64,000 nt of DNA from Salinivenus sp. Its GTDB lineage: Bacteria; Bacteroidota; Rhodothermia; Rhodothermales; Salinibacteraceae. Under the pieces are notes generated by a model, which saw nothing but the letters and a program-made list of their open reading frames with translations, had not been told where the DNA came from and ran no database searches. Where the stretch lies: the NCBI GenBank assembly GCA_046540815.1, contig JBKHEM010000001.1, positions 3,040 to 67,039 on the forward strand, given 5' to 3'. Shown one piece after another: positions 1 through 64,000 of this stretch; the first letter of the stretch is position 1; every line of letters starts with the position of its first letter. The position numbers and the translations under genes are program-made.

Positions 1-2
1 GG

Positions 3-245
3 CCTCGCATCTTGTACCTTGATATTGAGGGACATCTCAACGAGGAGGGTCGGTTCGTCGAGGACATGGTCGAGCTGCAGCAGGAATTCTTGATCGCGGC
101 GATGGGGAAGTTTTTCACCGCGCTGGCACTGCCCATCGTGGCGGTGGTAAACCCGGAGGATCAGGTAAACGACCTGCCCGACGAGCTTGTCTTGCAGCCG
201 CCCGATGCCAAGTTGCCGGAAGAGACGAGTTGGCCGAACGAGTAG
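3..245 (+). CDS. hypothetical protein, C-terminal part (open at the window edge)
   Basis: Frame open from position 3 to the TAG at 243-245. Acidic, protein-like composition (..RILYLDIEGHLNEEGRFVEDMVELQQEF..). No family recognised. Confidence 0.6.
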   Translation, partial: PRILYLDIEGHLNEEGRFVEDMVELQQEFLIAAMGKFFTALALPIVAVVNPEDQVNDLPDELVLQPPDAKLPEETSWPNE

Positions 246-263
246 GTCCGCTCCGTAAAACGC

Positions 264-298
264 AAAAAACCGGGGGCCGAATGGCCGCCCGGTTTCTT
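264..298. terminator. probable bidirectional intrinsic terminator
   Basis: aaaaaaCCGGG-GGCC-gaat-GGCC-g-CCCGGtttctt: hairpin with an A-tract on the left and a T-rich tract on the right, between convergent genes. Confidence 0.6.
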
Positions 299-299
299 G

Positions 300-510
300 C
301 AAAGCCCCCGGTGCGAGCAGGACGCCACCCGCTCGCACCGGTTTCACCCCCTTCGGGTGAAAGTCGTAAGGCCTCCGACCCGGAGGACGGAGACCGGGAC
401 CCGTAAGTGGGCCAGTGTCAGGGTACGGCACCGGCCCCGGCTCCGCGCGGAAGCAATGGCGCAGCCAGGACGGGATGTTCGACCCGTTCGCCCGTACACC
501 GTTGACGAAT
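300..510. ncRNA. candidate structured RNA (family unknown)
   Basis: Back-to-back hairpins at 308-341 (11 bp perfect stem), 342-362, 372-386 and 397-413, with no credible ORF. Strand and ends uncertain. Confidence 0.35.
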
Positions 511-514
511 GGGG

Positions 515-2107
<1,593 letters not shown>

Positions 2108-2436
2108 AGGTTGAAGATTGGATCTAGGGGAGAGATGATTTTTCAAAACATAAGGGGCTCGCGGGCGGATTGCAGGCAAAAACCCTTAAACGGCTGTGGG
2201 GAAATTCCCGAAAGGGGTCGCGGCCCGTACGCAGCAGGGGCCAGCACGGGCCGCTGGCCTTTTGGAGCCCCCGCTGGAGGCCTGGTGGGAGAGACGTGGG
2301 GCTGCGGGGCTGGGGGCGCATAGTCCGAATGAAACGTCCTTGTTGCTTCTATGGTGTGCTGGACCCGTCCCGGTTCAGTTGATACATTACAACCTGACCA
2401 ACCCCATAGCCCCACAAAACAGCCGTCTTGCTCATT

Positions 2437-3423
2437 GTGTCTGACTCGCCGTCTCTCCGCACGCCCGCCGTTTATGCGTCCGTGCTGGCCGTCACGCTCA
2501 TTGCTGTTGCGCTCGGACTCTGGGGGCCCGCGCTGGGCGGAGCCACCGCGGTCGCCATCCTCTTCGTCGCCGTCACCGTGACGGGCATCCCGCACGGAGC
2601 CATCGACCATTTGGTGGCGGCTCGCGTCTACGACCTCCGGCCCACCTGGCGCGATCAGGCAACGTTCTACGGAGCCTATCTGGCCCTTATGGCGGCCTAC
2701 GGCGCCCTCTGGCCGGTCTTTCCAGCGGGATGCCTGATCTTCTTCCTCGGCATGACGATGTACCACTTTGGCCAGGCAGACCTCGCGTACTGGGAGGTGG
2801 CGCCCGGCCCGGCCCGGCTCTTATACGTCTCCCGCGGGCTTTTCCTGATTGGCCTACCCATCGCCGCCTTTCCCGAAATCGTGGATCCCATCTTTGAGGC
2901 CATAGGAAGCGTGCATTTGCTGGAGTGGTCGGCGGTGACGACGTACCAGACCGCCACGCTGGCCGGGCTCGTCGGGCAGCACGGCATTGCTCTCATCGCC
3001 GCCGCCATAGCGGCCCAGGTCGCACCGTGGAAGGTGGGCCGTGAGGGAGTGAATGTCGCCGTGCTCACCGCCCTGTTTGTGTGGGTCCATCCCCTAGTAG
3101 CCTTTTCTGTGTACTTTGCGCTCTGGCACTCGCTCGGCCACATCCTGGAGTTGATTCGGTTTTTCCGGGCAGAGGGCGAGTCGATGTCCCTGACGGATTT
3201 CTACCGCGAGGCGGCCCTCTTTACCGTGCTGTCGTTTGTGCTACTGGGCTTCCTTTACGCTGGGCTCCAGGCGTTTGGCGATCGCCAAGAAATGATTGCA
3301 CTTCTGTTCATCCTGATTGCTGTAATGACCCTGCCCCATATGGTCATTGTGGAGCGGATGTATCGGCAACGCGAGCAACAACTTCACTCGCCAATGTCGT
3401 CCCCTTCCCACGAATCGACTTAA
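2437..3423 (+). CDS. blh: Brp/Blh family beta-carotene 15,15'-dioxygenase (retinal synthesis)
   Basis: Polytopic membrane protein with the four His motifs GIPHGAIDH, YHFGQAD, YFALWHS, TLPHM. Start uncertain (GTG 2437). Confidence 0.9.
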   Translation: MSDSPSLRTPAVYASVLAVTLIAVALGLWGPALGGATAVAILFVAVTVTGIPHGAIDHLVAARVYDLRPTWRDQATFYGAYLALMAAYGALWPVFPAGCLIFFLGMTMYHFGQADLAYWEVAPGPARLLYVSRGLFLIGLPIAAFPEIVDPIFEAIGSVHLLEWSAVTTYQTATLAGLVGQHGIALIAAAIAAQVAPWKVGREGVNVAVLTALFVWVHPLVAFSVYFALWHSLGHILELIRFFRAEGESMSLTDFYREAALFTVLSFVLLGFLYAGLQAFGDRQEMIALLFILIAVMTLPHMVIVERMYRQREQQLHSPMSSPSHEST

Positions 3424-3427
3424 AATA

Positions 3428-3460
3428 AAAAAGCCGCCTGTCGGAAACGACAGGCGGCCC
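3428..3460 (-). terminator. intrinsic terminator
   Basis: GCCGCCTGTCG-gaaa-CGACAGGCGGC, 11 bp perfect stem preceded by an A-tract (U-tract on the minus strand). Confidence 0.8.
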
Positions 3461-3489
3461 TATGGTTCATATGAACCTAGAACGGGACT

Positions 3490-4020
3490 CTACATGTCCC
3501 CTTCGCCTTCAGGCGGCAGAAGCACTGTGTCAATCACGTGGATGACACCGTTCGAACCCTCAATGTCAGCCTCCACGACCGTCGCCTGGTTTTGGCCTTG
3601 CAGCATGACGGTACCGTCGTTCACCTGGATGCCAACGGCGGAGCCTTGGAGGGTGGTTGCCTCCTCCATATCGACAACGTCGCTAGACATGGCCTTGCCG
3701 GAGACAACGTGGTACTGAAGGACAGATCGGAGCTCGTCCTCGTTGCCCTCCTCTAGAAGGACATCAAGCGTGCTGCCTAGAGCGGCAAAGGCAGAGTCCG
3801 TAGGGGCAAACACAGTGAAGGGACCGTCGCCCTGCAGGTCCTCCACGAGGTCGGCAGCCTGGAGGGCTTCAACGAGCGTGTCAAAATCGTCGGCCTGCTG
3901 GGCCACCTCAACGATCGTTGGTTGGGCCTGCTCGCCCTGTTCCTGTGCCTGAGCCGGGACGGCCAAGAACGCCAAGAGTACAAGGGATAGGCACGCGGTA
4001 AGAAATCGGGAATAATGCAT
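3490..4020 (-). CDS. secreted fasciclin (FAS1) domain protein
   Basis: Signal peptide ending VPAQA. FAS1 motifs GPFTVFAPTDSAF, VLQYHVV and NGVIHVIDTVLLP. Confidence 0.92.
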   Translation of the reverse strand: MHYSRFLTACLSLVLLAFLAVPAQAQEQGEQAQPTIVEVAQQADDFDTLVEALQAADLVEDLQGDGPFTVFAPTDSAFAALGSTLDVLLEEGNEDELRSVLQYHVVSGKAMSSDVVDMEEATTLQGSAVGIQVNDGTVMLQGQNQATVVEADIEGSNGVIHVIDTVLLPPEGEGDM

Positions 4021-4336
4021 GGTTTGGGGCATGTGAGAAAAAGGATGTTTGAAAAGCAAAGGGTCTACGCCCCACCTCAAGGAAATATCTCGGCGAAATG
4101 CGGATCTTTCCTTCCCGTTGCACTCTTTTTCAGAATAAACGCCGGATGTGCGGCGGAAAAAGGCCGTTGGTGGAGGCGGATTGCCTCCTCTTCTGGACGT
4201 CGGCTCCATGAACCTTACTAGGCGCTTGTGTGGGCACCGGAGGGTGGGGGGCGAATAGTGAACACTGTCTCCCCCGGTGCGTAGACTCATCCACTTGCGA
4301 TATCCAACACCTTTTGCATCAAACCGACACAGCGTC

Positions 4337-4813
4337 GTGGCAGCAGCGAAAGAAGGAGACGAGGTACAGGTCCACTACACGGGGAAGCTTGAAGACGGAA
4401 CCGTGTTCGACACCTCGGAGGAGGGGGAGCCGCTCAGCTTCACCATTGGAGAGGAGCGTGTCATCCCCGGATTCGAGGAGGCCGTCACGGGCATGGAGCC
4501 CGGCGATTCGAAGACCACTGAGGTGGATCCGGAGCAGGCCTACGGGGAGCACCGCGAAGACATGGTCATGGAGATGGAAAAGGACCAGATCCCCGACGAA
4601 GTGGATCCGGAGGTCGGCCAGCAGCTCCAGCTCCGGCTTGAGAATGGTCAGACCGTGCCCGTGCTTATCACGGCGCTCGGGAACGACACGGTGACGATTG
4701 ATGCGAACCATCCCCTGGCGGGTCGAAAGCTCATCTTTGAAATTGAACTCGTAGACGTGGCGGAGGGCGAGGGCTCGGTCGGTGGCGAGGGCGGAAACAT
4801 TGTGACGCCCTAA
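4337..4813 (+). CDS. slyD: FKBP-type peptidyl-prolyl isomerase, SlyD/SlpA-like
   Basis: VQVHYTGKLEDGTVFDTS, IPGFEEA, AYG, TIDANHPLAG. No His-rich tail. Confidence 0.9.
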   Translation: MAAAKEGDEVQVHYTGKLEDGTVFDTSEEGEPLSFTIGEERVIPGFEEAVTGMEPGDSKTTEVDPEQAYGEHREDMVMEMEKDQIPDEVDPEVGQQLQLRLENGQTVPVLITALGNDTVTIDANHPLAGRKLIFEIELVDVAEGEGSVGGEGGNIVTP

Positions 4814-4860
4814 GCCGGGGGAGGCTGCGCAAAGAACCCTGCGCACACATTGGTTTTCCG

Positions 4861-4900
4861 CGCCCCTGTCCGGCTTGGCTGGGCAGGGGCGTTTGTTGTT
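4861..4900 (+). terminator. probable intrinsic terminator
   Basis: CGCCCCTGTCCGGC-ttg-GCTGGGCAGGGGCG followed by tttgttgtt. Confidence 0.6.
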
Positions 4901-5001
4901 GGGAACGCGCACCCCCGTTTCGAGAGGGCGGAGGCCGAATGTTCATTGCCCCGCCAGGCCTTTCTGTCCGATCTTCCACACAGCACGTACGGTTTGAACT
5001 C

Positions 5002-6117
5002 ATGTCCGTAGTTGAGCCTTCCCCGTCCGCCCCGGCGGACCGCAGCGCCCGCCAGTACAACTTCTCCGCCGGCCCCGCAACCCTTCCAGAGGCGGTGCTT
5101 CAGGAGGCCAAAGAGGAGCTGCCCGTGTACGATCACGTTGGGGCCTCCGTCCTGGAAATCAGCCATCGCTCGGCCGCCTACGACAAGATTGAAGCGGCTG
5201 CGCGTGAGCACCTTCGGGAACTGCTGGGACTTGACGACGACTGGCACATCCTGTTCTTGCAGGGCGGGGCGCGCATGCAGTTCTATCAGGTGCCTCTTAA
5301 TTTTCTCCCTCAGGACGGAGTGGCCGACTACGTCATCGCCGGTCGGTGGGGGAAAAAGGCGGCCCAGGAGGCGCGAAACATTGGCGGGGTGAACGTCGCC
5401 GCCTCCAGCGAGGACGACGACTTTCAGCGCGTTCCGGATCGAGCCGATTGGGATCTGAGCGAAAACGCGGCCTACGTGCACGTGACCACCAACGAGACGG
5501 TCAACGGCAACCAGATGACGGACGACCCCGTGCTCGACGTGCCGGTGGTCAACGATGCATCGAGTGAGTTTTTGAGTCGCCCGATGGACCTGGAGGGGTA
5601 CGGGCTCATCTACGCCGGGGCACAAAAGAACGTGGGTCCGGCGGGCGTGACGATTGTGCTGGTGCACGACGACTTCTTGGCCCGCCGCAAGCAGCCCCTG
5701 CCCACGATGCTCGACTACGGCACCCACGCCGAGCGGCGGTACAACACGCCGCCCGTCTACGCCATCTACATGGCGGAGAAGGTGGGTCGATGGCTTCGCT
5801 CCATCGGGGGGCTCGATGCCATTCATGCCATCAACCGGCGCAAGGCCAAGAAGCTGTACGACCGCATCGATCAGAACGACTTCTACCGGGGCACGGTGGC
5901 GCCGGACGACCGATCGATGATGAACGTGACCTTTCGGCTGCACGACCCGGACCTGGAGCCCGTCTTCCTGAAACAGGCCGAGCAGCACGGCCTGATGAGC
6001 CTGGCGGGCCATCGGTCGGTGGGGGGCATCCGGGCGTCGCTCTACAACGCCATGCCCGAGGCTGGTGTGGAGGCTCTCGTCGACTTCATGGACGCTTTTG
6101 AAGCCGCCCACGGCTGA
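5002..6117 (+). CDS. serC: phosphoserine aminotransferase
   Basis: YNFSAGPATLP, EISHRS, LQGGA, NETVNG, YAGAQKN (PLP lysine), YNTPP, GHRSVGGIRASLYNA. Confidence 0.97.
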   Translation: MSVVEPSPSAPADRSARQYNFSAGPATLPEAVLQEAKEELPVYDHVGASVLEISHRSAAYDKIEAAAREHLRELLGLDDDWHILFLQGGARMQFYQVPLNFLPQDGVADYVIAGRWGKKAAQEARNIGGVNVAASSEDDDFQRVPDRADWDLSENAAYVHVTTNETVNGNQMTDDPVLDVPVVNDASSEFLSRPMDLEGYGLIYAGAQKNVGPAGVTIVLVHDDFLARRKQPLPTMLDYGTHAERRYNTPPVYAIYMAEKVGRWLRSIGGLDAIHAINRRKAKKLYDRIDQNDFYRGTVAPDDRSMMNVTFRLHDPDLEPVFLKQAEQHGLMSLAGHRSVGGIRASLYNAMPEAGVEALVDFMDAFEAAHG

Positions 6118-6307
6118 GGGGGGCATGGCGGTGTGAACGCATCGGGGACGGGCGCGTCAGTTTGCACGCGGAGGGGCGCCTTCGTTTCTTTTCTAGTCCG
6201 ATGAGACGCAGCCGTAACGATGGGGGCAAGCGAAAAACGACAGGCCCCCCGACCGATTCACCGCACGGTGCAGTCCCCCCGATTTTCCTCACCCGTTCCC
6301 TGATGCG

Positions 6308-7465
6308 ATGGCGCTTACGATTGGCATCCCTCGAGAAACCGCGGACGGCGAGACGCGCGTGGCCCTCATCCCCGACGTAGCCGAACGCCTCCAGCAGACG
6401 ACCGACGCCGTGGAGGTGCTCGTGCAGGAAGGGGCGGGTCGCCACGCCTACCACACCGACTCCGACTACGAAGCGGCGGGATGCGCCGTGGGGGACCTCG
6501 ATTCGGTCTTTGAGGCCGACGTGATTGCCAAGGTGGCGCCGCCGTCCGAGGACGAGGTACAGCGACTCTCCGAGGGACAGGCCTATGTTGGCTTTCTCGA
6601 CTCCCTGAACCGTCCCCAGACTGCCGAGGCCCTGGCCGATCGGGGCGTCACCGCCCTGGCGATGGAACTGGTGCCCCGCATCTCGCGGGCCCAAAAAATG
6701 GACGCCCTCTCGGCCATGAGCTCCCTGGGGGGCTATCGCGCGACCATTCGCGCTGCCGAGCGGCTGCCCAAGTTCTTCCCGCTTCTGACCACGGCGGCGG
6801 GCACGATTCGTCCGGCCCGCGTGCTGGTGCTGGGGGCCGGAGTGGCCGGCCTCCAGGCCATTGCCACCGCCAAGCGACTGGGAGCAAAGGTGTTCGGGTA
6901 CGACATTCGGGAGCCGACCCGGGAGGAGGTGGAGAGCCTGGGGGCAAAATTTGTGGAGCTGGAGGTGGACATTGAGGCCGACCAGGACGAGAGCGGCTAC
7001 GCCGAAAAGCTGGAGGAAGAGAAACAAGAGCGCCAGCCGGAACTCCTGAAGCCGCACATTGCCGAGGCCGACGTGGTGATCACGACGGCGCTCATCCCCG
7101 GACAGCCCGCGCCACTGCTCATTAACGAGGCGGCCGTGGAAGCGATGGATCCGGGCTCAGTGATCGTGGACCTTGCGGCCGCCAACGGGGGGAACTGTGC
7201 CTATACCGAGGCGAACGACACGGTCCGGAAGCACGACGTGCAGATCCTCGGCCCAACCAACCTGCCGGCCGAGATGCCGGTGCATGCCAGTCAGCTGTAC
7301 GCCAAGACCATTTCTGCCATGATTGAGGCGTTTGTGGCGGACGGGGCCTTTACGCCCGACTTTGACGACGATATCTTTGCCGGGGCCTGCCTCACGCACG
7401 CCGGGAACGTGACGAACGACCGTGTTCGCGACCTCCTTGGCGTGGAGAAAGAGGAGAAGGCGTGA
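6308..7465 (+). CDS. pntAA: NAD(P) transhydrogenase alpha subunit part 1 (domain I)
   Basis: ETRVAL, PRISRAQKMDALS, VLGAGVAGLQA, ITTALIPG, GGNC. Confidence 0.95.
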   Translation: MALTIGIPRETADGETRVALIPDVAERLQQTTDAVEVLVQEGAGRHAYHTDSDYEAAGCAVGDLDSVFEADVIAKVAPPSEDEVQRLSEGQAYVGFLDSLNRPQTAEALADRGVTALAMELVPRISRAQKMDALSAMSSLGGYRATIRAAERLPKFFPLLTTAAGTIRPARVLVLGAGVAGLQAIATAKRLGAKVFGYDIREPTREEVESLGAKFVELEVDIEADQDESGYAEKLEEEKQERQPELLKPHIAEADVVITTALIPGQPAPLLINEAAVEAMDPGSVIVDLAAANGGNCAYTEANDTVRKHDVQILGPTNLPAEMPVHASQLYAKTISAMIEAFVADGAFTPDFDDDIFAGACLTHAGNVTNDRVRDLLGVEKEEKA

Positions 7466-7601
7466 CACGTGACTCGTGAAACGAAAGGAATCCTTTCCGA
7501 TCCATCCCGCATCACGACTCACGTCTTGCGCGGTGCAGCGGGTGCAAAATTGCCGCACACCGCCTCTCGATTTTTGCCTTTTGGTTTCCTGACAGACCAT
7601 C

Positions 7602-7913
7602 ATGCTCGACAACCTGATTATTTTTGTCCTGGCCGCGTTTGTTGGCACCGAAATTCTCAGCCGGGTGCCGCAGACGCTTCACACCCCCCTTATGTCGGGG
7701 GCCAACGCGATTAGTGGCATCACCATTGTGGGGGCGCTCGTGGCGGCGGGGATGACGCAGGGGCCGTGGTCCACCTGGATTGGCTTTGGGGCCGTGGTCG
7801 TGGCCACGATCAATGTGGTGGGGGGCTTCCTCGTGACCGATCGCATGCTGAAGATGTTCGGCAAGAAAAAGGCGGCGCCGGCCGCCAACCGGACAGATGG
7901 CACGCCGGGATAA
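7602..7913 (+). CDS. pntAB: NAD(P) transhydrogenase alpha subunit part 2 (membrane)
   Basis: VPQTLHTPLMSGANAISG and INVVGGFLVTDRMLKMF. Confidence 0.95.
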   Translation: MLDNLIIFVLAAFVGTEILSRVPQTLHTPLMSGANAISGITIVGALVAAGMTQGPWSTWIGFGAVVVATINVVGGFLVTDRMLKMFGKKKAAPAANRTDGTPG

Positions 7914-8033
7914 TGCGTATTCCGTATTTCGTACCGGGTCAGGCCGCAGGTCGGCCCATTTCTGCGAAATGCGGATCACGAAATACGTCGGAGAAGAGAC
8001 ATCCAAAGACATTCCCTCCACTGGGCTTTGCCT

Positions 8034-9473
8034 ATGAAAACCGCAATCATCGATCTCACGTATTTGCTCTCGGCGGTGCTTTTTATCTTCGGGTTGAAGA
8101 AGATGCAGTCGCCCGTCACCGCCCGGACCGGAAACGCGCTGGCGTCGCTGGGTATGCTCGTAGCGGTGGTGGCGACGCTGTTTCTGTATGAGATCCTGTC
8201 GTGGCCCCTCATGATTGCGGGCGTGGTGCTCGGGGGAGCCATTGGCGTGGCGCTGGCGCGCACCGTGGAAATGACGGCCATGCCGGAGCTCGTCGCGGTC
8301 TTCAATGGATTTGGGGGACTGGCGTCGGCGCTCGTGGCGGGGGCGGAGCTCGCGCAGTACGTGGGCGGCGGACGACTCGTCGACCCGGAGGGGTTCGGTG
8401 TCGTGTCGGCCCTCACCATTTCGCTGTCCGTGCTCATCGGGACGATTACGTTCTCGGGGAGCGTGGTGGCGAACGGGAAGCTGAGCGGCTGGATTACGGG
8501 AAATCCGATCTCATTTCCGGGCCTGCGGGTGCTGACGGGCCTCCTGCTGCTGGGGGCCGGCGGCGCGCTGGGGACGATGCTGGCATCGGCGCCAGGATTT
8601 CCGTCGATTGCGGAGCCGATGATTTGGGCCGCGACGGGCCTCGGGGCGGCGGCCTTTGTATTGGGCATCCTTCTCGTGATTCCCATTGGAGGGGCCGACA
8701 TGCCGGTCGTGGTGTCGCTTCTCAACTCGTACTCCGGCCTTGCCGCGGCAGCCACGGGGTTTGTGCTCGACAACACGGCGCTCATCGTGAGCGGCACGCT
8801 CGTGGGCGCGGCAGGCATGATCCTCACGGTGCTCATGTGCGACGCGATGAACCGGTCGCTCGCAAACGTGATGCTTGGCGGGTTCGGGGGCGGGGACGGA
8901 GCCACGGACGGGCTCGACGTGCCCGAAGGAAAAACCGTCAACGAAACTTCGCCGGAGGATACAGCCATCCTATCGCGCTACGCCGACAAGGTCATCATCG
9001 TCCCGGGGTACGGCCTCGCCGTGGCGCAGGCGCAGCACGAGGTGCGTGAGTTGGCCGATCGGCTGGAGGCGCAAGGCATCGACGTGAAGTACGCGATCCA
9101 TCCCGTGGCGGGGCGCATGCCGGGCCATATGAACGTGCTTCTGGCCGAGGCAAACGTGGAATACGAGAAGCTATACGAACTCGAAGACATCAACGCTGAG
9201 TTCAAGACGGCGGACCTCGCCATTGTGGTGGGCGCCAACGATGTGGTCAACCCCGCGGCGCGCGAAGATGAGGGGAGTCCCATCTACGGCATGCCCATTC
9301 TGAACGTGGATGAGTCAGAAACGGTGGTGATCATCAAGCGGAGCCTGAGCCCGGGCTACTCCGGGGTGCCGAATAATCTCTTCTACGCGGACAACGCGAA
9401 AATGCTGTTCAGTGACGCGAAGGAGGCAGTGGCGGGCATCACCGAATCGGTGAAGAAGATGGAGGAGGCGTGA
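8034..9473 (+). CDS. pntB: NAD(P) transhydrogenase beta subunit
   Basis: MTAMPELVA, IGGADMPVVVSLLNSYSG, PGYGLAVAQAQH, HPVAGRMPGHMNVLLAEA, GANDVVNP. Confidence 0.97.
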   Translation: MKTAIIDLTYLLSAVLFIFGLKKMQSPVTARTGNALASLGMLVAVVATLFLYEILSWPLMIAGVVLGGAIGVALARTVEMTAMPELVAVFNGFGGLASALVAGAELAQYVGGGRLVDPEGFGVVSALTISLSVLIGTITFSGSVVANGKLSGWITGNPISFPGLRVLTGLLLLGAGGALGTMLASAPGFPSIAEPMIWAATGLGAAAFVLGILLVIPIGGADMPVVVSLLNSYSGLAAAATGFVLDNTALIVSGTLVGAAGMILTVLMCDAMNRSLANVMLGGFGGGDGATDGLDVPEGKTVNETSPEDTAILSRYADKVIIVPGYGLAVAQAQHEVRELADRLEAQGIDVKYAIHPVAGRMPGHMNVLLAEANVEYEKLYELEDINAEFKTADLAIVVGANDVVNPAAREDEGSPIYGMPILNVDESETVVIIKRSLSPGYSGVPNNLFYADNAKMLFSDAKEAVAGITESVKKMEEA

Positions 9474-9515
9474 GGCGAGGGGCGAAGGGCGAGTGGGGCG
9501 AGAGGCGACCATAGG

Positions 9516-10262
9516 TCATGGATCCGTTGCCTGGAGCGTTTCCAGGAGGGGGCGGAGGTCGTCCCACACGTTTTCGGCCACGCGGCGGTGCCCGGCGGCG
9601 GTGGGGTGGATGCCGTCGTCCTGCATGAGGGAGTCCACCGTTGCCACGTTGCGAAGGATAAATGGACTGAGAGTGACGCGCTCGTACTGTTCGGCAATCG
9701 ACGGGTAGAGGTCGCGGAAGCGCTCGGTATAGTCGGAGCCCATGTCGGGTGGGATGCGCATGCCGGCCAGCAGCACGCGGGCGTCGGGGTAGCGGCTGAG
9801 CGTGGTGTCGATGATTGCGGTCAAGTTGTCGCGGGTGTCCGTAAGGTCCACGCCGCGCAGGCCGTCGTTGCCGCCTAGCTCCAGCACCAGCACGTCGATG
9901 GGTTGCTCCAGAAGCCAGTTGATGCGTCGCAGCCCCCCCGCGGTGGTCTCTCCACTAACCCCTGCGTTCTGTACGGTCACGTCCCAGCCCAGGGAGTCAA
10001 TTTTCTGTTGTAGTTGGGCCGGAAAGGCCTCCTCCTCCGACACCCCGCTGCCCGCCGCAATGCTGTTGCCCAGGACCAGAACGCGGACGCCCTCCTCGGC
10101 CGTTGTGTCGGGAGACGAAGGGGAGTCCGACGGTGTGGTATCTGGTGTGGCCGCGGCGGTCGTGTCGGCGGCCGGTGTGTCGGAGTTGGAACGATCGGTC
10201 TCGCAGCCCGAGAGGCACAGAACCCCGCAAAGCAGGAATAGGTATAGGCGAGCGGTCGTCAT
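9516..10262 (-). CDS. tesA: SGNH/GDSL arylesterase lipoprotein (TesA-like)
   Basis: Lipobox LSGC. SGNH blocks LGNSIAAG, NAGVSGETT, ELGGNDGLRG, DGIHP. Divergent from a YbbA-like ATPase. Confidence 0.88.
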   Translation of the reverse strand: MTTARLYLFLLCGVLCLSGCETDRSNSDTPAADTTAAATPDTTPSDSPSSPDTTAEEGVRVLVLGNSIAAGSGVSEEEAFPAQLQQKIDSLGWDVTVQNAGVSGETTAGGLRRINWLLEQPIDVLVLELGGNDGLRGVDLTDTRDNLTAIIDTTLSRYPDARVLLAGMRIPPDMGSDYTERFRDLYPSIAEQYERVTLSPFILRNVATVDSLMQDDGIHPTAAGHRRVAENVWDDLRPLLETLQATDP

Positions 10263-10375
10263 AGGAGGAGAAAAAAGGCGCAAAGCATCGACGACGGCCC
10301 AACCGAAGGCCGAACGGGAGGGTTTCCGTTCGGGGCCGTCTCCATCTACTGTACATTTCAGAGTTTTACGACCGC

Positions 10376-11089
10376 ATGGCCGATACGCCCGTTCTTAACG
10401 TTGCCCACCTCACCAAACGCTTTGACAGCGGGGGCCGCACGCTGACCGTCATCCATGACGTCTCGTTCGAGGTCGCAGGGGGCGAGACGTGTGCCATCGT
10501 GGGGCCCTCGGGCAGCGGCAAAACGACGCTGCTCGGGCTCTGCGCTGGACTCGACCGCCCCACGAGCGGATCCGTCACGCTCTGTGGAACGGACCTCGGG
10601 CCCCTGGACGAGGACGAGCGGGCCGCGGTGCGCAACCAGCACGTGGGATTTGTTTTTCAGACGTTCCGCCTGCTGCCCACCCTCACCGCCCGAGAAAACG
10701 TGATGGTCCCTGCTGAGCTCCGGGGCACGACCGACGCCCGGGGCCGGGCTGAGGCGTTGCTCGAGGAGGTGGGGCTCGGCGATCGCTTCGAGCACTATCC
10801 GTCGCAGCTCTCCGGTGGCGAACAGCAGCGCGTGGCCATGGCTCGCGCCTTCATCAACGAGCCGCGCATCCTCTTTGCCGATGAGCCGACCGGCAATCTC
10901 GACGCGGAGACGGCCGAGCGCACGGAGGACGTCCTCTTCCGCCTCAACGAGACGGCCGACACCACGCTCGTCCTCGTTACGCACGACCAGGAGCTCGCGG
11001 CCCGGACACAGCGCATCCTCCGCCTGCGCGGCGGGAAAATCGTTGGGGACGACCGACGCCCGGTGGAAGACCCGGCCGCCGTGGCGTAA
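10376..11089 (+). CDS. ABC transporter ATP-binding protein (YbbA/LolD-like)
   Basis: GPSGSGKTT, LSGGEQQRVA, LFADEPTGNLD, VTHD. Confidence 0.93.
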   Translation: MADTPVLNVAHLTKRFDSGGRTLTVIHDVSFEVAGGETCAIVGPSGSGKTTLLGLCAGLDRPTSGSVTLCGTDLGPLDEDERAAVRNQHVGFVFQTFRLLPTLTARENVMVPAELRGTTDARGRAEALLEEVGLGDRFEHYPSQLSGGEQQRVAMARAFINEPRILFADEPTGNLDAETAERTEDVLFRLNETADTTLVLVTHDQELAARTQRILRLRGGKIVGDDRRPVEDPAAVA

Positions 11090-11295
11090 CGCTCACCCTC
11101 CGGTCCGGTAGCGCATGCCCGCCGGGCCGCTGCCGCGGTCCGTACGTCACCAAGCGCGGGACTGTCGAGGTCGACGAGGCTGACGGCATTGGGGCCGGAG
11201 GGGCCGACGAACGGCCGGGGCGGGCGCTCCACCCCTCGGCTCTGGACCGGTCTGGACGGGCGCCAGGGCCGCACGGGACGCCTGGTCCCTGAGGG

Positions 11296-12723
11296 TTAGT
11301 CGTTGAGGCCCAGTTGATCCGAGGCATCCTTCACCAGGGCCTCCGCGGCCTCGGGGGACTCCGCTTCCGAGTAGACGCGCAGGACCGGCTCGGTGCCCGA
11401 GGGGCGGATGAGGAGCCATCCGCGGTCGGTGATGTGCTTAAAGCCGTCAAGCGTTTGCACGTCCGTCACCTCGTGGCCGCTGACCGTATCGAGCCCGCCC
11501 TTGTTGTCGAGCCGATCCAGGACGGCCGCCTTCTGGTCTTCGCGGATGTGGATGTCGTCGCGGTAGTTGTAGTGCGGGCCGAATTCGTCCAGCAGTTCGT
11601 CCACGAGTGCGGAGAGGGGTTTGCCGCGCTCCACCATCATCTCCACGATCAGCAGGCCGATGTAGATGCCGTCGCGCTCGGGAATGTGGCCGGCGGCCGC
11701 GATGCCCCCCGATTCCTCACCCCCGACGAGCACGCCCCCCTCGGCCATCTTCGTGGCAATGTGCTTGAAGCCGATTGGGGTTGTCTCCAGCGTGAGTCCG
11801 TACTGCTCGGCCATGCGGTCGAGCATGTGCGTGGTCGAGAACGTTTTGACGACGGAGCCCGAGAGGCCCCGCTCCTCGTACAGGTATTTGACGAGAAGGG
11901 CGAGCAGGCGGTGCGAACTCACGAAGTCTCCGTTCTCATCCACCATGCCAATGCGGTCGGCATCCCCGTCGTTCGCGAGGCCCACGGCACAGTCCGGGTC
12001 CGAGGCCACCGTGTCCGAGAGGGTGTGCAGGCGGTCCGCGATGGGCTCCGGTGCCACGCCGTGAAAGCCCGGGTTGAGGTCGTGGCGAAGCGGGTGGACC
12101 TGCTCCGCACCCAGCAGGTCCGTGACGAGGCCCTGCCCGGCGCCGTACATCGCATCGTGGGCAATTGTGAAGTCGGCCGAGGTAATCGCGTCGATGTCGA
12201 GCGCCTCGTGCAGGGCATTCAGGTAGCCGGAGCGCACGTCGTTGAGCGACACGCGACCGCCTGCGGTCAGGTCCTCGAACGGTGGCAGCGAGTCGGGAAG
12301 GGCGGCGGCCGGGCGGATTGCGTCCTCCACGGCGGCGATCATCGGGGGCGGGGCGGGCCCGCCAAAGTCGGCCTTGATTTTGAACCCGTTGTACTCGGGC
12401 GGATTGTGGCTGGCGGTGATGACCACGCCGGCGTCGGCGTCCATTGCCTGCGTGGCCCAGCTGACAGCGGGAGTCGACACCATGGTGTCGGCAAACGTAA
12501 CGTGCACGCCAGCTTCCGCGAGCACCTGCGCGGCTCGCTCGGCAAAGGCGCGCCCCAGGAAGCGCGTGTCGTGCCCCAGGACAACGCTCGGCGTATCGCC
12601 GTAGTCGTCGTGCAGCCACGCGGCTGTGGCCTGCGCCACGCGGGCGAGGTTTTCAAAGGTGTAATCGTCGGCAATGACAGCACGCCAGCCATCCGTGCCG
12701 AATGTAATTGAGACGTCGGACAT
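11296..12723 (-). CDS. phosphoglucomutase/phosphomannomutase family protein
   Basis: FGTDGWR, ITASHNP, DGDADR, GEESGG, IRPSGTEP. Confidence 0.95.
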   Translation of the reverse strand: MSDVSITFGTDGWRAVIADDYTFENLARVAQATAAWLHDDYGDTPSVVLGHDTRFLGRAFAERAAQVLAEAGVHVTFADTMVSTPAVSWATQAMDADAGVVITASHNPPEYNGFKIKADFGGPAPPPMIAAVEDAIRPAAALPDSLPPFEDLTAGGRVSLNDVRSGYLNALHEALDIDAITSADFTIAHDAMYGAGQGLVTDLLGAEQVHPLRHDLNPGFHGVAPEPIADRLHTLSDTVASDPDCAVGLANDGDADRIGMVDENGDFVSSHRLLALLVKYLYEERGLSGSVVKTFSTTHMLDRMAEQYGLTLETTPIGFKHIATKMAEGGVLVGGEESGGIAAAGHIPERDGIYIGLLIVEMMVERGKPLSALVDELLDEFGPHYNYRDDIHIREDQKAAVLDRLDNKGGLDTVSGHEVTDVQTLDGFKHITDRGWLLIRPSGTEPVLRVYSEAESPEAAEALVKDASDQLGLND

Positions 12724-12945
12724 AGAAGGAGGCTCCGGTCGAGGAGAGAGGTGATGATGAACGGCCCAAATGGCCGCTCCTCAAGATAAAGGGGTTTCGC
12801 CCGAAAAAGCCACTCGGAATCTAGAGGACATTGTGCAAAAAGAACGCGAACCCCTTCCGCCCCGGGGGCGAACGAGCAGGAGAAGGCTGCGTTAGGGAGG
12901 GCGGAAAATCACCTGTCTCCCTTCTTGTTGCCCCCGCTTGAGTCT

Positions 12946-13635
12946 ATGCGCATCGTCCAGGCCGCTCTTTGTTGTCTACTTGGCGCGGGAGTGTTGCTTC
13001 CCGCGACCTCCAGCTTCCATGCCGCTGAGGCACAGCAGCTCCGCCTGGGGGGCGGAGGCGGCTGGGCCCCAGCGACGACGACGGTAACGTACTCTAGTGT
13101 GTCGGGGGAGCAAGAGGTGGAGGCAGACGTGAGTACCAGTTACGGTCGGCACCTCTACGCCAGTGCCGGCTTTGAGCAGGGGATCTCCGACAATTTTGAC
13201 CTGGGTGTTCGACTTCGGGCACAGGAATCCAGGTTCCAGGGAGACTCCTCGGACTTGACGAGCCCCTGCCAGGTCGACTGCACACTCTCCAATTCCTTAG
13301 ACGGCCGCGTCCGGGCGCTGACCGTGGAGGGCCGCCTTATTCTCACGTCGGCGGGCCGCATCAACCCCTATCTTCTCGTTGGCCTTGGAGCAGTCCGGAC
13401 GACGATGGACGCGGCGCGCGTGCAGTTGGACGGGCAGCAGGACATTCCGTTTTCCGACATTGAGGTGACGGATGCCGGAGGCGACGTGGGCCTCGGGGCC
13501 ACGATGCAACTCGTGGGGGGACTTCACCTGGACGGGGAGTTCCGGGTGACAGGGAGCCTGCCGGGCGGAAAAGAGAATGCGGTGACGGTGTTGCCGTTAT
13601 CCCTTGGCCTCGGCTATAATTTTGGGTCCCTGTAA
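12946..13635 (+). CDS. outer-membrane beta-barrel protein (OmpA/OmpW-like 8-strand type)
   Basis: Signal peptide, alternating amphipathic strands, INPYLLVGLG, C-terminal LGLGYNF. Confidence 0.75.
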   Translation: MRIVQAALCCLLGAGVLLPATSSFHAAEAQQLRLGGGGGWAPATTTVTYSSVSGEQEVEADVSTSYGRHLYASAGFEQGISDNFDLGVRLRAQESRFQGDSSDLTSPCQVDCTLSNSLDGRVRALTVEGRLILTSAGRINPYLLVGLGAVRTTMDAARVQLDGQQDIPFSDIEVTDAGGDVGLGATMQLVGGLHLDGEFRVTGSLPGGKENAVTVLPLSLGLGYNFGSL

Positions 13636-13707
13636 CGTCGGCTCTTTCCCGCTGCGTTGCGTCCCGGTGCCATTATGAAGGCGGCGGGGGCACTGCCCAC
13701 TGGTTGA

Positions 13708-15678
13708 ATGGTTTTCTTCTCCCCCATGTCTCGTGTCTGTATCGTCGTGGCGGCCTGCATTGGGACCGCCGTGCTTCTCTTCGGAGGCCCCACGGCCTCG
13801 GCGCAATCGACGTCCGATTGGACCCTCGTCGACCGGATGTCCTACGAGCAGGCGCTTCACTCGTATCAGGACTGCGGGATCCGGAAGCTGGACCTGGACA
13901 TGTTTGTGGAGCGGCGAGCCCGTTTGGAGGCGCTGCGGGTCCCGGAGGGCCAGGAGGGACAGGAGGGCCAGGAGGCGACCATTGAGGTGGAGTACAGCGA
14001 CGACTTTCCGTCGGATGCCCAGGCGGCCTTTGCCCGGGCCGTCGACATCTGGGAGGCACACATATCCTCGCCGGTCACGATTCGGATGGAGGCCCGATGG
14101 GAACCGCTGGGGTCCAGCACGTTGGGGGCCGCCGGGCCCTTCCTGGGGCTGGTCGACACGAATGAGGACGGCGAAGGGGATACGATCATCGGGTTTCCGC
14201 TATTGGACGCCCTGACGGGATCGGACCAGCAGGCGGGGGAAAATGATATGTTGGCACGGTTCAACAGCTCACGCTCCGACTGGCACTTTGGGGAGGAGCC
14301 GGCCCCGGCCGGTACGATCGACTTCACGAGCGTCGTCCTACACGAGATTGCCCACGGGCTGAATTATATCGACCTTTTCGATTACAATGACAGCAATGGG
14401 GAGGGCGAGTACGGACTCGACTTTGACGAGAATGGGCAGCTCGAAGGAGAGGAGAAGTCGTCCGGGCCGTTTGGGCGCCGTCTCATCGAGGACCAGTCGG
14501 GCGGGGCGGCGTTCCTCACAAATGAGCAGGTCTATCCCAATCCCTCGCAGGCCCTGGGCGATGCGCTAACGAACGACCAGGTCTTTTTTGACGGAGAACG
14601 GGCGAATCGTGGGGCCGAGCAGGGCGACGGCCCGGTGCCGCCCAAGGTGTATGCCCCATCGATGTTCCAGTCCGGATCGAGCATTGCCCACCTGGCGGAG
14701 CTGACCTATCCGCCGGAGTCGCCCAACGCCCTCATGACGCCTCAAATTGGTACCGCGGAGACCAACCGAGACCCCGGTCCCATCCTGTGCGGGCAGTTGT
14801 ACGACATGGGATGGCCCCTGGGGACGGGATGCCAGCAGTTCTTCCGCGAGGTCTTTGCCCTGCAGGTGCAAACTGAAGAGGAGGAAAGTGGAGGCCGTAC
14901 CTTGTCGTGGAGCGTGGGAGAGAACGCGGACGTCGAGCAGTACCTTATCGATGTAAAGTACTTTGACGAGGACTTCGAAACGCGTCGCCAGATCGATGCC
15001 TCGTCGCTGAAGGAGCCGGAGGTGACGCTCGACAGCCTGGGGCTCGGGGCGTTTGCCTTCCGGTTGCGCTGGGAGCGATCCGATGGATCCGTGCGCACCG
15101 CGTTGGAGACCGTTCGAGACACGATTAACGTTGAGAACCTGACAACGGACCAGTCCGAAGCGGACGAGCAGGGGCGCCGTGCCGTGACGTTTTCGTGGAG
15201 GGAGCCGCCCGGCACACCGGAACGTGTTCAGTATCGGGTTGAGCGACGAGCGGGCACGAGCGGGGATTTCATCCCCGTCACCACGACCGACCAGACGAGT
15301 TATACGGCCAACCAGCAGACGCCGGGTCGTTACCAGTACCGCGTGACCTCGGAGGACGGGCAGGGCAACTCGCTGATGAGTGCCTCCGAGAATGTAGAGG
15401 TCGAATTTGAGGGGGATGTGTACGCGCTGGGGCCGTACCCAAACCCGGTCCGCGAGACGGCGACGTTTGATTTGACGGCCCGCGAGGCGCAGTCTGTGAC
15501 GGTGGAGGTGTACAATACGCTGGGCCAGCGGGTGTACCGCCAGGACCGGGAACTCGACGGGGAGGTTCCTACCGCGATTTCGCTGAACGTAAGCGAGTGG
15601 AGCAGCGGAATGTACTTTTTGCGAGTGAAAGGGGATGCTGGCATTACAGAGACGGAGAAGATGCTCGTCGTTCAGTAA
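13708..15678 (+). CDS. secreted zinc metalloprotease-like protein with Fn3/Ig-like domains and T9SS C-terminal domain
   Basis: Signal peptide, VVLHEIAHGL, SSIAHL, NALMTP. CTD motifs GPYPNP..VYNTLGQRV..SSGMYFLRV..KMLVVQ. Confidence 0.82.
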   Translation: MVFFSPMSRVCIVVAACIGTAVLLFGGPTASAQSTSDWTLVDRMSYEQALHSYQDCGIRKLDLDMFVERRARLEALRVPEGQEGQEGQEATIEVEYSDDFPSDAQAAFARAVDIWEAHISSPVTIRMEARWEPLGSSTLGAAGPFLGLVDTNEDGEGDTIIGFPLLDALTGSDQQAGENDMLARFNSSRSDWHFGEEPAPAGTIDFTSVVLHEIAHGLNYIDLFDYNDSNGEGEYGLDFDENGQLEGEEKSSGPFGRRLIEDQSGGAAFLTNEQVYPNPSQALGDALTNDQVFFDGERANRGAEQGDGPVPPKVYAPSMFQSGSSIAHLAELTYPPESPNALMTPQIGTAETNRDPGPILCGQLYDMGWPLGTGCQQFFREVFALQVQTEEEESGGRTLSWSVGENADVEQYLIDVKYFDEDFETRRQIDASSLKEPEVTLDSLGLGAFAFRLRWERSDGSVRTALETVRDTINVENLTTDQSEADEQGRRAVTFSWREPPGTPERVQYRVERRAGTSGDFIPVTTTDQTSYTANQQTPGRYQYRVTSEDGQGNSLMSASENVEVEFEGDVYALGPYPNPVRETATFDLTAREAQSVTVEVYNTLGQRVYRQDRELDGEVPTAISLNVSEWSSGMYFLRVKGDAGITETEKMLVVQ

Positions 15679-15714
15679 CGTTTTATCCGATTTTATTTGT
15701 AGTCGAATACCGCT

Positions 15715-18363
15715 ATGCTGCACCGCACATTCTTCATTTTGCTGGGTACGGCCCTTTTTGGAATCGGGCCTCAGGTAGAGTCTGGACTGGCTCAGGACGA
15801 GCGCGTGGCGTCTCATTCCGTGGGCATGCTTGCGGTGGAGGAGGTGACCGAAGAGGTAAAACAGGCGGCCCGCGAGGCGGTGTGGGGCCCGGATGCTGCG
15901 GAGAAGAGCGGGCCCATGGCGGCGCTGGGGACAGAGTTGGCCCTGTTGTACCACCAGCACGAAGCGGGCGGAGAGACGGCGGTGCAGTCCCTTCGGCCGG
16001 GGGCGACCCCGCAGAGGAGCATCGAGGGGCCGCCCGACCGACCCCGAGGCACGAGCCGAGTGATTTCGCCCGTGTCGGCGGACGGGCGCACGGTGGTGAT
16101 CGATGCCGTGGCGACCGAGGAGGTCGCGACTTTGCTCGACGACCTGCGGGCGCTCGGGCTGGAGAGGGAGGCCACGGCGGGGGCCGTCGTGTCGGGCCGG
16201 CTGCCGATTGCGTCGCTCCGCGAGGCTGCCCAGTTGTCCTCGCTCCGGGGCATGGCCCCGTCGTACATGCGTGTGCACGCCGGTAGCGTCGAGTCGGAGG
16301 CCGACACGTCGCACCGCGCGTATCAGGCCCGGGCGGAGAAGGGCGTTGACGGGGGTGGGGAAAAGGTGTGCGCCCTGTCGGACAGCTACGACACCGCCTC
16401 TTCCGCGGCCACCTCCGCCTCGGACGACATAGAGTCCGGAGACCTGCCCGGCAACGGAAATCCAGAGGGCCGTACCACGACGGTCGATGTGCTGTCCGAC
16501 TACGATGGGGACGATCCGGAGCCCACAGATGAGGGCCGCGCCATGCTGCAACTCATCCACGACATCGCGCCGGGCGCGGAGCTTGGTTTCCACACCGCAT
16601 TTGGGGGCATCGGGAATTTTGCGGAGGGCATCGGAGAGCTTGCAGCGGAGGGGTGCGGGGTGATTGTCGACGATGTGGGCTACAGCAATGAGCCGTTTTA
16701 CCAGGATGGCCCGGTATCGAATGCCGTGGATGACGTGGTGGAAAACGAGGACGTCGTGTACTTTTCTTCCGCCGGCAACAACGGCCAAGACTCGTACGAG
16801 GCCCCCTTCCGCAATTCGGGCGAGTCGGGAGTGATTAGCAGCAGTGCCGTGCGCCACGATTTCGACAGCGAGTCCTTATCCACAGACACCGAGCAGCGCG
16901 TGACGGTGGAAGCGGGCGGCACCTTTCAGGTGTTTTCGCTGCAGTGGACCGACCCGTCGGCCCAGGTGGACGGGTCGGACGGGGCCGACACGGACCTCGA
17001 CATTGCGCTCGTGGATCAGGACGGGGAGATCGTGGCGGAGTCGAGCAACGACAACATTGAGTCCGGGGTGCCCTCCGAGACGATGGAGTACACCAACAAC
17101 AGCGGAAGCACGCAGGAACTGGATCTCGTGATCGAGAAGGCCGCGGGGCCCGATCCGGACGAGATCAAGTACGTCTATTCCGGCAACGACTTCTCCGTGG
17201 AGGAATACGATACGCTGGGGCCAACAGTCTTTGGTCATCCGATGGCCGAGGGGGCGATGGCGGTGGCCGCAGCGCCGTTCTATAATACTGCCGAGTACAA
17301 TCCGAACTCCGACCCGGCGGCACTGGAGCCCTTTTCCGCGAAGGGCGGCATTCAAATCCGATTTGACCAAAGTGGGGCGGAGCGTAGTTCTCCGGAGGAC
17401 CGGGAAAAACCGGACGTGACCGGGACTGACGGGATCGATAACACCTTCTTTGGAGAGGACCTTCCCGACACCTTTGCGGATGGAGTAGATGCGGATCCGC
17501 ACCCGAACTTTTTTGGCACCTCGGCGGCGGCCCCGAACATTGCGGCGATTGGGGCGCTTATTCGCAATGCACGTCCGGATCTGTCCCCGACGGAGGTCTA
17601 CGACCGTCTGGAGTCCACCGCGGCCGACGTGACGGTCCGGCAAAACCGGGACGGGGACTTCGTTGAGATTGATTCTGGTGTGGATCCGTGGAGCGGGCAC
17701 GGGTTCGTACAGGCCAACGAGGCGGTGCCGACGCCCACGGGCGTTCAGATTGCTAATCTGGAGTCCGACAGCGCGCTCGTTTCGAACGGGAAAGGGGAAC
17801 TGACCCTACGGTGGCGTCAGATAGGCGACGAGAACGTCGACGAGCTGGTGGTGGAGCGACGGTTTTTCTCGGGGGCGTATGAAGAAGTGGCGCGACTGGA
17901 CGGAGAGGGCGCCGGGGACTACCGTCGCAGAATTGACGATCTTGCACCGGGAGCGCACCGGTTCCGCGTTACGGCCGTGGAGCGAACGGACACGGACGGG
18001 GACGGGTCGCCGAACGACCGCGTGCTGGCACGGGAGTCCGTCGAGACGGTGCTCCGGGCAGAGGAGGTCGACGTCACGGTCTATCCGAACCCGTTCCAGG
18101 AGTCGGCCCGGCTGTCGGTGACGCTACCGGAGGACCTACAGGGCCAGGACGTCGCCGTCCAGATTCAGGTGTATAACGCCCTCGGCCAGCGTGTGGCTGT
18201 GCCGACGGTATCCCGCACGATAACCGACTCCGAGTCCATTCGGATTGGGGCCCGCACGCTTCGGTCGCTGAGCAGCGGGATGTACTTCTTCCGGGTGATT
18301 GGGGAGGGACGGCAAGACGACGCCGACTTTGTGGAGACCGTGCAGGCCGTCCACGTGCAGTAG
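15715..18363 (+). CDS. subtilase (S8/S53-like) serine protease with T9SS C-terminal domain
   Basis: ALSDSY, DEGRAMLQLIHDIAPGA, SSAGN, KPDVTG, FFGTSAAAP. CTD motifs VYPNPF..YNALGQRV..SSGMYFFRV. Confidence 0.88.
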   Translation: MLHRTFFILLGTALFGIGPQVESGLAQDERVASHSVGMLAVEEVTEEVKQAAREAVWGPDAAEKSGPMAALGTELALLYHQHEAGGETAVQSLRPGATPQRSIEGPPDRPRGTSRVISPVSADGRTVVIDAVATEEVATLLDDLRALGLEREATAGAVVSGRLPIASLREAAQLSSLRGMAPSYMRVHAGSVESEADTSHRAYQARAEKGVDGGGEKVCALSDSYDTASSAATSASDDIESGDLPGNGNPEGRTTTVDVLSDYDGDDPEPTDEGRAMLQLIHDIAPGAELGFHTAFGGIGNFAEGIGELAAEGCGVIVDDVGYSNEPFYQDGPVSNAVDDVVENEDVVYFSSAGNNGQDSYEAPFRNSGESGVISSSAVRHDFDSESLSTDTEQRVTVEAGGTFQVFSLQWTDPSAQVDGSDGADTDLDIALVDQDGEIVAESSNDNIESGVPSETMEYTNNSGSTQELDLVIEKAAGPDPDEIKYVYSGNDFSVEEYDTLGPTVFGHPMAEGAMAVAAAPFYNTAEYNPNSDPAALEPFSAKGGIQIRFDQSGAERSSPEDREKPDVTGTDGIDNTFFGEDLPDTFADGVDADPHPNFFGTSAAAPNIAAIGALIRNARPDLSPTEVYDRLESTAADVTVRQNRDGDFVEIDSGVDPWSGHGFVQANEAVPTPTGVQIANLESDSALVSNGKGELTLRWRQIGDENVDELVVERRFFSGAYEEVARLDGEGAGDYRRRIDDLAPGAHRFRVTAVERTDTDGDGSPNDRVLARESVETVLRAEEVDVTVYPNPFQESARLSVTLPEDLQGQDVAVQIQVYNALGQRVAVPTVSRTITDSESIRIGARTLRSLSSGMYFFRVIGEGRQDDADFVETVQAVHVQ

Positions 18364-18402
18364 CGCGGAAGGGAGGGGCGGCTAGAGGCTACGAGACGGA
18401 CG

Positions 18403-21123
18403 TTAGTCCACTTCATCCACGGCGTCAGAAGCTGCATCGTCATCCATCGCTCCGTTGGTGGTCGGGGCCTCCGTCTCGTCGTCCTCGTCCTCAGTGTCGG
18501 GCGCCGGATCGGCGAGGGCATCGGGGGCCACGCAACTCACGTCGGCAATGGCGTCCCCGTCCTTGAGGTTGATCACGCGCACGCCCTGTGTGTTGCGGCC
18601 CATCTGGCTGATTTCTTCGACCCGCGTGCGGATCATGATGCCGTTCTCGGTAATGATCATCAGGTCCTCGTCCCCACAGACGCCCTTAATGGACACCAGG
18701 TCGCCGGTTCGCCTCGTGTGGTTGAGTGTAATGAGGCCTTTCCCGCCGCGGCTCTGCACGCGATACTTGGTGAGCGGCGTCCGCTTGCCGTAGCCGTTTT
18801 CCGCGATGGCCAACACGTCGAGGTCGTCTCGCCGGTCGGGAGACACGGAGATCATGCCCACCATGGTCTGATCGCCGGGCAGGCGCATGCCGCGCACGCC
18901 GGCGGTGTTGCGGCCCATCGGGCGGGCGTCGTCCTCGTGGAAATGCACGGCCCGGCCGCCGGACGACGCGACGACGACGCTGTGGTTGCCGTCCGTCAGG
19001 GTCGCCTCCAGCAGCTGGTCGTCCGCTTCCACCTTGACGCCGATGATGCCGCCGCGGCGCGGGCGGCTGTAGGCTTCCAGGACGGTCTTTTTGACTTGCC
19101 CCTCCCGGGTGGCCGCCAGCACGTAGTGGTTGTTGAGGAAGGTCTCGTCCTCAAAGTCGTCCTTGCTGACGTTGATGACGGCGCGGATGCGATCGTCGCG
19201 ATCGATGTCGATGAGATTGCGGATCGAGCGGCCCTTCGCCGTCCGCCCGCCCTCGGGAATCTCGAAGGGGCGAAGCCAGAAACACTGCCCCTTCTCCGTA
19301 AACAGGAGCAGCATGTCGTGGGAGTGGCACACGTACAGGTGCTCGATGAAGTCGTCGTCCCGCTTGCCCGTGCCGCGCATGCCGACGCCCCCGCGGCCCT
19401 GCGTCCGGTACGTGTCGATGGGCGTCCGCTTCGTGAGGCCCTGGTGCGTGATCGTGACGACCACGTGCTCGCGCTCGATCAGGTCCTCGATGATGATGTC
19501 GTCGCCGCCCGTCTTGTCGATCATTGTGCGGCGCTCGTCGTCGAAACGCTCCTTCACCGCCAGTAGCTCCTCCTTAATGATCTCCATGCGGCGGTCGGGG
19601 CTGGAGAGAATGTGCTGAAGCCGCTTGATCTCGTCGATGATGTCCTCGTACTCGCCGATGATCTTCTCGCGTTCCAGTCCCGTGAGGCGGCTGAGGCGAA
19701 GGCGCAGAATGGCGTTCGCCTGGTCTTCGGTCAGCCAGTGGCCGTCGTCAGGTTGTTGTACCAGTTCCTCGTACTCGTCGCCCAGGAGGGCCTGCACGGT
19801 GTCCTGCGTCTTATCGGCCTCCACCGGCGGGGTGGTTGGCACATTGATGTTGCGCAGGTCGGCGTCGCTCAGGGTCTCCGGATAGCGGCCCTCGCGCAGC
19901 TTTTGACGGGCGGTGTCGGTGTCGGGCGAATGGCGGATGATGGCGATGACGGCGTCGAGGTGATCGAGTGCCAGGGTGAGGCCCTCCAGGATGTGCGCCC
20001 GGTCCTGGGCCTTTCGCAGATCGTACTCCGTACGGCGGACGACGATCTCGTGGCGGTGGTCCACGTAGTGCCGGATCGCGTCCTTCAGATTGACGACCTG
20101 CGGCCGCCCGTTCACCAGCGCCACCATATTGACGCCAAACGTGTCCTGCAGGCGGGAGTGCTTGTACACCTGATTCTTTACGATCTCCGCGTTGGCGTCC
20201 CGCTTCAGCTCAATCACGATGCGGAGGCCGTCGCGGTCGCTCTCGTCGCGGAGGTCGGCGATGCCCTCGATGCGCTCTTCGCGCACCCGATCGGCAATGC
20301 GCTCGACTTCGCGGCTTTTGTTGACCTGGTAGGGCAACTCCGTCACAACCAGCGCCCGGCGCCCGCTGCGCACCTCCTCCTCGTGCATCTTGGCCCGCAT
20401 CACCACGCGCCCGCGGCCCGTATGGTAGGCCTCGTACACCCCCGCGTAGCCGTAGATGATGCCCCCCGTCGGGAAGTCCGGGGCCGGGAGGAAGTCCATC
20501 AAAGCGTCGATCTCGATCTCCGGATCGTCGATGTAGGCCACCGTCGCGTCGATCGTCTCGCCGAGGTTGTGGGGCGGGATGTTGGTGGCCATGCCCACCG
20601 CGATGCCGTCGGCCCCGTTCACGAGCATGTTGGGGAACGCCGCCGGGAGCACCGTCGGCTCCTCCATCGTTCCGTCGAAGTTTTCCTGCGTGTCGACGGT
20701 TTCCTTCCCGATGTCGCTCAGCATCTGCTCGGCGATGCGCGTCATTCGGGCCTCCGTGTACCGCATGGCCGCCGCCGAGTCGCCGTCGACCGATCCGAAG
20801 TTGCCCTGCCCGTCGGCCAGCGGGTACCGCATGGAAAAGGGCTGGGCCATGCGCACCAGCGTGTCGTAGACCGACGAGTCGCCGTGCGGGTGATACTTTC
20901 CCAGTACCTCCCCAACAATGCGGGCGCTCTTCTTGTAGCTGGCGCCCTGTGTGAGGCCCAACTCGTGCATGCCGTAGAGCACGCGGCGGTGCACCGGCTT
21001 CAGGCCGTCGCGTACGTCGGGCAGCGCACGACTCACAATCACCGACATGGAGTAGTCGATGTAGGACGATTTCATCTCGTCCTCAATGTTGATGGGGATG
21101 ACGCGGCTGTCGTCCGCTTCCAT
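18403..21123 (-). CDS. gyrA: DNA gyrase subunit A
   Basis: [37 protein letters not shown] (catalytic Tyr), GyrA-box TQGRGGVG, beta-pinwheel repeats. Confidence 0.98.
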
Positions 21124-21415
21124 GCTCCAAGGGGGGATCTGTGGGGGAAATCAGAAAAGACCACGCGCCTGCGCTCGCGCAGGGCATAATGTCAACGTAG
21201 GAAGCGGCCCCCCCAAGTGCCACCGGTAGGGCGGCGGAGAACCACTCTCCGTACGCTTTTGAAATGAGCTACAAAGGCGTGCCCACTGCCCGGAACGAGC
21301 GCCTGCCGTGCGGGTGCAGCACACAAATATGAGGGGACTGGTCCTGCTCCCCGTACGTTGGGCCTTCATTGTGTTTGTCGACGTTCTCGTGCCGCTTCGC
21401 TCTCCCACGGTCGCC

Positions 21416-22291
21416 ATGCCCTCTGCTAATCCCGATCCCCTCCGTACGCCCGACGGCTTCGACCTTCAGGGGCACCGCGGGGCCCGCGGCCTCGCCCCGG
21501 AGAACACGATTCCGGCGTTTCGGCGCGCGCTCGACCTCGGCGTGACGACCCTCGAGATGGACGTGGTGGTTGCGGGGGACGGCACCGTGGTCGTGTCCCA
21601 CGAGCCCTGGATGAACCCTGCGATTTGTCGGACGCCCGAGGGGGAGGAGGTCGCGCGCGGTACCGGGCGGAGCCACAACATTTTCGAGATGACGTACCCG
21701 GAAGTCGCCGCGTACGATTGCGGGAGCCGGCGGCACCCCGACTTCCCAGAACAGGCGCCGGAACCGGCCCGCAAGCCGCGGCTCCGCGACGTCCTGGACG
21801 AGGCCGAGACGTACGCCGCGAAGCACGACCGCCCGCCGGTCTTCTACAACATCGAGATCAAGAGCCGACCGGAATGGGACGGGGCGTTTCATCCATCGCC
21901 GGATGCATTCGTCGAACGCGTGCTCGACGTCGTGGACACGGCGGGTGTCGCGGCGCGGACGATCCTCCAGTCGTTTGATGTCCGGTCCCTGGAGGTCATT
22001 CACACCCGCTCCACGGACGTGCGGACGGCCCTGCTTGTGAGCGCGTGGGGGGATCAGGGGCTTGAGAAAAACCTCGATCGGCTCTCGTTTCAACCCGACG
22101 TGTACAGCCCGAACGAGGCTCTCGTCGATGAGGCTCTCGTCGACGCCGTGCACAAGCGAGGAATGACGCTTATCCCCTGGACGGTCAACGAGCCGGACGC
22201 CATGCGTCGTCTTCTGTCCCTCGGGGTCGACGGCCTCATCACCGACTATCCCGACCGGGCCCAAGCCGTGCTCCGGGACAAGAACCGGTGA
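21416..22291 (+). CDS. glycerophosphodiester phosphodiesterase
   Basis: QGHRGARGLAPENT, LEMDV, VSHE, NIEIKS, QSFD, WTVN, GVDGLITDYP. Confidence 0.93.
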   Translation: MPSANPDPLRTPDGFDLQGHRGARGLAPENTIPAFRRALDLGVTTLEMDVVVAGDGTVVVSHEPWMNPAICRTPEGEEVARGTGRSHNIFEMTYPEVAAYDCGSRRHPDFPEQAPEPARKPRLRDVLDEAETYAAKHDRPPVFYNIEIKSRPEWDGAFHPSPDAFVERVLDVVDTAGVAARTILQSFDVRSLEVIHTRSTDVRTALLVSAWGDQGLEKNLDRLSFQPDVYSPNEALVDEALVDAVHKRGMTLIPWTVNEPDAMRRLLSLGVDGLITDYPDRAQAVLRDKNR

Positions 22292-22469
22292 GGGCAAACG
22301 AGACGAGACGCTCGCGGCCGAAACCAAATCCCGGGCCGTTCTTGCCATCGGCCGCCGGGAATGATATGCTTTTGTGAAGAGCGGGCTGAGGGGTACACCG
22401 GGCCCACTGGAATTTCGTATCGTAGAAGGCTTACTACCGCTCTCTTCTCACGCGACACTCTTCCTTGCC

Positions 22470-23834
22470 TTGAGCCTCACCGTCGTAGCGAACCGGGTGC
22501 CCATTCGACAAACCGAGGACGGTTGGGAAACCTCCGTCGGCGGCCTGACCACGGCCTTGCTTCCTGTGCTGGAAGGGCAGGGGGGCGTGTGGGTGGGCAT
22601 GGGGGAGGATCCCGACCTGCCCGAACGGCAGGAGTACCCCGCGGATGATCCCGACTTTGTGGTCCGTCGCGTGCCCCTCAGCACCGAAGAACTCGACGGC
22701 TATTATTACGGGATGGCGAACCAAATCCTCTGGCCGCTCTCGCACTATCTCATTCAGCACCTGGAGCTCAACGAGGACTTTATCGAGACCTACCGGCAGG
22801 TCAACCGGCGTTTCGCCGACGCGGTGCTTGAGGAGACCGACGTGGGGGCGGATCAGACCATCTGGATTCAGGACTACCACCAGATGCTCTCGCCCGGCTA
22901 CATTCGGGAGAAGCGCCCCGACGCCACGATTGGTCTGTTTTGGCACATTCCGTGGCCGGCGATGGAGGTCTTCCGCATCCTTCCGTGGTCGCGGGAACTG
23001 CTCCGCGGGATGTTGGGCTGCGACTTGATTGGCTTTCACGTCGAGGAGTACGTCGACAACTTTCTGGAGAGTGCGGAGACGCTGCTCGGCGCCGAGGTGG
23101 AGGGCAACGTCATTCGGTACAACGGCCGCGAGACGCGTGCGGAGGCCCACCCCATCGGCATCGACGTGGAGCGGTTCAAACGCATGGCCCACGACCCGTC
23201 GATTGAGGAGGAGGCCCAGAAATTCCGGGACCGTCTGGGTACGGACTACGTGGTGATCGGGATTGACCGGCTCGACTACACGAAAGGCATCCACTCGCGA
23301 ATGCTGGCCTTCGAGGAGTTCTTGGAGGACAACCCCGAGTATCACGGCAAGGTCAGCTTCTTTCAGATTGCCACCCCCAGCCGCACAGAACTGCAGTCCT
23401 ACCAGCAGATCCGGCGCGAGGTCGACGAGGTGGTGGGGCGCATCAACGGGCGCTTTGCGCGGGAGAGCTGGGTGCCGGTGAACTATCGCTACCGCACCTA
23501 CACGCAGTACGAGCTGTGCACCTTCTACCGCGCGGCCGACGCCGCGCTCATCACGCCCCTCCGCGACGGCATGAACGTTGTGACGCAGGAGTTTGTCACT
23601 GCCACGCAGGATGGGGTGCTCATTCTCTCGGAGCTGACGGGCGCGGCCTATCTGCTCCCCGAGGCCGTGCAGGTCAACCCGTATGATCAAACCGGCCTGG
23701 CCCAGTCCATCAAAGCGGCGCTGGAAATGCCGCACGCAGAAAAAACGGAGCGCCTACAGGGACTGAAGAAAACCATCGAATCGCTCGACGTGCACCGCTG
23801 GGCCGATGGCTTTCTGAACGCGCTCCGCGGGTAG
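22470..23834 (+). CDS. otsA: trehalose-6-phosphate synthase
   Basis: VVANRVP, GGL, LWPLSHY, WIQDYH, FWHIPWP, DRLDYTKG, TPLRDGMN. Probable TTG start. Confidence 0.95.
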   Translation: MSLTVVANRVPIRQTEDGWETSVGGLTTALLPVLEGQGGVWVGMGEDPDLPERQEYPADDPDFVVRRVPLSTEELDGYYYGMANQILWPLSHYLIQHLELNEDFIETYRQVNRRFADAVLEETDVGADQTIWIQDYHQMLSPGYIREKRPDATIGLFWHIPWPAMEVFRILPWSRELLRGMLGCDLIGFHVEEYVDNFLESAETLLGAEVEGNVIRYNGRETRAEAHPIGIDVERFKRMAHDPSIEEEAQKFRDRLGTDYVVIGIDRLDYTKGIHSRMLAFEEFLEDNPEYHGKVSFFQIATPSRTELQSYQQIRREVDEVVGRINGRFARESWVPVNYRYRTYTQYELCTFYRAADAALITPLRDGMNVVTQEFVTATQDGVLILSELTGAAYLLPEAVQVNPYDQTGLAQSIKAALEMPHAEKTERLQGLKKTIESLDVHRWADGFLNALRG

Positions 23835-23873
23835 GCAGGGCCCACACTGGACTGTCCTCAATCGTTAAACGTC

Positions 23874-24572
23874 ATGCCCCCCGTTTCGGAGCGCCCCCTA
23901 TTCTTCCTGGACTACGATGGGACGCTCGCCCCCATTGTCGATGACCCCGACGCCGCGGTGCCCCACCCGGACGTCCCGGCGTTGCTTCGACAACTCGACG
24001 CGCAGTTCCCGCTCTGGATTGTGACGGGCCGCGACATCGAGGCGCTGTCCCGGTTTCTCGACCGCCCGTACCGCGCCATCGGGCTGCACGGGGCGCAGGA
24101 AGGCACGGTGGGTGGCGAAACGCGCCAGCTGTTGCCCGAGGAGGCGATCCAGGCCCTCCGTCGGCTACGCCGGACCGTGCCGTCGATGGACGGACTTCGC
24201 GTGGAGGAGAAGAACCAGACGTTTGCGGTTCATTACCGCGAGGTCGCCGACGAGGCGGAGGCAAAAGAACGTCTTCGCGAATGGCTCGTCGATCTACCGG
24301 ACGTGCTGGATGCAGTATGGGGAAAAAAGGTGGTGGAGCTGCGCCCCGCCGGCCTCACGAAGGGCACGGCGGTCGAGCGAATCGCAAACGAGCACCCCGA
24401 TCACACGCCGGTCTACCTCGGCGACGACACGACGGACGAAGATGCGTTCGAGGCCCTCCAGGCGCGGGACGCCCAGACCGTTACGGTGAAAGTGGGAGAG
24501 GGGGAGACGCGGGCTTCGTATCGCCTGTCCGGTCCCGATGCCGTTGCGCGCTACCTGAGTCGGTATCTCTGA
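23874..24572 (+). CDS. otsB: trehalose-6-phosphate phosphatase (HAD IIB)
   Basis: LDYDGTLAPI, VTGR, GKKVVELRP, TKG, GDDTTDEDAF. Follows otsA. Confidence 0.95.
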   Translation: MPPVSERPLFFLDYDGTLAPIVDDPDAAVPHPDVPALLRQLDAQFPLWIVTGRDIEALSRFLDRPYRAIGLHGAQEGTVGGETRQLLPEEAIQALRRLRRTVPSMDGLRVEEKNQTFAVHYREVADEAEAKERLREWLVDLPDVLDAVWGKKVVELRPAGLTKGTAVERIANEHPDHTPVYLGDDTTDEDAFEALQARDAQTVTVKVGEGETRASYRLSGPDAVARYLSRYL

Positions 24573-24585
24573 CTCTCGATACGGC

Positions 24586-25227
24586 TTACGTGGGCAGACC
24601 GGCGTCCTCAACGAGTGCCAGCAGCTCGGACAGCATCATGGCGGTGGCGCCCCACACCGTGTGTCCCGCCACGTTGTAATAGGGCACGTTCACGTCCTCT
24701 CCGTTCAACGTCCAGGTCTCGACGTGATGAGTCTGTGGGTCGAGCAGGTGATGCAGGGGAGCGCGCAGAATCTCCGCCACTTCCCGATCCGTGGGCCGAA
24801 GGGCCGGGGCTTTCTCGACCGTTCCCACGAACGGATGAACACAGAAATTGGACGGCGGGATGTAGAGAGGAGTGAGGCCGCCCAGCAATCGAACGGACGA
24901 GGGGCGAAGGGCAATCTCCTCGTGGGCCTCGCGAAGGGCGGCGTCCCGGAGCGATTCTCCGTCCTCGCGCTCGCCGCCCGGAAATGAGACCTGGCCGGCG
25001 TGATCGGTCAGGTCCTCGCGCCGCACCGTGAGTACCACCGACGGCATGTCGTCGTAGGGCAGCAGGAGCGCCAGGGCCCCGGCCTCTCGGCAGGCCCGTT
25101 CCTCCACCGACAGGGCCGTCTGGCGCATGTCGTAGCGTGGAGCCATCCGCAGATGGGCCTCGTGGCCCGGAAGCGGGCGCTGGAGACGAGTGGACAGCCG
25201 GTCGAGAAACGAAACGGAAAACGTCAT
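24586..25227 (-). CDS. CoA pyrophosphatase (Nudix, NudL/PCD1 type)
   Basis: LTVRREDLTDHAGQVSFPGG, ALREAHEEIAL, VWGATAMML. Confidence 0.9.
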   Translation of the reverse strand: MTFSVSFLDRLSTRLQRPLPGHEAHLRMAPRYDMRQTALSVEERACREAGALALLLPYDDMPSVVLTVRREDLTDHAGQVSFPGGEREDGESLRDAALREAHEEIALRPSSVRLLGGLTPLYIPPSNFCVHPFVGTVEKAPALRPTDREVAEILRAPLHHLLDPQTHHVETWTLNGEDVNVPYYNVAGHTVWGATAMMLSELLALVEDAGLPT

Positions 25228-25402
25228 ATCATCCCTCGACAAGACGCCGAGCAGGGAGAGGTTCCAGGACGCACGTCCGCAAAAAAACGCCCCTGGCCGG
25301 AGCAGACCGGTCAGGGGCGCAATTGGGGCTTCGGCCCACCACTGAAGCCGACGCACTGAGCTCCAAACGAGAGCTCGGGCGAATCAGGTCAGAGACATCA
25401 CC

Positions 25403-25846
25403 TTACTTGATGTCGATCTGCCGGGGCTTCACGTCCTCCGTCTTCGGGACGGAGATGGTGAGGACGCCGTGTTCGTATGTGGCGCTAATCTTGTCGGCAT
25501 GCACCGTCTGAGGGAGGGTAAAGGAGCGGTAGAAGTGGCCGAAGGGGCGCTCGACGCGCACGTATTCGGCCTCGTTCCCGGACCGGTCACTGGTCCGTTC
25601 CCCGCTTACGGTAAGCTCGCTGTCCTGGTAGTTAATCTTGAGGTCTTCCTTGCGCATTCCGGGCAGGTCGAGGTGGATGTGATAGGCCTCCTCCGTTTCG
25701 GTGAGGTCGGTGCGCGGGGCCCAGACGGCTTGCTGGGAGGAGCGGTTTTCCTCCTCGTTCTGCGAGGGAAAGAAGCGGCTAAACACGCGGTCCATCTCGC
25801 GCTGGAGGTCGTTCAGGGTGCGGGTGCGGCGGGTCATACCAGTCAT
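25403..25846 (-). CDS. small heat-shock protein (Hsp20/alpha-crystallin)
   Basis: WAPRTDLTET, DLPG, LTVSGER, ERPFGHFYRSFTLP, YEHGVLTISVPK. Confidence 0.95.
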   Translation of the reverse strand: MTGMTRRTRTLNDLQREMDRVFSRFFPSQNEEENRSSQQAVWAPRTDLTETEEAYHIHLDLPGMRKEDLKINYQDSELTVSGERTSDRSGNEAEYVRVERPFGHFYRSFTLPQTVHADKISATYEHGVLTISVPKTEDVKPRQIDIK

Positions 25847-25939
25847 GGCAATTGAGGGGTTAGTTTAGAAGAAAAGCGGAGCGGAGCATGGCAGCCCGTA
25901 GCGGCCATGTCTCCGCGCGAGAACGCAATTCTTCTTCAA

Positions 25940-25956
25940 TACAACCCTCGTACCAA
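25940..25956 (-). promoter_or_regulatory. possible sigma54 (-24/-12) promoter of hsp20
   Basis: Minus strand reads TTGGTACGagggTTGTA versus the consensus TGGCACG-N4-TTGCW. The -12 GC is GT here. Confidence 0.45.
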
Positions 25957-26104
25957 CTTGAAACCCGGGCCCACGTGATCTGCCAGAGTGGCGGAGCATG
26001 CGACGAGATGACAATCGCGGGCCCAGCGTGGAGAACTTGTGACAAGTGGTGCGCGCCGGCCGCTGCCACCGCGTCCGCCCGACTGACGATCCGCCAGTGC
26101 GGCG

Positions 26105-27382
26105 CTACTGGCAGGACGCAGGGCGCACGGTGCCCTCTACTGCACCGAACCCGATGTGGTAGCCGTCGCCAGTGGCCTGCCCACGCATCACCACGCGGTC
26201 GCCGTCCTCCAGAAACGAGCGTGTCTCGCCGCCGGGCAACTCTACGGGCTCTTGCCCGCGCCACGATAGCTCCAGCATGCTTCCATAGCTGTCCGGCGTG
26301 GGGCCGCTGATGGTGCCGGAGGCCAGGAGATCGCCCGGCCGCACGTTGCAGCCATTAACGGTGTGGTGGGCCAGTTGCTGGCACACCGTCCAGTACATGT
26401 GGCGAAAGTTGGTCTCGCAGACCGTGTACGGCGCGTCCATCGAGGGCGTCTGCAGGCCCACATCGAGGTCCACGTCGAAGGTCCAGTCCTCCTCCTGCTG
26501 CAGGTAGTCGAGCGGCTCGGGGTCCTGGGGAGGGCCCGGAACGCGGAAGGGGAGCAGTGCGGCCGTCGGCACGATCCAGGGCGAGATGGAGGTGGCGAAG
26601 CTTTTGCCGAGGAAGGGGCCGAGCGGTTCGTACTCCCAGCCCTGAATGTCACGAGCGCTCCAGTCGTTGACGAGGCAGAAGCCGAAAATGTGCTTCGGTG
26701 TGTCTTCGATCGGGATGGGCGTCTCCCGTTCGTTGCCGGGGCCGACGAAAAAGCCCACCTCCAGCTCAAAGTCGAGCAGCTTCGTGGGGCCGTACACCGG
26801 AGGGGCGTCGGCGTCGGGGCGCGTTTGACCGCAGGGGCGCCGCACGTCCTCGCCGCTCAGGATGACGCTGCTGGCCCGGCCGTGGTACCCAACCGGCAGG
26901 TGCTTCCAGTTGGGCTTGAGGGCATTCTCGGGGTCCCGAAACATCGAACCTACGTTCCGGGCGTGGTGCTCCGACGAGTAAAAGTCCGTGTAGTCCCCCA
27001 CGTCCACCGGCATTTTCATGGTTACCTCCGCGCGATCGTGGAGGGCGCGGGACTGCAGCGATTTGTTGTCGCGCAGCGCCGGGGTGTCGTCGCGGAGCAA
27101 CTGTTGGAGGCGCTCCCGTACGGCTGCCCACGCTTCGGGGCCGAGGGCCATGAAGGCGTTGAGGGTCGTCTCGGAGAACGGCTGTGCGGCCGCAATCTCG
27201 GGGTGGTCGAAGTGCTTCTCCCGCTGGAGGACGGACAGGTCGAGCACGCGATCGCCAATGGCGACCCCGACCCGGGACGTGGACGCGTCCGGGGGGACGA
27301 AGACGCCATAGGGAAGGTTCTGGATGGGGAAGGGGCTCTTGGCCGGGATGTCGAGAAACGTCGTGAGGGGCGCTTGGGCCAT
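26105..27382 (-). CDS. fahA: fumarylacetoacetase
   Basis: FPIQNLPYGVF, DYTDFYSS, PVGYHGRASS, LDFELE, NDWSARDIQGWEY, GDLLASGTISG. Confidence 0.96.
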   Translation of the reverse strand: MAQAPLTTFLDIPAKSPFPIQNLPYGVFVPPDASTSRVGVAIGDRVLDLSVLQREKHFDHPEIAAAQPFSETTLNAFMALGPEAWAAVRERLQQLLRDDTPALRDNKSLQSRALHDRAEVTMKMPVDVGDYTDFYSSEHHARNVGSMFRDPENALKPNWKHLPVGYHGRASSVILSGEDVRRPCGQTRPDADAPPVYGPTKLLDFELEVGFFVGPGNERETPIPIEDTPKHIFGFCLVNDWSARDIQGWEYEPLGPFLGKSFATSISPWIVPTAALLPFRVPGPPQDPEPLDYLQQEEDWTFDVDLDVGLQTPSMDAPYTVCETNFRHMYWTVCQQLAHHTVNGCNVRPGDLLASGTISGPTPDSYGSMLELSWRGQEPVELPGGETRSFLEDGDRVVMRGQATGDGYHIGFGAVEGTVRPASCQ

Positions 27383-27499
27383 TGAACCAGTGTTGGGACG
27401 TGTAGAAAGAGTAGATGGAACAGCAGAGCGCGAAGGGCCTCGGGGCCGGTCGGCCGATTCACCCGAGACGGCGGATGGGGACGCTTGGGTCCTCGGACG

Positions 27500-28501
27500 C
27501 TACAGCAGATCCAGGTCCCGGAGGTGGTCAACCGGTTCCTCGAAGCTGCAGCTGCCAAATGAAAGGGCAAGATCCTCGCGGGTGTGGCGGATGCTGTCAA
27601 GGGGAACGGACGCGTTGCGCCAGGCAAAGCGTTCTTTGAGGAACTGGAAGTTGGACGCGTCTTCGTCGCGCAGGATGGGGATGAGCTCGTCGGCGTCCAG
27701 CGCGTGCTCACTGGCAACGGCAGCGGCGGCAAAGATATTGAGGAAGCCGTGCATCTCGGCGTCGAACCCATCGTCGTAGTGGCGGAGGGGATGGTGAAGG
27801 CCCGCCGTCGCCTTGAACGAAGTGCCGGCGTCGCGGGAAGCGACAATGAGGGCCGCCACCTGCTCCACGCTGGGAATGTCGCTCGGTTCGGCCCCGCCAC
27901 ATCGAATTTTGAGGCCGACAGTGGAGCGGGCCGGGACGGCCTGGCGACTGTTGTGGTCGGCCACGGCCGCACATAGGGGCCGAAGGCGCTCGATACCGTC
28001 GGCGGCCGACACTTCGAAGAAAAAGTCAAGTTGTGCGGTCCCGTCGGCCACCACCTGCCGCTGGACATTCTCGAAAAAGGACCGGAGGGTCGGTTCCGGG
28101 CTGCCCGTAAGGGAAGACGGAAGCGGGACTTCCATTACGTCCACTATGGCCTGCCCGCCGTACTCCTCGTCGAAGCTATCGATGACCTCCAGGTCACGTC
28201 CGAGGGCGCTGAGGAAACTGTCGGGGTCTTCGCCCCCCGTGCCGAGTACTGAGAACCGGTACGGGTCGCCGGTAGAGAAGTAGCGGTGGAACGGGGACAG
28301 GTCGGGAAGGCGGCGCACCGGCAAGACAAAGCGGGACAGCATCCACGCCTCCGACTCCTCCCGGTAGGAGGCGTAGTTCTGGAGGGCGCGACGGAGCGAC
28401 AAGTCAGCTGGAGGGAAGAGGCCGGCGTAGTCGACGATCCCACGCAGCAGGGCCCGAAGGCTTGGCGGAATGGCCGGGTCGGAGGTTTCGGTCGACTCCA
28501 T
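27500..28501 (-). CDS. conserved hypothetical protein, probably an enzyme (DYAGLFPP / FKATAGLHHP motifs)
   Basis: Globular acidic protein with GIVDYAGLFPPA, LKIRCGG, FKATAGLHHP, HGFLN, SFGSCSFEEP. Co-oriented directly upstream of fahA. Confidence 0.8.
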   Translation of the reverse strand: MESTETSDPAIPPSLRALLRGIVDYAGLFPPADLSLRRALQNYASYREESEAWMLSRFVLPVRRLPDLSPFHRYFSTGDPYRFSVLGTGGEDPDSFLSALGRDLEVIDSFDEEYGGQAIVDVMEVPLPSSLTGSPEPTLRSFFENVQRQVVADGTAQLDFFFEVSAADGIERLRPLCAAVADHNSRQAVPARSTVGLKIRCGGAEPSDIPSVEQVAALIVASRDAGTSFKATAGLHHPLRHYDDGFDAEMHGFLNIFAAAAVASEHALDADELIPILRDEDASNFQFLKERFAWRNASVPLDSIRHTREDLALSFGSCSFEEPVDHLRDLDLL

Positions 28502-28630
28502 AACAGAGAGGGGAGCATTGAGGGAAGGCCGTGCCCCGACGGGGAAGGGAGGAGCGCTTGTAAGTAAGCGATTCCGGGGGTCAGTTACAACGGGGAACAC
28601 CGTCGTTATACTGAGTTCACGAAGCCATGA

Positions 28631-28646
28631 TGGAAATGATTTTGCA
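28631..28646 (+). promoter_or_regulatory. possible sigma54 promoter upstream of the TPR lipoprotein gene
   Basis: TGGAAATGATTTTGCA has exact GG-N10-GC spacing with TTGCA at -12, in an AT-rich intergenic patch. Confidence 0.45.
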
Positions 28647-28813
28647 TCGGCTGGTTTTGGCTTGTAAGTTTTCTGCACCCACTACTGTCTTTGAACTGGG
28701 AGACGGCGAACAGAGACCGGCGCTGTGAGGACGGGCCCACATGTGCGGACTCGCCCGAGCCCCACGCGTACCGTCACGCATTTTGACCTGTTTTTTAGGA
28801 CCGACACGAACCT

Positions 28814-30085
28814 ATGATGACGACACGACGACCACTCCTCTCCTCGCTTTTTGCCACCGCCCTGGTGCTGGCCTTGATGGCGGGCTGCTCTGGAGGGAAT
28901 CCATTCATTAGCACCGCCGAGAGTGCGCTAGAGGACGAGAATTATGAACGCGCCTTGTCTAATGTTGACTCGGCCCTGGCCCAGGACTCGGCCAACGTAG
29001 AGGCTTATCAGATGCGGGCACAGATCCTGCGTCAGATGTCCGATACCACCATGGACCCCGATGAGTATCGGGACCTCTGGGTGCGTGCTCGGGAGGCAGA
29101 GGAACAGGCCATCGAGTTCGATTCCGGTGTCCGGGATGATATCGAAGGGCGGCGCGAACTCGCCTACTTTGAAGAATTTCAGCGTGGAGCCAATGCCTTT
29201 AATCGGGCCCAGGAGGAAAAAGATACTACGGCCTTCCGTGTGGCGGCGAACTCTTTTGGGGCTGCCGGAGCCACCCGCCCGGACTCTGCCGGTGCCCACC
29301 TGAATGAGGCCTACGCCCGGATTAACTTGGGCGAGCGCGAAGAGACCATTCCGGTCCTGGAACGCTACGTGGAATCGGCCGACACGATTGAATCGAATGC
29401 GTACGTTATTTTGGGGCGCCTGTACATCTCGGACGACCAAGTTGATAAATCCATCTCCCTCCTGGAGAAAGGCACGTCCGAATACCCGGATGATGATGAG
29501 ATGCAGTCGCTCCTTCTAAATGCTTATCAGGAGTCGGGCGATGCTGAGAAGGCCCTGGAGGCCTACCGGAAACAGGTGGAGAAGGAGCCGGACAATGCTA
29601 CCTTCCGATACAATTACGGCTCCTTACTGCTCAGCGAGGAGCGGAATGATGAGGCCATTGAGCAATTGCAGGAAGCAGTGGATCTTGACTCGGACAACAC
29701 AAAGGCACAGTACAACCTGGGGGCTGCGTTCGTGAACCGGGCGGTGGCGCAAAACGATAGCATCGCAGCGATCGAAGACGGTTTCCGCGAAGAGGATCGG
29801 GAGGCGTCGGAAGAAGAGGCACAGCGGATGAAGAAGTTCGCCCAGCAGCGGCAACAGGCCTTTGAGAATGCCATTCCGCCTCTCGAGCGCGCCCGGCAGA
29901 TGAGTGGCGAAGACGGTGACTACCGCGAAGATGCATGTCGCGCGCTCTTTCAGGCCTACGTTCAGACGGAGCGGTCAGAGCAGGCGGCCGAGGTGGAGGA
30001 GTGCGCAGGCTTTGAAGAAGGCCGCGCGGAAGAACTGAGGGAGGAACAAGAGGAGGCTCAGCAGCAGGGCGGTGGCGGAAACTAG
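28814..30085 (+). CDS. tetratricopeptide-repeat lipoprotein
   Basis: Lipobox MAGC and TPR-like helices (e.g. PDNATFRYNYGSLL, NTKAQYNLGAAF). Confidence 0.88.
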   Translation: MMTTRRPLLSSLFATALVLALMAGCSGGNPFISTAESALEDENYERALSNVDSALAQDSANVEAYQMRAQILRQMSDTTMDPDEYRDLWVRAREAEEQAIEFDSGVRDDIEGRRELAYFEEFQRGANAFNRAQEEKDTTAFRVAANSFGAAGATRPDSAGAHLNEAYARINLGEREETIPVLERYVESADTIESNAYVILGRLYISDDQVDKSISLLEKGTSEYPDDDEMQSLLLNAYQESGDAEKALEAYRKQVEKEPDNATFRYNYGSLLLSEERNDEAIEQLQEAVDLDSDNTKAQYNLGAAFVNRAVAQNDSIAAIEDGFREEDREASEEEAQRMKKFAQQRQQAFENAIPPLERARQMSGEDGDYREDACRALFQAYVQTERSEQAAEVEECAGFEEGRAEELREEQEEAQQQGGGGN

Positions 30086-30131
30086 CACGCCGGCCTCACG
30101 CTGCAGGGTGTCCTGCATTCGGCTCAAAACC

Positions 30132-30178
30132 ACAGAGCCCGGGCCCTCGCCCTCGTGGGTCCGGGCTTCTGTTGTTGA
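30132..30178 (+). terminator. probable intrinsic terminator
   Basis: AGCCCGGGCCC-loop-GGGTCCGGGCT followed by tctgttgtt. Confidence 0.55.
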
Positions 30179-30693
30179 GCGCAACGTCCCTCAGCACTTT
30201 CGCTCCGAGAATGCGTCTATGAGATCCGCGATGCCTCGGGATCTCCCGTATTGTCGCATCGAGCCCTGTACTGCACTTGGTTCTGTATCGACCCGCCGCC
30301 GAGCCGACGACCGCTGAGCCCTCTCCACTCACCTGGAAGCGCTCCAGATCAAATCTGGAACGACGACGTTCGCGTGATGAGGAACCTGGACGTGGGTTTG
30401 CGGATGGTCTATGGCTGCCCTGAGAGTCCTCGGTCGTACGCCACAGGCACCTCCTCGCTCTCGTTCAGGCGCTCTGGTCCGAGTGTTGTGATGTCGCGGA
30501 TCCCGCGCAAAGTGATTTCGGCATTCGCCACGTCGTTCGACTTCAGGGCCTCGCGTGAGCCTCCTCTTGCGGCTTCGACCACGGTGTGTACTCGCAGAGC
30601 CCGTCGGGTGCTGCACTCGTGTCGGCTGAACATCAATTCGCCGAAACCGCTTCTACAACGTTCATAGACACTCTCCTAGAGCCACCGTCCACC

Positions 30694-31884
30694 ATGACTG
30701 ATTCGTCTGCACCGTCCGCCGACTACGACATTCCCTCGGGGTTCGGCACACGGGCGGTTCACGCCGGGCAGGAGCCGGATCCGGCCACCGGGGCTGTGAT
30801 GACCCCCATTTATCAGAGCTCCACGTTTGCGCAGTCCGCGCCGGGAGAGCACCAGGGCTACGAATACTCCCGTGTCAGCAACCCCACCCGCACGGCCCTT
30901 GAGCAAAACCTGGCGGGCCTGGAAAATGCAGAGCACGGCGTGGCCTTTGCCTCCGGCGTTGCGGGCATCGACGCCATCCTGAAAGGGGGGCTGCGTCCCG
31001 GGGATCACGTCGTGGCGATGGATGACCTGTACGGGGGAACCTTTCGCCTCTTCAAGGAGGTGTTCGAGCCGTACGGTCTGGAGTTTTCGTTCGTGGACCT
31101 CACGGACCTGGACGCGGCAGCGGAGGCGTTTCGCTCGGAAACCGAACTACTGTGGATCGAAACGCCCACCAATCCTCTCCTCCGCATCGCCGATATTGAG
31201 GCGCTCTGCACCCTTGCCGATGCACAGGATGTGGACGTGGTGGTCGACAATACCTTTGCCTCCCCGTTCTTGCAGCAACCTCTTGCCCTGGGCGCCGACC
31301 TCGTTCTGCATTCCGCAACGAAGTACCTCGGCGGCCACTCCGATCTCATCCTCGGGGCCGTGTGCACCAACTCGGACGCGTGGGCGGAGACGCTCCGGTT
31401 TCAGGTGAAAAGTGCCGGGGCCTCGCCCGGGCCCATGGATTCGTTCCTCACGCTCCGCGGCACCAAGACGCTCCACCTCCGCATGGAGCGCCACTGCGAC
31501 AACGCCCGGCAGCTCGCGGACTTTCTCGACCACCACCCGAAGGTGGGCCGGGTTCGCTATCCGGGCCTTGCCGCGCATCCCGGGCACGAAACCGCGGCGC
31601 GGCAGATGGACGACTTTGGCGGCATGATCTCATTCGAGCTGGCTGACGACCGCGTGGAGGCCGCCCAGCAGGTGCTGGCGGGGACGGAGGTCTTTCTCCT
31701 CGCCGAAAGCCTGGGCGGGGTGGAAAGCCTCATCGAGCACCCGGCGTCCATGACGCACGCCTCCATTCCGCCAGAGGAGCGCCGGGCCATCGGCCTCACG
31801 GACTCGCTCATTCGCCTGTCGGTGGGGGTGGAAGACATCGACGATCTGCAGGCGGACCTCGACCAGGCGCTGGCGGGCGTGTAA
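30694..31884 (+). CDS. cystathionine gamma-lyase/gamma-synthase (Cys/Met PLP enzyme)
   Basis: YSRVSNPTR, DLYGGT, IETPTNP, VDNTFA, HSATKYLGGHSD, LAESLGGVESL. Confidence 0.95.
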   Translation: MTDSSAPSADYDIPSGFGTRAVHAGQEPDPATGAVMTPIYQSSTFAQSAPGEHQGYEYSRVSNPTRTALEQNLAGLENAEHGVAFASGVAGIDAILKGGLRPGDHVVAMDDLYGGTFRLFKEVFEPYGLEFSFVDLTDLDAAAEAFRSETELLWIETPTNPLLRIADIEALCTLADAQDVDVVVDNTFASPFLQQPLALGADLVLHSATKYLGGHSDLILGAVCTNSDAWAETLRFQVKSAGASPGPMDSFLTLRGTKTLHLRMERHCDNARQLADFLDHHPKVGRVRYPGLAAHPGHETAARQMDDFGGMISFELADDRVEAAQQVLAGTEVFLLAESLGGVESLIEHPASMTHASIPPEERRAIGLTDSLIRLSVGVEDIDDLQADLDQALAGV

Positions 31885-31938
31885 AGCCGCTCCTTCAGGC
31901 GAACCGGAAGGAGGCGAGGCCGACGACCGCTGAGCGAG

Positions 31939-32439
31939 TTACCAGCCCAGCGTCCCGGGCCCGCCCTTGAAGGGGCCCACAATGTCGTCGGTAATCCAGC
32001 CGCCGTAAAAATCGCCCTCCTGGGCCCGGACCTGTTCCGTCCCGACGAAGCAGGCGTCCATCTTGCTGGGGTAGAACGCCACGTGATCCTGAAGGACGGC
32101 GTATCGCGTTGTCGGACTCGGATAGGCCCAGGCGGCCCCGCGGACCGACCGATTGCCCACCGTCACGGTGTAGTACACCGCCCGGCCCTTGAATTCGCAC
32201 ATCGAGGTCCGTTGCTCTCGTTCTAGATGCTCGAACGCGATGTCTTTGGGGGGCACATAGTAAACCGGCGGATGACTCGTTTCGAGCACGCGCTGTGCAT
32301 CCGTTGAGTCGGCGAGGGTCGTGTTGTGGAACACCACCCGGACGCGCTGGGCGGCGGGCTCCACGGCGGGGGGACGAGGGTAGTCCCATACGGATTCCTG
32401 GTTGGGACCGGGCTCGATGCGGTCGGAGGACGAAGGCAT
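31939..32439 (-). CDS. DUF427 family protein
   Basis: ESVWDYPRPP, VLETSHPPVYYVP, CEFKGRA, AAWAYP, VAFYP, FYGGWIT. Confidence 0.9.
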   Translation of the reverse strand: MPSSSDRIEPGPNQESVWDYPRPPAVEPAAQRVRVVFHNTTLADSTDAQRVLETSHPPVYYVPPKDIAFEHLEREQRTSMCEFKGRAVYYTVTVGNRSVRGAAWAYPSPTTRYAVLQDHVAFYPSKMDACFVGTEQVRAQEGDFYGGWITDDIVGPFKGGPGTLGW

Positions 32440-32451
32440 GGACAAGAGAGG

Positions 32452-33954
32452 TTAGGAATTGTCGGGCAAACGCCAGTGGGTCGCCAGGGTATCAATTTCA
32501 GCACGCAGGGGGCGATCCTCCTCGATCGGGGCCACGGAGGGCATCCAGTCGGGCGGAGGGGGAGCCGGGCCGTCGGCGCGGCCTGCGTCGCGCAGGTGCG
32601 TCAGTTGGGCGAGGCTGAGGCCGAGCACCGCGAGGATGGGGGCGAGGCGTTCGGTCTGTTCGTGGGCTGCGCGCGCCGCCAGGGCCCCCATCGACACGAT
32701 GTCCTGGTTGTCATTGTTGGTGGGGATCGACGAGGTGGCGGCCATCTGCGCGTTCTGGCGGAGCTCGGCCACGAGGGCCGTGGCGGTGAGTTGAGCGCCG
32801 GCCAGGCCGCTGGTGGGCCCGGGCTGCCAGGCGAGGAGCGGGGGCGCCCCGCCGTTTTGGTCGGGCGACAGGAGGACGTCAATCTGCCGCTCTGCCAGGA
32901 CGCCCACCTGCGTGAGGGCTTCAGTGAGGGCGTCGGCGGCGAATCCCACCTGCTGTCCCTGAAAGTTACCGCCGTGGAGGGCTGAGGGCCCCTCGGGATC
33001 GATGATGGGGTTGTCGTTTGCTCCGTTCAGCTCCGTCTCGATCACAGAACGGGCGTAGGCCAGCTGGTCGCGGGCGGCCCCTAGCACTTGAGGGGCACAC
33101 CGCAGCGAATACACCTCCTGCAGGGGGCGCCGGTCCTGTTCGGCGTTCCCATGCCGGGTGGCCTCCGCACGGATGGCGGCGGCACTCTTTTCCTGGCCCG
33201 TGTGTCCGCGGGCCGCGTGGAGTTGGGGCGCGAGGGCTTCCAGCGAGCATCCGAGCAGGCGGTACGTCCATCCGGTGAGGGCCTCGGCACGTTCCAGCAG
33301 GCGCCGGCCGCGGGAGAGGGCCAGTGCGGCGATCCCCGTCATGAACGACGTGCCGTTGACGAAGGCCAGAGCGTCGCGGGCGTCGAACGACACGGGGCTG
33401 CAACCGATCGCCTGAAGCGCCGCGTCGGCCTCAAGGAGGGTGCCGTCGTCATCGAGCATGTGTCCGTGGCCGGCGTAGGCACGGGCCGCGTGGGCCAGTG
33501 GGGTGAGGTCGCCACTCGCGCCGAGGGAGCCAATTTCGGGGACGGCGGGTGGCGGGGCAGCTTCCAGAAGACGGGCGAGGGCGTAGACGGTGGACGGACG
33601 GGCGCCCGAGTGGCCCTGGGCAAGCGATTGCAGCCGGGCCAAAACCATGGCGCGGACCCCGTCGGGCGCGGCCCAGTCGCCGCTTCCGGTGCTCAGGTGG
33701 GCAAGGAGGTGATCGCTCTGCGCCGCCGTCTCCGGAGCGGCCGTATGGGCGAGGAGGGGGCCGAATCCCGTTGTGAGACCGTACACCTCGTCCCCCCGCT
33801 CACGAATTGCATCGAGGGCGTCGCGAGACCGGCGGAGGGCCTGATCCACAGCGTCCGTCCACTCGATGCGCGTGGACCGGTCGCGGGCGGCCTGGTCTAC
33901 GTGCTCACAGGAGAGTGTCGTCTCGGGACCGAGGGCGACGGTGGGAGAGGCCAT
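32452..33954 (-). CDS. tal: aromatic amino-acid ammonia-lyase, predicted tyrosine ammonia-lyase
   Basis: VYGLTTGFG, MIO motif GSLGASGDL, QEVYSLRC, NDNP, HGGNF, NQDIVSMG. His-Leu specificity pair (LAHLSTG) typical of TAL. In an operon with pyp. Confidence 0.88.
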   Translation of the reverse strand: MASPTVALGPETTLSCEHVDQAARDRSTRIEWTDAVDQALRRSRDALDAIRERGDEVYGLTTGFGPLLAHTAAPETAAQSDHLLAHLSTGSGDWAAPDGVRAMVLARLQSLAQGHSGARPSTVYALARLLEAAPPPAVPEIGSLGASGDLTPLAHAARAYAGHGHMLDDDGTLLEADAALQAIGCSPVSFDARDALAFVNGTSFMTGIAALALSRGRRLLERAEALTGWTYRLLGCSLEALAPQLHAARGHTGQEKSAAAIRAEATRHGNAEQDRRPLQEVYSLRCAPQVLGAARDQLAYARSVIETELNGANDNPIIDPEGPSALHGGNFQGQQVGFAADALTEALTQVGVLAERQIDVLLSPDQNGGAPPLLAWQPGPTSGLAGAQLTATALVAELRQNAQMAATSSIPTNNDNQDIVSMGALAARAAHEQTERLAPILAVLGLSLAQLTHLRDAGRADGPAPPPPDWMPSVAPIEEDRPLRAEIDTLATHWRLPDNS

Positions 33955-33963
33955 GAAGGACGG

Positions 33964-35514
33964 CTATGGAGACGAGGGCGTTCCGGACTGGTAGGCCTCG
34001 GAGAGCGAGGCGCTCATGGCGGTGCGATCGACAGTGCCTTTCGAGTGGGTCTGCCACGCCTCGGGCGGGACGGTCGTGCTCCACACGAGACGGGAGCCAA
34101 GCGAGCCGAGGGTGGCGCGAAGCGTCTCCAGGTCCGGCAGCTCGGTAGAGGCCGCGTCCGGGCAGAGGGCGACGGCCACGTTGTCGCCATCCGGCGTAAA
34201 GAGGAGGGCGTCGCGGAGGGTGCCGAACGTCGTTTTGAGCGTTGATTCCAGGGCTCCGGCCTGCACGAGGCGGCCGTTGGAGAGCTTGAAGGAGGCGTCC
34301 TTGCGCCCCCGGAAGAGAAAGCCGTCGTCGGTGCGTTCTACAAGGTCGCCGGTGTGAACGGTGCGCGTGGGATCGACGCGGTCCAGCGTGCCGTTGCGCC
34401 AGAAGCCCACGCAGGCGTTTGGGCCTTCAAAACACAACTCCCCGTCGTCGGCAACCGTCACGCTGCACCCCACGGGAGCGCCAATGTAGTGGGCGCGCCA
34501 GGTGCCGCGAGGGCCGAGGGTGATGCCGGGGCCCGCCTCGGTTTGGCCGTAGCCAGCCCGCAGGGCTGTCTGGGAGAGGCGCTCGGCGAGGGGAGCAGAT
34601 ACGGGGGCGCCGCCCACGATTCCGCCCTGCAGGTCGTGGAGGAGGGCCCGTCCGTCGGTGGTCTCGAAGAGGCGCTGGATGGTGAGGGGAACCGAGGAAA
34701 GGTGGGTTGTGCCCCAGGCCTCCCGGAGGGAGACCAACTCGTCCGGGCTGCGGCCGCCGTGGGGATCTCGAATGAGTTCGGCGCCGGAGAGGAGGGCGGG
34801 AAGGAGGTCGAGGACAAGGCCGAAGCAATGCGACCAGGGAAGGACCGAAAGCACCCGGGCATTGCGGAGAGCAAAGTGGGGCAGGTGGCTCGCGAGGACG
34901 GAGAGGACATTGCGGTCCGAAAGCGCGACCCAACGACCCTGGTGGGTGCCGGAGGTGCGAAGGAGGAACCGAACGTCCGGGGTGCGCTCGGTCCGGTGGG
35001 ACCGCAGGGCATCGGGCGTAGAGCGGGGGCCGGCGTACTCATCGGAGCCCCAGGCGTGGGGATTGCCGTCCGGGGTCACGGCCGCACGGGCATCGAGGGG
35101 GGCGAGCAGGGAGGCCGCGTCCGTACCCGGAGGGACGAGGACGACAGTAAGTTGCTCCCACAGGGCCGCCACCAGCACCTGGATGAAGGCGGTGGAGGGG
35201 GGCAGCCCAATCACGAGGCGGTCGCCCGGCTGCAGGCCGTGGGCGCGAAAAGCGTCGACCCAGAGGCGGGAGCCGGTCCACAGGGAGGCGGCGGGTGTGA
35301 TCGTGCCGTCCGTAATCAGGGCCGGCAGCGGCTCATCGCAGAGGCGATCGTAGAGAAGGTCGTGCCACGGATTGGAAAACGAGGCCCCAGGGGCCGTGCC
35401 GTGGGTCGGGCACTGGTCAAGGGCCGCCTGTACGGCGGCGACCGATTCGGGACTTTCCGCCGTGCGGGGCAGGCCGCTCCACTCCGACGGGTCCGGGGTG
35501 CCGTTCGTCCGCAT
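33964..35514 (-). CDS. pcl: adenylate-forming enzyme, predicted p-coumarate:CoA ligase for PYP chromophore attachment
   Basis: RTSGT, LPWSHCFG, GYGQTEAGP, HTGDL, FRGRKD. Located between pyp and tal. Confidence 0.82.
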   Translation of the reverse strand: MRTNGTPDPSEWSGLPRTAESPESVAAVQAALDQCPTHGTAPGASFSNPWHDLLYDRLCDEPLPALITDGTITPAASLWTGSRLWVDAFRAHGLQPGDRLVIGLPPSTAFIQVLVAALWEQLTVVLVPPGTDAASLLAPLDARAAVTPDGNPHAWGSDEYAGPRSTPDALRSHRTERTPDVRFLLRTSGTHQGRWVALSDRNVLSVLASHLPHFALRNARVLSVLPWSHCFGLVLDLLPALLSGAELIRDPHGGRSPDELVSLREAWGTTHLSSVPLTIQRLFETTDGRALLHDLQGGIVGGAPVSAPLAERLSQTALRAGYGQTEAGPGITLGPRGTWRAHYIGAPVGCSVTVADDGELCFEGPNACVGFWRNGTLDRVDPTRTVHTGDLVERTDDGFLFRGRKDASFKLSNGRLVQAGALESTLKTTFGTLRDALLFTPDGDNVAVALCPDAASTELPDLETLRATLGSLGSRLVWSTTVPPEAWQTHSKGTVDRTAMSASLSEAYQSGTPSSP

Positions 35515-35564
35515 TCCGGGTAAGAGGTCAGGGCGTAGAGAGAAAGCGGTTCGGGGGAGACTGG

Positions 35565-36026
35565 TTAATACTTCTCAACCAGAATCCAATTGTTACCGGC
35601 CGCATCGCGGTGCAGAAGCACGTCCACGAGCGTCGGACGCATCTTGTACGTGTAGGTGTAGGTAAACGTCTCGTGAAGGTCGCCCCGCCGCACGCCTTCC
35701 TTGAAGCGTCCCCAGAAGAGCCGGTTGTTTGTGCAGGGGGCAACCTGCGTGAAGAAGTTTCGGCCCACGGCCTCGTCGGGCGAGACGCCGCTCAGTTCGG
35801 ATTCGTACTCGTTGAAAAATTGCACGACCCCCTCATCGTCGACTTGAATAATTCCGAACGACGCATTGTCGAGCTGCTCCTCGCTGGCATGCTGCAACTT
35901 TTCCCCGAGGTTCTCATCGTCGAAGTGCAGTGTGTCCACGGTCGGGGCCTCCTCGGAATCATCCGCGGAGTTCGTAGCGCCTGAGTCGAGGACCGGGGCG
36001 TCGTCGTGTTGGGCGTCGTCAGACAC
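35565..36026 (-). CDS. pyp: photoactive yellow protein with acidic N-terminal extension
   Basis: FGIIQVDDEG..N..E..G..GRNFFTQVAPCTN (chromophore Cys69)..GRFKEGV..FTYTYTYKMRPT..WILV. Confidence 0.95.
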   Translation of the reverse strand: MSDDAQHDDAPVLDSGATNSADDSEEAPTVDTLHFDDENLGEKLQHASEEQLDNASFGIIQVDDEGVVQFFNEYESELSGVSPDEAVGRNFFTQVAPCTNNRLFWGRFKEGVRRGDLHETFTYTYTYKMRPTLVDVLLHRDAAGNNWILVEKY

Positions 36027-36069
36027 GAGTCAAGGGGGAGTCGTGAGGGGACCGCGAAGGAAACCTCGG

Positions 36070-37203
36070 TTATGCAGGCCGAAAGAGAATCCAGCACACG
36101 GGGCGATTCGACGGGCAGTGCAGCTGCACGAGCAGTGTCGTATTGGTATCCGCGCCGGTGAACGTGTGCAGAAACCGGGTGTCCCGGGGACGGTTCGACA
36201 GCAGGTCCCCGAGGGCGTCCGCAGAGCGGGGGGCGGCCCGGGCAAGCGGCGTACCCACGAGGGACTGAACCTGGCGGGCCGATACGTCTGGCCATCGGAG
36301 GGCGGCTGTGTTCGCCCGGCAAATGATGCCATCATCGTCGACGCAGAACGCCCCAACCGGGAGATCTTCAAGGGCATCGGGCTCCAGGTCGTCAAGCCGG
36401 TGAATCGTTTCGGGGGACAGCAGCGGCTCGCCGGCCGGATGCTGTTGACGCTCCACGTACAGGTCGACCAACTGCTCCTCCATGCTGCTGATCAGGGCGA
36501 GGGCGTGATCGGGGGTCTGCACGCCGTGCTGTGCCAGCTGTTCCTGCTGCTCGTACAACGCCTCCAGCTGATGTTGCATGCTGCGCAGCATCTTCAGCGC
36601 GGACTCGGAATCTGAAAGGTCCGCATCCAGGAGTCGGTTCCGGTCTGCATACAACTCGTCGAGTTGCTTCGAGAGACTGCGGACCATGGCGGCCACCGCA
36701 TCCGGATCCGACACGCCGAGCTCCGACTGCAGGCGCTCGCTGTGGTTGTTAGAAGCACCGGTTGGCTTCGATACAGGATCCGCGGCTGCGTCGGCGTCCC
36801 GCTCGACGTACAGGACGTTCAGCTGTTCGGCAAGTTGTTCAACCATCTTCACGACCGCGTCGCTGGACGGGACGCCCAAGGTGCGGCATAAATTCTCCTC
36901 GCGAGCCAGATGGGTGTGGAGTTTTTCGTAGGTGTCCTGCGTGTCGGACGATCCGGTGGACTCGGTCGCGCTCCGGTGGGGGGCTCTCTTTTCGTCGTAG
37001 AGGACCGAGAGTTGAGCTTCCATACTGTCGATGGCCCGCAAGGCATCCTCAAGGCACTGGAAGTTGGAGTGCGACAGTGCGGTTTCGGCCTCCCCCAGTT
37101 CCTGAACGCGGGGCAGAACGGCCTCAGGATCCGATACGGAGAGAAGCTCCATGAGATCGTTCCAACGGTCCCGGTACCAAGATGAGTCGTATGAGTCGGG
37201 CAT
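36070..37203 (-). CDS. helical-repeat protein with a C-terminal degenerate PYP/PAS domain
   Basis: Five QLxxLY repeats, then about 115 aa alignable to the adjacent PYP (LPVGAFCVDDDGII..AAPRS..FLHTF..WILF) but lacking Cys69. Confidence 0.8.
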   Translation of the reverse strand: MPDSYDSSWYRDRWNDLMELLSVSDPEAVLPRVQELGEAETALSHSNFQCLEDALRAIDSMEAQLSVLYDEKRAPHRSATESTGSSDTQDTYEKLHTHLAREENLCRTLGVPSSDAVVKMVEQLAEQLNVLYVERDADAAADPVSKPTGASNNHSERLQSELGVSDPDAVAAMVRSLSKQLDELYADRNRLLDADLSDSESALKMLRSMQHQLEALYEQQEQLAQHGVQTPDHALALISSMEEQLVDLYVERQQHPAGEPLLSPETIHRLDDLEPDALEDLPVGAFCVDDDGIICRANTAALRWPDVSARQVQSLVGTPLARAAPRSADALGDLLSNRPRDTRFLHTFTGADTNTTLLVQLHCPSNRPVCWILFRPA

Positions 37204-37344
37204 CGCAGAAACGGGGGACGTACGAGCAGCTCCGGGGACAGAATGAGCGCTATTAGCACAGAATAAATCTGCGGGGGAGGATGTCCGTTCCCCCCTGTGC
37301 GACCGAATTGCCCATGCGTTACACCGGGTGCGGGCGGGCCGCGA

Positions 37345-38757
37345 TCACGCGACGCCGGTGCGATCGGCAATCAGGTCCTGGAGTTCAGATTTAAAGCGAT
37401 CGGCGAGGGCCTGCGCCTCCTCCTCGGTCGGCGCCTCGGTGTACACGCGGAGGATGGGCTCCGTATTCGACGGTCGCATGTGCACCCACGAGTCGGAGAA
37501 ATTAATCTTGAGCCCGTCGAGCGTAGAGTGGTCTTCGTTGGGATACGCCGCGGCGAGGGCATCCAGGAGGCGGGCTGGGGCGAGGTCGGGGAGCGGCAGC
37601 TGGTCCTTCGCCATGGCGTAGTGCGGCAGGTCGTCGTGCAGGGTGCTCAGCGACTGGCCGGTCTCGGCAAGGTGTTGGAGAATAAGGGCCGTTCCCACGA
37701 GGGCATCGCGTCCGTAATGTAGGTCGGGGAGGATAACGCCACCGTTGCCCTCGCCGCCGAGCACCGCATCGACGGCTTTCATGCGTTGCACCACATTGAT
37801 TTCCCCAACGGCGGAACGATGGACGGGTTGGTCGTGGCGGGCAGCCACGTCGTCGATAGCCCGGGAGGAGGAGAGGTTGGTCACGAACGGGCCGTCGCGA
37901 TGTCCCCACAGGAAGTCAGCCGCGAGCACCTGGGTGAGTTCTTCGAGCACGAACCGGCCGGTGTCGTCGACCAGGGCGAGGCGGTCGGCGTCAGGGTCCA
38001 CGGCCAGGCCCAGGTCGGCACCGACTTCGGGGACGGCGGCGGCGAGCTCTGTGAGATGGGCGGGCCGGGGCTCGGCGGGGTGGGCAAAGCGGCCCGTCGG
38101 CTCGCAGTTCAGGCAGTGAATGTTTTCTTCCGCCACGCCCAGGCGGTGCAGCAGGCGGGGCAGGGCCTCTCCCCCAACTGAGTTGACCGCGTCCACGGCG
38201 ACGGTAAAGTTCTGCCGGGCGATCCGGGGCGGATCGATGAGGTCCAGTCCCAAAATGGCGTCAATATGAGGGCCGAGCGCGCTTTTTGTGGTGTAGGCGC
38301 CCATCTCGGCGTGGCGCACCGGGGCGGCAGTGTTGGCCTCCGCCATGTCAATCACGGCCTGTCCTTGCTCCGGCGTGAGGAACTCGCCGTGTTCATTCAA
38401 CAGCTTCAGGGCGTTCCATTCTTCCGGGTTGTGGGAGGCGGAGAGAATCACTCCCCCGGCGGCCTCTTCAAAGAGAACGGCCATCTCGACGGTTGGGGTG
38501 GGCACCGGGCCCACGTCGATCACATCGCATCCCATGCCGCGCAGGGTGCCAGTGACGATTTGACTACAGGCGTCGCCGGTGGTCCGGGCGTCCCGCCCCA
38601 CGACGACCGCCGGCATCCGGCCGGCCGTTCGGGCGCGCTGCCGGCACCAGGTGCCGTAGGCTCCGGCGTACCGCACCAGCACCGAAGGGTCGAGGCCGTC
38701 CCCCACAATGCCGCGAATGCCGGAGATGGAGGCGATGAGCGTACCGGAGGAGGACAT
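37345..38757 (-). CDS. glmM: phosphoglucosamine mutase (Bacteroidota type)
   Basis: SISGIRG, LSASHNP, DPDADR, GGEGNGG, HYGRDA, RPSNTEP. Confidence 0.88.
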   Translation of the reverse strand: MSSSGTLIASISGIRGIVGDGLDPSVLVRYAGAYGTWCRQRARTAGRMPAVVVGRDARTTGDACSQIVTGTLRGMGCDVIDVGPVPTPTVEMAVLFEEAAGGVILSASHNPEEWNALKLLNEHGEFLTPEQGQAVIDMAEANTAAPVRHAEMGAYTTKSALGPHIDAILGLDLIDPPRIARQNFTVAVDAVNSVGGEALPRLLHRLGVAEENIHCLNCEPTGRFAHPAEPRPAHLTELAAAVPEVGADLGLAVDPDADRLALVDDTGRFVLEELTQVLAADFLWGHRDGPFVTNLSSSRAIDDVAARHDQPVHRSAVGEINVVQRMKAVDAVLGGEGNGGVILPDLHYGRDALVGTALILQHLAETGQSLSTLHDDLPHYAMAKDQLPLPDLAPARLLDALAAAYPNEDHSTLDGLKINFSDSWVHMRPSNTEPILRVYTEAPTEEEAQALADRFKSELQDLIADRTGVA

Positions 38758-38931
38758 AGGGGGACGGGTCTTGTGGAGAGAAGGCGGGAGGCCCTCAGGC
38801 ATCGGGCCGTCGCTGCGTAGCGCAGGTCGCTCAAATGGTTCCGTTCGCGTCCTCTTAATGGAACCGAGCAGGCCTCCTGTCGTGCCAAAATTCAGAAGAA
38901 AACCCTCTACTCACACGCCCCCTTGTGGCGC

Positions 38932-39918
38932 ATGCCGTCTTACAACAAGGCAGATCCAACGACGGACTGGCGGTGGCGCCGCCGGTTTTCTGTGCTCACG
39001 GTCCTAACCACGGTGCTCCTCATTTGCTGGGGCGGGGTTGTGACCAGCATCGGCGCCGGGATGGCGTTTCCCGACTGGCCCACCTCTCTTGGATCGTACA
39101 ACCTTATCAACCCCGTCGACGAATGGTGGGCGGTCCCGGCGTATTTGGCCGAGCACGGACACCGCCTTGTGGCCAGTGTAGTCGGCATGATGACGGTGGT
39201 GCTGGCCGGATGGACCTGGTGGGCCGACCCGCGCCGGTGGATGCGGTGGCTCAGCGTGGCGGCCGTGGCCCTGGTCATTGTGCAGGGCATCCTGGGCGGG
39301 CTCCGCGTGGTGTGGGTCTCCCTCGATCTGGCGACGGTGCACGCCTCTGTGGCGCAGCTTTTTTTCGCACTTCTCGTGGCCATGACCCTGTTTACGACGG
39401 AGACCTGGCGCACCGGACGCGGAATCGTGACTGAGACGACGGCGTCGCAGCGCCTGCGGTGGCTGGCCTACGCGTCCACGGGGGGAATTTATCTTCAGAT
39501 TGTGCTCGGCGCCGTCCTGCGACACTCGGGGGGTGGTGTCTCGCCCGGGTTTACCGCGATTCACGTTACGGGGGCGTTTGTTGTTGTCGGACTCGTGGGG
39601 GCCACGTTTATGGTCGCAGAGAAGCACTTTGACGACAATCCCGTCGTACGGCGGGCGGCCTGGGGACTGCTCGGGGCCATGGGGTTGCAGTTTGCTTTGG
39701 GGCTCGCGGCCCTGATTGTGATGCTCTACGAGCAAACGCAAACGGGACTGAGCCTTGCCCCCGTGCTCTTGACGGTCGCACACCTGGTCGTGGGAGCCCT
39801 GCTCTTTGGGGCATCGATTATTACGACGCTGTTAGTGGCTCGTCCGACGCTGATAGAATCGTCTGACGGCCGCACCCGTTCGACCTCTTCTGAGCCGGTC
39901 CTCGCAAATTCACCGTAG
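38932..39918 (+). CDS. ctaA: heme A synthase (COX15/CtaA family)
   Basis: GAGMAFPDWP, EHGHRL, QGILGGLRV, conserved His residues in TM helices. Adjacent to ctaB. Confidence 0.9.
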   Translation: MPSYNKADPTTDWRWRRRFSVLTVLTTVLLICWGGVVTSIGAGMAFPDWPTSLGSYNLINPVDEWWAVPAYLAEHGHRLVASVVGMMTVVLAGWTWWADPRRWMRWLSVAAVALVIVQGILGGLRVVWVSLDLATVHASVAQLFFALLVAMTLFTTETWRTGRGIVTETTASQRLRWLAYASTGGIYLQIVLGAVLRHSGGGVSPGFTAIHVTGAFVVVGLVGATFMVAEKHFDDNPVVRRAAWGLLGAMGLQFALGLAALIVMLYEQTQTGLSLAPVLLTVAHLVVGALLFGASIITTLLVARPTLIESSDGRTRSTSSEPVLANSP

Positions 39919-39966
39919 GTTTGCGTCCGCTTCCTCGCTCGCTCCTGTTGTCTCCAGCCAGCTCTT

Positions 39967-40920
39967 ATGCCAACCCCCCCTGACCAGTCCTCATCGGACG
40001 CCCCGGCCGCGGTGTCCGTGGTGCGAGAAGGGCAGGGCGTTCGGCCGTCGTCGCGATCCGTGACGGCAGTGCTACGGGATTATCTGGAGCTGGCGAAGCC
40101 AGAAATCTCGTCCGTTGTGACCCTGTCGGCCTTTGCGGGCTTCCTGGTAGGATCGCCTGCAGGGCTGGATGGATGGACGCTGCTCTGGACGATGATTGGG
40201 GTGGCGCTGTGTGCCGGCGGCGTGGGCATGCTCAACCATGTCCTGGAGCGACGCTACGATGCCCAAATGAAGCGAACGGCGTCCCGCCCGCTTCCGGCCG
40301 GACGGGTGCGTCCTTCGCGGGCCCGCACGGTTGGGGCACTAATGGTGTGCGCCGCGGTCGGCCTGCTGTGCCCCCTCGTCAACGTCATCACGGCCGTCAT
40401 CGCGGCGGCCACGGCCGTGCTGTATCTCTTTGTGTACACCCCTCTGAAGCGCATCACGAAGTGGAATACCCTCATTGGGACCGTGCCGGGGGCGCTGCCG
40501 GCTCTTGGCGGATACACCGCCGCCACCGGGTCGCTGGGCGCGGGCGGCTGGGCGGTGTTCGGGGTGCTGGCCTGCTGGCAGATGCCCCACTTCCTGTCGC
40601 TGGCCTGGATGTATCGGAAGGACTACGCCCGCGGGGACTACGCCATGCTGCCGGTGGTGGAGCCGGAGGGCCACTCGACAGCCCACCAGATGGTGGGCTT
40701 CTGTGCTCTGCTTTTACCCCTGAGTGTGGTGCCGTCGCTCGTCGGCGCCGCGGGTTGGCTCTACGGAATCGGGATTGTGCCGGTGGGCCTCTGGTTTTTG
40801 TGGACGACCCTCGTGTTTTACGGCGAGCGCACCGGTAAAAACGCTCGACGGGTTCTCAAGGCGTCGGTCTTGTACGTCCCGGTACTCACAGCTCTCCTGC
40901 TTGCCGACTGGTGGCTGTAA
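39967..40920 (+). CDS. ctaB: protoheme IX farnesyltransferase (heme O synthase)
   Basis: LELAKP, DAQMKRTASRPLPAG, YTPLKR, GALPAL, WQMPHF, DYARG. Confidence 0.95.
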   Translation: MPTPPDQSSSDAPAAVSVVREGQGVRPSSRSVTAVLRDYLELAKPEISSVVTLSAFAGFLVGSPAGLDGWTLLWTMIGVALCAGGVGMLNHVLERRYDAQMKRTASRPLPAGRVRPSRARTVGALMVCAAVGLLCPLVNVITAVIAAATAVLYLFVYTPLKRITKWNTLIGTVPGALPALGGYTAATGSLGAGGWAVFGVLACWQMPHFLSLAWMYRKDYARGDYAMLPVVEPEGHSTAHQMVGFCALLLPLSVVPSLVGAAGWLYGIGIVPVGLWFLWTTLVFYGERTGKNARRVLKASVLYVPVLTALLLADWWL

Positions 40921-40972
40921 TCGGAGAGCCCGGGAGTGCCTCCGTTGTGTTTGTAACCTGATTGCTTGCTCT

Positions 40973-41944
40973 ATGGCTCGCCCTGCCGTCGACATTCGGG
41001 GAATCACGCACCGCTACGGTGCGCAGATCGCTCTCCGCGAGGTGAGCCTCCGCGTGGAACCAGGGGCACTCTACGGCCTGCTTGGGCCGAACGGCAGTGG
41101 GAAGACCACGCTGTTTCGCATTCTGTCCACCCTGATGCCGCCGAGCGAGGGAGACGCCCGCATTTTTGGCAAGGACCCGACCGCCGAGCCCGACGCTGTG
41201 CGCCGTCAGCTCGGAGTGGTCTTTCAGGATACAGCCCTCGACGGGGCGCTGACGGTTCGGGAAAACCTGCGGTTCCAGGGGGCGCTTTATCGCCTGCATG
41301 GGGCTGCTCTCCGAGAGCGCATCGGCGACTTGCTTTCTCACTTCGGCATCTCCGCCCGGGTGGACGATCCGGTCGAGGAGTTGTCCGGTGGACTTCGCCG
41401 GCGGGTGGACCTGGCGCGCGGCCTGCTCCATCGCCCCCGCCTGCTCCTCCTGGACGAACCAACGACGGGGCTCGATCCCGCCGCTCGGCGAGCGTTCTGG
41501 TCGGCCCTCAGCCGGCTGCAAGACGCTGAAGGCACGACGCTCCTCATGGCCACGCACCTGATGGAAGAAGCCGAGCGCTGCGACCGTGTCGGCATCTTGT
41601 CGGAGGGGGCGCTCGTGGCCGACGGCGCGCCGGCGACCCTGAAGGCGGAACTGGGGACCGAAACCCTCTGGCTGGAGGCCGAGCATCCCCCGGCCCTCCG
41701 CGATCGCATCGAGGCCCAATTCGGGGAGTCCACTCGCATCGTGGGACGCCAGGTACAGGTGGCGCCGTCCGACCCGCCGGCATTCCTGGCGGCCCTCTAC
41801 GAGGCCTTCGGGACCGACATTCAGCGAGCCACCATCCGCCCCCCCACCCTCGAAGATGTGTTCATGGTTCATGCCGGTCCACCGCCGGCATCGGACCCGG
41901 AACGGATTCTCGCCCATCAAGGAGAAGAAAAAGGGCGCCTCTGA
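40973..41944 (+). CDS. ABC-2 type transporter ATP-binding protein
   Basis: GPNGSGKTT, LSGGLRRRV, LLDEPTTGLD, ATH, PTLEDVF. Confidence 0.93.
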   Translation: MARPAVDIRGITHRYGAQIALREVSLRVEPGALYGLLGPNGSGKTTLFRILSTLMPPSEGDARIFGKDPTAEPDAVRRQLGVVFQDTALDGALTVRENLRFQGALYRLHGAALRERIGDLLSHFGISARVDDPVEELSGGLRRRVDLARGLLHRPRLLLLDEPTTGLDPAARRAFWSALSRLQDAEGTTLLMATHLMEEAERCDRVGILSEGALVADGAPATLKAELGTETLWLEAEHPPALRDRIEAQFGESTRIVGRQVQVAPSDPPAFLAALYEAFGTDIQRATIRPPTLEDVFMVHAGPPPASDPERILAHQGEEKGRL

Positions 41945-42027
41945 TTGCTTTCGGGGAGGCGGCGCCTCCTGCGCTGCATGCTTCCCTGTGTCTCCACTCC
42001 GACCGACCGGCTCGAATCTTTACTGCG

Positions 42028-42807
42028 ATGTACGTCCTACGCACCATTGGGGCCCTGACAGGGCGCGAAATTCTGAAGTTTGTGCGCGACCGGAGTCGCG
42101 TGCTGGGAGCGGTGGCCCAACCCCTTGCGTTGTGGCTGCTGCTGGGCCTGGGCTTTCAGGGGACGTTTCAGGTCCCGGGCGGCGGGGCAGGGGACATCGG
42201 ATACGTTGAGTTTCTTTTCCCCGGCATTCTGGCACTGGTCCTGCTATTCACAGCCATCTTCTCGACCATCTCGGTCGTGGAGGAGCGAGCGTCTGGGTTC
42301 CTCCAGGCCGTTCTCGTGGCTCCCACCTCGCGCGTTGCGCTTGTGCTGGGCAATGCCCTCGGCGGCACATTGCTGGCCACCGGCCAGGCCCTTCTGTTTT
42401 TACTCGCGCTTCCGCTTCTCAACGTAACCCCGACGCTCGGTGGACTGGCCCTGCTTGCCGCCATTTGTATGCTGACCGGACTCGCCTTCACGGCCCTTGG
42501 CTTTGCCATCGCCTGGCGCATGGACACCACGCGCGGCTTCCACGCCGTGATGAACCTCGTGCTGCTGCCGCTCTGGTTTCTGTCCGGTGCCATGTTTCCG
42601 GTCGAAGGCGCCGCGCCGGTCCTTCAGGGCCTCGTGTGGGCCAACCCGGTCTCCTACGCCGTGAGCGGCCTGCGCCATGGGCTCTACGAGGGGACGACCA
42701 TGACCTTGGCGGGGCCCACCGTTTCCCTGGCCGTCACGGCGGGCTTTGCGGTGCTGATGATTGGTCTCGCCGTGTGGCAGGTAAAACAGCCCTTCTTCCA
42801 GACGTAA
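42028..42807 (+). CDS. ABC-2 type transporter permease
   Basis: About six TM segments, YVEFLFPG, FLSGAMFP, NPVSYAV. Confidence 0.92.
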   Translation: MYVLRTIGALTGREILKFVRDRSRVLGAVAQPLALWLLLGLGFQGTFQVPGGGAGDIGYVEFLFPGILALVLLFTAIFSTISVVEERASGFLQAVLVAPTSRVALVLGNALGGTLLATGQALLFLLALPLLNVTPTLGGLALLAAICMLTGLAFTALGFAIAWRMDTTRGFHAVMNLVLLPLWFLSGAMFPVEGAAPVLQGLVWANPVSYAVSGLRHGLYEGTTMTLAGPTVSLAVTAGFAVLMIGLAVWQVKQPFFQT

Positions 42808-42867
42808 CCGTTCCGGGCTCGGCCCGTACTCTTCTGCCCGCACGTCTCACCTCGGCGCGACGGGTCC

Positions 42868-43503
42868 ATGTCCATCCTCGAATACCTTACCGTCCTCGTG
42901 TCCATCGTGGTCGGGCTGGGGATAACCGACCTTGCAGAGAGTGTCCGCTATCTCATTCACCCGGATCAGTCGGTGCGGTGGCACTGGCTCCCCCTCACGT
43001 GGAGTATTTCCGCTCTGTTGATGGTGGTGGCGTGTTGGTGGGGCTTCTTCGATTTTCTGCAGGCGGAGGTGTGGCGGAGCCCCGTGGCGTTCCTGATTGT
43101 GCTGTTTACGGCGCTGAGCCTCTATTTTCTCTGTGCCTTTGCGCTCCCAGACCTGGACTGGAAGGAGGACGCCCTGTCGTTTCCTCCGGAGGGGGCCGCA
43201 CACATCGACCTGAAGGCCTTCTACTTCTCAACGGCGCACCGCCGGCTCTTTTTCGGGACGGCCATTGCGTTCATTCTTCTGTTCACGACGGTGGCCCACG
43301 TTCAGCACAGTGCCGGGCAGGGCGCCCCGGTGGGATGGACGGCCTGGGCGATTGTGCGAACGAGTTTTCCTTTCGTGGCGACCTACGGCGTCCTCATGAT
43401 AACTGAACGGCGCTGGGTCCACGCGATCCTGACGGTCGTAGGGCTTATCCTCGCCGTCTCGCTGCTCTTCGCCCTGACCCCAATGCTCACGCAAGAGGGA
43501 TAG
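42868..43503 (+). CDS. hypothetical integral membrane protein
   Basis: 5-6 hydrophobic segments; EYLTVLVSIVVGLGITDL N-terminus. Confidence 0.75.
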   Translation: MSILEYLTVLVSIVVGLGITDLAESVRYLIHPDQSVRWHWLPLTWSISALLMVVACWWGFFDFLQAEVWRSPVAFLIVLFTALSLYFLCAFALPDLDWKEDALSFPPEGAAHIDLKAFYFSTAHRRLFFGTAIAFILLFTTVAHVQHSAGQGAPVGWTAWAIVRTSFPFVATYGVLMITERRWVHAILTVVGLILAVSLLFALTPMLTQEG

Positions 43504-43568
43504 CCGGAGACTGTGAACCCGGCCCGATGCGAAACGTCCGGCGAGCGTGCGGCGTTCGCCCATGTGAT

Positions 43569-44672
43569 ATGCCAACAGCTACAACTGCCTCCCATACCGT
43601 CGGCACCGCCGCGGACCGCGTGGACCTCAAGACGATGGGCCGCGCGGCTTTGAAGGACTTTGTCGCCAAGCACGGCGCGCCTCGCTACCGCGGCGACCAG
43701 CTCTTCCACTGGATTTATGGAAAGGGCGTGTCTGACTTCGAACGCATGTCGAACCTGCCAAAGCGGATGCGCCGCGGCCTACAGCGCGACGCGACGGTCG
43801 AGGACATCGAGATCGTCGAGCAGCAGCAGGCGGCCGACCAGACCGTGAAAGCCCTCTTCCGGCTCCCGTCGGGACGCAAGGCGGAAACCGTGCTCATCCC
43901 GGCGATCGACGAGCGGGGGGAGGCGCGCCGACTCACGGTGTGCGTGTCGAGCGAAGTGGGCTGCGCGATGGGCTGTACGTTCTGCGCCACCGGCCGCATG
44001 GGCTTCCGGGAAAACCTGACGCCCGGGGCCATCTTTGACCAGGTGTGGCACATGAACGAGGTGGCCGAGGAGCGCTTTGGACGGCCCGTGACGAATGTGG
44101 TCTTCATGGGGATGGGCGAGCCGCTTCTCAACTACGACGCCGTGCTCGACAGCATCGAGATTCTGACCGACGAGGACAGCCTCAACCTGTCGGCCCAAAA
44201 GATTACGGTGTCCACCGTCGGTCTTGCGCGGCGCATCAAAGACCTGGCCGACGACCAGCTGCGCACCAACCTGGCCGTCTCGCTCCACGCGCCGGACAAC
44301 GAGACGCGCAGCCGCATCATGCCGGTCAACGAGGCGGAGAAGACGAGCCTCCCCGCCCTGAAAGAGGCCATCCAATACTACTCGCGGACAACGGGTCGTC
44401 GGGTCACCTACGAGTACTGCCTCTTCAAGGGGGTCAACGACAGCGAAGAAGACGCCCGCAACCTCGCGGACATCACGCGCTGGGCGCCAAGCAAGGTGAA
44501 CCTGCTGATGTACAACCCGGTCGAAGGCCTCAACTTTGAGCGCACGTCCGAGCAGCAACTCAATCGCTTCGTGGAGGTGCTCGTGCAGGAGGGCGTCACG
44601 GTCACCGTTCGCCAGAGTCGGGGCCAGGACATCGACGCCGCCTGCGGGCAGTTGGCGAATGACGAGGAGTGA
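43569..44672 (+). CDS. rlmN: 23S rRNA m2A2503 / tRNA radical-SAM methyltransferase
   Basis: CVSSEVGCAMGCTFC, FMGMGEP, SLHA, DIDAACGQL. Confidence 0.97.
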   Translation: MPTATTASHTVGTAADRVDLKTMGRAALKDFVAKHGAPRYRGDQLFHWIYGKGVSDFERMSNLPKRMRRGLQRDATVEDIEIVEQQQAADQTVKALFRLPSGRKAETVLIPAIDERGEARRLTVCVSSEVGCAMGCTFCATGRMGFRENLTPGAIFDQVWHMNEVAEERFGRPVTNVVFMGMGEPLLNYDAVLDSIEILTDEDSLNLSAQKITVSTVGLARRIKDLADDQLRTNLAVSLHAPDNETRSRIMPVNEAEKTSLPALKEAIQYYSRTTGRRVTYEYCLFKGVNDSEEDARNLADITRWAPSKVNLLMYNPVEGLNFERTSEQQLNRFVEVLVQEGVTVTVRQSRGQDIDAACGQLANDEE

Positions 44673-44824
44673 GGGGGACGGGCGAGAGGGGAGGGGCGAA
44701 AGGTGAGAATCGAGCCCTCACCATTGAGAGACAGGACGACCCTCGCCCTTCGCCCCTCTCCTGTCCATTCTCGATCCTCTACAGTCACCGCACATCCAAT
44801 TCATTCAACTCCGTTTCTGACGTA

Positions 44825-45079
44825 ATGGCTTTCTCATCCAACGCCCCCGACTGGCTCACCCGACTCCTTCAGGGTCTGCTTGGCATCCTCGGCTTCTACG
44901 CGGCCGTTCGGTTCCTCCCGCGCGTCTTGAAGAGCATGACTCGACGCTTCTTGTTCGGCCTCATCGGCGAAATCCTGCTGGTGGCTGTGGGGCTCTTTCT
45001 CACCCGCCGTGCAACCGAGGGCCCGTCCCGAAATGGCGCGCCCGCCCCGGACGAGGATACCCGAAGAGAAAACCGATGA
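44825..45079 (+). CDS. small two-TM hypothetical protein
   Basis: 84 aa from ATG 44825, with two hydrophobic helices separated by a basic loop. Confidence 0.65.
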   Translation: MAFSSNAPDWLTRLLQGLLGILGFYAAVRFLPRVLKSMTRRFLFGLIGEILLVAVGLFLTRRATEGPSRNGAPAPDEDTRRENR

Positions 45080-45191
45080 ATGCACAGGTCTTTGGTGCGG
45101 AGAAACCCTCCTTGCGCTCCCTACGATGCACTTGAGAGAAGCCTAGAAGTCCCCATCCCACGTGTCGTTTCACTGCTGATTTGCCGCCGCC

Positions 45192-46880
45192 ATGTTCGAA
45201 GACTCTCCGTTCCGAACCGAGCACCTGGGCGTCATCACGCACGGCTCGCTGAACGAAGGCATCGAGATGAAGCTCGACCCCAGCGAGTCGGTCGAAAACG
45301 TCGTGGCGGGCACGTTCGTCGTGATCCAGGGGGAGCAGCACGACTTCTTTTGCATGATCACGGACGTGGAGATTGAGGCGGCCAACGAGCAGATTCTGCT
45401 CAACCCACCCGACCCGTCCGACGACCTGCTGCGCGAGGTGATGCAGGGCTCCGGCACCTACGTGACGGTGCAGCTCAAGCCCATGCTCATGATGCCCAAC
45501 GCCGATCATCCAGAGCTGACGGAGGAGGAACCGGCGTCGGTGAAAACCATCCCGGCTCACTTTTCGCCGGTCGCCCAGGCGGAAGCCGACGACGTGGCGC
45601 GCGTCTTTGGCGATGAGACGCACGGCGACGGGCGCACCTTCTTTCACGTGGGGCATCCGATCGGGATGGAGGAGAGCCCGGTGTGCATCGACCTGTCAAA
45701 GTTTGCCGAGCGCTCGAACGCGATTTTTGGAAAGACGGGCACCGGGAAGACCTTCCTTACGCGGCTCCTCCTGGCAGGGACGATCGTGACGGGGCGGGCC
45801 GTGAATCTCGTCTTCGACATGCACTCGGAGTACGGATATGGGAGTCAGGCGGAGGGCGAAGACAGGCAGGCCCAGTTCGTGAAGGGGCTGCGCGACCTCT
45901 TTCCGAGCAGGGTGAGCCTCTTTTCGCTCGATCCCTCCACGACTCGCCAGCGCGGCCATACCCCGGACCACGAGGTGCACCTTCACGCCGACCAGATCCA
46001 GCCGGCCGACATCCTGCCGCTGCGCGACACTCTAAACCTCAACGCCACGGCGGCCGAGAGCAGTTACCTCCTCAGGAATCAGTACGGCACCCGCTGGCTC
46101 ACGACGCTCCTGGAGGCACAGAGCACGGACGACTTCGAGCGGCTGGCCGACGAGACCGGCGCACACAAGAATTCAATCGAGGCGCTGCGGCGCAAGCTGG
46201 CCCCGTTTCAGGAATACGACTTCTTTACCACGCGGCCGTCGCCCGACGACTACGACGTACTCGATGCCCTGCTCGAAAACCTGGACAGCGGGAAGTCCGT
46301 CGTCCTTGAGTTTGGGCAGTACGACGACCTGCGCGTATACCTGCTCGTGGCCAACGCCCTCACGCGCCGCATCCGGCGCGCGTACGAGGAGAAGACGAAC
46401 CGCTACCGGCAGACGCAAGATGCAGCCGACAAGCCGCAGCCCCTCATGATCACGATTGAGGAGGCACACAAATTCCTGGAGCCCGGCATTGCCCACGAGA
46501 CGCCCTTCGGCAAGATCGCGCGCGAGATGCGGAAGTTCTTCGTGAGCCTCCTGGTGGTGGACCAGCGGCCCAGCGCGATCGACGAGGAGGTGCTCAGCCA
46601 GATCGGCACCAAGATGGTGGCCAAGCTGAGCGACGAGAAGGACATCGGGGCCGCCCTGGTGGGCACGAGCGACGCCTCAAGCCTGCGCGCGATTCTTGCC
46701 TCCCTCGATGCGCAGCAGCAGGCGCTCCTGCTCGGTCACGCCGTGCCGATGCCCATTGTCGTGAAGACGCGCACGTACGATCAGGACTTCTACGACGCCC
46801 TCCGCTCGCATCCGGCGCGGGGAGGGACCGCCGGGGGCGAGCGGGATCCGGATCAGGAAATGGAGGACCTGTTCTATTAA
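45192..46880 (+). CDS. HerA/FtsK-superfamily ATPase (DUF87) with N-terminal HAS-barrel-like region
   Basis: Walker A GKTGTGKT, FDMHSEY, Walker B ITIEEAH, arginine finger REMRKF, DQRPS. Confidence 0.88.
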   Translation: MFEDSPFRTEHLGVITHGSLNEGIEMKLDPSESVENVVAGTFVVIQGEQHDFFCMITDVEIEAANEQILLNPPDPSDDLLREVMQGSGTYVTVQLKPMLMMPNADHPELTEEEPASVKTIPAHFSPVAQAEADDVARVFGDETHGDGRTFFHVGHPIGMEESPVCIDLSKFAERSNAIFGKTGTGKTFLTRLLLAGTIVTGRAVNLVFDMHSEYGYGSQAEGEDRQAQFVKGLRDLFPSRVSLFSLDPSTTRQRGHTPDHEVHLHADQIQPADILPLRDTLNLNATAAESSYLLRNQYGTRWLTTLLEAQSTDDFERLADETGAHKNSIEALRRKLAPFQEYDFFTTRPSPDDYDVLDALLENLDSGKSVVLEFGQYDDLRVYLLVANALTRRIRRAYEEKTNRYRQTQDAADKPQPLMITIEEAHKFLEPGIAHETPFGKIAREMRKFFVSLLVVDQRPSAIDEEVLSQIGTKMVAKLSDEKDIGAALVGTSDASSLRAILASLDAQQQALLLGHAVPMPIVVKTRTYDQDFYDALRSHPARGGTAGGERDPDQEMEDLFY

Positions 46881-46916
46881 CGAGGAGCCGGCCCGAGACG
46901 TCTTGTGAGAATCAGA

Positions 46917-47561
46917 TCACTGATCCAGTCCCGGAGCATCGGACGTGTCCGGCGTGCGAAGGAGCCGGTCGGGCACCTCCTCCGGAATCGTCCACACGAA
47001 AATGAGCTCCTGGGTCATGGGGTCGCTGCCCATCTCAATGGACTCGTCCGGCTCCCACTTGCCAATCCGGAAGTCGTGGGACACCACGCGGTCGCCCGGA
47101 TCGAGCTCCTGGAGCAGCTTCGGGCGCAGCTTGACGTTGATCTCGGGCCACAGGTAGAGGGCGACGACCGTGGCGTCACTGAGGTCGGTGTCGAACAGAT
47201 CCATCTCGCGAAACTCCACTTGGTCGGCCACCCCGGCGGCCTCGGCGTTGGCGCGAGCCTCTTCGACCAGCTCCGGATCAATTTCGATGCCGACGCCCCG
47301 GGCGCCAAAGTCCCTGGCGGCCACGATGGGAATCCGTCCGTCCCCGCTCCCAAGGTCGTACACGACATCATCACTCGTCACGTCGGCGGCCTCCAGCATG
47401 CGGCGCACCACGCGGTCGGGCGTCGCCACGTAGGGGGCAACCTTCTCTGTGGTGTCGGAGGGCGGGGCGTCGGGGACCTGGGCGTCCGTCGTCCCTGGCC
47501 AGGCCGCCGCCACAAAGGCAGCGAGAACCAGGAGGGAGAGAAGCGGTCGTCGCGGAATCAT
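46917..47561 (-). CDS. class I SAM-dependent methyltransferase with N-terminal signal peptide
   Basis: MIPRRPLLSLLVLAAFVAAAWP.., APYVATP, YDLGSGDGRI, GIEID, ATVVALYL, RVVSHDF. Confidence 0.88.
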   Translation of the reverse strand: MIPRRPLLSLLVLAAFVAAAWPGTTDAQVPDAPPSDTTEKVAPYVATPDRVVRRMLEAADVTSDDVVYDLGSGDGRIPIVAARDFGARGVGIEIDPELVEEARANAEAAGVADQVEFREMDLFDTDLSDATVVALYLWPEINVKLRPKLLQELDPGDRVVSHDFRIGKWEPDESIEMGSDPMTQELIFVWTIPEEVPDRLLRTPDTSDAPGLDQ

Positions 47562-47817
47562 GGAAGAAGGAGGGGGCAGTGGGGAAGGGGGAGCAAATAA
47601 CATTCGGAGAAAGGCCCGGTGTGACCGCTTGGTTCCCTGCTGCCCCGTACACACCCGCCCACAAAGGCGGGATGTGGGGAAGTTTCGCAAAAACATGTAG
47701 GGGCGGCCTCTTCAATTGAAATGACTGCCCGGCGCCGGTATCTTCCAAAAATCCAGCCGTTCTCATGCGGGCGGTCCTGGTAATTTCCCGCTGTCTCCAC
47801 ATCGATCCTCCCGTCTT

Positions 47818-50580
47818 ATGGCCGACTCCCCGGCATCGTCTGAAAGCCTGCCCACGAGCGACCCCTCGTACGACCTGATTGCGTCGCGTCGGCAGCCGCT
47901 CGACGCCATTTTCCAGCCCGAAAACGTGGCATTGATCGGCGCGAGCGAGACGCCCGGAAGCGTCGGGCGCACGCTCCTCTGGAACCTGGTGAGCAACCCC
48001 TTCGGCGGCACCATCTTTCCGGTGAACCCGAACCGGGACAGCGTCCTCGGCATCGAGGCGTATCGAAGCATCACGGACGTGGAGGCGGATGTCGATCTGG
48101 CGGTGATTGCGACGCCGGCGCCCACCGTGCCGGGCATCGTCGAGGCCTGTGGCGAGGCGGGCGTGCAGGGGCTCATCATCGTGTCGGCGGGCTTCCGGGA
48201 GGTGGGCGAGGAGGGGGCCGAACTCGAACGCGACATCAAGGAGAAGGCCCGAGAATATGACATTCGGATTGTGGGGCCGAACTGCCTGGGCGTGATGCGC
48301 CCGCCCAACGGCCTGAACGCAACCTTTGCCGGAGCCATGGCAAATGAGGGAAACGTGGCATTCGTCAGCCAAAGCGGCGCCCTTCTCACCTCAATTCTCG
48401 ACTGGAGCTTCCGCGAAAACGTGGGCTTTAGCTCGTTCGTCTCCATCGGGTCGATGCTCGACGTGGACTGGGGCGACATGATCGAGTACCTGGGCGACGA
48501 CCCCAAGACGGACAGCATCGTCCTCTACATGGAGTCGATTGGAAATGCGCGCTCGTTCCTGTCCGCGGCGCGCGATGTGGCCCAGTCCAAGCCCATCATC
48601 GTGATCAAGGCGGGACGCACCCAGGCGGCCGCGGAGGCCGCGGCCTCTCACACCGGCACCCTTACGGGAAGCGACGCCGTGCTCGACGCCGCCTTCCGGC
48701 GTAGCGGCGTGCTTCGCGTGGACGACATCAACGACCTCTTTTACATGGCCGAAGTGCTGGGCAAGCAGCCCCGGCCCGAAGGGCGCAACCTCACCATCCT
48801 CACGAATGCGGGCGGGCCGGGCGTGCTGGCGACCGACGCCCTCATTGGCGGCGGAGGCGAACTGACGCCCCTCTCGGACGAGGCGATGGACCAATTCGAC
48901 GAGATACTGCCGTCCGCCTGGAGCCACGGCAATCCCGTTGACATCCTGGGGGACGCCGACCCGGAGCGCTACGCCCAGTCCCTGGAGGTGGCGGCCCAAG
49001 ACGACAACAGCGACGGCCTCCTGGTGGTACTGACGCCGCAGGCCATGACCGAGCCCACCAAGACGGCCGAGCACCTGCGCCCCTATGCCCGCGACAACAG
49101 GAAGCCGATTCTGGCGAGCTGGATGGGGGGCGACGCCGTCGCATCGGGCGAAAAGATTCTGAACGAGGCGGGGCTGCCCACCTTCGCCTACCCCGACACG
49201 GCGGCGCGCGTCTTTAACCACATGTGGCGGTACAGCTACAACCTGCGGGCTCTTTACGAAACCCCCAGCCTGCCGGCGGACGAGGAGGGGATTCCCGATC
49301 GAGAGGCGGCCGCCGACATCGTGCAGGAGACGCACGAGAGCGGACGCGTACTCATGACGGAGTATGCTTCCAAGGAGCTGCTCTCGGCCTACGGCATTCC
49401 CACCGTCGAAACGCGAATTGCCGAGACGGCGGAAGAGGCGGTGGCTGCGGCGCAAGAGATTGGCTATCCCGTGGCCGTCAAGATCCACTCCACCTCCATC
49501 ACGCATAAGTCGGACGTGGGCGGCGTGAAGCTGGGCCTCGGCACCGACGAGGCTGTGGAAGAGGCCTTCCGGACGATCGAAGGCAACGTGACCCCCGACG
49601 GGTTCGACGGCGTCACCGTCCAGCCCATGATTGACCGCACGGACGGCTACGAGTTGATCATTGGCAGCAGCATGGACGAGCAGTTTGGGCCGGTGCTGCT
49701 GTTTGGATCCGGGGGGCAGTTGGTGGAGGTGTACAAGGACCGCGCGCTTGGCCTTCCGCCGCTCAACACAACGCTCGCCCGGCGCATGATGGAGCAGACG
49801 GACATCTACGAGGCGCTGGAGGGCGTCCGGGGGCGCGACCCGGTCGACCTCGACGCGCTGGAGGCGATGCTCGTGCGCTTCAGTCAGCTGGTGGTGGAGC
49901 AGCCGCGCGTCAAGGAGATCGACGTGAACCCGCTCCTGGCCCGTCCGGGCGACGGCGGCCTATTGGCGCTGGATGCCCGGGTGGTGTTGCACCCGTACAC
50001 CACGGACGAGGACGACCTGCCCACGCCGGCCATCCGGCCGTACCCGCGGCAGTACATCAGCACCCACACCATGCTGAACGGGGAGGAGGTGACGGTGCGT
50101 CCCATCCGGCCTGAAGACGAACCCAAGCTCGTCACCTTCCACGAGCGGCTCTCGGAGCGAAGCGTCTATCTGCGCTACGCCAGCCTGATGAAGCTGGAGC
50201 AGCGCGTGGCCCACGAGCGACTGGCGCGCATCTGTTTCATCGATTACGACCGCGAAATGGCCCTGGTGGCCGAGGACGGCGACGGCCAGATCATCGGGGT
50301 TGGGCGCCTGACGCAGCAGCCCGGGCGCAGCGAGGCCGAGTTCGCCATGCTCGTCATCGACGAGTACCAGGGCGAAGGGGTCGGCACGGAACTGCTGCGC
50401 CGCCTCGTGGAGATTGGCAGGGACGAAGGCCTCGACCGCATCACGGCCGACATCCTCCAGCAGAACCAGGCCATGCAGCGGGTCTGCAGGAAGCTCGACT
50501 TCCAAATCGTGCACAGTGACGATCCGGCGGAGGACATGGTGAAGGCCGTGAAGCCGCTGACGGATTCGGAAGAGAAGTAG
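47818..50580 (+). CDS. NDP-forming acyl-CoA synthetase / GNAT fusion (Pat-like protein acetyltransferase)
   Basis: CoA-binding domain, GPNCLG, SQSGA, AAASHTG, ATP-grasp ([17 protein letters not shown]) and C-terminal GNAT (RPIRPED, YQGEGVG). Confidence 0.92.
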
Positions 50581-50817
50581 TACCCGGAACAGGACGCTCC
50601 GACTTGCCCGCCCCGCCGGTTCGTCTTTTTGCCTGTGGACGGGCCACGTTGGGCCGGGAGGGGCGGGGGGACGTCTTTCATCGTGAAGCAGGCCTACCAG
50701 TTGAAGCGATCGTCCCGGACGGCCGCGTGCACACCCCGGTGGTCCGGTTGCTGTTCGGAGCCGCTCTCGCGGACGGGGGCCAATTTGTACTATCCTTCTC
50801 TATGGAACTGCTTTGTG

Positions 50818-51777
50818 ATGAGCCGACGCGTGATTATCGACACGGACACGGCGGGGGACGACGTGCAGGCGATCCTCTTCAGTTGTCTTACGGATCGGGT
50901 GGCGGTGGAGGCCGTCACGATCGTGGCCGGAAATGTCCCCTTCGATACCCAGGTCGAAAACGCGAAGTATGCATTGTCGCTGGCAGGAGCGGAGGCGACG
51001 CCCGTCTACGAAGGTGCAAGAACGCCGCTGCTGAAAGACTTTCACCACGTAGAGCACATTCACGGGGAGGGCGGAATGGGTGGGGCGCCCGTTCCGGAGA
51101 CGGGAGTTCCGTCGGCCGAGGGATTTGCGCCGAATGAGATTGTTCGGCGGTGTCGGGCCGCGCCGGGCGAATATACGCTTCTTTGCATTGGGCCCCTCAC
51201 AAATGTTGCGCTTGCGCTCGCGGAAGAACCGGCCCTGCCGTCGCTCGTCGACGAGGTCTGGATGATGGGTGGGGCTGTGCACTGTGTGGGCAATGTGACC
51301 CCCGCGGCGGAGTACAACGTCTGGGTCGATCCGGACGCGGCGAAGCGGGTTTTTGAGGCCTTCGAGGTCACGCTCGTGGACTGGGGACTGTCGCTGCGGG
51401 CCTCGGTGCTGCCGCCGACCAAGGTGGAGGCGGTTCGGGACATGGATACGCCTCTGGCCACTGCGATGGCCCCCATCCTTCGGGCCGTTCACGAATTTAC
51501 GCGTAGCGAGCAGGGGATCGACGGGGTGCCACAGCCCGACTCCCTCACCGCGGCGCTGTTGGCTTATCCAGAGCTTCGGGGCAAGCAGGCACCGTATCCG
51601 GTGGCGGTGGATGCACGCGGCGGCCTCACCCGAGGCTATCTGAGCGTCGACGTGGACGGGGTGACCGGGGACGAGCCGAAGACCCGTGTTGTAGAGTCGG
51701 CCGATACGGACACCTTCTGTGACATGGTGCTGGCCCTGCTTCGAGATCGAAATCCCGATCGAGTGGAGACGAAGTAA
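50818..51777 (+). CDS. nucleoside hydrolase (IU-NH family)
   Basis: IIDTDTAGDD, VAGN, IHGEGG, IGPLTN, GNVTPAAEYNVWVDPDAA. Confidence 0.92.
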   Translation: MSRRVIIDTDTAGDDVQAILFSCLTDRVAVEAVTIVAGNVPFDTQVENAKYALSLAGAEATPVYEGARTPLLKDFHHVEHIHGEGGMGGAPVPETGVPSAEGFAPNEIVRRCRAAPGEYTLLCIGPLTNVALALAEEPALPSLVDEVWMMGGAVHCVGNVTPAAEYNVWVDPDAAKRVFEAFEVTLVDWGLSLRASVLPPTKVEAVRDMDTPLATAMAPILRAVHEFTRSEQGIDGVPQPDSLTAALLAYPELRGKQAPYPVAVDARGGLTRGYLSVDVDGVTGDEPKTRVVESADTDTFCDMVLALLRDRNPDRVETK

Positions 51778-51825
51778 AAAAAGAATCCTGCGGCCCGGGT
51801 CTCTCTTGTCGCGCACGGGCAAAAG

Positions 51826-51865
51826 AAAAAGGCTGCCCCTCCCGTAGGGGAGAGGCAGCCTTTTT
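51826..51865. terminator. bidirectional intrinsic terminator
   Basis: AAAAAGGCTGCC-CTCCC-gta-GGGGAGAGGCAGCCTTTTT between convergent genes. Confidence 0.85.
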
Positions 51866-51913
51866 GTTGTTGTGCACGGGTTGCGCCCGGGGCGCGAACG
51901 TGCGAGGGTGGGG

Positions 51914-53623
<1,710 letters not shown>

Positions 53624-53662
53624 TCAGTACAGGTTGTCCGCAACCGCGATCGTCGCGGGGGC

Positions 53663-53953
53663 TTAGTCTTCGATAATGCCGAAGATGTCGCTCTCACGCA
53701 TGATCAAGTACTCGTCCCCGTCAAGCGTGACCTCGGTGCCGGCGTACTTGCCGTACAGGACTTCCTGTCCTTCCTCCACCGTCATATCAATCTTATTGCC
53801 GTTTTCGACACGGCCCGGTCCAACGGACTTGACGGTGCCCCTCTGCGGCTTTTCCTTTGCCGAATCCGGGATGTAGAGACCACTTTCGGTCGTTTCGTCC
53901 GCCGGTTTCGGCTGGACGACGACGCGGTCGCCGAGAGGTTTAATGTTCGTCAT
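53663..53953 (-). CDS. groS: co-chaperonin GroES
   Basis: [30 protein letters not shown]. Confidence 0.99.
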
Positions 53954-54004
53954 GATGCGTTCGGGGTAACTTTTGAGTGAGGTGCAAGTGAGACTTTGGC
54001 GCTG

Positions 54005-54031
54005 TTATCACTCGCCGGTGGTGAGTGATAA
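54005..54031. promoter_or_regulatory. CIRCE-like operator (HrcA site), variant
   Basis: TTATCACTC-N9-GAGTGATAA about 50 bp upstream of groS. Canonical sequence is TTAGCACTC-N9-GAGTGCTAA. Confidence 0.85.
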
Positions 54032-54119
54032 CAACTCCGGTACAAGCAACATGAGAGGGGACCCTGTGTTCCAGTAAAGCGCGGAGCAGGGGTGAAGATC
54101 GTTTAGCGATTTTCGATTC

Positions 54120-54680
54120 ATGAAGGCCGGTACATCCAAAGGGCCGGACGGTACCAATCCAATCGGTATGAGAGACGTCTCGCGTCAGTTTTCATCTGTT
54201 TGGAGAGGCCCTGGGAAGCGCACGAGGGTGTGGCTCGGCGCTGTGGCGTTGGCTACGGGACTTTTGGGACTGGCTCTGCTGCCGCCGGTTGTGTCTCCCG
54301 GTCTCCGCGCCGTTCTGATGGAAGGATTTTCGTCTGTGTGTCACCAGCTGCCCGATCGCTCCCCACATGTTCAGGGCATTGCCTTTGCGGTCTGCGATCG
54401 CTGTCTTGGGATCTACACGGGACTTGTACTTGGGACAGCGGTTACGGGATGGAGGTGGGCCGCGTGGGCGGCGGTGCGGCGCTGGGGCCTCCTGCCGCTC
54501 CTCCTCGTTCTCGTGCCGGTGGGGGTGGACTGGGTGGGACCGGTGCTGGGGCTGTGGGAGAGCACTCCCCTTAGTCGTGTCCTCACCGGGGGCCTGGCGG
54601 GCGTTGGGGGCGGGGCGTTCGTTGTGGATCGTGTCCTAGCCGCTGTATCGCCCGCGTCTCCCGGAAAGAGGGAGGCGTGA
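54120..54680 (+). CDS. DUF2085-like membrane protein
   Basis: VCHQLPDRS..AVCDRCLGIY motif and TM helices. Start uncertain. Confidence 0.8.
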   Translation: MKAGTSKGPDGTNPIGMRDVSRQFSSVWRGPGKRTRVWLGAVALATGLLGLALLPPVVSPGLRAVLMEGFSSVCHQLPDRSPHVQGIAFAVCDRCLGIYTGLVLGTAVTGWRWAAWAAVRRWGLLPLLLVLVPVGVDWVGPVLGLWESTPLSRVLTGGLAGVGGGAFVVDRVLAAVSPASPGKREA

Positions 54681-54781
54681 TGATGCTTTCGCTTAAGTTC
54701 TCTTTTCTGTACTTTTCCTCTCCTTGCGGCGCCCGGCCGACCCTCTCTCGTTTCGTCCTCTGAACCGAACTGGTTGCATTC

Positions 54782-55309
54782 ATGACGCCCCGCCAGCAGT
54801 CCATTCTCGTCGGTGCGGTGGTCACCGGCATCTTAAGCACATCCTACCTGAGCTTCATTAATGTGCTCTGTTGTCTTGGGGTCATGATTGGTGGGGCGGT
54901 GGCGGCCCAGCAGTACGCCACCCGCGCAGCGGGAGCCGGTACGAGCCCAGCGCTCAACGCGGCGGACGGGGCGGTGCTCGGCTCACTGGCCGGCGTAGGC
55001 GGCGCCATACTCGGTCCCCTGTTCGACTGGAGCCTGCGCCCGGTCGGCCTCGATTCGCAGACCATCTCCCAGGGCATGATGGAGGAGTGGATGCAGCGGA
55101 TGGAGGGACAGCAAATGTCGCCGGAGATGATGGAGCAATTTCAGGGAGAGGGCACCACACTGCTGTTCCTCGGCAGCATGCTCTTCAACATTGTCTTGTA
55201 CGCCATCTTTGGGGCGATTGGAGGGGCCGTTGGGGCGGCGATCTTTGGGGGAGACGAGCCCGATGGCGGCGGCGGGGTTCAGGTGGCCGAGGCGGAAGTC
55301 ATCGAATAG
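54782..55309 (+). CDS. hypothetical membrane protein
   Basis: Four Gly-rich TM segments, NVLCCL motif, Met/Gln-rich loop. Confidence 0.78.
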   Translation: MTPRQQSILVGAVVTGILSTSYLSFINVLCCLGVMIGGAVAAQQYATRAAGAGTSPALNAADGAVLGSLAGVGGAILGPLFDWSLRPVGLDSQTISQGMMEEWMQRMEGQQMSPEMMEQFQGEGTTLLFLGSMLFNIVLYAIFGAIGGAVGAAIFGGDEPDGGGGVQVAEAEVIE

Positions 55310-55323
55310 ACGGGCGGGCCTCG

Positions 55324-56439
55324 TTAGTCAAAAAGCGAGGGCTCAGTCTGCCGGCGGTCCAGTTCTTCAATCAGGCGTCGGTTGGCCCGGGGAAAGGCAT
55401 AGTCGTCCAGCTCGTCAATCGCGACCCAGCGAAACGGCTGGTCCTCGCGCGCCTTGGGACGGCCGTCCTCAATGTGGCACCGGAAGGCGTGGAGGGTGAT
55501 TTTGAAGTGGGAGTAGGCGTGGGAGAGCGTGTAGAACGGCTCTTCCACTGCAACGTCGATCCCCAGCTCCTCCCGCAGCTCGCGGCGACAGGCTGCCTCC
55601 ATGGATTCGCCCTCTTTCTGCTTGCCGCCGGGGAATTCCCAGAGGCCGCCGAGGAGGCCCTCGTCGGGGCGTCGTTGAATCAGGAGTTGGTCGTCGTCGA
55701 AGACGAGGCCGACGGCGATGTCGTGGTGCGGTACCGGCGTGGAGTCGGGCGTGATGGGGTAGTCTTCTTCGCGCCCGGCGGCGTGGGCCCGGCAGACGTC
55801 CTGAAGGGGGCAGCGGTCGCAGTGCGGCGTGCGGGGTGTGCAAACGAGGGCGCCCAGTTCCATGAGGGCCTGGTTAAAGTCCCCGGGCCGGCTCGGATCA
55901 AGAAGCTCGTTGGCCAAGTCCCGAAGGGCGTTCTGGGCAGCGGTGGTTGTGGCGTCTTCCTCAAGGGCAAAGACCCGAGAGAGCACGCGCGTCACGTTGC
56001 CGTCGAGGACGGCGTGCGGCTTTTTGTACGCGATGGAAAGGACGGCCGCGGCGGTATACGGGCCGATGCCCTTGAGGTCGCGGATGGTCTCCATCGTGTC
56101 GGGCACCGTGCCGTTATGTTCATCGACGACCGTCCGGGCTGCCTCGTGCAGATGTCGGGCTCGTGCGTAAAAGCCGAGGCCCTCCCAGTACTTCAGCACT
56201 GTGTCGCGGTCGGCCGAGGCGAGGGCGTCGACCGTCGGAAAGGCCTCGAGGAAGTGTGGGTAGTAGTCGCGGACCGTATCCACCCGTGTTTGTTGAAGCA
56301 TGATTTCGGAGACCCAGATGCGATAGGGGTCGTCCGTGTTACGCCAGGGCATCGAGCGCTTGTGCTCTTCGTACCAGTCGAGCAGGTCGGTGTGAAAGGC
56401 GTCGCGCTGGCGGTCGGTGGGGGACAGGGGGGGCGGCAC
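55324..56439 (-). CDS. mutY: A/G-specific adenine glycosylase with C-terminal Nudix domain
   Basis: WVSEIMLQQT, GLGFYARA, HhH motif LKGIGPYTA, LDGNV, Fe-S motif C-x6-C-x2-C-x5-C. Confidence 0.96.
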   Translation of the reverse strand: MPPPLSPTDRQRDAFHTDLLDWYEEHKRSMPWRNTDDPYRIWVSEIMLQQTRVDTVRDYYPHFLEAFPTVDALASADRDTVLKYWEGLGFYARARHLHEAARTVVDEHNGTVPDTMETIRDLKGIGPYTAAAVLSIAYKKPHAVLDGNVTRVLSRVFALEEDATTTAAQNALRDLANELLDPSRPGDFNQALMELGALVCTPRTPHCDRCPLQDVCRAHAAGREEDYPITPDSTPVPHHDIAVGLVFDDDQLLIQRRPDEGLLGGLWEFPGGKQKEGESMEAACRRELREELGIDVAVEEPFYTLSHAYSHFKITLHAFRCHIEDGRPKAREDQPFRWVAIDELDDYAFPRANRRLIEELDRRQTEPSLFD

Positions 56440-56476
56440 GGATATGGGGAGCAGAGCGAGAGAGAAACAGGTGGAG

Positions 56477-56860
56477 CTAGGACGACTGGACCTCTACACG
56501 TACGATCAGGGTGTCGGGGGCGGCGCCGGGCCGGCGGGCCTGCAGGGAAAGGTCCTGGGAGCCGGGGCTCACGTCGCGCGTGATCCAGGTAAGGGAGCGG
56601 CCCGCCACGCCGCTCAAAGCGGGGCCGCGGAGCATGCGATACGACCCAACGGTGGTTCCATCGATGGTGGTTGGCAGGGTTAAAATCAGAGGCTCGCCGG
56701 CAGTTACGGTGGCCTTCAGGGTGTCGGGCAAGTCGGTGGCGTGTGCAACTCGTGCGTGTTCTGGAGGTTGGAGAGCTTCGTGGGAAAGCAAGGGTTGTCT
56801 CGCCCCGAGAAGGAGGAGGCCAATCCCGAGGGCGGCAGCCCCGACGATGCGTCGTGACAT
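56477..56860 (-). CDS. small exported hypothetical protein
   Basis: Signal-like N-terminus MSRRIVGAAALGIGLLLLGA, followed by a beta-rich, Ig-like C-terminal part. Confidence 0.6.
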   Translation of the reverse strand: MSRRIVGAAALGIGLLLLGARQPLLSHEALQPPEHARVAHATDLPDTLKATVTAGEPLILTLPTTIDGTTVGSYRMLRGPALSGVAGRSLTWITRDVSPGSQDLSLQARRPGAAPDTLIVRVEVQSS

Positions 56861-56880
56861 GCAGCAGGGGAGACGCGGCA

Positions 56881-58668
56881 ATGAACAGTACACGCATCCT
56901 TCTATACCCGATGTTGGGTCCCGTGTTGCTCCTGCTGGCAAGTGGGACGGCACGGGTGTGGGCTCAGAGCGCCACGTCCACATCGGACGCTGCCCCCACC
57001 TGGGAACTCGTCGTAGATGGGTCCACAGTCGACTGGCCCGGGGCCCGTCCCACGGCCCCAATTGATAGTGCACGTGCCGTGGCCGAGCGGGTGCTGGATC
57101 GTCTGCGTCGGGAGGGGTACTACTACGCCCGGATCGATTCCGCAGACGTTGAGACGGCCGCGCGTCCACCGACCGTTCGTCTGCATTCCCACCGCGGCCC
57201 GCGGGTCACAGTAGACTCACTTCGAATTGAGGGGGCCGACGCCGTCCCCCGCACGGAACTCCGTCGCCTGCTGCAGACCGAGGTCGGCCGGCCGCTGAAT
57301 CAAAAGCAGCTGGATGCCGACATTCAGGTGCTCCTCGACCGGTACGAGCGCGCCGGACATCCCCTTGCCGAAGTTCGCGTGGAGCAAACTGCGATTGACT
57401 CGACGCGCCGCTCACGTCTGCGCCTCGTTCTGCACGTGGACGAGGGCCCGGGCCTCTGGCTGAAGGACGTGGAGCCCGGAGAAGGGGCCCGCACCCACGG
57501 AGATCTACTGGCACACCTTGCCGGACTCACAGTTGGGGATTCCCTCACCAATTACGACCCGAAGGCGGTACGGGAGCGGGTCGCGCAAAGCCCTCTCTTC
57601 CGAGAGGTAGGGCCTCCCGATTTACGCGTGGGGCCGGAGGGCGGGGCCACCCTCCGGATTCCTGTGGACGAGGCGCCCCCCGGCTCGTTCGACATTGTCT
57701 TGGGATACCTCCCGGCGTCAGCCGGACAGAGCGGCCAATTCATCGGCAGCGGTCACCTGCTCCTGGAGCACCTCTTTGGCGGCGGGCGACAGGTCGACCT
57801 CACCCTCGACCGTCGGCCCGGTCGGGCCAGTGTCTTCGACCTCTCGATCGCGGACCCGTTTGTCTTCGACGTGCCCCTCCGGATCGAGGGGGACTTTCGG
57901 GGTGAGCAGCGTGATTCGACGTTTGGCGAGCGCCGCTACGGAGGAGAGGTGGGATACCGCTTCGAGGGTGGGGTGGAGTTGGTCGGCAGCCTAAATCGCG
58001 AGGTTGTGCAGCCGGGGCCCGTTGGGGCCGAGCTGCAGGGCGACCGGCAGCGCATCGCCCAGACGCGCACGCTCTTTTATGGCGTTGGGGTGCGCTACGA
58101 AACCCTGCGGCGGCCCGTCAATCCGCGCCGGGGCATTCGGCTGGACATCCAAGCGGAGCAGGGGCAATCGGAGCGCACCCTCCGGCGACGGACGGCGGAC
58201 GGTGACACCACCCGCGTGTCCAAGGCGCTGCGACAGGAGCGCCTCCATGCCACGGTCCGGACGTACTTGCCCCTGTTTGTGCGACAGGTCCTGGTAGTTG
58301 GAGCAGACGGGGCCGTGCTCCGAAGCGAGACGTACGACCGGAGCGACCTCTTCCGGTTCGGGGGGGCGACCTCCCTTCGGGGCTACGACGAGGATCGATT
58401 TCTGGGACACGTAACGGCTCGCGGCCTGCTGGAGTACCGTCTCCTCCTCGACCGCCGGTCCTACGCGTACGCGTTCGGAGACCTTGGATACATCGAGCGG
58501 CCCCCCCTGCAGGAGGCCCCACCGCAGCAGTCGTGGCGGCCCGGATACGGACTCGGCGTGCAGGTGCAGACCGGCATCGGGCAGGTCCGCGCCAGCTATG
58601 CCCTCAATCCCGAGGTGGCCACCCCCGCCGATGGTCGGGTGCACGTGGGGCTGTCCGTTTCGCTCTAG
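56881..58668 (+). CDS. Omp85 (BamA/TamA family) outer-membrane protein with POTRA domains
   Basis: POTRA-like repeats (LRREGYYYA, YERAGHPLAEV), FRFGGATSLRGY, C-terminal beta-strand. Confidence 0.85.
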   Translation: MNSTRILLYPMLGPVLLLLASGTARVWAQSATSTSDAAPTWELVVDGSTVDWPGARPTAPIDSARAVAERVLDRLRREGYYYARIDSADVETAARPPTVRLHSHRGPRVTVDSLRIEGADAVPRTELRRLLQTEVGRPLNQKQLDADIQVLLDRYERAGHPLAEVRVEQTAIDSTRRSRLRLVLHVDEGPGLWLKDVEPGEGARTHGDLLAHLAGLTVGDSLTNYDPKAVRERVAQSPLFREVGPPDLRVGPEGGATLRIPVDEAPPGSFDIVLGYLPASAGQSGQFIGSGHLLLEHLFGGGRQVDLTLDRRPGRASVFDLSIADPFVFDVPLRIEGDFRGEQRDSTFGERRYGGEVGYRFEGGVELVGSLNREVVQPGPVGAELQGDRQRIAQTRTLFYGVGVRYETLRRPVNPRRGIRLDIQAEQGQSERTLRRRTADGDTTRVSKALRQERLHATVRTYLPLFVRQVLVVGADGAVLRSETYDRSDLFRFGGATSLRGYDEDRFLGHVTARGLLEYRLLLDRRSYAYAFGDLGYIERPPLQEAPPQQSWRPGYGLGVQVQTGIGQVRASYALNPEVATPADGRVHVGLSVSL

Positions 58669-58698
58669 GGCCCTGTTCTGTCATCCTCCTCACACTTC

Positions 58699-59448
58699 AT
58701 GTCAATGACGACTAACTTCTACGCTCCGCCGTCGTCCATTCAAGGCCCTCGGGTGGTTCTGCCGTCGGACGAAGCCCGTCATGCCCGAGCGGTCCTTCGC
58801 GTGTCGGCCGGCGACCGGCTAACGGTGGTCGACGGAGAGGGCGGCTGGTACCGTGTTGACGTGCAGCACGCACGCGACGACCAGGTGGTGGGCCGAATCG
58901 TGGAGCAGCGGCAAGGTGTCGGGGAGCCGCCCGTGAAGGTGACGGTGGGCCTTGGGCTGCTGAAGAAACGGAAACGGTTCGAAACGTTTGTCGAGAAAGC
59001 TGTCGAGCTGGGCGTGCGGCGGGTTGTGCCCCTTCGCACGGCCCATACCGAAACCGACCGCTTCCGGCGCGAGCGCGTGCGAAAGAAGATGGTCGCAGCG
59101 CTCAAACAGTGCCGGCGGAGTCGGCTTCCGGCCCTGGAGCCCCCGCGGTCCGTTCACGAGATGCTTGAGCACCGCTCCGGCGGCGCCCGATTCATCTGTC
59201 ACGGAACGGGAGCGGACCAGACGCTTCCCGTGGCCCTGCAACAGAGCGACTCACTGGACCGCGTATCCATTTTGGTGGGACCGGAGGGGGGCTTTCACGA
59301 GGACGAGATTGAGGCCGCACGGGCGGCCGGATACGCCGTCGTGTCGCTTGGCGCCCGGCGCCTCCGTGCAGAAACTGCGGGCCTCCTGGCGGTGGCGGCC
59401 GCGGTGCACGGATTCGGGGGGGAAGAGCAGCCGTCTCCGGACGTATGA
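58699..59448 (+). CDS. rsmE: 16S rRNA m3U1498 methyltransferase
   Basis: HARAVLR, EKAVELGV, ALKQCRR, VGPEGGF, LGARRLRAETA. Confidence 0.95.
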   Translation: MSMTTNFYAPPSSIQGPRVVLPSDEARHARAVLRVSAGDRLTVVDGEGGWYRVDVQHARDDQVVGRIVEQRQGVGEPPVKVTVGLGLLKKRKRFETFVEKAVELGVRRVVPLRTAHTETDRFRRERVRKKMVAALKQCRRSRLPALEPPRSVHEMLEHRSGGARFICHGTGADQTLPVALQQSDSLDRVSILVGPEGGFHEDEIEAARAAGYAVVSLGARRLRAETAGLLAVAAAVHGFGGEEQPSPDV

Positions 59449-60083
59449 AAAACGAGCACAGCGGGAGCATGCCGGAGACGCGGACCGTTGGGCCGAGCGC
59501 TTTGTCAAAAAGACCTACACTCCCTGTGGCGTCCCTCGAAGAAACCTCGTTGTCGTCCGAGCAGCTGGTCGATGGTGTGTTGCTGAAAGCATTTCGGGAC
59601 GAGGTGCGGCTGCCCGATGGGGGCACGTCGGTCCGGGAATGGATCGACCATCCGGGCGCGTCGGCCATCGTTCCAATCTTCGAAGACGGCCGGACCCTCC
59701 TGGTGCGCCAGTTTCGCTATCCCCCGCGCCGGACCTTTCTGGAGGTCCCGGCAGGGAAGCTTGATGCGCCGGGCGAAGCGCCGGAGGCGGTGGCCGCACG
59801 CGAGCTGGAGGAGGAGACCGGCTGGCGTGCCGAGCGGTTTGAACGCCTCGGAGCCGCGTATCCATGCATTGGGTACAGCAATGAACGGATTCACGTGTTC
59901 GCCGCCTACGGCCTAACACGAGGCGAACAAGACCTGGCGGCGGGCGAGTTCGTAGAGGTGGTGCCGATGCCGTTGTCCGAGGCGGTGGACCGAGCCCGTT
60001 CCGGGGACTTGAAAGACATGAAAACCATCACGGCGCTCGTCTACGCCGCGGCCCACGCGAACGAAAGTCATCTCGCGTCGTAG
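59445..60083 (+). CDS. Nudix hydrolase (ADP-ribose pyrophosphatase-like)
   Basis: HPGAS, VRQFRYP, EVPAGKLD, ARELEEETG, DMKT. Confidence 0.9.
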   Translation: MKNEHSGSMPETRTVGPSALSKRPTLPVASLEETSLSSEQLVDGVLLKAFRDEVRLPDGGTSVREWIDHPGASAIVPIFEDGRTLLVRQFRYPPRRTFLEVPAGKLDAPGEAPEAVAARELEEETGWRAERFERLGAAYPCIGYSNERIHVFAAYGLTRGEQDLAAGEFVEVVPMPLSEAVDRARSGDLKDMKTITALVYAAAHANESHLAS

Positions 60084-60172
60084 GGGCATCTAGACGTACA
60101 ATCGTTATCCCGGAACGCGCTGTTGCGCGCCGGGGGTCAACCTATTTTTTCACAGAAGCGGACGGTGGAGAT

Positions 60173-60580
60173 ATGTTCACGTTCATGGTTGTGCTTGTCG
60201 CCCTCATCGCGGCGGTGCTCATCCTTGTCATTCTTCTTCAGAGTGGGCAGGGCGGCGGCCTGTCCGGCATCGCCCAGGGCGGTCCGGCCCGTCAGGTGCT
60301 AGGGACGCGCCAGGCGCCCGATACGTTGGAGAAGGCGACGTGGACCCTGGGGACAATCTTTATCACCATGTGTGTGGTGATGAACTTCTTTGTAGGCACC
60401 GACGAGCAGGGCAGCGTTATTCAGGATCGTGCCCGTCAGGGACAGACCGAACAGCAGCAGCCTGCTGAGTCGCCGGGGGCGGGGCAAGACGCCGCGCCGC
60501 TTCCGCAGGGAAGCGAAGAGGAAGGGGGCGGCGGACAAGGCGGTGAGCAGGAGGGAGGAGGCGGTTCAGGCGGCAACTAA
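60173..60580 (+). CDS. secG: preprotein translocase subunit SecG
   Basis: TM1-LLQSGQGGGLSG-loop-LEKATW-TM2 with an acidic tail. Confidence 0.93.
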   Translation: MFTFMVVLVALIAAVLILVILLQSGQGGGLSGIAQGGPARQVLGTRQAPDTLEKATWTLGTIFITMCVVMNFFVGTDEQGSVIQDRARQGQTEQQQPAESPGAGQDAAPLPQGSEEEGGGGQGGEQEGGGGSGGN

Positions 60581-60726
60581 GATTGTCGGGCGAACGCCCG
60601 CGGCTGGGGGAAAAGACCGTCCCGGGCCGCACCTGTGGAATCACCTCCCGAACAGGGAGACGCCCTACGGAGCACAAGGCCACTGGTGAGGGCTCCGAAG
60701 CCCTGCTTCTCAAAAGATCGTCCAAA

Positions 60727-60762
60727 CGAAAACGGCAGCCCCCGTCTGGAGGCTGCCGTTCG
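60727..60762 (-). terminator. terminator downstream of rnpB (possibly bidirectional)
   Basis: AACGGCAGCC-loop-GGCTGCCGTT flanked by A-rich sequence on the left. Confidence 0.7.
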
Positions 60763-60776
60763 TATAGAAGCGCGGT

Positions 60777-61202
60777 GTGTGCGGATCGGTAAGCCGAATT
60801 TGGTCTGCCTGTGCCGACGCCGCGTCGACGCGCACAGGGAGGACGTCATCTGTCTGGAACGGCCGTCGCCGACCGTTTCAAGCGGCCTACCTGCACCGAT
60901 GTTGGCGGGCCACCTTCGCGCCGAGGACCCAGCGCCCGGTGCGTCTTGGCCTTTCACCCCGTGAGGTTTGCCTGGCCGCTCCGGTCACCCGGAGCGCCGG
61001 TGCGCTCTTACCGCACCCTTTCACCCCTTACCCCGGCCCCTAAGGCCGGGGCGGGACTGCTCTCTGTTGCACGTGCTGTCGTGCCGGTCCGAGACCGGCG
61101 CGCCTTCCCGTTAGGAAGCACGGTGCCCTGTGGTGTTCGGACTTTCCTCACCACTTCTCCCGACAGCGGCCGGGAGCAGCGGAGCGACATCCGGACCCAC
61201 AC
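60777..61202 (-). ncRNA. rnpB: RNase P RNA, bacterial type A
   Basis: Minus strand has GAGGAAAGTCCGAAC, GCAACAGAGAGCAG, GGTGAAAGGGTGCGGTAAGAGCGCACC, GGCAAACCTCAC and 3' AAATTCGGCTTA. Termini pair as P1. Ends approximate. Confidence 0.95.
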
Positions 61203-61316
61203 ACATCTACAGCAAACGTCCGGGACGCGTCCGAGTTCGAGGGAAAGGCCAGGGCCGGCAAGTAAAAAAGCGCAGCGGCCGGGAGGCCATCTGCGCGGCG
61301 GGGCAAAGCGTCCTCG

Positions 61317-62093
61317 TTAGAGGTCCACCTTCTCTTTCATCTCGTCGATTGTCTCGTTGTAGAGGTCTTGGTCGACGATGATGCGTCCGGTGTGCTCGCA
61401 GGCGACAATGTTCTTTCGTTTGCGGATTTCGACCTGTCGCTGCGGGGGAACGGCGAAGCCGGCTGCGGCGCCGCGCTTGAGCGGGACCACGGCGCGTCCG
61501 TCGCGGAGGCGATCGCGGAGCTTCGAGTAGGCCTTGAGGTATCGGGAGCCGACCTCCTCCTCGGCTTCCTCGCGGATTTCTTCGAGCTTATCCTCTTCTG
61601 CCTCGGTGTCTTGTCGTACCTCCTCGAGCTGATCGCACTTCTCGTCGAGCACGTTTTCGAGGTCGTCGAGCCGCTCCTGCGTTTCATCGATGGCCGTCTG
61701 TCGGGCCTCGATGGTTTTCTCGGCTTTCTCGATCGTTTCGCGAGCTTCCGAAATGCGCTCCTTTTGGGCTTCAATTTCTTTCGTGAGCGCGTCGTACTCC
61801 CGGTTGTTGCGGACTTCGAGCTGCTGCTCTTCGTACTTTTCGATCAGGCCCTCGGCCTCTTTGATGTCGAGTTCGGCCTGCCGTTTGGCCACCTTGCTCT
61901 CCTGCACTTCCTCCTCATAGTTCTCGAGGCGCGTTTCGAGGCCGGCCTTTTCATCCTCAAGGTCGCGAATCTCCTCCGGCAGGTCGCCACGCAGCTTGTG
62001 AATCTGGTCGATGCGGTTGTCAATGTGTTGCAGCCGGACCAAGGCGCGAAGTTGGTCCTCTACAGAGGATCGTTTCTTTCGGGCTGTTGCCAT
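61317..62093 (-). CDS. coiled-coil / zinc-ribbon domain protein (DUF164 family)
   Basis: LVRLQHID, long acidic coiled coil, RNNREYDALTKEIE, VPPQRQVEI..CEHTGRII. Downstream of Nif3, as is typical. Confidence 0.88.
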   Translation of the reverse strand: MATARKKRSSVEDQLRALVRLQHIDNRIDQIHKLRGDLPEEIRDLEDEKAGLETRLENYEEEVQESKVAKRQAELDIKEAEGLIEKYEEQQLEVRNNREYDALTKEIEAQKERISEARETIEKAEKTIEARQTAIDETQERLDDLENVLDEKCDQLEEVRQDTEAEEDKLEEIREEAEEEVGSRYLKAYSKLRDRLRDGRAVVPLKRGAAAGFAVPPQRQVEIRKRKNIVACEHTGRIIVDQDLYNETIDEMKEKVDL

Positions 62094-62233
62094 AAATGGG
62101 GGGTTAGAGATCGTTCGAACGCCGGTGAACGCCATTTAGTGAGTACATTCCGGGCAAACGAAAGTTCGTTGCCCGTCTCGGGGATCCTTCCATTTCGTGC
62201 AAAGATATGTCGGAGATCGATTGTAGGGGGATC

Positions 62234-63367
62234 TCAGGACTGGGTGTGGGTCTTCATCGGACTGGTGCGGGTCTCGGTCCGGAGCCAGGCGACGTCGTCA
62301 AACCGGTTCGAGAGCCAGTCCTGGAGGAGGGCTTCCGTGAGGGCCTCCGTTTCGTAGTGGCCGGGGTCGACCAGGGCCATCTCGGGACGGCCGTCCGGGC
62401 CGAGAACGTCGAAGAACTCGTGGTAGGTCACGTCGGCGGTCACGTAGGCGTCGGCCCCGGCGCCGCGAGCAGTTCCGATGAAGTCGCTCCCGGCTCCGCC
62501 GCAGACGGCAACCTGCTCGATGGTCGCATCTTCGGCGCCAGCGTAGCGAAGGCTCTGGGCGTCCAGGCGGTCGGCCACGCGGTCGAGGAACGCGGGGAGC
62601 GGGAGGGGGGAAGGCAGCCGGCCCAGGGCCCCAAGCCCGGCCTGCGTGTTTTGCTGGTGCACGGGGTACAGGTCGTAGGCGACCTCCTCGTAGGGATGGG
62701 CCTCGTGGAGGGCTCCCAGGACACGATGAAGGTTCCAGCGGGCCACCTCCACCTCCAGCTTTTGCTCGTCGGCCGATTCGACATCGCCCCCGGCGGTCCC
62801 AATGTGCGGATTCGTGTTCTCCCCGGGCCTGAAGAAACCGGTGCCCGCAACGGCGAACGCACAGGCGTCGTAGTCGCCAATGCGGCCAGCACCTGCGTCG
62901 GCCAGGGCCTGACGGACCGCATCGAAGGCCTCCTGGGGGACGAACACGGCGAGCTTGTACAGCGTCTCGTCGAAGCCGTCAAGAAAGCCCACGTCGGTGA
63001 GGCCGAGCTGCGAGGCCAGGGCGAACGAGACGCCCCCCGGGGCCGCGTCGAGGTTCGTGTGAATGCTGTAGAGCCCGATCTGGGCTTCGGCAAAGCGGAG
63101 GGCCAGGGTGGAGACGAAGCCGTCGGCCGTCACACCGTCGAGCGGGCGGAAGAGAAGCGGGTGGTGCGTGACGACCAGGTCGGCATCCCGCCGGCGTGCC
63201 TCGTCAAGCACCTGGGGCGTGGCGTCGAGGGCCAGCAGGCCGGTGGTGACGGACCGACTGTTGTCGCCAACCTGGAGGCCCACGTTGTCGTAGTCCTGTG
63301 CCGAGCCGGGGGGCGCCCACGCTTCAAGGGCGTCGGCGATCTCGGCGATGGTGGGGGCAGAAGCCAT
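62234..63367 (-). CDS. Nif3-like dinuclear metal centre protein (YqfO type, with PII-like insert)
   Basis: DNVGLQVG, THHPLLF, HTNLD, HPYEEVAYD, CGGAG, GHYETE. Confidence 0.93.
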   Translation of the reverse strand: MASAPTIAEIADALEAWAPPGSAQDYDNVGLQVGDNSRSVTTGLLALDATPQVLDEARRRDADLVVTHHPLLFRPLDGVTADGFVSTLALRFAEAQIGLYSIHTNLDAAPGGVSFALASQLGLTDVGFLDGFDETLYKLAVFVPQEAFDAVRQALADAGAGRIGDYDACAFAVAGTGFFRPGENTNPHIGTAGGDVESADEQKLEVEVARWNLHRVLGALHEAHPYEEVAYDLYPVHQQNTQAGLGALGRLPSPLPLPAFLDRVADRLDAQSLRYAGAEDATIEQVAVCGGAGSDFIGTARGAGADAYVTADVTYHEFFDVLGPDGRPEMALVDPGHYETEALTEALLQDWLSNRFDDVAWLRTETRTSPMKTHTQS

Positions 63368-63405
63368 GGGAGACGCAAGTGGTTTCTGAGACGAGAACGT
63401 GCCCT

Positions 63406-64000
63406 TTACATGGACTCCAGGTACCGGAGATTCGAGGGCGTGAACCGGCGGGGCGAGAGTTCAAAGTCCTCCACGAAGTCCGACTCGTCCCCGGTATTGC
63501 CTTCGATCAGCATCTCGAATTGGGCGGGCGAGATGGGAAGAAGGCCGAGGCGGCCCGCAGTGGAGACGCCCAGGCGAGCCATGGGCATGGGGATGTGCAC
63601 CTTGGATTTGGGCTCCATTCCAGCCCCCTGGGCGATGCGGTCCAGGACCTCTACGTAGGGCAGGCGGTCGGGGCCGGCAGCAACGTAGGTATGCTCGTGG
63701 GCGGCCGGCAGGGCAAGGGCCTGCACGAAGGCGTGGGCCACGTCGGTCACGTGCACGGGCTGGAGCTCGTAGGTGCCGTCGCCGAAGACGGGGAGGACGG
63801 GAAAGGGACGGACCAGATCGTTCAAGAGCCGGGAGGAGAACTCGGGACGTTCCGGGTCGGGCATTCCAAACAGGAGGGCCGGTCGGAAGATCGTCCAGTG
63901 GTCAAAGCCGGCACCGGTCACGATTTGCTCGGCATCCCATTTTGTTCGCTGATAGGCCGTCCCCCCCGTGGGCCGGGCCCCGTTGGCGCTCATGTGAATG
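63406..64000 (-). CDS. NAD-dependent epimerase / NDUFA9-like atypical SDR, partial (5' end outside the window)
   Basis: HMSANGA, YQRTKWDAE (YxxxK), WTIFRP, LQPVHVTDVA. Confidence 0.88.
   Translation of the reverse strand, partial: IHMSANGARPTGGTAYQRTKWDAEQIVTGAGFDHWTIFRPALLFGMPDPERPEFSSRLLNDLVRPFPVLPVFGDGTYELQPVHVTDVAHAFVQALALPAAHEHTYVAAGPDRLPYVEVLDRIAQGAGMEPKSKVHIPMPMARLGVSTAGRLGLLPISPAQFEMLIEGNTGDESDFVEDFELSPRRFTPSNLRYLESM

Follow-up and report, generated by a model that had tools for sequence, protein, structure and literature searches.

A Cys69-less PYP paralogue joined to helical repeats and encoded beside pyp in a Salinivenus gene cluster

The PYP family has been defined by Cys69, with substitutions of this residue noted in clades A and B (Xing 2022, PMC9664959, as far as its available text goes). 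The signaling partners of single-domain PYPs are described as largely unknown in the available parts of both this paper and Dohmen 2025 (PMC12826048). The accessible portion of the latter deals with PYPs that contain Cys69, names the signal chain as a gap still open, and reports 25 PYPs with unexplained N-terminal tails. In Rhodobacter capsulatus, the gene for PBP (RCAP_rcc01067; 10.1101/2021.06.01.446672) is next to pyp, and according to the part of that source available to us its product binds only light-activated PYP.

The DNA analyzed here, referred to as the window, is a 64,000-nt stretch of a Salinivenus sp. contig (JBKHEM010000001.1). On its minus strand it carries, in order, a pgm gene, a gene here called X, pyp, pCL, TAL, and a DUF427 gene:

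37345..38802, minus strand: phosphoglucomutase-family gene (pgm), a fixed upstream landmark for this locus type
36070..37203, minus strand: gene X (P0001, 377 aa), with an N-terminal helical cap, five scored 32-residue repeats, and a C-terminal blind PYP domain, as predicted
36442..37068, minus strand: predicted helical repeats of X (aa ~46-74, 107-137, 156-190, 190-222, and 220-254)
36070..36426, minus strand: blind PYP domain of X (aa ~260-377), from profile, structure, and residue alignment
35565..36026, minus strand: pyp, 153 aa, clade-B type, with F42/E46/C69
33964..35514, minus strand: AMP-binding enzyme, likely p-coumarate:CoA ligase (pCL), from Pfam PF00501 (E 3e-26) and its position in the pyp cluster
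32452..33954, minus strand: aromatic amino acid lyase, likely tyrosine ammonia lyase (TAL), from Pfam PF00221 (E 2e-130)
31939..32445, minus strand: DUF427 protein, the conserved last gene of the cluster, from Pfam PF04248 and synteny

The intergenic gaps from X onward are 43 (X to pyp), 50, 9, and 6 nt; pgm is probably not part of the PYP system. Like the Halorhodospira halophila pyp-pcl-tal operon, as described in the available part of PMC12826048, the window has pyp followed by pCL and TAL; unlike that operon, it has X upstream, the DUF427 gene downstream, and a Y42F PYP. The DUF427 gene is kept even at loci without pyp and TAL. A scan for promoters and terminators gave no signal above chance level. 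The genome to which the window belongs (G000, 80.6% complete) has one X, one PYP, and one copy of a further protein, Y, which is described below. A homologue labeled Salinibacter sp., at 76% identity, points to a place for the window in Salinibacteraceae.

Relatives of X have very likely been tabulated before. At least 10 rows of Data Set S3 of Xing 2022 (PMC9664959), in the form available, list “hypothetical” proteins of 460-1096 aa from Salinibacteraceae or Rubricoccaceae (Rhodothermales) without Cys69; their residues at positions 42/46/69 are A/A/G, V/G/S, L/A/S, I/D/S, V/A/S, A/A/S, V/A/G, or A/A/A, and their accession numbers are mostly adjacent to those of true PYPs. It is from length, residues, and position that we assign these proteins to the X family. 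The same data set has rows of F/E/C PYPs with the gene order of the window, in one of which the slot of X is given as “None”. The available text of the paper says nothing on the repeats, on the adjacency of the X family to pyp, or on Y.

PYP ancestry of the C-terminal domain

The sequence-only reading of this locus had the end of X aligning end to end with the neighboring PYP. The segments quoted for this likeness are present in X, in register. The whole domain is matched at the level of the family; in X itself, a ~5-residue deletion removes F75-R-G-R-F79, and the alignment is to that extent interrupted. BLASTP of X against the neighboring PYP gives E 0.092, over 21 aa only. Between the X domain and this PYP, 24 of 115 aligned residues are identical, with a local score equaled by 10 of 2000 shuffles. 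Pairwise BLAST of these two sequences does not by itself establish homology.

The TIGR02373 (photo_yellow) model scores 18.5 bits on X (E 0.0017), below its cut-off of 143 bits; the neighboring true PYP, at 111.5 bits, is also below it. Ten of 12 X homologues score between 29 and 76 bits with this model, P0004 scores 16.8, and P0090 gives no match. Searched against the PDB, a profile of 88 homologues has PYPs as its best matches, spanning the entire domain (E 8e-22); the best non-PYP chain, a PAS, follows at E 0.004. Comparison of the family with an alignment of neighbor-type PYPs by hhalign gives a probability of 99.8 (E 3e-28, 119 columns). The AlphaFold model of X predicts a confident PAS domain here, with pLDDT 84-97 in blocks of ten. 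Foldseek, proposed earlier as a check, returns PYP as the top match to the predicted structure (E 3.5e-8), and VIA-align of the domain model places Ppr-PYP best (Z 13.3, rmsd 2.2, 101 aligned), with the best non-PYP PAS at Z 11.2; the AlphaFold model was built from the family alignment, and these structural matches are not independent of it. Profile and predicted structure both put the domain nearer to PYP than to generic PAS domains. On these grounds aa ~260-377 of X are a PYP paralogue, though not a member of the Cys69-defined PYP family.

In the alignment, A297 is at the Tyr42 position, A301 at the Glu46 position, and R326 (codon 36228-36226) at the Cys69 position, exactly the replacements that had been read from the sequence. 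With none of the three residues present, the usual attachment of p-coumarate should be impossible, again as had been proposed. Across the 88 homologues, position 69 is Ala in 44, Gly in 34, Asp in 5, Ser in 3, and Arg in 2, and Cys in none; position 42 is Ala in 74 and Val in 6; and position 46 is Ala in 68, Val in 11, and Ser in 7. By this count Arg at position 69 is lineage-specific (2 of 88 homologues). An insertion near positions 47-50 is family-wide, with W/L-P near 49-50 and the P in 88 of 88. Cys69 with Ala at 42 and 46 occurs in a few long paralogues (L049, P0275); that at L049:9414-11312 has a domain of the blind clade and no adjoining pyp. The neighbor of X, taken to be the “real” PYP, does have E46 and C69, but it is a natural Y42F variant (F71), and Phe is found at position 42 in 117 of 120 of its close homologues.

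Two quick trees, both of ~125 columns and with SH-aLRT support only, bear on the age of the blind state. In the first, which has 144 domains (65 blind, 73 Cys69 PYPs, and six plasmid outgroups), a single clade unites all 65 blind domains and is separate from the Cys69 PYPs (SH-aLRT 98). In the second, which is broader, the 20 blind domains sampled are together with three library proteins (SH-aLRT 83). L001-L020 were excluded from the tree and from the synteny count given below, longer versions being used, and identical domains were counted once. The six outgroups fall inside the Salinibacter PYPs, probably through long-branch attraction, and the trees are therefore taken as unrooted; which PYP clade is sister to the blind clade is not settled by either. 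Since the blind clade holds members of families f1, f10, and f19, the duplication is older than those families, and the suggestion of an ancient pyp duplicate stands, with the blind domains as one separate clade. A recent duplication of the neighboring pyp was also considered and is ruled out, the blind domains forming their own clade in both trees.

The copy in X is an eroded one. It keeps 20 of the 29 positions at which at least 70% of blind domains agree, the nine consensus residues lost being F62, F63, F75, G77, R78, F79, G82, Y94, and R111. The FRGRF helix motif (F75-F79) is deleted, a loss of ~5 residues that follows the Arg codon; in the family, this NNxLFRGRF helix, which in the neighboring PYP comes after position 69, has F75 in 58, G77 in 50, R78 in 51, and F79 in 48 of 65 members. 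One contig of run X1, which spans 35474-36281, is identical letter for letter, so that neither the Arg codon nor the deletion is an assembly slip, unless X1 is the window's own source sample. Against G018, dN/dS is 0.23 for the blind domain, 0.15 for the repeats, 0.04 for PYP, 0.13 for pCL, 0.16 for TAL, and 0.07 for pgm, and against three further relatives it is 0.25-0.29 for the blind domain, values that are rough because dS is near saturation. The blind domain is the faster-evolving in nearly all pairs in which it was compared with PYP. Decay across strains, named beforehand as an observation that would speak against a working domain, was not found: dN/dS of ~0.23-0.29 indicates purifying selection, and the reading frame is open in every fetched subclade member of X. 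Reading X as a pseudogene is ruled out by dN/dS well under 1. To judge by substitution patterns, the blind domain of X is eroded yet under purifying selection.

Distribution of the repeats, PYP, and protein Y

The N-terminal 32-residue repeats are absent from the earlier reading. In the AlphaFold model aa 1-255 of X are predicted to be helical; this single-chain model leaves the blind domain unplaced relative to the repeats (pTM 0.43). Five repeats are scored, with the core pattern Q-L-x-x-L-Y, and the last three have a 96-nt period. A Pfam scan of the repeats found no family at cut-off, and Pfam and NCBIfam together gave only generic coiled-coil matches, all below cut-off. The ESM Atlas returned no usable match for the repeats or for Y, and no description of the 32-residue repeat or of gene X was found in the open-access literature.

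Protein Y is ~140 aa long and predicted to be all-helical, with an invariant Y-x3-K-x2-W motif. In G000 its gene (C27:16167-16640; L120:7168-7641) has no pyp beside it. Searches found no Pfam family, no PDB sequence match, and no Foldseek match at E<=0.001 for Y; its best VIA match, HscB (Z 7.7, rmsd 3.0, 87 aligned), is in the background range of helical bundles. Longer Y proteins were also sought, with one match, of 266 aa. In G051, one protein (L122:5032-6786) begins with a Y-like domain and also has CheA dimerization and CheW domains, no Hpt or ATPase domain being scored in it; a receiver-domain protein follows it, and gas vesicle genes are its neighbors. G000, at 80.6% completeness, yielded neither a CheA dimerization domain nor an MCP domain.

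The loci are of three types. Type I has the order pgm-X-pyp-(second X)-pCL-TAL-DUF427; type II has a long X (700-1230 aa) followed by one or two PYPs, divergent from the ~140-aa helical Y; and type III has Y and a lone PYP. Between pyp and pCL, the loci L025, L026, L029, L034, and L052 have a second gene with repeats and a blind PYP domain, more diverged than the first, and at the type II loci L031, L040, L059, L060, L095, and L103 another repeat-like helical gene comes after pyp. The PYP of type III loci has Y42, unlike the Y42F PYP beside X; many genomes of the genus thus carry two PYP types, which may differ in spectrum or kinetics.

The position of the blind-domain gene beside pyp proves to be conserved: of 64 distinct blind-domain genes, 51 have a Cys69 PYP immediately downstream and five have one immediately upstream, with two of the remainder at contig ends and six without a nearby Cys69 PYP. 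Conversely, a blind-domain gene is missing upstream of 18 of the 72 distinct PYPs. All of these counts come from loci fetched around matches and are thus not an unbiased sample. Among the 201 genomes of the order that were searched, 25 yielded PYP; 26 the repeat (all 25 of these, and G051); and 26 Y (24 of the 25, G051, and G108, where neither PYP nor repeat was found). The other 174 genomes have none of the three. The blind domain is present in 17 of the 25 PYP-bearing genomes, and all eight without it have repeats. The 25 belong to four families, and 14 of them to a single genus, so that few independent events are represented.

Losses have occurred at the pgm locus. Nine genomes of the genus no longer have pyp or the blind domain there but retain an 88-100-aa one-repeat protein, which is under purifying selection (dN/dS 0.08-0.31 in pairs with usable dS); in eight of these nine loci, those whose contig shows it, TAL has also been lost and pCL kept. 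The same nine genomes have a PYP elsewhere, beside Y. The one-repeat protein sits between pgm and pCL (L041-L048, L051). In G009 the blind domain is kept with no pyp at that locus, and the domain is present at loci without TAL in G029, G030, and G009; the long X paralogues are at loci without pCL and TAL. The pyp-pCL-TAL clusters of L101 and L113 have no repeat gene directly upstream. In G038 (L105:8964-11216), a repeat-only ORF is immediately followed by pyp-pCL-TAL and shares the frame of pyp, a single TAG separating the two; this is possibly a model for the origin of a fusion, or a case of readthrough.

Fusions were searched for among 1.84 billion representatives, and the best 150 matches were examined. 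Within these 150, repeats are fused to a Cys69 PYP in P0284, P0318, P0295, and P0330 (0 of 200 shuffles each) and, weakly, in P0300 (1 of 200); in the same shuffle test the repeat score is at chance in P0285, P0314, P0313, and the PYP of the window. P0275, which has a cluster member named Chthonomonadaceae, combines repeats with an A42/A46/C69 domain. P0345 is a second, independent blind repeat fusion, sister to the intact P0284 and P0300 (SH-aLRT 99). Also among the best 150, Y is fused to repeats in P0316 and P0344, and to a Cys69 PYP in P0313.

Possible roles of X and its blind domain

The reading we favor, plausible though we stop short of calling it probable, is that X could serve as the scaffold of a light-signaling module of PYP, X, and Y, with the blind domain as a light-insensitive leftover of an old repeat-PYP fusion, a folded cap or dark-state mimic. 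Gene content suggests that the repeats, rather than the blind domain, are likely the working part and the likelier link to the signaling partner of PYP, since relatives keep repeats even without a blind domain. With X as scaffold, the blind domain is likely something other than the main docking site of the sensor. Holo-PYP would bind the acidic amphipathic repeats depending on its light state, and the repeats would relay the signal to Y; Y being without a family or a clear fold match, this output step is a guess. The blind domain would descend from a repeat-PYP fusion and mimic dark PYP on its own repeats where the NNxLFRGRF helix is kept; in typical members, which keep it, the domain would fill one repeat site from within and so set a threshold. 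From X itself this helix is gone, so that there the domain would be mostly structural, and is probably a folded cap.

Typical members have retained PYP-specific residues for very long, which fits a docking role of the blind domain itself equally well. The domain might heterodimerize with PYP, PAS to PAS and in a light-dependent way, leaving the repeats as a spacer or effector arm. PAS-PAS dimerization is common, the blind domain is kept beside pyp in four lineages of the order, family members retain the NNxLFRGRF helix and the hydrophobic core of PYP, and blind repeat-PYP fusions arose at least twice. We nevertheless find it doubtful: the eight of 25 PYP genomes that have no blind domain do keep the repeats, and mostly Y; X has lost nine consensus positions, including the most conserved PYP-like motif, while its PYP stays conserved (dN/dS 0.04 against G018); and in G009 the blind domain has no pyp at its locus. 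The losses in particular tell against the blind domain as the functional link, which had been its proposed role. A further reading is that in the lineage of X the domain is a remnant in slow decay, retained only as the folded end of a useful repeat protein. The X subclade is on a long branch, with a deletion in a conserved helix; repeat number is down from ~6 to 4-5; sister lineages have lost the domain outright; and its dN/dS against G018 is the highest of the cluster (0.23, compared with 0.04-0.16). Set against these are dN/dS values well under 1 in the four closest comparisons (0.23-0.29, with dS near saturation), the open frame in all fetched subclade members, the 20 of 29 consensus positions retained, and a confidently predicted fold, and a vestige seems unlikely.

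Other readings fare less well. Small residues at 42/46/69 could widen the pocket, the family-wide W/L-P insertion is near positions 49-50, and the gene is in the same cluster as pCL and TAL, all of which would suit a pocket re-purposed for some small molecule, with free p-coumarate and coumaroyl-CoA among the candidates and buffering or carriage of the chromophore as one conceivable use. We think this improbable, as both phenolate hydrogen-bond donors are gone (each replaced by Ala), positions 31, 42, 52, 66, 69, and 96 vary widely in the family, long paralogues are at loci without pCL and TAL, and the domain outlives TAL in G029, G030, and G009; the coumarate binding once suggested is disfavored on the first and last of these points. 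It is very improbable that the repeat protein is a GvpC-like gas-vesicle scaffold tying PYP to buoyancy control, even if the 32-residue helical period is reminiscent of the GvpC repeat length and X or Y has gas vesicle genes as neighbors in L060, L074, L095, L105, L106, and L122 (gvpA/J, gvpN-like ATPase, gvpL/F, gvpH). PF00741 is found in only six of 33 genomes of the genus, and neither in G000 (80.6% complete) nor in G007 (99% complete, with three X genes); the module is kept in complete genomes without gvp genes (G007, G003, G004); and Pfam scans list no GvpC family for X. As the main function of X, a GvpC-like role is rejected on the distribution of PF00741. Redox sensing through cysteines, also raised in the sequence-only reading, we give almost no weight. 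X has six Cys, and a redox role has been proposed for methylobacterial Ppr-PYP (PMC9664959, available text), but C50, C106, C295, C363, and C370 are unconserved, C287 is matched by Cys in 37 of the 88 homologues, and there is no conserved pair; this reading is rejected on Cys conservation.

The scaffold reading can be taken further, to a form that we regard as rather unlikely as a whole: PYP, the repeat protein, and Y would be the missing relay core of clade-B PYPs; the blind domain, as a built-in mimic of the dark state, would keep the repeats shut, to be dislodged by PYP once light has activated it; such a pseudo-photoreceptor regulator would have evolved at least twice; and outputs, among them CheA-like proteins and gas vesicles, would be reached via Y.

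Comparison with known PYP systems

The main value of the locus is in the module of repeat, Y, and PYP, more than in the eroded blind domain: the missing partner of PYP becomes testable. The locus offers small, soluble, specific partner candidates in the 90-aa protein with one repeat, the 140-aa Y, and the blind domain; their binding to a PYP of a type already characterized could be assayed for light dependence, and the natural series of long, eroded, and domain-less X would allow the contribution of the blind domain to be examined. Taken alone, that domain is less of a surprise than in the earlier reading, since PYP homologues without Cys69 have been described and the supplement of PMC9664959 tabulates what seem to be members of the family, to judge by the part of it available. 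Compared with the Cys69-less homologues of Data Set S3, in the rows available, X is more eroded than typical members.

PBP of R. capsulatus, at 142 aa, is predicted in the available part of its description to have N-terminal helices and beta-sheets, whereas the X repeats and Y are predicted to be all-helical, a comparison made by description only. Like methylobacterial Ppr-PYP, as described in the available text of PMC9664959, X has a PYP-derived domain without the chromophore Cys in a multidomain protein. Ppr-PYP belongs to clade A and is N-terminal to a phytochrome and a kinase, with a Y42C/S50C pair proposed for redox (same source, same part); unlike it, the X domain is C-terminal, with no enzyme output and no conserved Cys pair. 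With the PYPs of H. halophila and S. ruber, the X domain shares, by profile and predicted structure, both fold and sequence ancestry; unlike them, it stands behind helical repeats and has an insertion near positions 47-50.
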